This document shows, in pieces, positions 1-64,000 of a DNA stretch of 64,000 nucleotides; the stretch's first letter is position 1; each line of letters begins with the position of its first letter. Location of the stretch: assembly GCF_041956535.1 (NCBI RefSeq), contig NW_027192208.1:313608-377607 (forward strand). Direction: 5' to 3'. The notes beneath the pieces were generated by a model. It was not told where the DNA came from. It was given only the letters and a program-made list of their open reading frames with translations, and did not search any database. The stretch comes from Calcarisporiella thermophila CBS 279.70 (Eukaryota; Fungi; Calcarisporiellomycota). Position numbers and translations under genes: made by a program.

Positions 1-712
1 CATGGCGGGCACGGAAGTTATTATGAGTATTGAGGACAACGTCTTTCAGACTATTGTTTGCACCGCTATTGTTATTGTTATTAATGTTGCCATTGTTATT
101 GTTGTTGCTGCTTCCATTGCCATTGTTTAAATTACTGCCGCTACCGTTGTTGTTCACAGGGGGCCGACTGGGAATTGGGCGCTGATTCCCGTTATTGGGG
201 CGCTTATTTCCAGAGTTGGGACGCTTGTTACCAGTATTAGGACGCTTGTTTCCAGAATTAGGACGCTTATTTCCAGTATTGGGACGCTTGTTCCCCGTCC
301 CGTTTTTACGATTACTCACGGGGGGTGTAATCGGGGAAGGGCTCTTTTTCGGGCTCGTAACAGTGCTGCCTTTAGTGTTAGTGGCGGTCTGATCGTTTTT
401 CACGACGCGATTGGCGGCCGGCGCCCGTTTCTTGGGAGTGAAGTCGAACTGATGCAGGAAGCGGCTGCCCTTGTAGATATAGATGTGATACGTATCCTCG
501 CCGTCGCGCTTCTCCAAGTCCGCGGCGGCGTTCTGCAGGAATTCATTAAGATCATCTCCCTGCCAGGGGAGAAAGCCTTCACTCTCAAGCATGCCTTGAT
601 CATTCAGTGGGGCAGCAATCGTCGAGGTTCTGTTCTCTCCCATCGCACCGGGCGAAAGGATGCCAAGCAAGAAGGTCGTAACGAAAAATGAATAGGAGAC
701 TACTTTGAACAT
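1..712 (-). CDS. Secreted CAP/SCP/PR-1 (Pry-like) protein, 5' part; runs off the window edge
   Basis: Not in the ORF track because it has no stop in the window. Hand translation from ATG at 712: signal peptide MFKVVSYSFFVTTFLLGILSPGAMG, Kex2-like DLEKR-D, NKRPN(T/S)G repeats, Asn-rich linker, then LKDVVLNTHNNFRARH, the typical first helix of a CAP domain. Confidence 0.8.
   Translation of the reverse strand, partial: MFKVVSYSFFVTTFLLGILSPGAMGENRTSTIAAPLNDQGMLESEGFLPWQGDDLNEFLQNAAADLEKRDGEDTYHIYIYKGSRFLHQFDFTPKKRAPAANRVVKNDQTATNTKGSTVTSPKKSPSPITPPVSNRKNGTGNKRPNTGNKRPNSGNKRPNTGNKRPNSGNKRPNNGNQRPIPSRPPVNNNGSGSNLNNGNGSSNNNNNGNINNNNNSGANNSLKDVVLNTHNNFRARH
188..292 (-). repeat. Coding tandem repeat, 5 x 21 bp, encoding NKRPN(T/S/N)G
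   Basis: Units such as AACAAGCGTCCCAATACTGGA and AATAAGCGTCCTAATTCTGGA differ mostly at synonymous sites; a partial sixth unit (NQRP) follows. Confidence 0.9.
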
Positions 713-1247
713 ATTTGCACGCTCGAGATTAATAAGGTATTCGAGGGGAAAAGGATTCTTAGAGAGGCGACAGTGAATCGGGAGAAGGCAAACTGAGCTG
801 AACCAGCCAACTTCAGTGGAGAGGAAGGGAGAGGAAATGAAGGGAAAGGGAGGAGCGCGAAGTCGACAGAAGACGCAATTAAAGTATTGAGGTGGAAAAA
901 CAAAAGCTGGAACGCAGAGCGGCCTTTGGAGTAGGACTTATATGTCCGGTTTGCTGAGTTCTCACCCGCTTGTGTGAAGAAACTCGGAACCTATCTCTGG
1001 AATAAGCATCACTTGAGATTTAATGCACTGAACAAATTTCAAGCATTTTGGAATATGAATTTGGCCGCGAAAGGTGCCTCCTCTGTGAGGGTGTGCTGTG
1101 TAACCGGGTTCTTGGGGATCCCAATTCGCACCAACAGCATCAAATGAACCGGCCAATCGTGGGCGGTGTATTTAATTGAGATGGTTGACAAGGAGGAACT
1201 TTCCAAAATAGGAGAAAATAGCAAAACAAGAGAAATTCAACACTAGT

Positions 1248-4200
1248 TTATTCTGAGTAAATCGTATTGATGGATTCGAGCCGTCGTACCTTCCATCCAC
1301 CCTCCTCATCCATTTGTTGATCCTGTTCCCCAATCACTGCTACAGCATGGTTCCCCTCGAGTTCTTGCAGGCCTAGATACCGCCCGGCAGCCTCCTTAAC
1401 ATCATCCTCCGTCACGCTTAATAGGGCTTCTCGACGACGCTGGCGCATTTCGTCCGACACGCCATCCGCGAAGCTGAACATACCCTCCTCGGACACACTC
1501 TGAGGGGCGTCCACGCTCTGGAAGATAGAGAGTTTGGCTTCCGTCAACTCCTATTACATTCAAGGTATAATTATTGGGAGGTTTGGGAAGGTGAGTCAAA
1601 GCACGTGGACAAACCTGTTCGCTGAACTTATTTCGTTGAATCCAATCAATAGCACGAGAGAAGGTCTCAAGTGTAGCCAAGTTCTGCGGGTCTCTGTAGG
1701 AGTAGAAAGAGAACAGTCCATTCAGCCCAGCGTAACGAGCCCCGCCGCCATAGGCACCATTCTTCTCGCGTATTTCTTTATGCAAGAAGTGCTGTGTCAT
1801 GAGAGAGGCCAGGACCTGGAGAGTTTGGTACCAAAAATTAAAATAGATAAGCAAATTGTGTACAGATTTCTCCCCAAGGATAATGTAACGGGAAAGTGTA
1901 CCTGGAGCTTAGCTCCGTCTGCGTGTGTATATGGTACAGCGCGGAAGCATTTCGATGTGTAGTTGACTGAAAATGGCATAGGGAACACGGATTTACCGAA
2001 ATGAGGAGTGAATTTAGTCTGCGCCAAGAAGAGTGAGCCAAAGCAGTCAAGAACAAAGATGACAAACACAAGCAACATCTCCCCACAACTTACCTCATTT
2101 GTGTTCGCAGCAATACCACCCTCAGGAAGACTACGAACAAATTTGGACAGCCCTTGTTCATTAGCAGAGATGCTTTCCTCTCCACAGGTGATGGCCACTC
2201 GAAGGGCGTGACGCTTCAATACCAGAGTGGCAATCGTCTGTAATAGATAGAAAAAGCAGAGACATCAAATAAGCGAATAAGCATCGATTTTGAAACCTCA
2301 ATACTCACCTTCAATTTTTCTACCACTTCGCTAAGGTCGTCCATTGCTGCCAACCTGTTCATAAATTCAACTTGCGTCATACCATTGAAAAGTTCAGCCG
2401 TATGCTACAACCATTTAAAATATCATCATCAGTTTGCATTCAATAGCAAATATAGAAATAAGGAAACGGACCATTCCAGGTGTCAGGGTCGAAGAGGCGT
2501 AAGTGCGCGCAAACAAATGTCCCGAGTCAGCAATGGAAGTTGCAAGATTCGAAGCAGTCTAGATTAAAGATAAGAAAAAAAAAAACATTAGACAGAGGTT
2601 TGAGAAAGGGAGATGAGAATAACTAGTCACCCCGAGGATCAGAGTGCGAAGGCGCTCCACATTTTCAAAGTTGGTCTGGTGGATTAAAGTTTCCGTCAAC
2701 TCGTACATTTTGTCGATATTCCGGTCTAAACAGTTTGAAGTCAACACGATTCCTTCTTCAACCTGGTCGAGATCTAATTACAAAAGTTTTACATTAGCAC
2801 TTGAGAGGGTGGAGGAATTGGTTCCCTAGTAGCTACCGGAGTGATTTGTCGACAAGAAAGTGGATGCACGAATCCCTCCAGTATAAAGCCGAATATCATC
2901 GTCTATTTCCGCCATAGAGCGGTCTTTAGTGCCAAGCGACGTGAGGGCCTAGAGGATATGGGAATCGAAACGTGAAATGTGCCATCTATTGAATAGACTG
3001 AAAAATAGAGTACTCACATCGCAAAACAAAGGCAAATACATTTTCAGTTCGGCAGGTAAATCACTGATGGTATTGATAGTACGGAAGTATGTCAACCCAT
3101 TAGTCGAGGTCGTCCTCCATTGGACTGGGGTGTCTTCTATGCCCGCGTGCTCTAGAGCGAAGCGTTCTGTCTTTTTAGAAATGTCATTCAACTGGAGGGT
3201 CGGCAGACAATTCAGGTCCTCCTTCTTCTCCTGGTTTTCCAGGAGTTTAATGCCCTTCTGGTAGATGTCACCTTTGTCGTTCTCGGTTAGTTTAGCAAGT
3301 TTAGCGCTAAGTCGCTTGTTTTCCTCTTCGGCTAACTGAGCCGAGTAAGTGTCGGAGGGCAACATCGTGAAGGAGAGCCTATGTGAATTACCAATCAGGT
3401 ATTTCTTGATAAGCGATTCGAAATACCCCCCTTTTTCGATTTCCCCTCGCAACCTATTGATGTTCTGTAGGAAACACAATATGTGTCAAGTAATTGGCCA
3501 TGATTTGTATAAGTCATTATATAAATACCTTGTTGATTTCCAGCAACTCGATCGGGTTAGAGCCATTAAACCATCCTGATGCGACCCCTTGAAGGATAGA
3601 GAGCCCAAAATCGGCCGTTTTCTAGAAACGAGCGGAGAAATAAGAGAGATAATGGCTGGATAAGAAAACAAACTCTTCCTACATGTTTCACACCCATTTC
3701 CATTCGATGAATTGCAGCTTCAATTCGTTTAGGGTCAAATCCCTCTTGACTGGTCTTTTCAAGAGTTGAATAAATGGCCTGCTCGATAGCTGGGATATCT
3801 TCAGCTTTTGCACCTTGAACCCCAAAGGAAAAAGAGCTAATACTAAAGGGCCAAAATTCAAAACCGACCTTAGAAAAATTCAAATAACAGGCAAAAGCTT
3901 ACTTTGTTGATGCATCGTATCCTGTATTGGGGGAGAAATCAGATCCAAGATTCGTTTCTATCAATGCCTTATAAAAGGGGGATGAATGCCCGTTGTGAAG
4001 TAGGCTTGAGAGAACGCGCATTGAGAATGTTTCGAAAACATCCTACCGGATCACAAGAATATTCATAAGAAAATGGAATGGAGTCTGGCAAACAATCCCG
4101 AAAATACCTTCACATCGTTTGTCAAGTACGAAATAGAGTATTTCGCCTGCCTTTCCGGATTTGCGACTACTCGCCAACAGCAAAAAAAAAATTATGAAAA

Positions 4201-5570
4201 AAAGTCAGCTAAAAGGAGAAAATATATCTAGCCTATCAAACCTGGGTCGGGAGGGCATGGAAGACTAACGCTCACGGGTGAAGTAAAGCGTTGGACTGAG
4301 GAATTAACTTTAGGAATATCAGCTCGATCGAACTCTTGGATTTTCAAGTTGATGGTATTCAAGTGATCTTCAAGCGGAATAGTTCCTAAAAAAAATTAAG
4401 AAAACATGATTGTATATCAAGGCCATAATTCAACAATGGAGTAAATCTATGCACCATAGGTGAAAAACTTTGCATTGCTTGGATGGTAGTGGGTACGGTG
4501 GAAATTGACCAAATTCTGGTGCGTAAGGTCAGTGATGGACTGAGGATCACCGCCGCTACAATTCGCGTAGATAGTCCCGGGGAACATGTGCTGCTGGGCG
4601 CGGATGTAAAATAAATAACTCGGGTCGGACTAGAGAATGATAGAGATAGAGTGTAAACGGTCAGCAAATTAAGGGGCCTATATTGGCATCGACAAGTATA
4701 CCATTTGTCCTTTCATTTCATTATAAACCACCCCCTTAAAAGTGATAGGGGACAATTTGTCTGTAAAAAAATGAAAGTGCATTAATTATAAATGAAATAA
4801 GAGTTCGAGATTCGACTATACCCCGTGGGTTTGAATGTTCCAGTCTCCAGCCTTCCTGCATAAAATCTAGCTCATGCAATAGAGGGTTGAAAACAGCATC
4901 CATGTACACATTGCGTAGATTAGAGAAATCAGCAAGGTTTGTCGTGGCAAATGGGTAGTAGGTATAGTCGAAAGCTGGAAGAGAAACAGGTTAGGAGAGA
5001 GATGAATTTGAACGAAATATATTTTACTCACCAGTGAATGCATTCATGAAATTGGACAGACTTCGGTTAAGCATTTTGAAGAATGGATCTCGGACTGGAT
5101 ATCTCCGGCTCCCACACAGTACAGTGTGCTCCTAATATTATGAAAGTGCATAAATAGAGGGCAATGGGCTTAAAACAAAGCATCAAGGCACTCACAAGAA
5201 TATGGGGTAGACCGGTGTTATCCTTAGGGGGAGTTTTGAATCCCACGCCGAAAACATTATTTTTGTCATCGCGAGCAATATGTAAATGCTCAGCACCAGT
5301 GCGAACATGTCGTGAATGGATTACATCCAATTCTAGCTCGGGGATTCGACTCACTTGATGAATCTGAAAACCGTGCAAGTTGTCTCCAGGCTTCACTGTG
5401 ACTTTTAATCAGGAAAACAATAAGGGAGTGGGCGGTGGATTCAAATGTAAGAAATGATACCAACCCTGTGGTTTTGTACTGTATGCATGGGAACGATAGC
5501 ATCGTGAACGCAACAAAACGGGTAAGATATGCTTTTTGTTGTGTACATTATGCAAAAGTTGAGAGGACAT
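1248..5570 (-). CDS. CYM1: Mitochondrial presequence protease (M16C; Cym1/PreP/PITRM1), multi-exon
   Basis: Exons give [60 protein letters not shown] (inverted HxxEH zinc motif) and [17 protein letters not shown]...FYSYRDP. ATG at 5570 begins an Arg/Ser-rich presequence. Confidence 0.95.
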
Positions 5571-5713
5571 CACTGAATTCTAGGTGAATTCTTGGCAGGG
5601 CCAGCTTGGTAGGGGGCGAGCGAAGGAGAGGAACAAGAGACGCGATGTGACTACTTTTCTGTATAAATTCGAAAATATACAACAGCATTGTTAAGAAATA
5701 GAATGAATTAACC

Positions 5714-6965
5714 ATGTCAAGATCGTTGCATCGCTACTCAAGCCTCCCGTCGGCCATCCGGTCCCAAACATCGCCAAAAATTCACCGTCTACAGCCTTCC
5801 TTTAATGCCCGTCTACTCTCTTCTGCACCACCAGCGCCAGAGGAACCAGCAAAGCCAAAACCTCCCCCCCGTTTTGGTGTCCCTATAAAGCCAAGCGTTG
5901 ACGAACGGTCAGTATTTGAACGTGTTCGAAGTCGAATTACAGAGCCATATACACGCGAGAAGAACCTAGAAACACGGGAATATTTGTGAGTCTTTATTTG
6001 AAATAGACGATTTGAGGTTTACTAATGCAGCATACCATCTCCCAGAATGAAAAAACTCGATGAATCCTATTTTAAGGATATAACAGGTGAATCTCGACTT
6101 TCCCATGATTTGGCAGGTCGACCCATATGCGAACTATTTTAAATGTCATTCGATATTATAGAACTTCGCAAACATGGAGGCAAGATGTGGGAAGCTCAGA
6201 CGAAACTTATCCGCGCCGAGGTAATTATATTAGCAAAGCGAATCCTTCACATGTTCTAACAAGATGTCAAAACGCCTTTTAGAAAGCACTCTATATGCCG
6301 AACATCAAAGGAACCTCTCTCGATAAGCGACAGACGAACTTGGTTGATTTAATAAGCGGAAAAACGTCACTGGTTGCGTTTAGCTTCGTCCAGCATGGAA
6401 GCGTAAGATTTCAAAATAAGTCTATAGAAAAGCCGCTGCTGTAGCTATTAATGCATATCATTTCGCTTCATTTAGGATCAACTCAAATCATTTATCGAAC
6501 CATTTGTAAAGGAGTTCAGGGGGAAACAGAACATCGAGCTGGTCGAGGTAGCCGCTGCATCATTTCAGCTATAAGAAGAGCAGACATTCTAATCCCTCTA
6601 ACGCATCTTTAGCTAAATATACAGGAGAATCCCCTTAAATCGATGCTTGTACGGCTATTAATCCCAAACATTAGACATAACATCCCCACAGATAGACATG
6701 TAAATGCCACACTGGACTTCTACTCACGTGAGAGAGTGTTAAATTTTTATTTTGCTAGTCCAATTATATCATACACTACGGGAATATCGAACGATTACGC
6801 GATGCTCTTGGAATGACCAACACTCTCCTTGGGTACGTGTTTCTCGTTGACAACGAGTGCAGGATTCGATGGGCGGCGCACGGAATTGCGACGGAGCAGG
6901 AGTTGCAGAGTATGCGACTGATGACCCGTGCCCTCCATGATCGCAATACAAAAAAAGGCACATAA
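5714..6965 (+). CDS. ATP10: Mitochondrial ATP synthase assembly factor Atp10, multi-exon
   Basis: Presequence-like N-terminus; KLIRAEKALYMPNIKG; C-terminal LGMTNTLLGYVFLVDNECRIRWAAHGIATEQE is typical of Atp10; stop TAA at 6963-6965. Confidence 0.9.
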
Positions 6966-7211
6966 AAGGAGAGAAGGCGCAGCAATTTCTTTTTTTCGTG
7001 TTCCAATCTTTTTCTCTTGTGTTCTCATATTGCCCTCATCTTCGAATTGGAATTCGAGGAATAATAAAGGGGAGAATTACCTTTGCTTTATGATTACTCA
7101 AACCGCCATTGCTATTCCAAACTCTATCGCCACTTTTGGTATTGCTCTCGAATCATCGGCCTTTCCCTGAATCGCTTTAATTAATACGTGCCAGGAAATT
7201 CTACCGCGAAG

Positions 7212-10200
7212 ATGAGCTCGGCTTTTGGCGACATCCGGTACAGAAAGACAGGGTACTCGCTTGTTGATCCTGTCTCGGATCCCATTCAGCATGAGGACGA
7301 CAGCATCAAGGAGAAGCGGCGGTCTACCCCCAGCGGGTTTCTGGGGTTGAATGGAGCAAGTACAGAACGCAGCGAGAGCAAATATGGCAAGATGCGCGTA
7401 TCAGAAAAGACGACCCACGCCCAACAATGGAAGATTATAGCCGGAATTCTGGTCATTGCGCTCTTTGTGAGACTCTATTGGATCAGTCACCCAGAATCGG
7501 TCGTGTAAATTTTTTTGTCGGATTAGTGCATAGGAATCGGTGTATGTAATGATATTCTTTCTACAATCCTAGCTTCGATGAAGTGCATTTTGGCGGGTTT
7601 GCGTCAAAGTATATCAAGGCAAGATTCTTCATGGATGTTCATCCGCCGGTGAGTTATATGCCTGCCTCCTTTTTTTTTTGCTCGTCGCAGGCCCTGAACT
7701 CCTCACTTACCTCTGTTGAATTAGCTCGCGAAGCTACTCATTGCGGCTGTAGCCAAAATTGCCGGTTTTGATGGAAACTTTGACTTTAAGGAGATTGGAC
7801 TGTAATTATAATCCTATACAATACTTCTAATGACCCGTGTAACAAATCGCTTTATTAGGGATTATCTGGAGCCCAAGGTGCCCTATGTTGCGATCCGCCT
7901 ATTACCGGCAGTGATGGGCGTTGCCTTAGTACCAATCGCATATCTGACCATAAAATATTCGGGCCATTCCACCGCCGCTGCGATGCTCGCCGCATTGTTG
8001 GTCACCTTTGGTAAGGATTTATCAGTATATCGTCGCTGCACAACCGCGTTTATGCTAATGAATCATTTCATAAAAAGAAAATGCACTCACTACCCAGAGC
8101 AGGCTCATTCTTTTGGATTCCCCATTAATATTCTTTACCGGCGCAACCATACTAATGTGGGTGAATTGGTTTAACCAGCATCATCGGTGAGCCACGTTTG
8201 AATTTTATTCCCAAATCGAACTCTTATTAATCTATTCCTTGCTCTAGGCCATTTACGAAGTTATGGTGGTTCTGGCTTGCGATGACTGGCGTTGGGCTAG
8301 GGCTGACCGCCAGGTAGACCTTCTAAAGATCTGTTTTTTTCTCCTCCACCCCTTAATCATTCATCTGTTTTAGTTGTAAATGGGTTGGGCTGTTCACCAT
8401 CGCCACTATCGGTGTTTCAACCATTAAAAATCTCTGGGAACTGTGGGGTGATCTGAAAATTGAAATGGTATGGTGACAGATTCTCTGCCCTTCTTTATTG
8501 CCGGATATACCCCTAACGCTCTTTACTTTTTAGCCCGTTTTTATTAAACATTTTATCGCACGGGCCATATGTCTAATCATTATCCCTATTATCGTATACA
8601 TGTTAATGTTCGCCATTCATTTCCATGTGCTACCGAACAGCGGCGACGGAGATGGCTTTATGAGCTCCGAGTTCCAGCAAACACTCGCGGGACATCATTT
8701 GGAGCCCCAGCCTATTGGTAATTTGCCTATACCGGAGGAACACGTCCCTAGACCCCACTCATCTTTGAATTCTGCATAGACATTGCCTACGGATCCAAAT
8801 TGAACATCCGGCATCTTAATACGCACGGAGGCTATTTGCACTCCCACTCGCACAACTACCCAGGGGGCAGCAAACGTAGCTATACAAGTCCATTTTCCAA
8901 TATAAAAACCCTGACTCACTCCCCCTCTTTTCTTGACAGAGCAACAAATCACTCTTTACCCACATAAAGACGAAAATAATATCTGGGTCATTCATCCCCA
9001 AACCACCCCTGCCAAACCGTATAATGAGAGCGACCTGCAATGGGTGAAGAACGGAGACATCGTTAGGCTCGAGCACATTATGACGAACAAGCGCCTGCAT
9101 AGCCATGACGTGCGACCCCCCATCACAGACGTGGACTACCAAAACGAAGTCAGGTAAGTGACTGAGCGCTAGGGCTCCTTGTGGATTGGGAGACTTACAT
9201 GACTGACCCTCCTCTCCATAGTGGTTATGGCTTTCCAAATTTTGACGGCGACTCGAACGACTTTTGGCGCCTGGAGATCACGGAGCACGACTCTTCGGAT
9301 CCCACTGCAAAAGATCGGTTGCGCACGATCAACAGCAAATTCCGCCTCGTGCACGTGAACCAGGGATGCCACCTCTTCTCGCACCCTGTGAAGCTGCCCG
9401 ACTGGGGCTTTGAGCAGCAAGAGGTGACGTGCATCAAGAGCGGCAAATATGCCAACACGGTCTGGTTTGTTGAGTCGAACGAGCACCCGCTGCGTAAGTC
9501 TTCTCTTTCGATCATGCTTGACTCGCAATGGATCTAACGTCTCCCCCCCCCCCCCCAGTCCCCCCCCGACTGCTCCCAAGGTCAACTATCGGAAGCCCGG
9601 ATTCTTCAAGAAATTCATCGAGCTCAACAAGGTGATGTGGAACACAAACAAAGGGCTCACAGATTCGCATCCCTATGACTCGCGTCCTCCCTCGTGGCCT
9701 GTTCTGCGCCGAGGCATCAGCTTCTGGGGCAAAAATCAACAGCAGGTTTACCTGCTGGGCAACCCGTTCGTTTGGTGGTGCTCCACGGTGGCCGTCCTTG
9801 CCTACTCCATGATCAAGGGGGTCCTGACTCTTGTTGAGAAACGAGGGTACAAAAACAACTTCGGCGGTATGACATCGCGTGGATCCGCGCTTTTTGCTCT
9901 CCTGCGATCTTTGACGCAGTTAACCTGCAATTTTATTGTTTAGGCCTGCGCGAATTCTACGACTCCAACGCCGGCTTCTGGTTCGTGGCTTGGTCCCTCC
10001 ACTACTTCCCCTTCTATCTCATGGCGCGCCAGCTGTTTCTACATCATTATCTGCCCGCGCTGTACTTCGCCATCTTGCTCTTTTGCGTCGGGTTTGATTT
10101 GGCAGTACGTCGCCTCAGCCCGCGCCAGCGCCTCGGCGTCACCCTCGCGATTGTCCTGATAGCCGTGCTGGTGTTCCGCCTGTTCTCGCCCATCACCTAC

Positions 10201-10452
10201 GGGCTCTCCTGGACAAGAGCCCAGTGCGAGCGCACCAAATGGATGAGCACATGGGACTACGACTGCAACAACCTCCCCGAGACGCTTCCGGTAGGGGCGC
10301 CAGAAACCACTGCCCCCACCGCGCCCGAAGTTTCTCCGGCCGGGGATGAGAAAAAGGATGCAGAGGCGGGCGCTAGTCCCGAGGTGAACGCGAAAGCTGG
10401 GGACCAGTTCGAAGTGGAGCAAGCTGAGGCGGACATGGAAGACGTGGATTAA
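7212..10452 (+). CDS. PMT1: Dolichyl-phosphate-mannose protein O-mannosyltransferase, PMT1 subfamily
   Basis: VVFDEVHFGGFASKYI..FFMDVHPPLAKLL; MIR domains (VRLEHIMTNKRLHSH); SHPYDSRPPSWP; RQLFLHHYLPALYF. Confidence 0.92.
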
Positions 10453-10890
10453 GGGGGGATAAAATACAGTAATACCTCTTCGTTCTTAGCACGATAAGAG
10501 GCGGGGAAATGTGCTTTACCAACCAAAATCTTGCCGTAGTGTCGCGTATTCCTTGTGTTTTATTATTTCCTTTCTTTTCTCTCGGTTTTTTTTTTTCGTG
10601 TGTCTTTTCTTTCCTTTTCGTCTTTGATAATCCTCAAGGTTAAAATGGTTTTATGGGAGGAGCTTTTTTTTTCTCCTTTTATATACATTTTTTTTTAAAA
10701 AATATATCTTGCTTCCTAGTGTAAATGTTATATAATAGATTAACGGAGTGAATAGAAGAGCGAGGTTCACGGAAGAAGAGCATCGTGATGAAGGCTCAGC
10801 CCAAGGAGCGAGGCATGCACACAAAAGACTATGTTTCTTATTTATTGCATAGGTTGATATTCTATTATAGCGATGGGGTTATATTACAAA

Positions 10891-11200
10891 NNNNNNNNNN
10901 NNNNNNNNNNNNNNNNNNNNNNNNNNNNNNNNNNNNNNNNNNNNNNNNNNNNNNNNNNNNNNNNNNNNNNNNNNNNNNNNNNNNNNNNNNNNNNNNNNNN
11001 NNNNNNNNNNNNNNNNNNNNNNNNNNNNNNNNNNNNNNNNNNNNNNNNNNNNNNNNNNNNNNNNNNNNNNNNNNNNNNNNNNNNNNNNNNNNNNNNNNNN
11101 NNNNNNNNNNNNNNNNNNNNNNNNNNNNNNNNNNNNNNNNNNNNNNNNNNNNNNNNNNNNNNNNNNNNNNNNNNNNNNNNNNNNNNNNNNNNNNNNNNNN
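10891..11200. other. Assembly gap (310 N)
   Basis: Run of N flanked by AT-rich sequence, between two convergent 3' ends. Confidence 1.
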
Positions 11201-11344
11201 AGTATGAAGGGTTAAAAATAACAATCTACAAAAAAAAGTAAAAAAAAAAAATAAAACCCATATACCCGTTCTATGAAATTATATATATATATAAAAAAAA
11301 AATAAAATCTAATATATATTATAATATGATAATAAACTCAATAT

Positions 11345-12885
11345 CTAGGACCAAATTGCGGCGTATGAGCCACATACTCCTTGGTAGAGCGGCCCTCCTG
11401 TGGTGAGGAGCCGCATCCCACTCTCGTCGTACGTCATCGAATGGACTACGTTGCAGGCATAATTGGCCAAATGATGCTGCAGCTGATTGTCATTCCAACA
11501 CTAAACCGAGATCAGTCATAACTCATGCAGGAAAAAAAGGGATAAGAAACTCACCAGCCAGCCATGGCCTGTCTCGAACCACTCCTTGGTCTGCTGTGGG
11601 CAGTCACCGCGAATGCTGGACCCGGCCAAGTCGACGTAGGCCCGAGCCCTCAAGTCGTAGAAGGAGATGCGGCCGAGGCCACCTGCTACGGCCACAACGT
11701 GCTCGCTGAATGCCAAACTTCGCACGCCCCACTCCTCGTCAAGAGAGGGGGCGGTGTGCACCTCCGAGCGCATGCGAGAGTCAACGAAGGCAACCTGCGC
11801 CTGCGAGCCGACCGCAAACAGGCGCTGGGAGGGATCGGCGGCGGTGGCAACAAGCTCGCGGGCATCGCTCAGCGCCACGAAGGAGGCGAGATCGCCGCGG
11901 CGAGCATCCCAGAATTTAAGGAGGCCGCGAGTCGAGAGTGCGGCCACCTGGTCGGCTGCGCCGCTATACAGCACGGATCGCACCTTTCCGTTTGTCTCGT
12001 GGCGCGTGAGGATGGAGGTATAGGTGTCGACCTCGGCATCGAGAATGGGGAGCTGGAGGGTGTGCTGCGACAGCTGGGAGAGAGACCAGAAGCGCAGGCT
12101 GCCGTCGCGGGAGCCCGTCGCAAATGACTCGTCGGAGAGCCAGGCCGCGGTGAAGATCATGTCGGCATGGCCCTACAATCACAGAGCGGGGTTAGGCAGT
12201 CGGTTCCACGGCCCGAGGCCGATGCTGGCGGGATTGGCGGATACTTACGTCGAAGATGGCCACGGGTTTGAACGAGGGCAGCTCGTACACGGTCAATCGG
12301 AACGGCTTTCCGCCGGCAATGAGCAGCCTTGTGCCGGATGGATTGATGGCCAAGGACCGGATGCCAAAGTCGAGAGGCGCAGGCAGCTCGCGGGTGGCCG
12401 TGCCGGTGATCTCACCAATGGTCGGGATCTGCACCCGGCGGCCGGAATTGATATCATAGTGCAGCAGCTAGGCCAACAAAAGAGGAGTTAAGCTTTATGA
12501 AATCCAACCCCCCCGCATGGCGCACATAAGGCAATCTGCTTACCGTGTTGCACTTGCTGCCCAGGACGACCTCGTGGTCCGACAGCCAGACGCCGGAGAA
12601 TATCTTGTCCATGTCCGACAGCTCCAGCTCGTGCTCGCGCAGCAGCGCAGGCATGCGCGAGGCGGTTCTTGACAGGAACTGCTTGTGGGGGAAGGCGGGC
12701 GCGCGCATGGTTGGGGCCGTGAGCTCGCGATCCCGCAGCGCTCGCACGCTGCTAGTGTGGTGGCCACCGGCGTAGCCGGGGGAGGAGAAGGCGCCGTATC
12801 TCCAGGACTTGGGGACATGGGAGAAGGAGGGGCGCTTGATTGGCGGGAGCAGGGGCATTTCAGTGGAGGAGGCGATGATGTTCAT
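11345..12885 (-). CDS. DCAF12: WD40 protein, DDB1- and CUL4-associated factor 12-like
   Basis: DKIFSGVWLSDHEVVLGSKCNT, GIRSLAINPSGTRLLIAGG, HADMIFTAAWLSDESFATGSRDG and C-terminal YDESGMRLLTTGGPLYQGVCGSYAAIWS parallel animal DCAF12 as recalled (KVFASQWL..VVCGTKCNT; ..GGPL..G..GNYAGLWS). Confidence 0.85.
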
Positions 12886-13364
12886 GGTGAGTGGCTAATC
12901 CCGTGAATGCACAAGCGGGGGCGTTGGAATGCAGGCTGGGGGGGGGAGCGGCGAAGGGCGCGGCAGGGAAAGGCGGGCGAAATGGGGGCGGGGGGAGGGC
13001 AAGAGGCGAGGAAAGGAGGGGCTGTGAGCGGTTGATGAGAAAAATGAGCAGGTGAGGGGCACGAGACCAGCAAAGAAGGGCAGGGAGAAATTTTAAAGAC
13101 GGAGAGGGACAAAATGAAAATAAAAGGGGAAATCCCTTGATCCGATGGGTCAGGTTTCGCAAATTTTTGTGTTTCCTGGGCCTGTGTTTGGCTCCAGTCT
13201 GGCTCTTATTGTTTGTTCTGTTCTAAGTGCGGACGGCGGGCGGATCAGGATTAGTACTCATAGATACAATTCAACAACGTACAAGAAATGACTAAGGCTA
13301 GATAACAGGATTATGACCATAGGTTTAAGAAACACGAAACACAGCACACACAGCGAGCAAAGCT

Positions 13365-15937
13365 TCACGGCTTGCTCTTGATCCCGCCCCCCATCCTCGC
13401 CGTCGCCGCGCCCGGCTTGCCGCCCGGATTGGCCGATCCTGTCATGGGATTGACATGCGCATCATCAGCACCCCATGGGCCGCTCTCAATTTGGAACACA
13501 TCCAGCATCACTCACCGTCCTTTGCGGGTCTTTTGCCCTCGGCCGCGCCATTTCGCTCATGCAGAGGCTTCATCGGCGCCAATGGCTTCACTTTACCTAT
13601 TCGACATCCGGGGTTAATTCAGCCCATCGGGCGACCTTTCTAATGCCTCTAGCTCACCGGTATAGGGGACATATCCAAGCTGCCGTTTCAGGCTCGCTTG
13701 CAGATCAAACTTGGGCCGCGGCGGTGCAGCGGTGGCAGGCTTTGTACTCTGATGGCGAGCGTGCTGAGGAGGCTCCGAGCTCTTGTTGCCTGCCGGTTTG
13801 CTAAGCCGGTCCCAAATATTCTGGCGCTTTGTCTTGTGCGGAGATCGTGAAATGGTACTTCTATGGGGGATAAGAAGATAAATTTATCGGGGGGTGAGCT
13901 GGTGCCGTCTAGGCAAGTTAGGCTATCTAGGACACTTGCTTCTTCTTGAGAGATGCTAGGCGGCTGGCGGTGTGTGTTTTGTTTTCCTTGGATGATTCGT
14001 TGCGGTAGATGGGTTTATACGGCTGGCTTCCCGCCGAAGTGGACGGCTTCGATTGAACAGGCCGCGTATTAGAATAGGCGGGGCAATCCTTTCGAGAGCG
14101 GAGAAGCAGCCCTTACCTTCGATCCGGCCTCTCCCGGCGGCTCCACTCCGAGCTTTCTCTTCTTAAACGGCGTCTTGGCCGATAGACGCGCGTGCTTACC
14201 GGCGTCCTCATCTCGATCCTCCTCGTCCTCGTCCGGGCGGCATCGCCGTTTTGCAGCGTAATGGGTCACGATCGAGTCAAGTCTATTGTGCTATGGTTAC
14301 GGCACGAGCTTAAAACAGGGACTCAAGGTAGGTCTAACTCACTTGTTGAATTCTTTTTCGTGGATGCCATCGAACCTTAGTTTGAGGGTTCTGGGAGTGA
14401 ACGGCGTCCTGCAGCACAAAAAGATTGGGTGAGCAAGTGCCAAGATGGCCGTCATGACAGATATATTTACGTGGAGCCCTGGTTCCCAAACACTTTGGCC
14501 ATGATCTGTTTGCGTTCTGGAGTGGGGAGATTCTCTACAACGTGGAAGCCGGCCATGGTCAATGGCGGCGGCACAATTATCAGCAAACGATAAGGGTGGG
14601 GAAGCAGTCAACTAAAACAGGGACACCACATACTTGTTTCCGTCACTCGCTGCTCCATTTCCGTCAAGATGGATTGAAGTTTCTCCGGTAACCCGGGGTG
14701 GACACACTCTGCCATCTTGAATGGGCTGCCAAAAGTGAATTTATGTGTGGTAGAGTCCTCTTTCGATCCAAAGACATACGGCTCGTTAGCTAAAATGCAC
14801 ATCCGTCAGCCCCCAGTCCCCATATATGAAATCCAATAAATAAAAGACTCTACTCTTTTGCTCCCCTTCCTTATCCACCGACGGTTGGATTGTCTGATCA
14901 GCCTCTGTTTTCGCGGATGGCTTCGTTCCCTTGGATGCAGCGTTCGCCCCTGTTTTCGCGGCTGCTTTCATCCCGGGCTCTCTCTTCGAGCTGGCCAACG
15001 GCTTTCCTAACTTGGCGGTCGTCGAGATGGGCGGTTTTGGTTTGGCTTTGTCTGTCGTGGTGGTAGATTTCGGTGCTGGTTTGACGGCCGGTCTGGAAGA
15101 TGGCAGAGGCTGCGTAGCCGGCTTGGTGGGCGCCTTGACGGTTGTCGATTTGACACCTTTTTCCTTGGACCCTGCACCTGCCGTCTTCGAAGGCTTTTGA
15201 GAAGTTTTACTCACGGTGCTCCCTTGTATCACTGGCTCCGGCCTTGTGACTGTCGTCGTAGGCTGCTTCTCCTCGTCGGGTTTCTCACCATTCGTGTCAG
15301 CAGGCCCATCCTCTGCCAAGTTTCCATTCTCACCTGCATCTACGGCTTTCGATCCCAGCTCCGAGGCCGTTTCCTCCAAATGGGCCGTTGTTGAATCCTC
15401 AGCGGTTTCGGTGGAGGGCTGCACTTCTTCGCCTACTGGAAGTTCTTCTGGAGTACTCTGCGCCTCCTCGGGCTCCGAGTCCTGTTCTCCAATCATTTGT
15501 TCTCGGCTCTCTGCATTGTCTCCCTCCCTTCTCCTACTCTCTTCGGACTCGGCAGATATAGAGATATCCTTAGGGTCACTCACCGCCTCTCCCCTCTCAC
15601 AGCTCTCCTCCGTTGTTGTCTCTGGTTCTTCAATGAATTCGCACTGAGGAACCTTGGGCGTATCCTCCAAGCTTTCGCTTTCATTACTATTGGTCTCGTC
15701 AATATCTTTGCCTTCAAAACACGATGTATCCACTTGCAGTAATTTTTCAATTATTTCCGCATTCTACCACCAAATATCCAACCATGCTACATCAGAGAGG
15801 CTAGGGGAGAACTGACCCTTCCGCCAAAATAGATACAATACCTTTAAATTAGCTTTCACTCCATACTTTTTTGCGAGCCGCTGCAGTTGCGGCCGTTTGA
15901 GCGTCTCAAGATGCGATCGTGTTAGGGTATCATCCAT
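13365..15937 (-). CDS. NUSAP1: NuSAP (nucleolar and spindle-associated protein 1)-like microtubule-binding protein, multi-exon
   Basis: Hand-spliced: N-terminal SAP-like LETLKRPQLQRLAKKYGVKANLK; acidic then basic low-complexity region; FDGIHEKEFNKLDSIVTHY; KFDLQASLKRQLGYVPYTGKVKP. These match the three conserved NuSAP blocks as recalled. The model needs one GC-AG intron (13861-13939). Confidence 0.75.
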
Positions 15938-16083
15938 TGATGAACACGCGATGGTGGAAGGTCTGGTCGAGAGTTTGAAGATAGTTCAATTAGTATTAAC
16001 GGGGGAAATGATTTAATTCATGGGACAGTGTCAAAAGAAAATCAAAAGAGCGCTCTCTGAAAGCTTTCATTTCTACCATCAGG

Positions 16084-16112
16084 ACGCGTTTGAAATTTCA
16101 GTTGGAACGCGT
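16084..16112. promoter_or_regulatory. Two MCB boxes (ACGCGT) plus a CHR-like TTTGAA upstream of the NUSAP1-like gene
   Basis: ACGCGT at 16084-16089 and 16107-16112; TTTGAA at 16089-16094. They lie about 150-175 bp upstream of the ATG of a predicted mitotic gene. Confidence 0.5.
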
Positions 16113-16450
16113 GACGTAGCATTCCAGTTCGAATGTCTCTTAGCGTACCAAATAGGATGCTAGTAACCGGCTTGGATGAGTCCCATTTTTTCGTCTTGCT
16201 ACCACCCCAATATGAGGGGTAAAGGAAGGATGGTGAAGGACCCTTTTAATGTGGACGATTTCTTCAGAGGAGGTCTCCTATATCTAGGTCCTGCGGCGGT
16301 TCATAATGAAAGGGGACATGGACAAATTGGGTCCGAACCTGCCCTCAACTTGCCCACCCGTCGACGAACAAAATTTTGAACCCTTTGGCCGAAATTAAGT
16401 TCCTCCTCTTACAGCTCTTTAGGCAGGAGGTCCTATTAGTTATCATCATC

Positions 16451-17330
<880 letters not shown>

Positions 17331-17728
17331 GCAGCTTTCCCCGGATCTGCTCACTTTATTGTGCTCCTCATTTTCGTCCCTCTTTCTTTCCCTTTTGTTG
17401 CTTATATAATAAAACGACCCTCTTAACCATGAGTTTTTTTAAAGTAATAAAAATGGTCTGTCTCCTTTCGTCCATGGTCCTCGCATTCCCAAGCTCTACT
17501 CACTCATCTCTAGCTCCTCAAACGACCTATATTTTCTATTTTTGAGGGGAGGGTGTCTCGCCTTGTGGAGTCCATTTTCGGGAACTCCTCAAAATTGTTG
17601 AGGGCAGGATGAGAGGAGACTCTAATCCAAGCTTGCAGCTTGGAACACGAAGTTCCTCCTCTTTAAAATAGCCTTCAGGCATCCATCCATTGTCGTTAGG
17701 TCTTTTAGCATCCATCTAGTCGATTACC

Positions 17729-18484
17729 ATGGGTCCCAAGCTCGATCCCAATGAGGTACAGCCATCCTCTTTGTCTCCCACCCCCTCCCTCCTTGATGGC
17801 ACCCTAAATGCCCCTATATCTCCTGACCAAGGAGGAGAAGCAGTCGCCTCCATCACTAATGCATCTCATCGCTAACTAGGTCAAAATCCTTTACCTCCGT
17901 ACCACGGGTGGTGAAGTCGGTGCCTCCTCCTCCCTCGCCCCCAAAATCGGTCCCCTCGGTCTCTCCCCCAAGAAGGTGGGTGAAGACATTGCAAAGGCCA
18001 CCGGCGACTGGAAAGGATTGCGTGTCACCGTCAAGCTGACGATCCAGAATCGTCAGGCGGCCGTCAGTGTCGTGCCTAGCGCAAGCTCACTGGTCATCAA
18101 GGCTCTGAAGGAGCCACCGCGTGATCGCAAGAAGGAAAAGAACAGTACGTACGATGCCTCGTCCTGTGGCCCCACTCCCTTTTAACGGCTTTTTTCTCCT
18201 GTTTTTAGTCAAGCACACCGGAAACCTTTCCCTCGATGATGTGATTGACATTGCCCGTCAGATGCGATTCAAGTCATTGGCACGGGAGCTTAAGGGTACC
18301 GTAAAGGAAATTCTCGGAACATGCTTCAGCGTTGGATGCACTGTCAACGGTAGGCATTCTCTATTAGCCCCGGACATTCACCTGGGTCTTGCTTAACTCT
18401 TCTACCTCCATCATTTTAGGACTAAGCCCGAAAGATATCAGCGATCAGATCGAGGATGGCGAGATCGAGATCCCCGACGAATAA
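17729..18484 (+). CDS. RPL12: 60S ribosomal protein L12 (uL11)
   Basis: MGPKLDPNE|[60 protein letters not shown]...EIEIPDE*. Confidence 0.98.
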
Positions 18485-19432
18485 ATCTCTTTGTTTTTCC
18501 TACATTTGTGCGTGTTTTTTTCTCTTCTAACAAGGATTTTGTTGTGTATATTCTTTCTCAAGTTATCATGCTATTTCCTTTTTGCCCTTGGATGGAAGAA
18601 AAAAAAAAGGTCGAGTGATATGAAATATGGATCTAGATAGGTTCCTTCGTGCCCCCTCATAGTATTATAATTGAAATGGACCAAAAACTTGAGTCACCTT
18701 CCGACCAAAAGCTCCCATCAGGCACCAGGTAAGGTGCAAGGAAACAGGAGACGACCTTTCAATGAAAAGACACTTTGGATTATTCCAGGCATTCTCCCCG
18801 TATTTTATCGTGATGTTTCGATAACTAGAAGAAGCACCTCTAAGTTTGCTAAACAAATGCAAATCGAGATATTCGATTATTTTAAATACCTCGAAGAAAC
18901 AGATAGGTGATAGAAACCAGGTCTTTTACGCGAATGTTCTAACGATAAGCTTGGCGAGATATATAACGATTAAAGAAAGCTCTAAGTGGCAGCACTCCCA
19001 TGATATCATGGAGCTATTTCAAAAGATATGGCATGCGAAATTTTGCTCCCCTATCTCCCATGTTAAAGGCCTCCTCACCAAGTCTATACTATGCAATCTC
19101 AAGTCAAACGAGACAGGCTATCAGTAGGTGTATTTAGCTGAAGGAGGGACCTTTGGGGGGGACTAGCCACGTTGGAATTCTATCCTGGATGGGCTTCGGT
19201 TCCTGAATAAAATTCCAGGATTGACTAATGGAAATATCGGAATTCAATTCGAAAGGGCCAGGAAAACTGGCCATCGATTCCGACCGAAGCTTTGGGCGGT
19301 CCCTTCCAATTCATGTCATTTCGTGGCTTATCTTTTTTCACCTTGTAAATATCCATAGAAAATCTCTGTTCGCCTCCCCCCCTTTCGTTATTCGCGACCC
19401 AGTTTGGATCTCTCGCAAACATCAGATCTACT

Positions 19433-20163
19433 ATGTTAACAGGGCACGTCCGACGATCCCTCATCAATAGCAGGGCATCTCTTGCGTACAATAGCCGCCT
19501 GGCCTTCTCCTCCTCCTCTTCGTTGTCATTCTCGACCCCCAATCGATCTCCCACCCCCTCCCCCTCCCCAGCTTCCTCTAATGCGCAATCCGCTCAGCGA
19601 TCATCTTCCCAACCCGCCCAACTCGACTGGAATACCTATTTCACACTCCGCCGTCAGCGTCGCCTTTATGAGCGTGCTGCCGCCATTCCATCCACCCTAG
19701 CGGGTCTTTCCGTCGGTGGTGCCTACTTCTTCTCACAGGAGATCGACATCACGCAAACCCACACCCTGATTGGATTAGATCCCGTGACCACATGTGTTAT
19801 CTACACGATTCTGTGCGGGGCTGGCGGGTTGTTGTTGGGCCCGGTGGCGGGGAATGCAACGTGGCGCCTCTTCCACCGTCGCATTCTCAACGAAATGGAC
19901 AAGGTAACATTGGCGAAATGATGGTTGGACGAATGCTTTCTGAATCACTAATACTGCCCTTCGCCTCATGTTAGAGAGATAAGGCATTCTATGAGCGCAT
20001 CGTCAGAAACAGAGCCGATGCATCGCTCAACTCGTTCCGCAACCCCGTTCCTGACTATTACGGCGAGAAGATCAAGAGCGTGGCCGAGTACAGGACATGG
20101 TTGCGGAAACAGCGTGAGCATCAGCGCAAGGGGACATTTGGAGGCCGAGCAGAGGAAGAATAA
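19433..20163 (+). CDS. PAM17: Mitochondrial import motor subunit Pam17
   Basis: LDWNTYFTLRRQRR; GLDP..GLLLGPVAGN; after one intron FYERIVRNRADASLNSFRNPVPDYYGEKIKSVAEYRTWLRKQ. Confidence 0.93.
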
Positions 20164-20532
20164 AGGAAGGGGGAGGATTTTTCTCTTCGAGTGCTGCAAC
20201 ATATATTATAAATAAACCTAGATTTTTAGAACTTATAACATCAGAGCCGCCAAGAACACCCCTCCCACCCTCTCACTACCTCTTTCCACCCTGGCAGCCT
20301 GTGGAGTTTGGCTGACCAAGGATATCTGTGGGAGGCGATATGGCACAATAGAAACGGCTCGGATTTGGAAACGGTGCCTCTCCGGTTTACGAAGTCAAAA
20401 GGGAGGAAGGGGCGGGAGAGGGAGAGGGCAGGGATAACCAGCCCTCTTTTTGGACAAAAAACTCAAGAGCATTCCAGCGTAAAAGATACGAAATCAAATT
20501 CAATCATACAGTGAAATAAACATAAACATCCC

Positions 20533-22467
20533 CTAGGTGGTCAACGCCTTCGTGACATCGACTCCCCTTATACGTCCACCCACTTTGTCGAAAAATTCCT
20601 TCGCCGTCGGATCGTTTTTCGAGTGCTTATCGACGTAAATCACGACCAGCAGGGCGTGCGTATCCATCTGGGCAATGAAATAGGTGGCACCGATATGTCC
20701 ATCGTAGAAGTACAAGGGGCCGGTCCGTGCAAAATCGGCGAGCTCGCAACTACCATCCTGTATTAGCGAGATGACGTTGGGCCAATGTTCTTTAGGCGGG
20801 TTCTGATGCATATGAGTGGAAAAGACGGTAGAAGAGTCAATCAAACAGTAGCGGTGGAAAGAGAGCGGAGAAGAGGAAGGAAGGGGAGGGGGAAGGCAGA
20901 GGCCACCCTCCCCAAAGAAACCAAACCATCGTTTCATCCAAAACTTACCTCTGGATAACAGAAAATGCACGGGAAAGAATCCAACCCGGTCGGCCTCACA
21001 TAGGGCTCCCCTGGCATGCCATAGCCTCTGGGATAGAAGCGCACGTCATCGGTTACCTTGTACAGCAAGCACACGTTATGGGCCCCAGACCGTTTTCGAA
21101 AGTCTCTTATCCTACACTCACAACAACCAAAGAGGGAGGGGGGGAGGGTCGTCAAAATGCACTTAAAATAATAAAAACTAACACGATTGTATACATGGTA
21201 TAAAGGCTCTCCTCTCCTTTTCGAGCGTCCACTTTTCGCCACAGTGTCCTTAAATCTCCCCCCAGTATCATCTCGGTCTCCAGTAGTGTCCCCATGAAAT
21301 AGAGTGTCAGCTTGCTGTTGAGATGGGCGAGATAACGCGGAAACCATGCGAGAATGAAGGGAGTTGTGCTGGTCTTGTGCCTTTTGGAGAACCTCTGCAT
21401 TAGAAAAAGACAACCCATCATGTAAGATAAAACAACCTTGGAATCAGACTAATTATGCAGCCGCTACCTCAGCAGACGCGAAAATTCCCAGTCCCCCTAG
21501 CGATCTCTCGCTCCATGACCGTTCACTCGCGCCATCGTCTTTTAGCTTCTACGCAAATAAAAACCAAACCAATCACCCGTATCAATACAGTGCTGGATTT
21601 TTTTTTTTTGTTTCTTAGTTTACGCTACCTCCAAATTTTCCCGCCGGCTTATTAAAGCGCTCAGCTTTAAAATCTCCATCTTACAGAGATACAAATTCGA
21701 GGTCGCATCCTTTAGGCTATAGTCTGCAATAGCATCCCTCGCAGTAAGAAGATATTGCAAGGTTTTGAGCTCATACTCCATGGTGGTGAGAAGAGTACCG
21801 AGTGTGTATCCCTGTATAGATGAGAGCTGCATCTGCGCCTGGGAAATGACCTCTCGGATAGGGGCGGAGGAGTCCTCAGGTCTCAGGATGGATAATGAGC
21901 GATATCTAACAAGATGCAAAGCAGCGCAAGGAGACACTTTAATAAGCGATTTGGGTTTCAAGTGAGAGTCCATAATTACATATCCATCTGTGTTTGTCGG
22001 ATTTGAGCAAACTCCTCCAGCTCTTTGTATAACACAGCAAGTAATTGAGAATAATTCTCGGGGCGCTCTTGGAGATGGCGAAGCTCTCTGGCCGTGTTTA
22101 ACCGAAAGTCGGAATATATTGTGTCGAGGGGCTATGGGCATGAAAACTTGGTATTAAAGGGCAGCATGAGAAAGACACGAGGGTGCATGCTCACATCTTG
22201 ATTCTTGCGTTGGCTTGTTTTGAGAAAGGCGAGGGAAGTGTACAAGGATTCATTGGCGCGCAATTTGATGAGAAGGCTGCCTGCGAAGGAATGAGTCTGT
22301 CTCATTTCAAACCATTAACCCAAGCGCTTTCACTCTTCTGCATTCCGATGGAAATTTAAGCGTACCTTTGCAATCTGTTCTCCCACGCGAGCAGCTAGTT
22401 CATAATCGAGGCATCCGAGCGCGTGAAAGTAATCACGAAGAAGCTCTTCGAGCCCCTCTGTTTCCAT
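20533..22467 (-). CDS. KICS2: KICSTOR subunit 2 (C12orf66/DUF2003)-like protein, multi-exon
   Basis: LLRDYFHALGCLDYELA, ESLYTSLAFL, LNSKLTLYF, GYGMPGEPYVRPTGLDSFPCIFCYP and HWPNVISLI..LYFYDGHIGATYFI follow the C12orf66 motifs as recalled (LETFFSHLGIFSYDKA; HWPNVIMIM..HFYDDKVQSTYFL). Confidence 0.8.
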
Positions 22468-22760
22468 GGCAGGAGGTTTGAGATGATTAGTGGAAGGTTT
22501 ATTAGAGCAAGAAAGTCTGGTAAAATAGAAAAATGAAGCTCCGAAATGAATCAAACGTAGCAGTCCCCATTACGCGGTGTTGGCAAAAGGGTGCTCTAGG
22601 TAGAAATGGATCGAAAAAAAAAATCATGGGTATTAAAACAGATTAAGTGAATAGACGTTGAAAGAAGGGGAAAAATACAAGGATTAGAATAAAAGAAATG
22701 GAAAAACGAATAAGAAGAAGAAGAAAAAGAAAGAGAAAAAATTAAGGAAAACGCACGACA

Positions 22761-23847
22761 TCAACTACTCAACTCCTCGCCGAACTCTGGAACCTCCCAT
22801 TCATTCTCATGCTCGGACTTCTCAAATATTCCGTCTTGCCAGCGTTTCTCGGTCTTCTCGCTTGGAACCACCCTCACGGCTCCGCAGCACACCTCCAAAA
22901 AGCCCAAGATCTCCTCGGCCTCCACCTCCAGCTTCCAATCAATGAACCCGAGCAGTGTCCTCTCCAGCTTCAGCAAGCTGGCGACCGAGGGAGAGCCAGG
23001 GACCAGGAGCGAAAAACGGTATGCGGTATTCAGGTGCCATTGAGCATCAATGTCGCGGTAGATGGAAGAATAGGAGAGCGAGGAGGAAGGGGAGTTGGAG
23101 GAGGAGGAGGATGGGTTATGGACACGGAAGTAGAAATAGAAGTACTTGAAGGCTATGATGTATGCTATGAGCACGAGTCTCTGAGTGCAGCCCATTGCGC
23201 CCTGGGCCGCTGGATATTTCTAGACACCGAGGACACGAAAAAGATTAGTGGAAAAGCGGTGCCAAGGCTTGCGCCGGGAAACAGGCAAGGGGGGGTAGCT
23301 ACCGATTTTAACTTGTCCAGGTAGGACACCGCCAATAATAGGATTGCCGTTGGGCAAGATGCAGGCATTGGGCTATGAGAGTTATCGGGGGAATGCAAAG
23401 GATTCGGATGGATCAGATGCGTGGGGGTGTAATGGAGTAGAGAGCGAAGTAGATGGCAAAGGCCATGGTGATGCCCGTCCGGGGACGCAGACCAGGGCTC
23501 CCACTGCGAGAGGGTGTGTTTCGCAATGGAGGCTAGAAGATGGAAAGAGCAGAGAAGAGTAAGTCGGGTGGAGGGCGAGAAGCAGATAACCAATGCTAGC
23601 TACCGATGGCCTTCCAATTTAGCGTGCGCCCATCCAGGAATTCTGCGATTCTGGACAATTCTCTTGCCTGCACGAGGTTGGTCACGTAAGGGTCGTTGAG
23701 CTGGATGGCCAGCGCGAGCGTCGACGATGAGCTCATGTAATGGCTGTGGTCATGATTCAGCGCCGCCAAGTGAGAAAGGGAGACCAGCGGATTGGAGAAG
23801 GCCGTGAGCAAATGGCGAGGGAGGGGCTCGGGGGCCGGCTTGTGCAT
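22761..23847 (-). CDS. Pho80/Pcl-type cyclin-box protein
   Basis: ILLLAVSYLDKLK, GCTQRLVLIAYIIAFKY and LLKLERTLLGFIDWKLEV match Pcl-type cyclin helices; TATA-like run near 23967. Confidence 0.7.
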
Positions 23848-25046
23848 TAGGCCGATGGAGAGGTGGGCTAACCTTTATTTTGCTTTTACGCTACGGTTTG
23901 TAAACAAAACACGTTAGGGTTGGGTTCGGCCGTGGTCTTGCTTAAACTATTAAGCAAGCGGCGACCATATATATACAAAAGAGTGCTAATTTGCCAAAAG
24001 GGACGGCTCTTCGAAGGTTCTCTGTGAATTTGTCATGCGAAAACCCTGCAAACCCGTGCTACGGTTTGTCAAAACGACAAGCTCAAGCTTTTTTCGTCCA
24101 AGAATGCGTTTTCAAACTCGGCCATCTCACCGGCCGAGCGTCGCGCTTCGGCATAGGAGACAGCCAGCGTGTTTTTCGGGCTTGCGGTGGCGATCTCATT
24201 CTAGGAAACCATTTGTCATAGGCTCAGATGGCGCACCGAGGCTGTGTCAAAGGAGGGGGAATATAAGGAAGCGCCAGATCCCAATCACCCATCGATAATG
24301 CCACACCGCAGAGCTGAGAGAGAAAGCGGCGATGGGTTTCAGCTGCGCTGAGGTTCGGCGGCCGACGCCAGTCCCTCATCTTTGTGGCACCGCCCCCCCC
24401 CCCCATTCGCGCCGGCGATGTTCTGAGGGCAGCGCGAGAAGCGCGTGCCCGCCCTCGTCTCCACCGCGGACGAAGACGTGGGCAAGGGGCTCGCCGCCCG
24501 GAGAAATATTCTCGGAGATTTCAAACCGGATAGATGGGGAGTGGCCGCTATTCACAGCCCCTCCCGCGCTTTCATAGTCCGCAGCCCCCCCCTCGCCAAG
24601 TCGGCTATTCGGAGGAACCCCAGCCAGACTTTCGCGCACAATCCGGTGAGGTAATGCGCCAGGACAATGATTTGGAAGGAAAGTCGGTCGATGACTTGCC
24701 TATTCAACCAGGACGGGGTGACACAGTTAAGCTCAGCGGATGACTGTGTCTGTGCAATGCAAATCCCCACTTTGTTTACACCACTTCAATCCTAACTTTA
24801 ATAACTCCTCTTTGAAACACTAGGCGCCCTGAGAAGAAACCAAGGGCAAAAAGGAAACGCGAAAAACAAAAGCAACAAGTGGATACGGAGACGCGTGGAA
24901 TCCGCGCTAAAACTAAGACATCATAATGCAAGATAATGGAGGTATATAAACTGACTATAGAACAACATTACGAAATTCCAATATGGCAATAAGAAAAAAG
25001 GCAAAGCCCCAATCTCCCCCCCGATGCCCGCATCCAAATCCCTAAT

Positions 25047-26399
25047 TCAAATCCAATGCCATATGATCGGGATGCGCCCGTCCGTCAGACTGTCTGCAAT
25101 GCGTTTAAATGCGGCAGGCGATAAATCCAGATCTCCATGGTTGCAATCCATGCACTGATCCACAATTCGGACTCGAATTTTCCCCTTGGGGCCTTTGACA
25201 AGGGCCTCGCGGCCGCAGTAGCGATGCTTCGCTAGGCCCCTCTCCCCCCTCTTGTGCAGGCAGTGCTTCGTGGTACATTTGGGGGAGGGATGCTTGTTCG
25301 AGCTCGCCGACTGTGAACGGCGAGGGCGAGCAGGCTCTTTCTTTCGGCGGGCTCCTCGGGGCCGGTCGTGGTGTTGAGACGGATTCGGATGGCCCGACTC
25401 TCGGGCCTGGTTCTCTTTCGCATTGCTGATTTTCCCATTCGGGCTCTTGTTGGTAGCATGCTTCTGGTTGTGTTCTTGGCTGCGGTGAAGCCCCTTGTCG
25501 GATCGGTTCCTCTGCTTACGAACTGGGCTGCGGCTGGTGTTAATGCCGGGATGATTATCGGGATGGGGAGGGTGTTTCCCCTTGGCCCCTTCTCTTCCCT
25601 TCTCTTTCCTCACTCTGCGCCCCCGCTCTCGCTTGCTCTCCGAAAATTGAGGAGAGTTTAGCGCCGCGACGTACTCCCAGTTCTGATGCATCCTGCCACA
25701 AGCGCCGACCGAATCGTCCACCATGTAATAGGTACCGTCTCCCTTGAATGGTTTCCCCGCGGGCTTCTTTTTCTTTTTCTTCTTTTTCTTTTTTTTTAAC
25801 TTGTTTTGTTGATCCTTCTTTTTTGCCTCCTTTTTCTTTTTTCGCTCGGGGCGAAGCTCCTCTTCCTCCATAAAAAAATCGCCCGCTGCTTCCGAGGAAG
25901 GAAACCCGCCCAGCGAAATTTCGGCCATATGCTCCCTGTTGGTCCCCTCCACTTCCTTGATGATGTCATGGGTTAGCTCGGTCGCAACCTCTGCAAAGGG
26001 GACCGATAAACCAGACTCGGACATCGAGGGATCGTCTTCGGAAAAGTCGAACTCTCGTTCAAATCCATAAGGGGGAGGATGAAAGGAATGGTAGGGCGCT
26101 GGGCGTCGGTGTCGTGTCTTCACCCTGCTCCATGCCGTGGTGTTGGATTTGCTTTTGGGGAGGGCGGAAGAGTGCCGCGAAGAAGGTGATACAGCTATAA
26201 CTTTATCAAGGCCATGGCCCACAAGTTTGGTAGCAGGTTTAAGGAATGAGCCACGGACGAGTCTTCCTCGCTTGGAAAATCCGGGGGAATATCTATCCAG
26301 TGGCGGCAAGGGCTGGGCCTGGGGAAGATAAGAGATGGAGATGGGAGAAACCGAACGGAAAAGAAGAAGTTGGAGTGCTATTACGATAAGTATAAACAT
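25047..26399 (-). CDS. Secreted RlpA-like double-psi beta-barrel (expansin/loosenin-like) protein with basic low-complexity regions
   Basis: Signal peptide MFILIVIALQLLLF (ATG 26399); FKGDGTYY..GACG..YVAALN; YCGR..VRIVDQCMDCNHGDLDLSPAAF..GRIPIIWHW. Confidence 0.85.
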   Translation of the reverse strand: MFILIVIALQLLLFRSVSPISISYLPQAQPLPPLDRYSPGFSKRGRLVRGSFLKPATKLVGHGLDKVIAVSPSSRHSSALPKSKSNTTAWSRVKTRHRRPAPYHSFHPPPYGFEREFDFSEDDPSMSESGLSVPFAEVATELTHDIIKEVEGTNREHMAEISLGGFPSSEAAGDFFMEEEELRPERKKKKEAKKKDQQNKLKKKKKKKKKKKPAGKPFKGDGTYYMVDDSVGACGRMHQNWEYVAALNSPQFSESKRERGRRVRKEKGREGAKGKHPPHPDNHPGINTSRSPVRKQRNRSDKGLHRSQEHNQKHATNKSPNGKISNAKENQARESGHPNPSQHHDRPRGARRKKEPARPRRSQSASSNKHPSPKCTTKHCLHKRGERGLAKHRYCGREALVKGPKGKIRVRIVDQCMDCNHGDLDLSPAAFKRIADSLTDGRIPIIWHWI

Positions 26400-27027
26400 C
26401 GACCAGCGACAAAAAATGGGTTCTTGGGGAGGAGGGGTGGAAAAGGTTGGGCTAGAATAAGCTTCCAGAGCTCGCAGCACGCAGCAGGTGGTGGGTCTAG
26501 ATATGGGCTGGCATGTATTTAGGAGGTACGCCAGCACACATCAAAAGGACACTAGCAAAAGTAAAGAGTGAGGGGATAGCTTTCAGGAGAGAACTCGAAA
26601 CTATTAAGGGGTATTATTAAAATATAGGTATAAAGGAAAACAGCCATAGACAAGTATCAGAGGCTATCGGCCCCAATGAGATGCTCCTAGACGCTAGCCT
26701 AGTTTCGTGGAAGCTAACGTGGAATTCAACGGGAATGTCCTTGAATTCAAGGAAGAACACGAATAACAGGGAAAAAATAAAAGACAAAATTGGGCGAAAA
26801 GTCACATTCGTTTCGCATTTAAAGTTCTTACATTATCAAAAGCGGTCATTCCAACGGGTTACAAATTAAGAATTGGTATTCAATTTGCATTCAGAGCCGC
26901 TTCAGATGAGGGTGGCACAGCGGATGACGTCCCCCTAGCCCAAACACATCTAAATTTTCAAGCTATCTCGATAACCCCCCCCCCTCATCCTCAAAATTCT
27001 CTTCATCGAGAACTAAGCAGATAAATA

Positions 27028-27792
27028 ATGGCAGACACACACAATGAAGAGCATGCAGCTGCTCATCATAACCAAGACTGCATCGGTTCCGTTGCGAAAA
27101 ATGGATTGATTTTTGGTGGGATCGGTCTTGTTGTGTCTGCATTCCAGAACGCGAGCGACTTACATACGCGGGGCGCAATGGGTGTATTCACTAGGACAGG
27201 AGGCACAATCGGGTTCTTCGGTGAGTTCCACCCCTTCCATCTCTTCCGCTGTGAGGCGATGGAAGAAGAGAGATGAACTTGGGTTTATGCTTTCGATGGG
27301 TGCATAACTAAATGGATGCTTTTCATTGCCTTGATGCATCTTTAGCCGCAATGGGTGGCATTTTTGCCGGTGCAGAGTGTGCTGCCTCGGCAGTGCGCGG
27401 AAAGGATGATATGTGGAATAGTGCTATTGCCGGATGTGCTGCTGGTGTTCTTGCCGGCGTCCGAGGTAATTTTTTTATTCTCCAGATCTAGTTTCTCGTG
27501 TATTCTTGAGACCGCTACTTGCAAGAGGCGATTTTGTTTCGGGCCTTTTGAATATGTCTCTCCCTTCCCATCGCATAATGAAATTTGTGTTAGAGCCCTA
27601 ATCGTGATCTTGCTATTAGCTCACTCCTTTGCGACCATGTGCGGAGCCTGCGCTGCCATTGGCGGCACCATGGCTGCATACGAATACGGCGGCGCAAACA
27701 TCAAAGGTGCACTCGCCAACATGACGGAGGAGCAGAAGAAGAAATGGAGAGAATCCTTCTTCAAACAGTCTGCGGCGGAGAAGAATGAATAG
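27028..27792 (+). CDS. NDUFA11: Complex I subunit NDUFA11 (B14.7/NUO21.3b; Tim17/22/23 family)
   Basis: GLVVSAFQNA..GAMGVFTRTGGTIGFFAAMGGIFAGAECAASAVRGKDDMWNSAIAGCAAG, over three exons. Confidence 0.88.
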
Positions 27793-28972
27793 GAGAGGGG
27801 ACAATGTAGATGAGGCTGTGTCGTTATATTTGTTATTTTTCCGTCATAGAATTTTTTTATAATTGATAAAAAATAAAACAAAACATTCATATATCATTCT
27901 AGCCGGCCCTGTTTTTTTCTCGAGCACAATGAGGTTTTGGGTGCTCTATTTCATCCACTTTCTCGATATGCTGTAGAAAAGCAGGGTTGCAGCGTCCTTA
28001 ACATGTCCGGTCCTTTGGGGTGCTTCTACGTAGACCTATGACTGGTGATGTGACCGACCCGTCTATTCTAAAGCGAGCAGTCGTAGTCTCTGATAAGGAA
28101 GAGGAGGGGGCATGTTTCATACCACTGTGCCTTGCGTGTCCCAAGAGCCACTGGTTGTCTCCAAATAGGTGCAAAATTCCTATTCAATTGCCATGAAAAT
28201 GGGGGCTTTCCATAGCAGTAGTTGCAAGAGGGAGGCTACCCTGATCCTCTTTTGATGTTTACCAAGACCAAGTGACTATTCTCATGACGGAGAAAGGGAC
28301 CATAGGATTTGATCTCGGTATCATTGGGATTTCGGGACTCATATTAAATGTGCATACCAAGCCTCTCGAAGCTTATTAAGGACTGCTCTTTTGCGACTTG
28401 CTACCAACGTGCCCTCTAATCTCGTTCCTTCATTTCCTAATCGACGCAACGATGTTCCCATTTTTGTATTTTATACCTCGACCAAAGCCATTCAACTACA
28501 CCTCGCTGATCCGTGAGTTGGCATGCATTGTATTTTCTCGGAAATCGATTGTCGTAATGCTACTTACCGCCTTCGTCCTATTCGAGTTTTAAAAAGCCCA
28601 CGATTTTTATTTTCGTTTGTTTTGTAGAAGGTTATACCTTGTACCAAATTCTATTGCATTCATTTCCTCCTTCCATCCAAGAATTGTTTCCTGATCAAAG
28701 CTTCATGCCACCATTTGGACATCTCTTTCCCTTTGCGGATGCCGTGGAGGTGGAGAGTGAGCAGAGGTGCCTTGGTATACTGTACTTTATTCACACATCA
28801 AAAATATATTCTTATTTTAATACAAGTGCATTCTTTTTAAAACGAAACAAAAAAAAACGACCAAAGACCATCAGCACGAACACACACACATATCTATGCA
28901 TATGCATTTCTTTTTTGTAATCGAAACGTCGACTCTTGCAGTGATATTTTCATTTTTCATTGGCGTCCTGCT

Positions 28973-31393
28973 TCAGACCGATTCTATTTCCAAGCACGGG
29001 ATACAGGCATTAGCACCGGGCGATTCCTAACAACACACCAGCGAGTACTTACCGAAAGTGCTCCATCGATCCATCAAAAACAGCTCCAAGTCTCTCCACC
29101 CGTCTCCCACCCTCACAAGAACTCTCGCCCCGCCTTTGTCTCCACCCAGCGCGTTCGCCTCGTGTTTGCCGCCATTTCCGCGCTTGAACCGCGCTAGTCG
29201 GCAGAGGTAGGTTTCGCGCCCGGTCCCAAACTTGTATCTTCCCGTTTCATCCGGGGAGGACGCGATGCGGAGGCATTGCACTTGCACAAGGGACTGGGAC
29301 AGGATCCGTGCTACCGCCTGGTCGAGCGGGTCCCTGGGATCGGGGGAGTAGGGCGCCCGGTTCGGGTGAGAGTGAACGAAGATAGGGGGCGGCTGATGCG
29401 GGTGTTTTGGTGGCCCGTGGGGCGAGGCTTTTGGGTGGGCGGCGAGAGCAGACAGGGGGGAGGTGGGGGTGCGCGGTCTCGGGGGCGACGAGCAGGAGGA
29501 TGCAGAGGTACAACTAGAGAGCCGTCGGTCTATGCTTACGTCGGTGTAGTCTGATCTCTCCGAGGTGGTGGGCGACGGCTGGTGATCGAACGGGATGGGG
29601 GGGATGGGCGGGGGGGTGCTCGGTTTATGCGCCCTGTTGGTCCGTGAGGAGGGCCGGGATGCCCGCGCCGCAGTGGATGGGTACCGCTCAGACTCAGCCG
29701 AGGGCCTTCGCATCCCATGCAAATTCAGGTCTGGGCCCGGCGACGGGCTCGTCCCGTTGCGCGTTCTCGAGCGAGATCGCGAGCGCGAGAGGGAGCGTTC
29801 CACCGCCGCCACCCCACGAGATGGGGGCCTGTCCAGGAAACTTTGACCCGGAGGAGAGTCCATTTTTGTCGAGGGGTTCCAACGTGGGCGATCACCGAGT
29901 CTAGGCGAGAGGGTGGAGGCGGAGGAGCTTCGAGAGGAAGGGCGGCTCTTGGATTTGGCCGTGAGGGTGAGGTTGCTTCTCGCCGCAGCATCAGATGGCC
30001 GTCTTAGCTGGCCAAGCGAGGCTCTTCGTGTGAGAGCGGGGGCGGCCGGAGGGAGCGCCTGGTTTCCGCTCGGCGGGGGGTGCAATAGGGAGCTAAGCTT
30101 TCGCTCAATCTCCTCCAGAGTTTGCTTCAGCCGGACCCACTGGTCTCGTATGCGTATATGCCGATACGCGACCTCCGGATCGATCATCCCTTTGCTCGCG
30201 ATGCTGTTGGCAAGCAGGTGAATCATGCGCTCGATAGCAGGCTCGTAGTAGCAGCGCTTAGCCTCGAGCGTTTTGGCAAACTCGTGCACCGAATCGCTCG
30301 GCACCTCCTGGGATGCCTTGAGGGAGGAGCAGGATTTGGAGTGACGCAGCTTGCCCCCCGCGGCCAAAGAGGGCCGCTGGGCGGTGGATGGTGCATGCGC
30401 GGTGAGCTTCTCGCCCTGGACCAGGGCCGCGCTCAGTTGCCGCATCATCGACATGACTTGGCCAGCGATGTGGTTGAAGAAAGCCAGCCACCGATCCTCT
30501 TTAAGCTGCTCCTTCAGATCATCAAGCTCTTTCTTGAGCGTCTCCCATCGGCCCTGGACGTGCTTATACTTCTTCTCCAGCATCCCGCCCAGGTCCCGCG
30601 GCGCATCCGGGCCAGTAAGGCGGGCATAGACCCCGTCGATTCGGGCGAAGAGGGGCTCGACCCTGGCGTCTATCTGCGCCAGCCAGAGTTCGTCCTCGGC
30701 CTTTCGGTCCTCAAAGCCCCCGCACGGCCCGTGGTGCAGGTAGGCGTGGGTGAGCAGGCGGTCCTCGTGATAGCGGAAGATGGTGGTCGAGAGCTCGTCT
30801 ATCCCGTGCAACACCTCGTCCATTTCGGCCTGGAGCTCCCGCTGCGCCTTGGTGTCGTTCATCTCCCGCCGCACCTCGCCGAGAAGCAGCTGCAAATCCT
30901 GCCAGCCTTCCTTTGCGCGCGCAACCGACTCAAACGCCTCCTGTGCCATTTGGACACCCTCCGCACGCGGTTCCGTCTCTGCGTCCAGCTTCTCCGAGAG
31001 CCGCTGCTCCACCTCGCTTACCACCTCAAACACGGCGCCAAACTCCGCCAGAACCCCCTCCAGCTCCACCGCATCCTCCATGGGCAACAATCCGATGGTG
31101 CACATCTCTCGGACGCTTACGCGTAAAGACCGAGTTGCAATGGTTGCCGCGCGTACGAATTTCAGAATCACGCACGCGCACTCGTGCAGCCGCCGGGCAA
31201 TGTCGAGAGTGGAGATGCAATCGTTGTAAAGGGTCTGGCAGAGATCGGCCTGAGGATTGGGAATGGCGCGTAGGGCAAACAGCCGGAGCTCGAAGTCGTC
31301 GCGAAGGGAGTTGCGATTTGCGCGGTCGACAATGTGGAGATGCGCGGGATCTTTTGACGGGGGCGCCGCCGCCCTGGGATCTTCCTCCTCCAT
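28973..31393 (-). CDS. KAR9-domain plus C-terminal GAS2 (GAR) domain cytoskeletal linker
   Basis: Coiled-coil region with LKEQLKEDRWLAFFNH (Kar9-like); Ser/Arg/Pro linker; YSPDPRDPLDQAVARIL..GRYKFG..VLVRVGDGWRDLELFL (GAS2). A probable final GTAAGT intron gives ...FESV* at 28973; read-through would stop at 29027. Confidence 0.8.
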
Positions 31394-32262
31394 ACCGATG
31401 AGACAATGGGACACTGCAAGATAGACAAAGGCGAAAAAGAACGAAGATGGGATGGAAAGAATGGTGTGCAGAGCTAGAGAAATGGTGGGGAAGGAGGGGA
31501 AGGAGGAGAGCAAGTGGCCAGGTGACAACTTGCGAGATGTCAAGGGGGGGAGAACAAGAAATATGGGGAAGACAACAGAACCTTTCGAAAAGGAAGAGGA
31601 TCGTAGCGCGGTTGATTAGCAGGGTTTGAATTTAATTTGGTGCATCGACAAATATGGCTACCAGACCTTACCGAGCAATGCTGCTTTTGGATTGATGAAC
31701 TGCTGCTAGCTGTTCATTTTGTTTAAGCGCATCATACATCTCCAGCGAAACCATGATTTTTTTAATTTCCTTGCCTTAATTGTCGAAAGCCTTCGCTTGC
31801 AATCCAACCCTTCGCAGAATGTTTCTCTCCAGCTCCCCCGCTTGTTGCCTTGAGCTCGTGGCGCAGCTCTCTCCGCAAAACCAGCTTGTCTAGCGCTGTC
31901 GCCATTTCCTATCGCCTCTTCTATGAGCGCGTGCCAGCCACCTTCCGTGGGTCCCAATTGGCCCGACAGGTCAACCTCGGGCCACAGAGGCACAAATTGT
32001 CATCCAAAAAAGCCACGTTCAACCTTTCTATCGAAAAACGGTCCCCTTAACAAGCCATCCAAAATATTTCAGAAAGGGCTGAAAGCACCAGGCTAAAAGT
32101 GCTACTAAATTCCTTGGGTCTCGCACTTTCTTGCAATTATTGATCTCCACCTCGGCATTTTCGATAAATAGCATTCCCATCCTCCTAATAGTTAGATCTT
32201 CTCACCCATCTCTGCTTGTATATATTTATAATTCACAATCTAGACTTAGAAGTGCAAACATC

Positions 32263-32800
32263 ATGGATGATGAACCTTTACTTTTTGAGGGATTCTCGAG
32301 ACAGGTAAAAATTATAAAAACACTTTGGTGCTCTTCTCCTTTCTCTCCCAGCTTTGTTAGAGCGTGACGATTTGTTAACTTTTCATCCTTTCCATCCTAA
32401 TGGTTCGTAGGATCACTTAATCGAGCAGCTTGTGTCCATTGTTGTCATTGGATTTGTTGCCATAACCGCTTTCCTCACAATCCTACATGGGCTCGTCTCC
32501 TCCTTTATCTTTCTTGTATTTGGAATGTGCATCGTGGGGTTTGCGGTGCTCCTCATTACACTGGTAAATGATTTCCCATCTTTCTGTCAACATAAACTCG
32601 CAAGCAAACTCCTCATGCCCGCCATGTCTTCTTAATAGCTTCGATGGTATAGGTCAGGCGATCTGGAGCCCAAATTCAGGTGGTATATCCTTGCGCATGC
32701 TATTCTGTTGACACTTCTTTCCTGCGTGGCCAACGTGTATATATATTATCCGTATTCGGGTTCATCGGTAGCCTCGGATACTACCGCTCTCCCTAGTTAA
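32263..32800 (+). CDS. TMEM243: TMEM243 (DUF2678)-like small membrane protein, 3 exons
   Basis: Hand-spliced MDDEPLLFEGFSRQ|DHLIEQLVSIVVIG...LLITL|LRWYRSGDLEPKFRWYI...CVANVYIY. The animal TMEM243 signature as recalled is WYRQGDLEPKFR..CANLY. Confidence 0.85.
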
Positions 32801-33179
32801 GCCCTAGCACTCATAATCTAATCTTCATAACAATAAAATAAAATATCACCTCTCTCACGTTGTCAAGCTGGCGTTCCACCCCATGGAACTCGGCGAAAGC
32901 TGGCCTTGCCTACAGAAGCTGGGCCACAAAGCCGCCTTCTCCCCTTGAGGAAGCTGGTAATCAAGCCAAGAAATTAAGCCATCCGTCGGGTGTGCTCTCG
33001 GTGGAACTTGCCACGGGGAGAAAAATTCCCGCGTCAATACACGAAATCGTTTTCTAAGCCATACTCTGGCCTCGGGGGGATCCAATCACGCGAGGCACCG
33101 TGTTTTTTTTATTTCTCTTGTGCTTGCCTCCACCATCCATACGTGAGAGATCATCTGCATTCGGCTGCTCAAGTAGTCA

Positions 33180-34923
33180 ATGGAGGGCCCGCGCATTAGC
33201 CAGTTTCTCCCCGCCATTAAATGCTCCGACTGCGGCATTGATGTCGAATTCCGCAAGCTGGGCGAACATGTGTGCTCGGGCGCTCCTCCCCTTCCGAGTT
33301 TGTCACCATCTCCCAATCAAAAAGGCAATTGGATAATCTTGTATTGAATGACCCTTGCAGCGGCATTCTAATCCTGCCGATTATTTTAATTAACAGATAA
33401 CCATGTTGAGCTGCCATCGACGCTGAAGAAGACCACATCCAAACCCAAACCCTCTCCTCTCCCTACAGGTTAGATGATGATTGCCTCCTCTAATCTATTT
33501 TTCCGTGGACTTACCCATCTCGCTCTCGCATCTAGCCCAAGACTTTCTTTCCACAGGCTACCACACCACCCTCCCCCTCAGCTCCCCGAACATCTCCTCC
33601 TCATCGCAACAGAGCGCTCCCCGCTCTCCTTATGATACGCATTCCACCTCTCGTTATAACGATCTACCCCGGCTCAACTTCACCTCCGCCTCTCCCCGCT
33701 ACGACAGCATGGCCAGCAAATACGGGGACCGTATGACCCCACCCGCTACTGGGGAATCCCCCATCTCTCCTGTCACAAAATACGGCGATTATTTCCGCCG
33801 ACCATCTCACAAAGAAGAACAGCCTCTTCCGCAGAGCCCAAGATCACCCTTGCCGAAGGAAAGAGAGAAAGAATACATGGAATCGCCGCGAGAGCGCCAT
33901 ACCCCCCACCCGTTCCCTCCCATGGCCCCTCACCCTACCTCGGAGCCCCTGTCGCACTCACTGCAACAGCACCCGCGGCGAGAAGACTCGTGGCGCGAAA
34001 AAGAGGAAACCCGATCGAGAGCGGAGGAGCGGGGGCGAGAGGGCGTGGACCGGACCAGGGAACCGCCGAGGCAGATGTCGGGAGACAAACCGAGGAAGAA
34101 AACCGCGGATACATTCGACCAGTTGCTCGAGGATCTGCGAAAGGAGATGGGAGATGTGGGGCTAGAGGTGGGCGCAGCCGAAAAATGTGCCTCTTGGTAG
34201 GTGGCTCCGGCCTCGTCGAGCTGCGTCTCATTCTTAGGTGACTGAAACCCTTTTGCTTGCGTTTTTTTTTTAGCAATGAGCCGATCCACACCAAACCTCT
34301 CTACTCCCTCGGCAGACCCTATCACCCCGGCCATCTTCGCTGCTTTCATTGCAACGTGGCGATTGATGCCTCGGTAGGGCACGCGGACTATGCCAAGCGT
34401 ACATACTGTCGACGATGCTTCACCACCGTTTTCCTGCCCAAGTGCCCTGCCTGCCAACTCCCGGTGGAGGGGCAGGCTGTGTGCTCCAGCGACGGCAAAC
34501 TCGAGGGGAAATGGCATGCCAAGTGCTTTGGGTGCACCGTGTGCCGTAGCCCCTTCCCCGACCGGAGCTTTTATGTGTGGGAGAACAAGCCCTATTGTAA
34601 ACGGCACTATCACCAAGCGAATAATTCCCTTTGCAAGTGTTGTGATGAGCCCATTGAGGGTCCATGTGCGCAGACATTTGAAGGATGGCGGTTCCATCCT
34701 CCCTGCTTCACCGTAAGTATCCCCCTCCCCCTTCAAGCTTCATCTCTTGGACCTTCTCAGCGTCTCGATGGCCCCCTAACGCAAATGTATTCATTAGTGT
34801 GTCGTGTGCCGGAGCCCTATCACCGACGTGTACTACATGGTGGAGAAGAAGTTCTACTGCGAGGCCCATGTTGAAAGACAAAGAAGAGCCGAACGACGAC
34901 GCACCATGTTCAGAGAGATCTGA
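33180..34923 (+). CDS. Paxillin-like LIM-domain protein (Pxl1-like)
   Basis: N-terminal IKCSDCGIDVEFRKLGEHVC zinc motif; Pro/Ser region; FDQLLEDL LD-like motif; three LIM domains; C-terminal RAERRRT. Confidence 0.88.
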
Positions 34924-35308
34924 TAATTTCTTGATTATTAAGTTAATACGTTGTTGCCCTCCCCCACCCCCCCCCTGCAGATACCTTCTTGCTTCTTGAT
35001 ATTATTTATATTTTTTCTTTAATCATCTTATCTTGTTAATGATTTTTTCTTGTCTGGAACCTTGTTTCTCTTTTTCTATGATAATTGTTCTTTATACTCT
35101 CTCTCCTACGACTATATAATGTCCTCTACTGTTTGGTTGTGCTTTATAATGGAAAAAAATAACCCCCCTTTTCTTTAGTAATTAGCAATTTTTTTTTCAA
35201 TAAATACCACCCATAAATCAGTACCCGTCGAAGGCATGGTGGATTGGATTCGTTATATTTATTTAACTTCGTATTTACAATCAGAGCATTCCCCTGGTTT
35301 CGATGCCT

Positions 35309-36070
35309 TTACTGAGCGTAGGCCTCCTTTCCATGCTCGCTAATAACACAAATATGATCCAGATCTCTAAAGTACTCGTTGTAGTCCAAGCAGTATCCGA
35401 CAACGAACAGGTCGGGGATGGCAAAGCCCACATAGTCGGGGACGTATCCTCGGCTGCGGGTGGTCTTCTTCAGGAGCAACGACGCCACTTTGACGGAGGC
35501 GGGTTCATACTGGCCGAGCTTCTTTAGCAGGGCAAGCATCGTGTTGCCCGTATCGACGATATCCTCCACGATGAGCACATTCTACGCCACAAAATCGGTT
35601 AAGTATTTGCCCGTACAAGAGGAAGAAGAACAGAGCGAAAGTGGGGGAGGGGGTTGGGGGAGGAAGAGATGACTTACCCGTCCTTTCAGCTCACGGCACT
35701 CCTCCTCGGAAAGACTGATGGACACCTCTCCGGCTTCCATCCCGACATAACTCTTCACCCGCAGGAACTCCAGGCTCATCTGCATGCTCTTTCCTCCGCG
35801 CAATCTTTTGATCCATCCAACCAGATCAGCAAAGAACTGATGACCGCCCTTCAGAACACAAATGCAGGTAAGGGGCCCATCGGTATCGGCGACGATGCGG
35901 TGTGCCAAGGACACAATACGGTCCTGGACAAGGCCATGGGGAATAAGAACCGATGACAAATCGAGTGAGTAGTGAGACGGGATGACAAAGTGATGCAAGG
36001 GATAGGGGTTCGAGGACGTAATGTCGATCCAAGGCTGATCCTGATGGGAGGTGGCGTCAGAGGAAGACAT
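35309..36070 (-). CDS. HPRT1: Hypoxanthine-guanine phosphoribosyltransferase, animal HPRT1-type
   Basis: [43 protein letters not shown]; [14 protein letters not shown]; [30 protein letters not shown]. Confidence 0.95.
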
Positions 36071-36304
36071 GGTGAAGGGTGCGAAACTTTGACAGTTCAA
36101 CGGAAAGCAAGAAGCCTCAAAAAGAGAAAAAAGTGTAAACAAGCGTTGGCCGCGATATTTAATTTGGAGGTTCTGAAATTTATTCAAATATGCAAAAATG
36201 ATCCAAGCATCCGAGAGAAAGGAAAGTCCAAGCAAAAGTACAACTGGGGGAGTGGTGTTATTGAGGAACAAATGAGTGCGTGTCACGGACCCTTGGGCTC
36301 CTGC

Positions 36305-37162
36305 TCATGTATGAGCGGCGGCCTCGTCTTTCTGGCCATTCAACCACCGCTCCTTCAAGCGATCCAATTCGCTCAAGTTGCTATCTATCCTCCGGACTAA
36401 GTCTTTTCTTCGCTTCCGCACCTCCTCTACTCCGTCCGCGTCTATCCCGTCCACCCTCAACATGAGTCTGGTCAGCAGCTCCTCGTACTCGAGGAACGGC
36501 CGGTTTTGCGGGTCGCGGGGCGTCGGCGAGCTGCCGAAGTTGGCTGGGTCGAACACCAAGCGCTGCGCGAGAACGCGCGGCCCATGGTGGGAACGAAGGT
36601 CTGCGAATTCGTCTGCAATTTTTGACAGCTCTTCGAGCTTTTGTACCGCAGCTGCATCGAGCGGTTGCCCTTGAGTTTCAGCCTCTGCAAGCGGCTGTTG
36701 CTGCGGCTGCGAACTCTCTTCAGAGGGGTGGAAAACAGGGTGTCTTTGGGTCTCCTGCGGAATCTCATCCTTTTGCTGGAAGGCCATGTTGAAGCTGGGA
36801 TTGAAGCGTGGCGAGTCTTGGGCGAACCTAACCGGACTTGATCTCCCGTGCGGGGATCCATGTCGATATACTGGCCCGTCTTGATATGGATGTCTGTACG
36901 AAGGCTGTGCTAACTCTAGAAAATAAGTCTGCCCGAGTCTAGGCGAGTACGCCGGCTTTAGGAAAGTTCTTCTTTTAGCTTGCTGCGAAGGACGTCTTTG
37001 GATATAGAGGTTGGGCTCGATATGAGCCGGTCCCGCATAGTAAGATTCATATAGTCTGGGCGAGGGGACAGAATAGCGATATGTTAGCGTGGGGGATAAT
37101 ATAGCAGGCTGCGGTAAGTGATAGTGATGGTGGGGTGTGTAGAGCTCGTATAGACAAGCCAT
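36305..37162 (-). CDS. BAG-domain Hsp70 co-chaperone
   Basis: FLEYEELLTRLMLRVDGIDADGVEEVRKRRKDLVRRI is the BAG helix 2-3 signature. Confidence 0.85.
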   Translation of the reverse strand: MACLYELYTPHHHYHLPQPAILSPTLTYRYSVPSPRLYESYYAGPAHIEPNLYIQRRPSQQAKRRTFLKPAYSPRLGQTYFLELAQPSYRHPYQDGPVYRHGSPHGRSSPVRFAQDSPRFNPSFNMAFQQKDEIPQETQRHPVFHPSEESSQPQQQPLAEAETQGQPLDAAAVQKLEELSKIADEFADLRSHHGPRVLAQRLVFDPANFGSSPTPRDPQNRPFLEYEELLTRLMLRVDGIDADGVEEVRKRRKDLVRRIDSNLSELDRLKERWLNGQKDEAAAHT

Positions 37163-37587
37163 ATTGATAGTATTCTATGGGTTGGGGGTTGTAGAGAGGT
37201 TGGATATGAATGATGACGATGGCCGAGAGTGAAGCCGTCGTCTGATCGTTTTATAACCCAAAATGGCTTGGAATTTTTAGTAAGGGCTGAATCGAATTTC
37301 TAATCGCGTGGAATACGTAAGGAGGTCCTGGAGCGTGAAAGAACATGCGAGAAGAGTTTGGAATTTGGAAATCCGAAAAGTCAAGGTTATGCGTAATTTT
37401 TTTTTTTTGTCTACCTTGATTCTCCAAACTCTTCAAAGTACTAGAGTCTCTGCTTTCGGTTGGTTATTCCCATCCTTCTCCTTCGTCCTTTCAATATATT
37501 ATTTTTTATTACTTCTTCTCCTTGCCCCTCCTCCTCCCACTTTTTTTTTTCTTGCGAACCTCTTGATCGCACGCTAGTTTTGCTACA

Positions 37588-38920
37588 ATGTCCAAAGTGA
37601 ATCTCACCATAAAATGCAGTAACGACACTAAGTACCAAATCGAGATCGAGACATCTAAGACGGTTCTTGAGCTCAAACAGGCGATCGCTGAGAAGAGTGA
37701 TACCGCGGTTGAGCGCCAGAGGCTTATCTATTCTGGGCGAGTTTTGAAAGTAGGTTGGATCGATGGATCTGATCTTGGCTCATGATCCCCTGAATGGATT
37801 TAACCTTTTCTGTTTCTTTTCTAGGACGCCGATACCCTGGAATCATACAAAATCCAAGATGGCCACACCATTCATATGGTCAGGAGTGGAGCTTCGAGTG
37901 GCCAGTCTTCACAGCAGCAGGGTAAGATCAGTGTTCTCTTGGCATTATGCACAATAAATTGATGAAAAATGATGAATTCATCTAGTACAAAGCCAGCAGA
38001 CACAGCCGGCTGCTGCAAATACCAGTAGCCCTGGCGATGGGCAGGCTCAACAGCAACCACAATCACAACAGCAGCAACAGCAGCAACAGCAGCAACAGCC
38101 GCCAAACCCATTTATGAATCCTTTTGCAGCCCTCGGCGGAGGCTCCCCCTTCGGCTTTAATCCTGCAAGCACAGGGGCCGGAGCTGGCTATGGAATGCCG
38201 CCTATGGATCCTGGTATGTTCCAGCAAATGATGCAGTCTCCATTCTTCACGCAGCAGATGTCCATGCTTCTGCAGAATCCTCAGGTGGTCGACGCAATCA
38301 TTGCCTCCAACCCACAATTCGCCGCCATGGGCCCGGAATTGCGTCAGATGATGCAATCACCTGAATTTCGGCAAATGCTCTCCGACCCAAACACAATTCG
38401 GAGCATGGCTGCGATGTCGGCGGCAATGGGTGGCATGGGTGGCATGAGTGGTATGGGCGGAATGGGAATGGGAATGCCTGGATGGGGTGGTGCTCAAACA
38501 ACAGGCAGCAATCCCACTGGTACCCCTCCCGCCAATCCTTTCTTGAGCTTGCTGAATCCCGCTGCTGGCACCACGCCGGGTACGACTGCTGGGGCCGGAA
38601 CCACTCCCGCCGCAAACAATCCCAATCCATCCCCAAATGCGTCTGCTCCCAACCCTAACCCCCAACAGCAACCGACCACATCTCCACCTGGAGCCGGCGC
38701 CTATCCGAATCCATTCGATCCTTTCTGGCTGATGAACGCCCTCAACCAACAGCAACAGACACAACAGAATACACAGCCTCCCGAGGAGCGATACCAAGTG
38801 CAGTTGCAGCAGCTCAATGAGATGGGGTTCTACAATGCTGAGCAGAATATACGGGCGCTGCAAAGATGCGGTGGAAATGTGAATGCTGCCATAGAATTGC
38901 TATTGAGCGGAAACATCTAA
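37588..38920 (+). CDS. DSK2: Ubiquilin Dsk2 (UBL-STI1-UBA)
   Basis: [17 protein letters not shown]; Met-rich STI1 repeats; [40 protein letters not shown]. Confidence 0.95.
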
Positions 38921-39344
38921 TAGGATACGAAGCTTGCCGTTTTTATTTTTTTATTTTTATAAGTGTTTATACAAATTCAAGATTTTTTAATCTATATTTT
39001 TCTTTATTTTCTTTCTTCTTTTGTATTTTTCTCCTCGCCCTTTTATATTTTGCCATTTTATATTTCTATTTTAAGGGTTTTTATAAAGTGAATATCAAAG
39101 TGAAGGTTTTTTTATAATTCTTGATATGCTTTATTCTTTTATCTCTAAAGTCTACAATACAAATCTTATGGGTTTAGTAAGGATGAAGATTGACTCTACG
39201 TCTTGAAAGGTATTTGCCCAGTTGAGAGAGAGACCAATTCATCTACAGACTGCGCCGCAATTTCCCCTCGAAAAATTTACCACAAACAAACCGATATTCC
39301 AATACCTCCATTGCATCGTGTCTTCATCCATTATCGAAAGGCAA

Positions 39345-41330
39345 ATGGCGGATCTTCCCACTTTTTCCAAATTAAACATTGCCTCCAATGAGTTTGGGTG
39401 GGGTCCTTCCTCGGAAGCACTCCCCCCCCATCTGACCGATATCCCCTATGCGCCTTTCAGCAAGGGCGATAAGCTGGGTCGCATCGCCGATTGGTCTGCA
39501 CCTGAGGGCCGGGACACAAGGGAGACAACCGGCAGACGCCAAGGACATCGCCAGCGTGGTAAGGATTTGTTTTCGGAATGAGGCGATGAACCAATGGAGC
39601 CGGTGTTGAACGATGTTGTGGCTGATTTTTAAATTGGATCCTCTTTCCAGATAACTACCAGACCTACGGAGCCGGAGTTCTAAGCGCTTTCACCTACCAG
39701 CATGCTGAAGATGAGGCATCGTTCTCTGTTGTGGATCGCACTGCTACTCAGAAGAAGACCACCCTCAAGACGACCGGCGGATTCCGCGGTGGTCGCACCG
39801 GTTTTGCAACTCGTGGAGGTCGCGGACGTGGAACATTCCAAAAGGGAGCTGCTCCACCGGCCCGCGGAAGAGGACGCGGAAGAGGCCGATTCGGATGGCG
39901 CGACTATGACAAGCCTCAGAGAATGAGGGACGCATCGGTGAACATTACTGCGGAGTGGAAGCTGATTGAGCAGGTCGAGTTCGCCCGACTTGGGAAGCTG
40001 TCGTTTGAGGTCGAGGAGCCTGAGGACATGTGAGTGGAATCCCGTTACTTGGGCTGGCCAAGGCTAGCGTACTAATGGGCCGTGTTTCTATTTCATTTTC
40101 TTCCCTCTCCCCCCTCCCACCGATTTAGTGAATGGTGTGGCAAGTTGTACTATTATGACAAAGCGTACGATCGCGTGAACACAAAGAGCGAGCGCCCGCT
40201 GCTCCAGCTCGACCGCGTCCGATACAACATCACAACATCAGAGGATCCGATACTGCAGCAGGTAACCTAATCAATTCAATTCTCTCTCCCCTTTGTCGGA
40301 CGGGATGGGGACTCAGGATCATGTACTCAATCCCGTTTGCGATTTTTAGTATGCCAAGGAGAAGAAAGCCACTGTATTTGCCACCGATACCATCCTCAAC
40401 TTCCTTATGTGCGCAACCCGTTCTGTCTACCCTTGGGATATGGTCATTAATCGGGTTGGGTCGCAGGTGTTCTTTGACAAACGCGATGACGGCGCGTTTG
40501 ACTATGTAAGTGTGAATGAAAACTCCCAGGATCCCCCCTCGGAAACCTCGGACAAGGATGCCATCAACTCTCGCAGCGCCCTCTCCCTCGAAGCCACCTA
40601 CATCAACCAGAACTACGGATTCCAAGTGGTCAATGAGAAGAAGAGCAAGGGATTCAAGAAGCCCAACCCCTTCGTGTCGGAGGCTGACGAGCAAGAGCCA
40701 CTGGCATCGTGCGCTTATCGGTACCGTAAATTTGACTTGAGCTCGGGAGCTGACGAGGAGCTGACCATGATCGTGCGCACGGAGCTGGACGCCACCGTGG
40801 AGGTGCCCGCCTCTCAGCCGGAGCCGGTCTACGTCACGGTGCACGCGCTCAACGAATTTGATCCCCGTGCTCAGGGCGCGGGTGGCGCGCTAGACTGGCG
40901 CACCAAGCTCGACACTCAGCGTGGTGCCGTCGTGGCCACCGAAATGAAGAACAACAGTTTCAAGCTGGCACGGTGGGCTGTCCAGTCGATTCTCGCTGGA
41001 GCGGATCAAATGAAGCTCGGGTACGTGTCCCGCATGAACCCCAAGGACCCCTCACGCCATGTGATCTTGGGCACCCAGACTTACCGCCCCCGGGATTTGG
41101 CCGCACAGATGAACTTCTCCCTTGCCAACGGCTGGGGTATTGTCAAGGCCATTGTGGATATGTGTCTCCGACTGGACGAGGGCAAATACGTCTTGGTGAA
41201 GGACCCCAATCGGCCCATCATTCGGTTGTACTCAGTGCCCCCCTCAACGTTCGAGGATGAAGAAGAGGACGTGAGCCTACAGGATGACGCCACCAATGCC
41301 GATGAGGAGGGTGAGGAAGATCAGGAGTAA
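39345..41330 (+). CDS. EIF3D: Eukaryotic translation initiation factor 3 subunit D
   Basis: GWGP..IPYAPFSKGDKLGRIADW; RGG region; LDWRTKLDTQRGAVVATEMKNNSFKLARW; GKYVLVKDPNRPIIRLYSVP. Confidence 0.96.
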
Positions 41331-41890
41331 TTGGAACGGAATAGTTTTTTGTAATCAAAAGTTTTTTTTATGGTTTCCTGGAAGATTTTATTGTGCCGGG
41401 AATGAAAATAAATAGGAATTCCATTATATTTTATTATGAATGGACGACCCTGAGAAAGTAAGTTCCATTGCCCTAAGCAGCGACATTGCCTATTTGTTAC
41501 ATGATCATATATAGAATGGTAAGTCATTGTCTCAATATAAATCTGACGCGTCCAGCAGAGAGAATGGTTGATTAGACTCAGAGAGAAGATTATTTGCAGG
41601 TCATCTCTAGCCGCTTCATCTAAGCAGCTTAAGCCTAGCAAGAATGGAACGTTTGCCCAGTTTCTCATCATTGTCTCTCATCAATCTTTCGAGCTGGAAG
41701 TTTCAATTACCTTGGAAAGAGCGATTCTAGGATAAAATGAAAAAAAAAAAAAAACGCGAAGCCAATAATTAGACATTAATTTTATTTACAAGTGTGACTT
41801 GGCTTAATATTCGACTCAATTCAAATTTCTCGACTCGGAAGGCGGTTGAGAATTGCTTGTTATCTGGGTCGAGTGAGCCGAGTTTGGAGG

Positions 41891-43839
41891 ATGTTAGCGC
41901 CGCCGATTCATCGCAATCTCAAAACTCTGAATCGTGAGCTGTTCCGGGCCTCGGTCCAGGTCCTAGCTGTTCGAGTGCCTTCCAAATCAACAGGTTTATT
42001 CTTAAAGACATTATCAAAGTAAGGTCCAATGGAGTTCCGCCCAAAAGACACCACAATCTAATAAAATGCATTACAGGAATTTGTTTAACCAGCCCAAACT
42101 GCGCAATGTGGTTGAGGATACCGATAATAATTCCAAAGACACCAGGCTTATCTTGTTAAATCCCTCTTTTCAATCTCCAGGTGCGTCGTGCTCTCTACTT
42201 TTCACACATTTCTCTTTTTTTTTTTGGAGCCGCATTCTGAATTTTGACGGTATCTAGAGCTCGATGATCTCGCGGACCAGCAGGCTAAGGATTTAATTCA
42301 ACAAGAAGCTCTCGGTGTTGTTAAACATACAGTAGAAGTGGGCTATGACTACTGGACCACAGATGAGATTCTCCGTGCAGTGCTTCCGGAACATATGAAA
42401 GAAGTCCCAAGCGCTTTCACACAGATAGGGCATATCGCACACATGAATTTACGTGATGAATACCTCCCCTTCAAAAATATCATTGGGCAGGTCATACTAG
42501 ATGTAAGTGATTAGCTTTCTTCCTAATCGACCACAATGCCTAGGTCGCTAAACTGGGCCATTGCTGTAGAAAAACGCCACCATCAAGACGGTGGTGAACA
42601 AAGTAGATGTGATCGATTCGACCTTCCGCAATTTCCAAATGGAAGTGCTTGCAGGAGAGAACAATATGATTGCAGAAATGGTACCCCGTGCAAACCCTTC
42701 GCAGATGCATCCTGCGTTTTCAATTAAAACCAATACTTGATTGCATTAATCTCTCTCTTTCTTTATTAGAAAGAAAACAATTGCCGGTTTCGCTTCGACT
42801 TTTCCAAGGTTTATTGGAACTCTCGCCTCCACGCCGAGCATGAACGGTTAATCAATACATTTCAGCCAGGCGAGTATGTGTGTGACGTGTTCGCGGGGGT
42901 GGGTCCATTTGCACTCCCCGCCACAAAGCGGGGCTGTGTGGTATACGCAAATGATCTGAACCCGGTGTCCTACCAGTATATGAATGAGAATATTGCTTTG
43001 AACAAGGTAATGCAATTGATAGTCCTGGGAGAAGCGCACATTAACCTCTTTGCCATAGATAAAGAGTGGAATCCATACCTATAATCTCGATGGCCGTGAA
43101 TTCATTCGCAAGGCTGTGCAAGACCTTGCTGAGAGGATGGAGGGGACAGACGCTTTTCGGACATTTGACCATTTTGTCATGAATTTGCCCGCCACTGCAA
43201 TCGAATTTCTTGGTAATTTTGGGCTTTTTCAACTATTCACGAGCTAGATAGAGAGTTTTTTCTCATTTTTTTTTCCTCCAAAAACAATCCGCTTGTACCT
43301 ATAGACGCGTTCCGTGGATTATACAGAGACCAGGAATCGAAAATTAAAGATCCTACACGCCAGCTACCTCTGATCCATTGTCACTGTTTCACAAAGCACG
43401 AGGATCCTCGCAGCGATATCCTTGGGGTAAGAGATTACCATTCCTCTGCTTTGATCGCGTCGGATCTAGTACAACTCATTTTTCCTACTACTTTCTCTAT
43501 TGCCTCACCGGAACCCATTTCTAGAGGGTAGCGGAGGCCATTGGCGCAAAGATGGATGATTCTGCAACATTACATTTCGTAAGAAGTGTCGCGCCCAACA
43601 AGGATATGTATTGCGTTAGCTTCCGATTGAGCAGTGAAGTTGCTTTTGCGAGGTAAGCATGATTCTCTAAGTGAATTGTTTTGTATGTATATATGTTTTG
43701 GGGTTGAGAAAAAAACAATTGAAATTTGACTGCTCCCATCGTGATAAATTTTAGCTTTAAGCGGAAGGACAAGGCTGGAGCTCAGGGCGGGAAAGAGGAC
43801 GAGGGCGTCGAGAATGGGGAGAAGCGGTTGAAAATGTAA
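41891..43839 (+). CDS. TRM5: tRNA (guanine-37-N1)-methyltransferase Trm5, multi-exon
   Basis: [17 protein letters not shown]; [14 protein letters not shown]; [20 protein letters not shown]; [18 protein letters not shown]; [17 protein letters not shown]. Last exon follows intron 43653-43754. Confidence 0.94.
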
Positions 43840-44470
43840 AAATTCTAGAACAATCCTGTAATTGTTTTTGCATTTTCTTTTTCGAATGCATCGATGATAA
43901 TATTGCATGCCGATTTGCTTGAAGATATACGTTTTTCCACGGCAATAAAAGACTCACGTCCCTTTCATTATGGCAAATTTGCCAAGGGAGTTACTGTAAC
44001 TATGGAGATATGAGAAAAGGCTATTGTTTTTCCTAGAATGAGAGGAATTCGGCCTTGGGTGGCCACGAAGATCGCACATATTTGATAAAAAAAAATACCC
44101 CGGCCAGAATTGCTTGCCAAGTCAGTTAAAATGATGAGGTTGTCGGGGGTGCACAGCGGATCCCTCCTCTTCCTCAGGACAATCCTAGTTGGAAATGCAT
44201 CACGGGAGTGGGATGCAGGTGATAGGCCCCACGCCAAGCCACTTCGAAATGCATAATTTCAGGATCGAAACCAACTTGGTCATTTAATTCGCCAAGTTCG
44301 CCTTTCACCTACGATTCTAATTAATCCAATCATCGGCTGATTAGATAAACTTAGGTCTGGTCATGATCCCCTCAGGATCGAGAACTCTGAAACATATAAA
44401 AGAAGCTTTATTTGTCGTCATTTCGAAGCTTACTGTCTACCATAGACTTGCTCGAATCACTTAAACGAAG

Positions 44471-44656
44471 ATGGCCCCCTACCTGGAAGTGAAATGGATT
44501 GTCTATCGTTATTGCGCTTGCGGCGGCGTCTGGCCTTGTCCTGCGGCCGTGAATCCAGGACATTGTATGTACCAGCGACTGGTGTGCTCCGAATGCAGCG
44601 GAACCTTTCCCAATCACGACCAGAGATGTCGGCTTAGAGATGTCGGACAGCGCTAA
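44471..44656 (+). CDS. Candidate 61-aa Cys/His-rich microprotein
   Basis: TATAAA at 44395; A at -3 and G at +4 around the ATG; 7 Cys and 2 His including CxxC-x6-H-x3-C; AATAAA at 44824. Confidence 0.45.
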   Translation: MAPYLEVKWIVYRYCACGGVWPCPAAVNPGHCMYQRLVCSECSGTFPNHDQRCRLRDVGQR

Positions 44657-46202
44657 CTTATCTCGGGACGACCGACACTTCCCATGGAGTTTCTTCTATT
44701 TAGCCGCTTTCTCCTGCTATTATACTCTCTAATTTTATTTCTGTCTGTCGTATGGACGTGAAGAGAGAAGGGAGGCCGAATGTTTCGGGACCCTGTGCGA
44801 TGCCGATTCTATTTGAATTCGATAATAAAATATGGTTCTATTTATATATCTCGGCACAAGTCTAAACGGAAACCCATGCATTCTGCGGTAGCATCAAGCA
44901 GAATAAACCTTGCACGAGAAGCGCGACTTCTCTTCAGAAGTTTGGGCTGGTAACGTTTGTATACTCTGGGTATCTTTGATAGAACCCAATGGATCCTATT
45001 GCAAAAGAGGAAGGGAATCAAATTGCAGTACTACAATGACGCTTTTCAACAATCAGACTTGAGTCGATACAATTGAGTCAAACAAGAAAAAAGCAGTTCC
45101 CATTAATGAAGAAATAACGTTGCTCCACGTAAACCAAAATCTATAGGTTATATAGCTTTCCAAGAATTTAGGTTCGAGAAGAGCGAGTAGAAATCCAGTT
45201 AATGCAGCTGAGATAAAGTACAATCTTCAGACTAGTGTACGTCCTGCAAACCCAGTTTCGATTGAATTTATAACAAAGCCTCTTTTACCGTATATTAAGT
45301 GTAATTTCTAAGGTATAGAATACATGACAGTATATCGAAGTGACCCGGAATAGGGGATTCCCTGAGGATCTTGCTTCCACGGATAATGACCTCATAATTT
45401 AGCTGTACTATGAAATATACTCCAAGGCTTTTGCACCTCTACCGATATGGGTGACATACGAACTTTTCCAGTGTTCATCTTAATAGCTCATTCCTAAACT
45501 GTTGATATTTTGTAAAAATAACCACCATCTCTTCAATCTTGCGATTATAAATTTTATTAATCTAACTGGCAATCTTTTTAAAATATAAGAAATTATACCT
45601 TTCGGACTAATAATCAGGCTGTCTCTCAAGGCCATTTATTCCAAACTCACGTTGTTAAACAGCTTTACAAATATAAGCACCAGCTTAAAAATTTTTTCAG
45701 CAACCGCAAATCTCAGCTCACCATTTTGTAGTTTTAAAGAATGAATATATTGCTGGAGATATGCTCATTTTCGATCAAGCAGAGTTATAACGTCGTTCCT
45801 TACATAATGGTGTTTTATTTATAGCATGCTATAATCATAACTCTATAGTGAACGATTTCTAAACCTTTTCCGATTTTTCAACTGGCCCCTGTCCTCAACT
45901 CCAATTTTCCTTTAAGCACCTTTGTGTTTTTAATGCTTCGAATGGAACCTAGTTTGAGACACATTGTACCTTGTTGAACAACTTGAGTTGGAATAAGTCT
46001 GACAAAATAGAGAATAGGTATATGCTTTCCTCCCTGTTTATTCCTACGAATCGCTCTTTAAACTAACTTTCGGATCAAACACATGTGTTACATAATAGTG
46101 ACGCGCAAGGATGGTATAAAAACCGAGTCTTCACGGAGCATTTCCAGTCATTCCATTCCCCAGTATTCACCCTTTATTCTCTTTTAACCCTTTAATCAGA
46201 AA

Positions 46203-46835
46203 ATGAGGTTCACGAATTTCTTCATTTTAGTTTTAACTTCGTTATTCGTTTCTTCGTTAGCTCAAGAGAATCAGGACACAATTCTTCAGCAAATCAATAC
46301 TATTCGAAAAAATCATGGTGTAGGGCCAATAATGCAATGGAGCCCGGAACTCGAAAAATCGGCCGAAAAAATAACTCGAAATTGCATTTACAAGCACGAA
46401 TTGCCGGATAACCTGGTCTCTATGTCCACTAATGATAAAGCATCGTGGAAAGATGCGATTATGTATTGGTATACTTCTGGTCTTGAGACCTACAATTTCA
46501 CCAGCCCAAAAGCAACTCCGATATCTTCATTTATGCTCGTGACGCTAGTCGCACCCCAATTTCAGAAAGTAGGGTGTGCTGTAAGTAACTGCGTTGGCAA
46601 AAATTTTCACTTCTGCCTATTCGAGTGGGTTGGGCCATTTCCTGCTAATGCAAGCGAGTTCTTAAAAGACTTGCAAACAAACGTGCACCCATTCAATCCT
46701 AATTCAACTCTCAGTCCTACTGCGCAAGGAAACTCGAATACTCCCGCTTCGAATATAGCAGTATCCAACACTATTCAATATGCTCCCATAGTTGTCGCTG
46801 CTATAATTACACTGGTTGTCACCCTTATTGTTTAG
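46203..46835 (+). CDS. Divergent CAP/PR-1 domain protein with signal peptide and C-terminal hydrophobic (GPI/TM) tail
   Basis: ILQQINTIRKNHGV..MQWSPELEKSA..AIMYWY..YNF..KVGCAVSNC; TATAAA near 46115; single exon. Confidence 0.8.
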   Translation: MRFTNFFILVLTSLFVSSLAQENQDTILQQINTIRKNHGVGPIMQWSPELEKSAEKITRNCIYKHELPDNLVSMSTNDKASWKDAIMYWYTSGLETYNFTSPKATPISSFMLVTLVAPQFQKVGCAVSNCVGKNFHFCLFEWVGPFPANASEFLKDLQTNVHPFNPNSTLSPTAQGNSNTPASNIAVSNTIQYAPIVVAAIITLVVTLIV

Positions 46836-47282
46836 TTAATATTTATGAGCATGTTTCTAAGAGATAATTGTAGCCAGATGAGGGGATAAAAGAATGCATT
46901 TGACTAGCCAATTTTCTTGTATATCAATTGAGTCTTTATCTTTTTCGATGTAATTAATAGTCTCTATAAACTGATATCATAATCACAAAACTATCTCTAT
47001 TTATTCGATCATGAAAATACATATCCACCTTCAACTACTAGGATGCTAACTAATATGTGATAATGAAGAGTTTTTGCATCATATGAAAAGCCCGCTCACA
47101 AAATCTTGTTTATTTATTAACTATGGCAGGGCACGGCCATGCAAATGAAGCTTCAATGTTTTCATAACCAAGTTTTATTTATAATTAAATGTAACAGTAC
47201 ACAAGGACTCTGAGAGCGGGCATTGTCCTTATATAAAGCTAACATTTCGAGAAATTGAATATATGATATTTAATGTAAATTT

Positions 47283-47955
47283 AAATATCTCCGGAAAGCA
47301 CCTCTTTATTTTTGATAAATTAATCATATTTTCTGAAAGTTTACTATTACAAATAAATATCATTTTTGATTTAAAAACTAACTATGCCTGCTTACAACGA
47401 TGTTTATAATGTGTTATTTTTTTTGTAACTTTACAGGAATATATAGGTTTATTATGAAAAATGATATGGGACAATTTTGACCGGTATATACCGGTGTAGA
47501 TTTGTACCATTGTAACAGCTACCCAGCTGTGATGAAAATAGATTATGCAGGCGACACGAAAGTGAAAGAACACAGTCAAGACGCAAGAACTTTGGAACGA
47601 GATGACTGAGGAGGTTATTTCCGTGAATATTGTTCGTGAAGAACTTTATCGTAATGATTTTGTAGCTAGGGCCAAGAGAGAAAAAACCCTTTCTATCGAA
47701 AAAGTATCGCCTTAGGAGACTGGCATTTGCAAAGAAATACAGCAATTGGACCGTTGAAGCTTGGAGCCGTGTCATTTTTTTCCGACGAATTTCAAATTCG
47801 TATCTTTGGGAATGAAAGGTAATTTAGTCGTATATGAAATGGTAACGGCATAGGTGGGTTTATCAAAAATTTAATAGTTTATTTTTACAGGCGTTGTAAA
47901 AAAAAAGGTAAAAGTAAAAAATAGTTGTGTCCCCAAATTTTCTGGAGATACTTTA
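47283..47955 (+). mobile_element. Internally deleted, frameshifted Tc1/mariner transposon relic
   Basis: About 47685-47820 translates, with a frameshift, to KPFLSKKYRLRRLAFAKKYSNWTVEAWSRVIFSDEFQIRIFGNE (Tc1 linker plus first catalytic D). Imperfect inverted ends: TATCTCCGGAAA (47286-47297) and TTTCTGGAGATA (47939-47950). Confidence 0.82.
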
Positions 47956-48331
47956 TATAACTATGGTAGTGATACTAATTGCACGAAGTTTTGGCGGGAT
48001 AGTTAAATAGTATGCTTGTACTTTAGCTCAGAAAATTTTTGACTTTCAAGATGAAAGTAGCCACACAAACCTTCGATTCGCAACTAAACCTGAGGTCAAT
48101 AAATAATCCGCAATGCTCCCCATCTATGCTCCTTCATCATGCTTTATATATATTCAGATATACACACATATGCTAATAGAAAGTCATAAGAAATAACAAC
48201 CCTTAAGAGAAATAGAGAAATGAAGAAATGTACATAGAAATAGAAAAGAGAAACCGGATATATCCTAAGGTACCCAAATACAGGAGATGGTCTAGAATCG
48301 CATAAAAGAAAATAAAAGGAGCTCGTTAGTG

Positions 48332-49571
48332 TTAACTAGTGCAGTTGCCGATCAGTGCCTCCTCCCCATCCTGCATACTATCTCCTCCTCTCTCTTTATC
48401 TACGAAGGGAGTAGAGTACAGCCAGTATTGTATGAATATAACTCCATCAAACATCATTGAGCCTCCTGCTCCAATAAGGTAGGGTATCGCCCCCCACAAT
48501 CTCTCTCCGCGCATTTCAGGATGGACAAGAATGGAAAGAGTGTAGGTTAGATTCGCAATCCAAGCGCATATAAACATTGCAAGGGCAAGGCCTTGCGTGG
48601 ACCGGCGTTGGAAGTTGTGAAAGATCTGAGGGAGTCGGCAGGTGAGGTAGAGTGCGGTACATGTCCAGGCGAAGATGGCCCCAACACCATCCGATTTAAT
48701 GGGTCGTGGGGACGGAAAGTCGTCCACGGGAAGGAGGATAGTTGAGGAGGTGGAAGAGAAGAAGCGGAGTGATAGTGGACCTGGCACAGAAGCTGTGGTA
48801 AGGGATGGAATGACGGATGGGAGGGCAAGTAAGAGGATACCATAGAGCAGTTTTCTATGCCCACTAAACCGTGACGTAGTTCAGTTTTCTCTGTAAACGT
48901 TCGATAAAATGGCCAAATGGTATTTACCTGGGTTGCGGCTCCAAAGACGCACCCTCTCCAGCTGGAGGATTAGTATAGTTTCTAACGCGTACCACTAGTT
49001 CAGTGGTTTCGCTTGCCATGCCAGCAACATCATCCTCGCTTGGAACCTTGACGATTATGTCCCTTTCCTCCATGCGCTGCCTCTCTTCTCTTCGTCCATG
49101 CGTCTCGCTATATACCAAATACTGCGAGAGCAAAATGGTGTCGACCACACAGAAGTACATGGCAAGAAAGGTTTGGAACGGCAGCTGATTCGTCAGAAGG
49201 CATCCGGCTAGGTTGGATAGATCCCCCGCGAACCAGTTCAAGAGGAAGAGAGGAGAAAGGGAGTTGACACTTATTGGATGAAGAAAGTTTCTAATAATTT
49301 GACTAAGCATAGATATGACATGTATATGAGTACAAGGCAGAGGCGGGAGTCAGTTAGTCACGGCATCCTACTCACGGCAGCTGCGCGTTAAGCCAAAACA
49401 AAACGCTCGCAAATCCCAGTAATAAGCTGGCTGCCTCCGCATTAGAGTATACACAGTTACCGAACAAGAACTAATCAACACATTTCAAGTCACATCATCC
49501 ATAATAGAGAGCATCTCATCTGATATTACGTGAATCCATTTGTAGGCACCCGGTGAGCACGTCTCCCACAT
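48332..49571 (-). CDS. PQ-loop vacuolar/lysosomal cationic amino-acid transporter (Ypq/PQLC2-like)
   Basis: FWLNAQLP|QIIRNF..LSPLFLLNWFAGDLSNLAGCLLTNQLPFQT; second repeat LYLTCRLPQIFHNFQRRSTQGLA..ANLTYTLS..YLIGAGGSMMFD. Confidence 0.9.
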
Positions 49572-51096
49572 TATGTAAAAGAAGGAATTCTAAGAAACAA
49601 ACGAAGAAAGAGAGGAGGAAGAAGCAAAGACCTAAAGAATTTAGAGAGTGATGTAATTCATTCGTGCCCAGACACCTCGAGTTTGACTATGAAGGAGGTG
49701 AGTAAGTTAGGGAACTGGCTACAGGTGTAGTGGAAGAACAGTGCGGAACGGAACAGAGCAGAGACAAACAAACAATATAGGATATAGGCTATATATGTGT
49801 CTACTATGAAATAAGAAAAGATGGCCATGGGGCATGTTTTATATCCATCTTGTACAACACGCTGTCATGTGATCTATTTTAAGCAATTAGGGCACTGCTC
49901 AGTTGGTCAACCTTATGTTCGGTTAAAAAAGGATTACAGCTTGTAGTCAAATTAATTAACCTAGTGGTTAGCTCGAGATATCCGCGAAGTTATCGTTAAC
50001 GTTGACCGGGAACGGAAGCAATCAAAGTTAGAGCTACTTCCCCTCTGACATGTATGAGTATGAACCAGAATAGCTCCCTACCTAAGTGAGGTTAAAGACG
50101 AGGTTCCTATTTCACTTCATAAACCAACTTTCACTGCCAATACCATAGTTGCTCAATTCGTGAGATACACTAGACTGAACTTGCGCTTCTTATCGATAAT
50201 CCACAATACGATCTCCAGTTCCACCATCCTCTGATTTTCTTTGTCTCCAAGAAAACATTCGCCGACTCAATACACTATTTACCAGATATTAACCATCTGT
50301 AAGGCAAGACCGCGCGATGATCAGATCTTCTCTTCATATCAAATTTGGATATGAAGTGGACAGTACGTTTTTTTAATGCTGCTTGCCTTTATTGATTTTG
50401 AAAGTGTATTTTGATAACAACTAGCTACCATAGTAGTGCCATAAAAATATTCACGCTGGCTTATCACTTTCCTATCACACTTCTTTGAAAAGCTCTAGCT
50501 CTACTCATCATAACCAGCGGAGTAATCACAAATCACATATAAAATTAGATATTCGGGAAATTACACTGATTGTGAACTTGTGTACCTAGAAAGCAGAGTA
50601 GAAACCTAACCTGCACAAGGAGAGATAACACAAACTTCCCTATCGCATGTGGAGTAATTTTGATTTTGACGGAAGTGGCATCTCTACCTACATATATTGA
50701 TCTTAATACTGCGCCTATCACATTTATAACAAATATCTCAACTTATAGAACTGGCATTGCACCTGATTTTCTTCATTTAGCTTTTGCCCAAAATCAAAGT
50801 AATATATATGAAAGTGGAGTTCTCAAAGAATCTTGATTCAATCTTGAAAGTCGTGCTGCTGATAAGATATTTGAACTAACTTATTAAAATGCTCTACTAC
50901 GCGATTGTCCTTAGAGAATATATTAGGAAACTCCATGGACAATCGAAAATAAGATGACGTCACTGGAAAATCTCGACTGGGCCTCTTTTTATTAGATGGA
51001 TTTATACCCAGCACACCAAATGAAGTTATTCCCTTGGTGTTCTCTCATCATTGCATTAATTAATGGGTAAATTTTAAAAGTCTTTATAATTACATC

Positions 51097-52240
51097 ATGA
51101 CAGAATCCATTTCCCCTGAATATTCACAACCGAATTCATTTGCATCCCTCTACCCCATACTCACGGCTCTGCTTCCGGCAGCTGGGCCTATCCTGTATGG
51201 GAAGTCGGAGGTTTGGAACGATCTAATGTGGCTAGGAGTGGTTACTTTCTATCTTTACATTATTGTCAAAGGTAAATTGGATTCTGTCTAGCTCTATACT
51301 TTTTGTTTTCCACTGGATGTTCAAATAATATTTGTCATTCTATCCCCTAGCACCCTGGGAAGTTTATGAACTAACCAGCAAAAAGCGCCGGGAACTGGAG
51401 AGAGCAATGCACGCAAGTCGCGTCACTTCGCAAAATTCAAGCCGAAAGCGAAGAAAACCTGAAGCTAAAGATTCGCGTTACTCCCGAGAAAGAGACTCTG
51501 ATGAGGAGCAGTTTACAGAAAAATTGAATGAAATTTTTGAAGATGAGCGTGCTTTTTCGAAATTGAAGCATCAGGAGCTATTCTGCTTTCTTGTGGTGCT
51601 AGTATCCCCTTATCTAGCAGGCCTTCTCCTCGAATGGGCCAACCAGCATCTATATACCACTTCTTATGTATCAGAATTCAACCTACGTCTCTTTCAACTG
51701 GCTGCCAGCATTCGCCCCTTAAAACACCTTATTTCTGTTGTGCGAGGACGGGCAGAAAATCTACACAATGCAACACAGTCTTCGAAAGTCGGGAGATTGA
51801 GGAGGGAAAACGAGCTCATGGCAATCCACTTGCATATTGCGCAACTGGAAAAGAGAATGAAGGAATTGCAGTCGCTTAGTGCCACTAAGCAAGAAATTTT
51901 CAACATGCAAGAAGATCTAGCACCAAGATTGACTAATCTTCACCGCCAGCTCCGCCAATTCACAGCGAGACGTGACTTTGCCCCATCTGCTGTCTCGGAG
52001 GAGAGATTTGCGCGTTTTGAGGCGCGGCTTAGAGAGAATGAAAAAGCAATTGGGGGAGGATTTTCAAGTGGTTTGTGGTTAGTGGCGTGGGTTCTTTTGC
52101 CAGCTCGAGTCGTTATGCAATTAATGCGATTCATGATTATTGGAGGAGTGCAAGAGGGGAGCTCAAAATCACTACTTTCTGCTGCGGATGGTGGGGCTGT
52201 AAAAAGGAGGAAAAAACGTCCACCTGCACTTCGGCTTTAA
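51097..52240 (+). CDS. Hypothetical membrane protein with coiled coil, 2 exons
   Basis: Long ORF joined by a GT-AG intron (IVK|APWEVY); several hydrophobic segments and a heptad-rich region. Family not recognised. Confidence 0.6.
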
Positions 52241-52787
52241 TGCAATCAAACCAAAATTGCTTATCCCATCAGACTTCATGTCCTTTGGTATACTGCGTAT
52301 AGTACAGTTTAATACGGCTAATTTGTAAATAACATCCCATTTTACTCTGCATGGATACGATGTTCCTTTTCTTTCTGTAATTCGGAATTCGTTATTTCTC
52401 TTTCAATATATTCTCAAAATTATATTTCTCGCATCTTTAGTGCCGCCATCCATCATAAATGACAAGAGTGGTACGGTGTGGAGACGCGACCATTCTATCT
52501 GGCCATCAGAACCAGTTGAGCTCACTGCAAGATAGGTTTTATAATTTCTTATAAAAACTTGATGAGCCAGGCATTAGTTCAGGCGTTGGGTAAAGAAAAA
52601 GAGTCTGCAAATTGGCCGGGCTTTTATAGATGCGGTTTGTTTACGGTAGCTTAACAATTGCTGCGCTTCACAAGTGACTGGCCCAGAGGCTTTAGCCGTG
52701 CCTCAAAACTACGCTATATCAATTTCTGTAATTCTCTTTTTGGTGGCCAATTCAACTTGTCTCTCACATTGATCTTGTATCCTGCAA

Positions 52788-54558
52788 ATGCCTTTTAAAT
52801 TGAGAGATCCCTATGCCATCAAACCTACTCGTCGCTATCCCACCCGTCTCACCCAGATTCAATTAATCCGAGATATGTGCGAACTTCAATTACTTCGCCG
52901 CGACTATCCGCTCGCACGACGAGCGTTCGAAGTGATGCAGTTGGCGATACCACTCTTAAAAACAAAAATGGGGGGCATCAATTGTGAAGATGTTGTTGAG
53001 GTAATTATCTAGGCTTCTGACATATCTTATTATAGCTCATTTTTATACCTTGGTTGATTTTTTTTTTCCCTCTTTATAAATAAGACTGGCTTAAGAATAT
53101 TGCGAGGGGAGCGAGATTACGATGACGAATTTGTGCGATTCCTTCGCAGTGTGTTAGCAAAATATAGCAGCCAGTTTGAAGATCCGGTAATTATATGAAC
53201 AAATATCTACCCATACAAATATCTGAACTTTCACTTTTGAATTTCTAGAGGGAAAATATCCTCCTGGAAATAACAATGTCTATGATAAAAAGCAATAAAC
53301 TAAGAGACGCTAGTGGGGAATTGGAAAGGTGCGTACTTATAAATTTTCTACCTCGGTTGGGACTACTAATTTTTCTATTTTTCTTAGCTACATTATCGTG
53401 TCGCCATACAAAGACGATGTAAAACTTCAGTTGGTATATGGCCTGATGGAGATGAAGCAGTATTACGAGACGAGGATGAGATATGAGACAATGGGATATG
53501 TAAATGATCAAGGTGAGTTGAACGTTTTGATGCATGGGTTATACTGAAGGCGAATTGCAGTTGACTTATAGCACATCTGTAGGTACAGAGTCACGATACT
53601 TCCGCCGAGCCATTAATCATTTTAAGCAAGCTTGCCTAGCCAATGAAACAAATAATGATGAAATGGGGTTGTTTTGGATTGTTCAAGTATACGTCGTAAT
53701 TTTATATATATATATTTATTTATTTTAACCAAGGTCATGATTGTCACTCGACAGATGCTAAAAGATGAAAAGAGATACAACGAAGCAATCAGTCTGATCA
53801 ATGATTATATATGTAAAAACCCAGAAAATAGCAAAAGTTGCTCGGTTAGCAAGTACGTGTTCTATGCCTGCTATTCAAAAAAACACTTAGCATTTAACTA
53901 ATCTTGAGTATGTGCTTGTTAGGATGTTACTGGATACAATTGGTGAGAGCGAACGGCAGCAAAAAGAAGAAGAATGGTTTCTTGAAGCTGTAAAGTACTG
54001 TACTAAAAATACGGGAGGAAATGACTCTATTTTTGGAAAATTGGTTGGAGAATATGAAAAAAAGCTGGGTAATAAGAGATTGTTCGAGTTTATCTATTCA
54101 TGAGTGTCGTTTAGGTCGTAATTCATTTTTCTGTTATAAAGTCAAGGAGAAAAGCGGCACAATTCTCCAGAGCTTAACCCAGCTCCTTCTTCGGCGTGTA
54201 TGCGAGTCCAGAGAGGACATGTGGTTAATGGACAAACTGATACTGCATTCATATGTGCTCAAGTATAATCCTTTTTTACAATCTAATAAGGAAATTTCCT
54301 CACCTCATCTCTCTCTCATTATTTAGACAACATTTCCCGTCGTTATTTAGTGCTGAGTGGAGTTCGGATACCACGCTTTCCACTCTCTTTGCCTTCAGAT
54401 TCCCTGCTGTCTATGCAACGAATCTCTTGCTTGAAGGGAGTATCAACCTCATTGATCCAAAATGGATGCGTTGGATGGCATTACTTTATTTTGCCGGAAG
54501 AAAAGAATATTTACCTGCTTTTGACTGGTGTTTAGCAAGCTTTGGAATGGTAGGGTAA
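52788..54558 (+). CDS. Probable RNA polymerase I core factor Rrn11/TAF1A-like TPR protein, multi-exon
   Basis: IQLIRDMCELQLLRRDYPLARRAFEV and ELESYIIVSPYKDDVKLQLVYGL resemble Rrn11 motifs as recalled (LH..LL..DW.RA.RAF; L.....PY.D...L....GL). Several short GT-AG introns. Confidence 0.55.
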
Positions 54559-54839
54559 CCATAGAAAACTTTTAGCTTAAATTGTTCCCAAGAATATCCT
54601 GTATTTAATAAAATGAAATGTACTTTTGAATTTTATGCTGATTGTATTTTAGAACTAATATAAATATTTATTTTCGCTTCTCTGTTATATAACGGCAATT
54701 TTGCCAGCAATTCCCATTGGAATACTCGAACACAACTCCGGATCAAATTAAGAATGAACAAAATTGTGTAAAAGCTTGAAGAGTTTCTCCTAAAACAATT
54801 GAGTTCGAATATTACATGACAACGACCCGCTCTACACAA

Positions 54840-55532
54840 CTAATAATCGTCATCATAATTCACGCTGTCATCAATATATGTGTTGTCTTCGTAAGTGTCA
54901 TTTTCATATGTGATATCCTCGTTCGTAATGTTGTTTGTTTCATAAACATTTGTGACATTTTCGTTGATAATTGTTACATTTTCGCCCCCTCCATACCCAC
55001 CACCGTAACCTCCTCCGTAACCCCCATAGTCCCCTGCGTATACGTAATCATGGTGATGATGGGGTCCGAAATGACTTACAGCATTCGCTGCAAGTCCAGT
55101 TAACAAAGCTCCTCCAACTGCACCAGCAGCCAAGCCCCCTAACATCCCAGCTTTACCTGAACTTCCTTTCGTAGCTTGAGGCCGTGCCTGTACATAGGTT
55201 GTTTGTTGTACTGGGGGAGCAGGAGGCACGGGCGATCCACCACCATAGGATTGAGCCTGAAAAGGAGGCTGCTGTTGCTGCTGCTGTTGCTGATAAGGGG
55301 CAGTATTTGGTTGATAGGGAGACTGCTGGGGAGACGGCGGAGGATAGGAGTTACGTTGCTGATTTGGGTGTTCCCATTGTGAGCGACCTGTTCTTGTATC
55401 AACAAAGAAGTAGCGCTGAGTGTTTTGATCCCACTGCGAGATCCAGCCCTAGTTATCCAAATAATGGTTTTAGCCAAAATGTTAGACTCAAGAAATCTCA
55501 GAGTAAAGATTTACTTGTGGTAATGCTTCCAT
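54840..55532 (-). CDS. WW-domain protein (Wwm1-like) with Gly-zipper segment and acidic Asn/Asp/Tyr tail
   Basis: MEALPQ|GWISQWDQNTQRYFFVDTRTGRSQWEHP; P/Q/Y linker; MLGGLAAGAVGGALLTGLA; tail ENVTIINENVTNVYETNN...YDDDY. Confidence 0.85.
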
Positions 55533-55957
55533 TGTAGAAAATATATAGTGAAAGAGAGATGATTAAATGCGAAATGGAGGTAAATAAATTATTGAGTAGG
55601 ATAAGAGTAGAAACAAAGAAATATACTAAAATAAATACGTGTAAGAGACGTGTGATTTTATAGCCAAATTGGTGGTACTTTCTTGGCTTTGTTACATCAG
55701 TATTTTAAGGGACTGCATTGGGTTGGTGGTTCAATTTCAAAAGCTTTTGGTTGCCACACAAGCAGGCTTTATGCCAAGCCAAGACTTGGTCACAGCTCTT
55801 TCAAACAATCCGTAGGGTCGAACCCATCAAAGAATGGGCGTGATACGAATCGAATACGAGAAAAGATTATTAAAGCATGAACTATTATATAGAATACAAC
55901 ACGATAATAATAAACCGTAAAAGATATCTTTTCTTTTTCTTTTATATGCTTTCCTCT

Positions 55958-56675
55958 TTACTTAAATTTATATCCTTTTCCACTCCATCCTTTTCCGCCC
56001 CACCCTTTCCCTCCCCATCCTTTCCCTCCCCATCCTTTCCCCTTCCAGCCCTTTCCTTTCCAACCTTTATATTTATGGCCACCCATCCATCCTCCGTGAT
56101 GTCCATGATGACCATGGCCGCCCATGATTTTACCTGCAAGTCCAGTTAGTAGGGCGCCACCTACAGCACCAGCCGCAAGACCACCAAGCATTCCACCGGA
56201 ACCCGGCACCTTGTTAGCTTTGGATGGCTTGGAGCTTGATGATCCAGAATATGGTTGGTAGTTTTGAGGCTGAGGTTGCGGCTGAGGATGTGGATATGGT
56301 TGCTGATAAGGAGAACTGTGCGATTGTGGATAGGGGGCATAAGGGGAAGATTGGTAAGACTGAGTAGTATAAGAGGGGTGTTGTTGCTGAGGATACGGCG
56401 AATGAGGCTGCGTATAAGGAGAAGGAGCTTGCTGTGGACCAGGATGCTCCCACTGCGAGCGACCTGTTTTAGTATCTACAAAGTAGGGTGTTTTCAACTT
56501 TGTTCTTTCATTAGATTGTCAGTATACTACTCACCTACGTAGTAATAGCGCTGGTTATTGGGATCCCATTGTGAGATCCAGCCCTAAAAGAGGTGGAAAA
56601 GTATTTGTGATGAGATTAGAACAAATCATTGCACTCGGGATAAAGGAAATGGTAAATTACTGTTGGCAAATCCAT
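55958..56675 (-). CDS. WW-domain protein paralog with Gly-zipper segment and basic (KGW)n tail
   Basis: MDLPT|GWISQWDPNNQRYYYV|DTKTGRSQWEHP; the same MLGGLAAGAVGGALLTGLA; tail KGWKGKGWKGKGWGGKGWGGKGWGGKGWSGKGYKFK. Confidence 0.85.
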
Positions 56676-57447
56676 TTTAAATGTTTTTATTTTTCGTGAA
56701 AAGGAATGGTAGAATCTGCAGAGCCAAGATATTCAGATTTTCAGACTTTTAGATTGAGACATTTTTCTGTGCTCGTGGCTGGGGTAAGTCTATTTGGTAT
56801 CTCTCTTCGATTATAATGGGCTGGATACATTAAATCGAGATTATTCAAGCGAACTAAATTTTGCTAGTATACAATAATAAATCAGAGTTGACCGCTGAAG
56901 AATCTGCTGTGGTTTTCTGTTTCAAGAGAAAAGATTCAATATCTTTTTTCGTGTATCCGTAACCAATCCTCAATTGGAATATTATTCGCCATTTCTTCCA
57001 GTTTTATAACAATCAATGTTTTATGATTGTGATGAATATGAGGCGCAGTATATCGTCTAATAGAAATATCTTCAATCTCTTGTCTCTCTATTCCTTTTCA
57101 CTCCTTCCCTCGTTGCCTTCTTGTCCTTTCTGGCTTCGTCTTTTTCTTTTTTGTTTACCTGCTCATCGGGAACAAAAGGATCAACTTAATAAACAAAAAA
57201 GTAGTACACACTTTCTAAAGAGATTTTTAACGTTTTCACAACTCTTTAGAGGTGATTCTTTTTTGTTTATTTTTCCACCGATATTTGTTCCAAAGCCCAA
57301 TCGTCACGATAATTTTCTTGTAATTTACGATCCAACAAAAGATTTTCTGCTTTACGCTATTGTCTATATTCCATATATATATACATTTTTTTCTTTATTT
57401 TATTTTTTGTTTTTATACATCAGCATTTTTTTGATTAATTTTTCATC

Positions 57448-59029
57448 ATGTCCGACACTCAAGATCTTCAACAGCAAAGTCCCCCGCCGCAGCAACATCA
57501 AGAGTCGATGATGCCCTCCCGCTCTGATAGTATGCGGCGTAAGCCAAACACACCACGGGGCTACAAGGGTGATCGAAAAGATAAGCAGAAACACAAGGTA
57601 TTGGAACTATGAATGCTATCATGTTTACATTTTATCTTCCTTTATTCAATCACAAACCATCTTGCCTAATCTCCTAACAAATTCATGCTCTTATATTTTG
57701 ATTTAGAACGAAAAGAAAGCGGCTGAAAATGCCAATTTAACCCAACAACCTTCTGACGCTGTTGCTTCCCCTCCCATGCAACAGCAACCTTTTTCTCAGC
57801 CATTATCTCCGCCTCAGATGCAAACGCTTGCACCACAGACACCACAGAAGCAACAGCAATCGCAGCAGTCGCAAAATTCAACCACTCCAGTTGCGCAATC
57901 TCCAGTTGCTACAATAATGACGGAGGTGGAAGGCCAGCAAGTCGAAGTCATCCCTACTGCGATAGTCATCAAGAATATTCCATTTTCTCTCAAGCGTGAT
58001 GCACTTTTGGCATATATGTCTCAGCTTGATATCCCAAAGCCATATGCATTCAACTATCATTTCGATAATGGTGTCTTTCGTGGGTTAGCTTTTGCGAATT
58101 TTAGAACCATGGACGAGACAGCACAGGTTGTACAGATACTCAATGGATGTGAAGTGGGTGGAAGGAAGTTAAGGGTTGAGTACAAAAAGGTTTTAGCCGT
58201 GGGGCAGAGCCAAATGGGACTAGGACAGGCTCAAGGGATGGCAACTCCAGAGAAGCCAGAGAAAAAGCCTCAAGTGAACGCTAATGGAAAGGATTTGGGT
58301 GTCCAGGTGGAAAATGCTGGGAGGAAGGAGGGCGGTGAGAGTAAAAAAGAGAAAAAAAATGGGAAAAAGGAGGAAAAGCCTTCAGAAGATAGGGCAAGCG
58401 GAAGATCACCTCAACCTCAAAGGCAACCTATGACGCAGCAACAACAACAGCAGCACCAGCAACAGCAAATGTACCAAATGCAACAACAGCTAGATGTTCT
58501 GAACTTGAATGATCCGATGACTCTGCAATTTTATGACCAATTACTTTTATTCCGTGGAGATGGCGGACGCGATGAACTTGTATACTCTGGGTTGAATTTG
58601 GCACAACAACGAGTGGTCCAAATGATTGCACAAAAACTACAGCTGTACTATTATACCACTGCCGCTGCGGACAGCGACAGGGAGACAGAACAACAGTTGC
58701 ACATAGCACGACAACCAGCACCTGCAGTCAAACCTCCTCAACTCAAGAGCCTCAATCATCGACCTTCCCGCGAACGTTTGGCAGCCACCAATAGTGGAGC
58801 TGACCATATTTTACGTAAAGAGCGAAGCATGCCTGATTTGGTGGGGTCATCCCGCTCTGCATTACGCAAGGCGATGGGAAATGGGGCCGGAGCTGGAGGA
58901 TTCGGTTTGGGAGGAGTTGGAACAATGGGTGCGGGAGTAAGCGGAGATTTCATAGTTGTGCAGCCTGTGAGGCAACCTAAAGGCCCAGAGCCTGGGAGAA
59001 ACTTCGCTGCACGAATGGCAGTGGCATAA
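57448..59029 (+). CDS. PIN4: RRM plus R3H-like RNA-binding protein, Pin4/Cip2 family
   Basis: IPTAIVIKNIPFSLK..PYAFNYHFDNGVFRGLAFANF..GRKLRVEYKK; LNLNDPMTLQFYDQLLLF; C-terminal RQPKGP. First exon begins at ATG 57448. Confidence 0.85.
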
Positions 59030-59708
59030 ATATAAATATAAATATAAATATATATTAATTATTTTTATGGATGGATGTGCGTGTGTTGATACCAGTCGTA
59101 AATTGCTCTTTCAATTCATGCCCTTTCGCTTTTTGTGTTTTTTTTTTTCTTCCTTTATCTACAGTATTTAGAATTGACGACTTTATTGCGCATAAATAAA
59201 ATACGATATTGGATGAATTCAATAATAAAAACAAATGCCATAAGTGCAATTGAAAACTATTTACTTGATCAGAGCGAGTTTTTCCGTATTTAACACTGGC
59301 TTGAGACCAAAAATAATATGGTGTGCAAAACCAATGAAAGACTATCAGGCATTCGCGAAAAATTAATGCGAATCTAACTAATAACATTCAAATCCCTCCA
59401 ACGGGTATGGAACAGGCCAAGTTTACAGCATACGCCACCATTCTCTGTCGACGATAGCAAAGAATTGCAAAGTTGCCCGATATTCATTCAACTTAAAGGA
59501 CGACTATTACAGGTTTAAACAACCAAAAAATCATTCATTCCTATTAGTTGGATTTAAGAACTCCAGCAGCGCACTATAAAAATAGTCTCATTCTATTTTG
59601 AGAGACTTATTCTTTTGCTTGAGAAGTAAACTTTAGTTGATTTTTGAATGAACGAAAAATTTATTTTATAAAAAATTAAGTGAATATAAATCAGAATGCG
59701 TTGAGTAT

Positions 59709-60062
59709 TTAAAGAGCGTTGGCAGAGAAACATTGAGCGGCACCAACGTTAGCGAGACCCTCCTGGTCGAAGGTGTCACAGCAAACGTGAGCCTGCTTGT
59801 TCTGGCACTTTTGGTTCACGGCAGCCGACACGCCGATGATGGCAGCAAGTGGAAGGTTGTCGATCAGACTGCATCCAGTGAAGACACCAACGGCAGCACC
59901 AAGTAAACCGTTGCCGTCAGCATCGTTCGAGTTCTGTTGGTTGCAGCAGGCAACCTTTTGGTTGGCATTGCAAGAGTTGGTAATGCCGCCCTTACCAGTT
60001 GGATGAGCCAGAACAGAGGCAATGAGGGTAACAAAAGCGACGAAGGAGAGTTTCATTTGCAT
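59709..60062 (-). CDS. Class I-type hydrophobin, copy A
   Basis: 117 aa, signal peptide, exactly 8 Cys in C-X7-CC-X23-C-X21-C-X7-CC-X15-C; hydrophobic loops; TATA (CTATATAAAG on minus) near 60180; intronless. Confidence 0.92.
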   Translation of the reverse strand: MQMKLSFVAFVTLIASVLAHPTGKGGITNSCNANQKVACCNQQNSNDADGNGLLGAAVGVFTGCSLIDNLPLAAIIGVSAAVNQKCQNKQAHVCCDTFDQEGLANVGAAQCFSANAL

Positions 60063-61186
60063 ATTGGAATTATTGATGAGTATTAGAGGTGAAATTAAGT
60101 TGATTATATGTGTAGATGAGTTGAAGAGTGAAGAGATGAAGAGTGAATTGATGAGCTGGAGAGGAATCCATTCGCCCTCTTTATATAGATTTCTCGCAGG
60201 AAAAAAGTAGTCCTTTAGTGGTCGTTAAATATAACTTAATTTAGAATTAATCAGGCCGTTTCTTTAGATCCATTATATTCGAATCTCCTTTCGAGCGATT
60301 AAGTGCATATCATCCGGTAAACCCTTATAGAGGAATAGGATGGCGGGCGAGGGGATAATGAAATCGATTGCCAAAATCAGTGCTTAGCAACGTTGGTGAC
60401 TTACTAATATAGTAACAAGTTATTTTTTAACTTGAATTTTCTCTGCAAATATACCAGGCCTCTCTTGCATCCGTTTATTTTCCTACATTATGCTGGGTAT
60501 ACCCGCTGCAGTCAAAGTTCAATTACAGATTACTTGTTTTTGCTTTTGAGGCTTTTTATGTAATCCTCCATTGTTGAACGACCGATTTCTTTTTTAGTTA
60601 GGAATGAGATCTGCCAGTAAATGCCGCCCTCCTACCACAATGAAAAACAATAGGACAACACTCAAAAAAGCTCGACCCGAAATATGCTCACTCTCAAGTC
60701 TGCCGCTGAACAGCCCTCCAACCTACTGAATCCTGCTTTTACGGGTGCGTAATTCTTCTGCACCTCATAATAAATTATATATCCATGCAGGAATTCTGAG
60801 AGAAAAATGAATGCGAGTAATCAATATAGCCAATATGTTTAAGTTTACTTTATTCACATTTAGAAATATTCTCCATGTCGATTTCACTTTATTTCATTAT
60901 AGTAAAGTTGTAAATTTTTGCCGAAAGGGCTAATTCCTCAGAGCTTCGCTCGAAATAACAAAAAAATTCAAAAAAAAAATCTGTTTCATGCTTTTTTCTC
61001 GGAGAATGAGTATTATGTTATTTTCTTGAAGCACAATTGAATTTAATAAAAAATCATATCATGTTTATGAAATAAATCAGTCGAAATAAAGGATCTTTAT
61101 ATAGTCACTTTGGGTTAAATCAATTAAATGTTAAATGATCACAGCAAAATATTGCCAATAAAAATTGAAATGCAGATGAATAATAA

Positions 61187-61528
61187 TTAGAGAACATTGA
61201 GTGCGCTACAACTGACGAGATCAACATTGATGATTCCGTTCTGAACCTTCTCGTCACAGCACACAGTGGCCTGCTTGTTCTGGCACTTCTGGTTTACTGC
61301 AAGAGCAGCACCAAGGATTCCAACGGGGATGTTGTCAATGAGACTGCATCCAGTGAACACACCAATGGGGATGCCTAGGAGGCCATTCCCTCCTTTGTTC
61401 GTGTTTTGCTGGTTGCAGCAGTAGACGTGTTGGTTGGCGTTACAGCTGTTGGAAACACCTCCCTTGGGGTGGGCAGCAGCGGCGGCAATGAGAGCAAAGA
61501 TAGCAGCGAAAGAGAGTTGCATGCGCAT
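61187..61528 (-). CDS. Class I-type hydrophobin, copy B (tandem paralog)
   Basis: 113 aa, signal peptide, C-X7-CC-X22-C-X20-C-X7-CC-X15-C; shares NSCNANQ, CCNQQN, GVFTGCSLIDN and AVNQKCQNKQA with copy A; intronless. Confidence 0.92.
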   Translation of the reverse strand: MRMQLSFAAIFALIAAAAAHPKGGVSNSCNANQHVYCCNQQNTNKGGNGLLGIPIGVFTGCSLIDNIPVGILGAALAVNQKCQNKQATVCCDEKVQNGIINVDLVSCSALNVL

Positions 61529-63827
61529 GTTGATAATATTTATGAAGTCAGGAAGTGAAAATGAAGTGAATTAAAATATGAGGAGGTGTGTTGTGGTTAG
61601 ATTCTCGAGACGACCACCAGCCTTTAAATACGCACTCTTTGGGTTAGAACAGCCAGTGACTTCTCGCAAATATTACTTTTTAAAGACTTAATTTCTTTCG
61701 CCTATTTTGATTGACGAGTGTTCGTTTGGATTTCCTACAACCAGATTACTTGCATTTGTTAAATTACTGTGTGCAGAACACATGCCTTGAAACTGTGGCG
61801 GAGACGGATCCGAATAAAATGTTGTCCCTAAAAAGGCTAATAATAACGAAGTTAGGTACCAAAATAGAACAAAGTTTTTAAAAACAGGACCTGACTCTGT
61901 TCTGAGATTTTGACCAGAACTTGTGTATGTCGGCACCAAATTATAGTTTCGAAAGTGTTCCTCTGATTTATCTCACAGATCGTAATTGTATAACAGCATA
62001 TCCGCTGAATTAATGCCAACAGACCGCCACGATGTACTTGATCCACTGTCATATAAATAGTAATGATACCACAGACAAGAAGTATATTGTATCTTGAAAA
62101 TATATATACTATCTGTCATCTGTACCATCGTCAATACCATAACCTATCATGACTACATTAAACAAAGTGAAATTAAAAAAATCCTTAAGTAAGAGGTTAA
62201 AGTAATTCTTACCTTATAGCGATGGCTCAAGCTACTTGATATTTTCTAAAAATAGATAATACAAACGGGCACGCCTACTAAAAAAAGCCACAGTAAAAGG
62301 CAGGTGGGAAATCCAGTTTGGCAGCAAGAATATGCAATGCGAATATATTGATCTCGGGGTTGGCGTTGATTTTGGACGAATTATTTGTTAGAGTTAATTG
62401 CCGATTCAATTAACTTTCAGCACATTTATTATCTTCACCAAACTTTATTAATAACTTCCATATGTATAAGGCATCCGTAGTTCTAGAGCCACACTGGATA
62501 ATTCTGCGATTTATCTCAGGTAGTTTCAAAAACCGGACCAATTCAATATCATATACTGCCACTATTTTTCCAGTCCATAATACCATTTTATAATACCGGT
62601 TAAGATTTGAGATTTCAAAATCCTGGCTCTGGTGGCACTCTTCGAATTTGAAACCCAAAATACCTTTCAGTAGAGCTCATATACTACAGAAACCAACGCA
62701 AACAAGGAGTATTTATGGGTGATCTTCATTTTGGTTTAATTTTCAAACAGCATGGCATCTCAGACGTCTGGTGGGCTCCAATACCTTTCGAACGTGCTGA
62801 GTGAAGGGATTTTTCATACTCTAAATTCTATTACCAAGTTGTCTAAAAACAATAAAGTGACCAATATTCTAATTGTTCATAAAAAGTTCCTCAGGTAGTA
62901 ATGTCTTTGGAATAATAATACTCTAAACCATAACTGTATTTTGTTTTTAGATATATAATTAAATTTTTTTATTAGATCAAATATTATTTATATTAACAAA
63001 TAACGGGAAAAGCATTTTGAATTTAAATCGTTAGACCATTCTGATTGTGGGAAAAGAGAAAGAAAAGTAAAAAAGTCCAATGAGACCAAGGTTAATATCA
63101 AACCATCATTGTCAAAATTCATAAGACATGCTGGGCATTAGTTATAGAATATTTTTAGATATGATTAAGTTCTTATACTGCAAAAGATAAAGAGAGAAGG
63201 ATTGAAAAATATTCATAAGAATTTAGGAAATCACTGATAAATTATTTTTGTTTTAATATTTTTAAAATCAAAATTTCAAGTTTACTGTTTGTTATTGCTA
63301 TATATTTAACAAAACATTCCCATGATAAACTCCAAACTCTGGTTGAATGCCTAGGCGAATATATCCAGCTTGAGTTGAAATTCTAATATTGAATGTAGGA
63401 AATAACTGAACAGTGAAAGGTTAGAGTCATTCGATATATTCATATAGAAGATTTGTAATAAAGCAAATTCTATTATGGATTTAGCTCCAAACCATCAAGT
63501 GCAAAAAACGTTTGTTCTAAATTAGCATCTAGATTTTAACAAATATAATAAAAGCTAGAGGTATTTTCAAGTATCTACCAGGTTTTATTAGCATACACTC
63601 ATAAACTAAATTATAATTCATTAACTGGCAAACATTAGCATTAGTTTTATTATACAAGTTGATTCACGAGCTTAAGGGGGATTCTGTTTGGCTCGTGTTA
63701 CAGTTGAATATTAAATCACAATAAAAATAAATTATATCATTTTCTTTCCTACTTTTTTGATGAAACACCGATAAATATAAAATTGGAAAAAAAGTATTTC
63801 TCAAAAGAAAAATTTGATTGCTAATTT

Positions 63828-63900
63828 CACCCACACCAGGGATCGAACCTGGAATCTTCTGCTTAGGAGGCAGACGCCGTATCCATTTGGCCATGTGGGC
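63828..63900 (-). tRNA. tRNA-Arg (anticodon CCT)
   Basis: Minus strand GCCCACATGGCCAAATGGATACGGCGTCTGCCTCCTAAGCAGAAGATTCCAGGTTCGATCCCTGGTGTGGGTG: acceptor stem GCCCACA/TGTGGGT, anticodon arm TCTGC-CTCCTAA-GCAGA, T-loop GGTTCGA, oligo-T downstream. Confidence 0.96.
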
Positions 63901-64000
63901 TTTCCAGTTGTTTTGATGTTGGAGTGGCATCACAATATCTGCAGTAAGGTAACCAAGACAAGCCACATAATCCCTCTCAAGCCCGGGGGAGGGTTAGTGT

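Follow-up and report, generated by a model that had tools for sequence, protein, structure and literature searches.

Class I hydrophobin genes in Calcarisporiella thermophila, a fungus outside Dikarya, and their possible origin by ancient gene transfer

The window analyzed here, a 64,000-nt stretch of the genome of Calcarisporiella thermophila CBS 279.70, carries two small intronless genes on the minus strand whose products each display the full eight-cysteine pattern of a hydrophobin. Gene B (59709..60062) encodes a protein of 117 amino acids with cysteines at residues 31, 39, 40, 64, 86, 94, 95, and 111 (C-X7-CC-X23-C-X21-C-X7-CC-X15-C), and gene A (61187..61528) encodes one of 113 amino acids with cysteines at residues 29, 37, 38, 61, 82, 90, 91, and 107 (C-X7-CC-X22-C-X20-C-X7-CC-X15-C). 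Using the Pfam profile PF01185, whose curated cut-off is 23 bits, we obtained scores of 24.9 bits for B and 30.0 bits for A, in support of the class I hydrophobin assignment proposed in an earlier note on this DNA. With open reading frame coordinates, cysteine counts, and Pfam scores all in agreement, the observation of two intact hydrophobin genes is confirmed. Their unspliced translations are present exactly in NCBI/UniRef, on a contig of 688,217 nt, and the public annotation is thus intronless as well.

As previously claimed, both proteins are predicted to be secreted. Their N termini are hydrophobic (mean hydropathy about 2.0 over residues 4 to 19), and hydropathy points to putative signal peptides spanning about residues 1 to 19 (60006..60062 in gene B and 61472..61528 in gene A, both minus strand); GRAVY values are 0.30 to 0.38. 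The most hydrophobic loop of the gene B product is the X21 segment between Cys4 and Cys5 (59805..59873, minus strand), the counterpart of the Cys4-Cys5 loop of Aspergillus RodA; the corresponding X20 segment of gene A (61283..61348, minus strand) is the one earlier likened to RodA. Upstream of gene B, a TATA box candidate, TATATAAA, is found 125 nt before the start codon (60180..60187, minus strand), and a TATA-like word, TATTTAAA, precedes the start of gene A by about 100 nt (61623..61630, minus strand), both recognized by their letters only. While such a word had correctly been noted in front of each gene, words of this kind are common in DNA of 31 to 34% GC, and these candidates, taken alone, carry no evidential weight.

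Gene B is flanked by a host gene, a PIN4-like gene with an RRM domain (57448..59029, plus strand; ORF and Pfam PF00076), in which we read by eye one likely intron at about 57598-57706. The two genes are convergent, tail to tail, with 679 nt between the end of the PIN4-like gene at 59029 and the gene B stop codon. The sole run of Ns in the window lies at 10891-11200; the gapless spacing of about 680 bp reported before is therefore correct, and the linkage is genuine at the level of the assembly. Farther away, Pfam searches, in which spliced neighbor genes were queried exon by exon and unjoined, confirmed a KICSTOR C12orf66/KICS2-like gene (PF09404; 20533-22141, minus strand) and a DCAF12-like gene (PF23760; 11516-12160, minus strand), while the NUSAP1 candidate in the window gave no Pfam match. 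The KICS2-like and DCAF12-like genes fit C. thermophila as the host. A tRNA-Arg(CCT) gene at 63828-63900 (minus strand), 2.3 kb upstream of gene A, ends a long AT-rich and gene-poor stretch.

Two local features had been taken as signs of horizontal acquisition, namely that A and B form GC-richer islands and that they lack introns. The former was not borne out: with a GC content of 0.51 to 0.52 and a GC3s of 0.57 to 0.59, both genes are mid-range among the coding sequences of the window (GC, 0.41 to 0.63; GC3s, 0.32 to 0.77), so that the "island" is the ordinary contrast between coding and noncoding DNA. Neither foreign composition nor foreign codon usage was found in A or B, and we rejected GC content as evidence of transfer; host-like composition is also to be expected of an old transfer and is hence neutral on this question. 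As for the latter, both genes are indeed intronless, but so are others nearby, specifically a BAG gene (36305-37162, annotated as unspliced) and a CAP gene (46203-46835), and the absence of introns was likewise rejected as transfer evidence.

That the host belongs outside Dikarya, as the earlier note had suspected, agrees with NCBI taxonomy, which places C. thermophila in Calcarisporiellomycota. In the past, this septate fungus was counted among the ascomycetes, but today it is put beside Mucoromycotina (PMC6899921); its published genome came without mention of hydrophobins (PMC11393059). One might argue that A and B entered the assembly (28.2 Mb, 116 contigs) through a chimeric join or with DNA of a contaminating Dikarya species, and a 4.9-kb run of Ns does lie beyond the window (L012:1-4900). 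The PIN4 side is gapless, however, and A, B, and a third paralog are located on two large contigs (688 kb and 1.38 Mb) among host-type genes. Moreover, genes from a contaminant should have closely related sequences in the databases, whereas the nearest database protein is at most 42% identical. The host genome has one eIF3d gene and the expected three members of the RPB2 family, so that no second fungal genome is evident in the assembly. We consider contamination or misassembly highly improbable.

Altogether, we found four hydrophobin genes in the C. thermophila genome: A, B, a paralog on another contig (referred to as C3; 1,376,677 nt), and a gene of a different type on contig C25. The third gene (C3:1259171-1259476; L003:1501-1809, plus strand) adjoins an HSF-domain gene and encodes VTP21DRAFT_7405 letter for letter; apart from gene B, no other close homolog of A was found. 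Its Cys3-Cys4 loop is shortened to 14 residues, and its PF01185 score of 20.3 bits falls just under the cut-off, which accounts for its annotation as uncharacterized. A, B, and this paralog, hereafter the triplet, are 63 to 65% identical to one another, form a clade with support of 100/95, and have all retained the eight cysteines. Their dS of 1.0 to 1.5, compared with a dN of 0.28 to 0.35, indicates old duplications and proteins under purifying selection. DNA similarity between A and B (70% over 306 nt) is confined to the coding part, with the flanks unshared, and together with a dS of >1 this led us to reject a recent duplication of the triplet. The local duplication proposed before is real insofar as A and B are tandem paralogs, but it is incomplete as an account, with the third paralog, on another contig, being as close to A as B is. 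All three genes are host-like in GC and GC3s and prefer NNC codons (0.73 to 0.86, the highest values among the genes compared), a bias that would fit adaptation to high expression.

Two features of the loops are common to all three proteins. The Cys4-Cys5 loop is the most hydrophobic one (0.88 to 0.90), and the Cys5-Cys6 spacer is seven residues long instead of the five usual in class I. Since the Dikarya hits of this class also include spacers of six or seven residues, and spacing within class I has been described as highly variable, we regard X7 as a variant that does not exclude the triplet from the class.

The resemblance to RodA noted earlier turned out to be local. Compared through a HMMER alignment only, Aspergillus fumigatus RodA (PDB 6GCJ; class IA) and A and B have in common the eight-cysteine frame, a Cys1-Cys2 spacing of 7, and a hydrophobic Pro/Ile/Gly core in the Cys4-Cys5 loop (21 residues in RodA, 20 to 21 in A and B), including five identical residues before Cys5. 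In contrast, the Cys3-Cys4 loop comprises 39 residues in RodA as against 22 to 23 in A and B, the Cys5-Cys6 spacer 5 as against 7, and the N-terminal tail of RodA is longer. RodA in the PDB was not retrieved by the triplet profile at an E value of ≤10 and is not the closest protein overall; based on this and on the Cys3-Cys4 length, we rejected RodA orthology and class IA membership. The Cys4-Cys5 and Cys7-Cys8 loops of RodA are the two regions driving rodlet assembly, with the former being amyloid forming (PMC7389560), which makes the shared segment relevant to the mechanism of the triplet.

Secretion, four disulfides, and interface-triggered assembly are established for the hydrophobin family, and from their sequences A and B probably function as a rodlet-type coat. 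As the Cys4-Cys5 loop is the most hydrophobic one of the triplet and aligns with that of RodA, a RodA-like assembly mechanism suggests itself: A and B would be secreted onto aerial hyphae and spores, their Cys4-Cys5 and Cys7-Cys8 segments would stack into cross-beta rodlets, and the rodlets would make up a water-repellent layer that aids aerial growth and dry dispersal. Alternatively, A and B might keep the hydrophobin fold yet act as nonrodlet surfactants or adhesins, forming intermediate or class II-like films with the help of the X7 spacer. The unusual length of this spacer, Pfam scores close to the cut-off (or, for the third paralog, below it), and the top structural match would be in line with such a role. 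That is, when two AlphaFold2 models of low confidence (pLDDT 55) were compared with known structures, the best five VIA-align matches were all hydrophobins but weak (Z, 2.7 to 3.9), headed by class II HFBII in a tie with EAS and NC2; the best three Foldseek matches, MPG1, EAS, and RodA, were weak as well (E values of 0.13 to 0.69 with a low-confidence model). These weak matches agree with the hydrophobin family, while a model this poor cannot separate the classes. With loop lengths and Pfam both indicating class I, and X6 to X7 spacers present in ordinary Dikarya members of that class, we think a nonrodlet function unlikely. Mucor uses HsbA proteins for surface hydrophobicity (PMC13537970); no HsbA match (PF12296) was obtained in the whole host genome, where introns or divergence could hide one.

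For a view of the wider relationships, we searched 1.84 billion representative sequences with a triplet profile and obtained 11 hits outside the triplet, with Monosporascus (52.6 bits) and Schizophyllum SC4 (51.0 bits) scoring best, followed by Pseudogymnoascus, Boletus, Metarhizium SsgA, Thozetella, and others. Identity to outside proteins peaks at 41 to 42%, with a basidiomycete sequence, and the nearest Atlas clusters are all hydrophobins. As for the loop lengths, ascomycete hits have 7 to 8 residues between Cys1 and Cys2 and 15 to 20 between Cys4 and Cys5, whereas the Agaricomycete hits have 6 and 11 to 14, and the spacing of A and B (7/22-23/20-21/7/15) agrees with the former. Sordariomycete class I proteins (Metarhizium SsgA, Magnaporthe MPG1 [PDB 2N4O], Monosporascus, and Thozetella) are similar to the triplet in size and loop lengths, and an example is the Thozetella protein, whose 7/19/20/7/15 spacing nearly equals that of the triplet, X7 at Cys5-Cys6 included. 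These proteins are also the nearest ones in Cys-anchored trees, although they are only 32 to 41% identical to the triplet, their position depends on the alignment, and the triplet's host lies outside Dikarya. On the triplet, an ascomycete profile scores 36 to 45 bits versus 14 to 29 bits for a basidiomycete profile, a comparison biased because the triplet was part of the profile used to collect the ascomycete set. Despite SC4 being the second-best hit (42% identity), A and B differ from Agaricomycete class IB proteins of the SC3/SC4/SC16 type by their ascomycete-type loops and by a class IB profile score of 25 to 29 bits, as opposed to 65 to 124 bits for class IB members.

No named non-Dikarya relative of the triplet emerged from the 1.84 billion representatives, 5.8 billion clusters, or JGI metagenomes. 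That hydrophobins are a hallmark of Dikarya, as the earlier note had it, nevertheless needs qualification, because cases outside this group have been published. Ahrendt et al. 2018 (PMC6784888) described 14 hydrophobins of Caulochytrium that are class I-like and a class II-like protein of Mortierella elongata, to which Lovett et al. 2022 (bioRxiv 10.1101/2022.08.19.504535) added one ungrouped candidate each from Rhizophagus and Entomophthora. Canonical hydrophobins were absent from three Mucorales-grade proteomes (Mucorales and Umbelopsis) and one of Mortierellales (bioRxiv 10.1101/2022.08.19.504535), and Calcarisporiellomycota is unreported in these studies. The published cases are likewise from early-diverging fungi but from other phyla, and none appeared as a named match in our triplet searches; in Calcarisporiella, all four proteins are canonical, predicted to be secreted, and of two Dikarya-like types. 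We found no paper on Calcarisporiella hydrophobins in the literature searched, the coverage of which was incomplete. Hydrophobins outside Dikarya are thus not new, nor are the family and mechanism of A and B. These two genes add members to a known family from a host lineage that is new for it, and both the occurrence in this phylum and the two-type set appear to be unreported.

The trees bearing on the origin of the triplet have about 90 columns, are unrooted with long branches, and do not include RodA, MPG1, EAS, or the published non-Dikarya hydrophobins; ancient paralogy could mimic nesting in them. With a Cys-anchored alignment, the triplet nests with Sordariomycete and Dothideomycete proteins (support of 95/92, or 97/95 upon removal of three long branches), as a transfer from Pezizomycotina would predict. 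With the default alignment, its position is between Ascomycota and Basidiomycota (59/79, a weak support), as vertical descent would predict, and no constraint is rejected. Even with the Cys-anchored alignment, the AU test does not reject the vertical topology, in which Ascomycota form one clade without the triplet (P values of 0.25 and 0.34). Nesting within ascomycete class I, the check suggested for a Pezizomycotina donor, is therefore seen in one of two alignments; loop lengths and profile scores also favor such a donor, and the absence of named non-Dikarya relatives from our searches and of canonical hydrophobins from the Mucorales-grade and Mortierellales proteomes points the same way. Counting against it are the split of the best hits between Monosporascus and SC4 and the fact that the highest identity, 41 to 42%, is to a basidiomycete protein.

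Class I hydrophobins could instead predate the split of Dikarya and Mucoromyceta and have been lost in most zygomycete lineages but kept in Calcarisporiella, in which case the long Cys4-Cys5 loop would be an ancestral state, not an ascomycete mark. Besides the default tree and the AU tests, about equal identity to both Dikarya phyla, the scattered non-Dikarya cases including those of Caulochytrium, and the long residence implied by saturated dS and host-like composition are compatible with inheritance. A long Cys4-Cys5 loop is also present in PDB chain 6E9M (WI1 of Wallemia, a basidiomycete). Yet many losses would be required, other early-diverging fungi contributed no relative in our searches, the Cys-anchored trees place the triplet inside ascomycete sequences, and the fourth gene suggests that this lineage takes up hydrophobin genes. 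We see inheritance, along with the ancestral reading of the loop, as a possibility of somewhat less than even weight. An ancient transfer of the triplet ancestor from a Pezizomycotina fungus is plausible and testable, and we put it at about even odds from the sequences at hand.

The fourth hydrophobin gene makes a stronger case. Located at C25:89065-89367 (L004:1444-1746, plus strand) and intronless, it came up in the genome search, is missing from the protein collection, and is probably unannotated in the public protein set. Its product is a typical class IB protein, with a spacing of 6/32/11/5/12, a PF01185 score of 80.5 bits, and 101.5 bits on the class IB profile, and is 52 to 64% identical to Agaricales proteins, with the 64% being to Stygiomarasmius; the gene is AT-richer than the triplet (GC3s, 0.36). 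In every tree, it nests among Agaricales (96-97/88-91). Constraining it outside Basidiomycota gave p-AU values of 0.044 and 0.19, and constraining all four hydrophobins to one clade gave 0.035 and 0.055. Together with its place among Agaricales, the latter result makes two separate origins likely, and on sequence evidence the C25 gene is a stronger transfer candidate than the window pair and the best in the genome. In our main reading, to which we assign a probability of roughly 0.52, A, B, and the C3 paralog are functional class I hydrophobins whose ancestor would have come from a Pezizomycotina fungus, adopted host codon usage, and undergone two duplications, with the Agaricales-like C25 gene being a second, separate acquisition.

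A more far-reaching version, which we consider rather doubtful, holds that Calcarisporiella, a septate fungus of zygomycete grade, gained class I hydrophobins twice, from Pezizomycotina and from Agaricales, and covers its aerial structures with an amyloid rodlet coat of the Dikarya kind built from them. If both the double transfer and the coat were true, a mold-like habit would have been reached convergently via gene transfer between phyla. More generally, the genes bear on whether hydrophobins arose in Dikarya and leaked out by transfer or are an older trait of fungi that many lineages have lost. The non-Dikarya hydrophobins known before were isolated, odd candidates or derived from an uncultured chytrid, whereas the four canonical genes of Calcarisporiella belong to a culturable species (CBS 279.70) in a small, deep phylum, which allows rodlets, expression, and origin to be tested directly. 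As surface coatings, rodlet proteins that come from a thermophile and carry the uncommon X7 spacer could be of use as well.

The neighborhood of the C25 gene offers some additional observations. On one side, it is bordered by an acyl-CoA ligase and NmrA-like gene, and on the other, just downstream, by a gene encoding a fusion of a P450 with a flavodoxin/FAD reductase (L009:3300-7024, plus strand), in a layout like that of CYP102/CYP505. Some 4.5 kb upstream, at C25:84526-84895 (L008:5327-5696, plus strand), lies a gene whose secreted product of 100 amino acids contains an SH3 domain of bacterial type (PF08239, 49.6 bits); this gene has in common with the hydrophobin gene a 52-nt, 85% identical core promoter containing a TATA motif. 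Lastly, a 34-nt segment at L008:6113-6146 (plus strand) matches the start of the C25 hydrophobin gene at 82% (E value of 5e-4) in a frame that stays open for 13 codons before a stop, being either the relic of a copy or a chance match.
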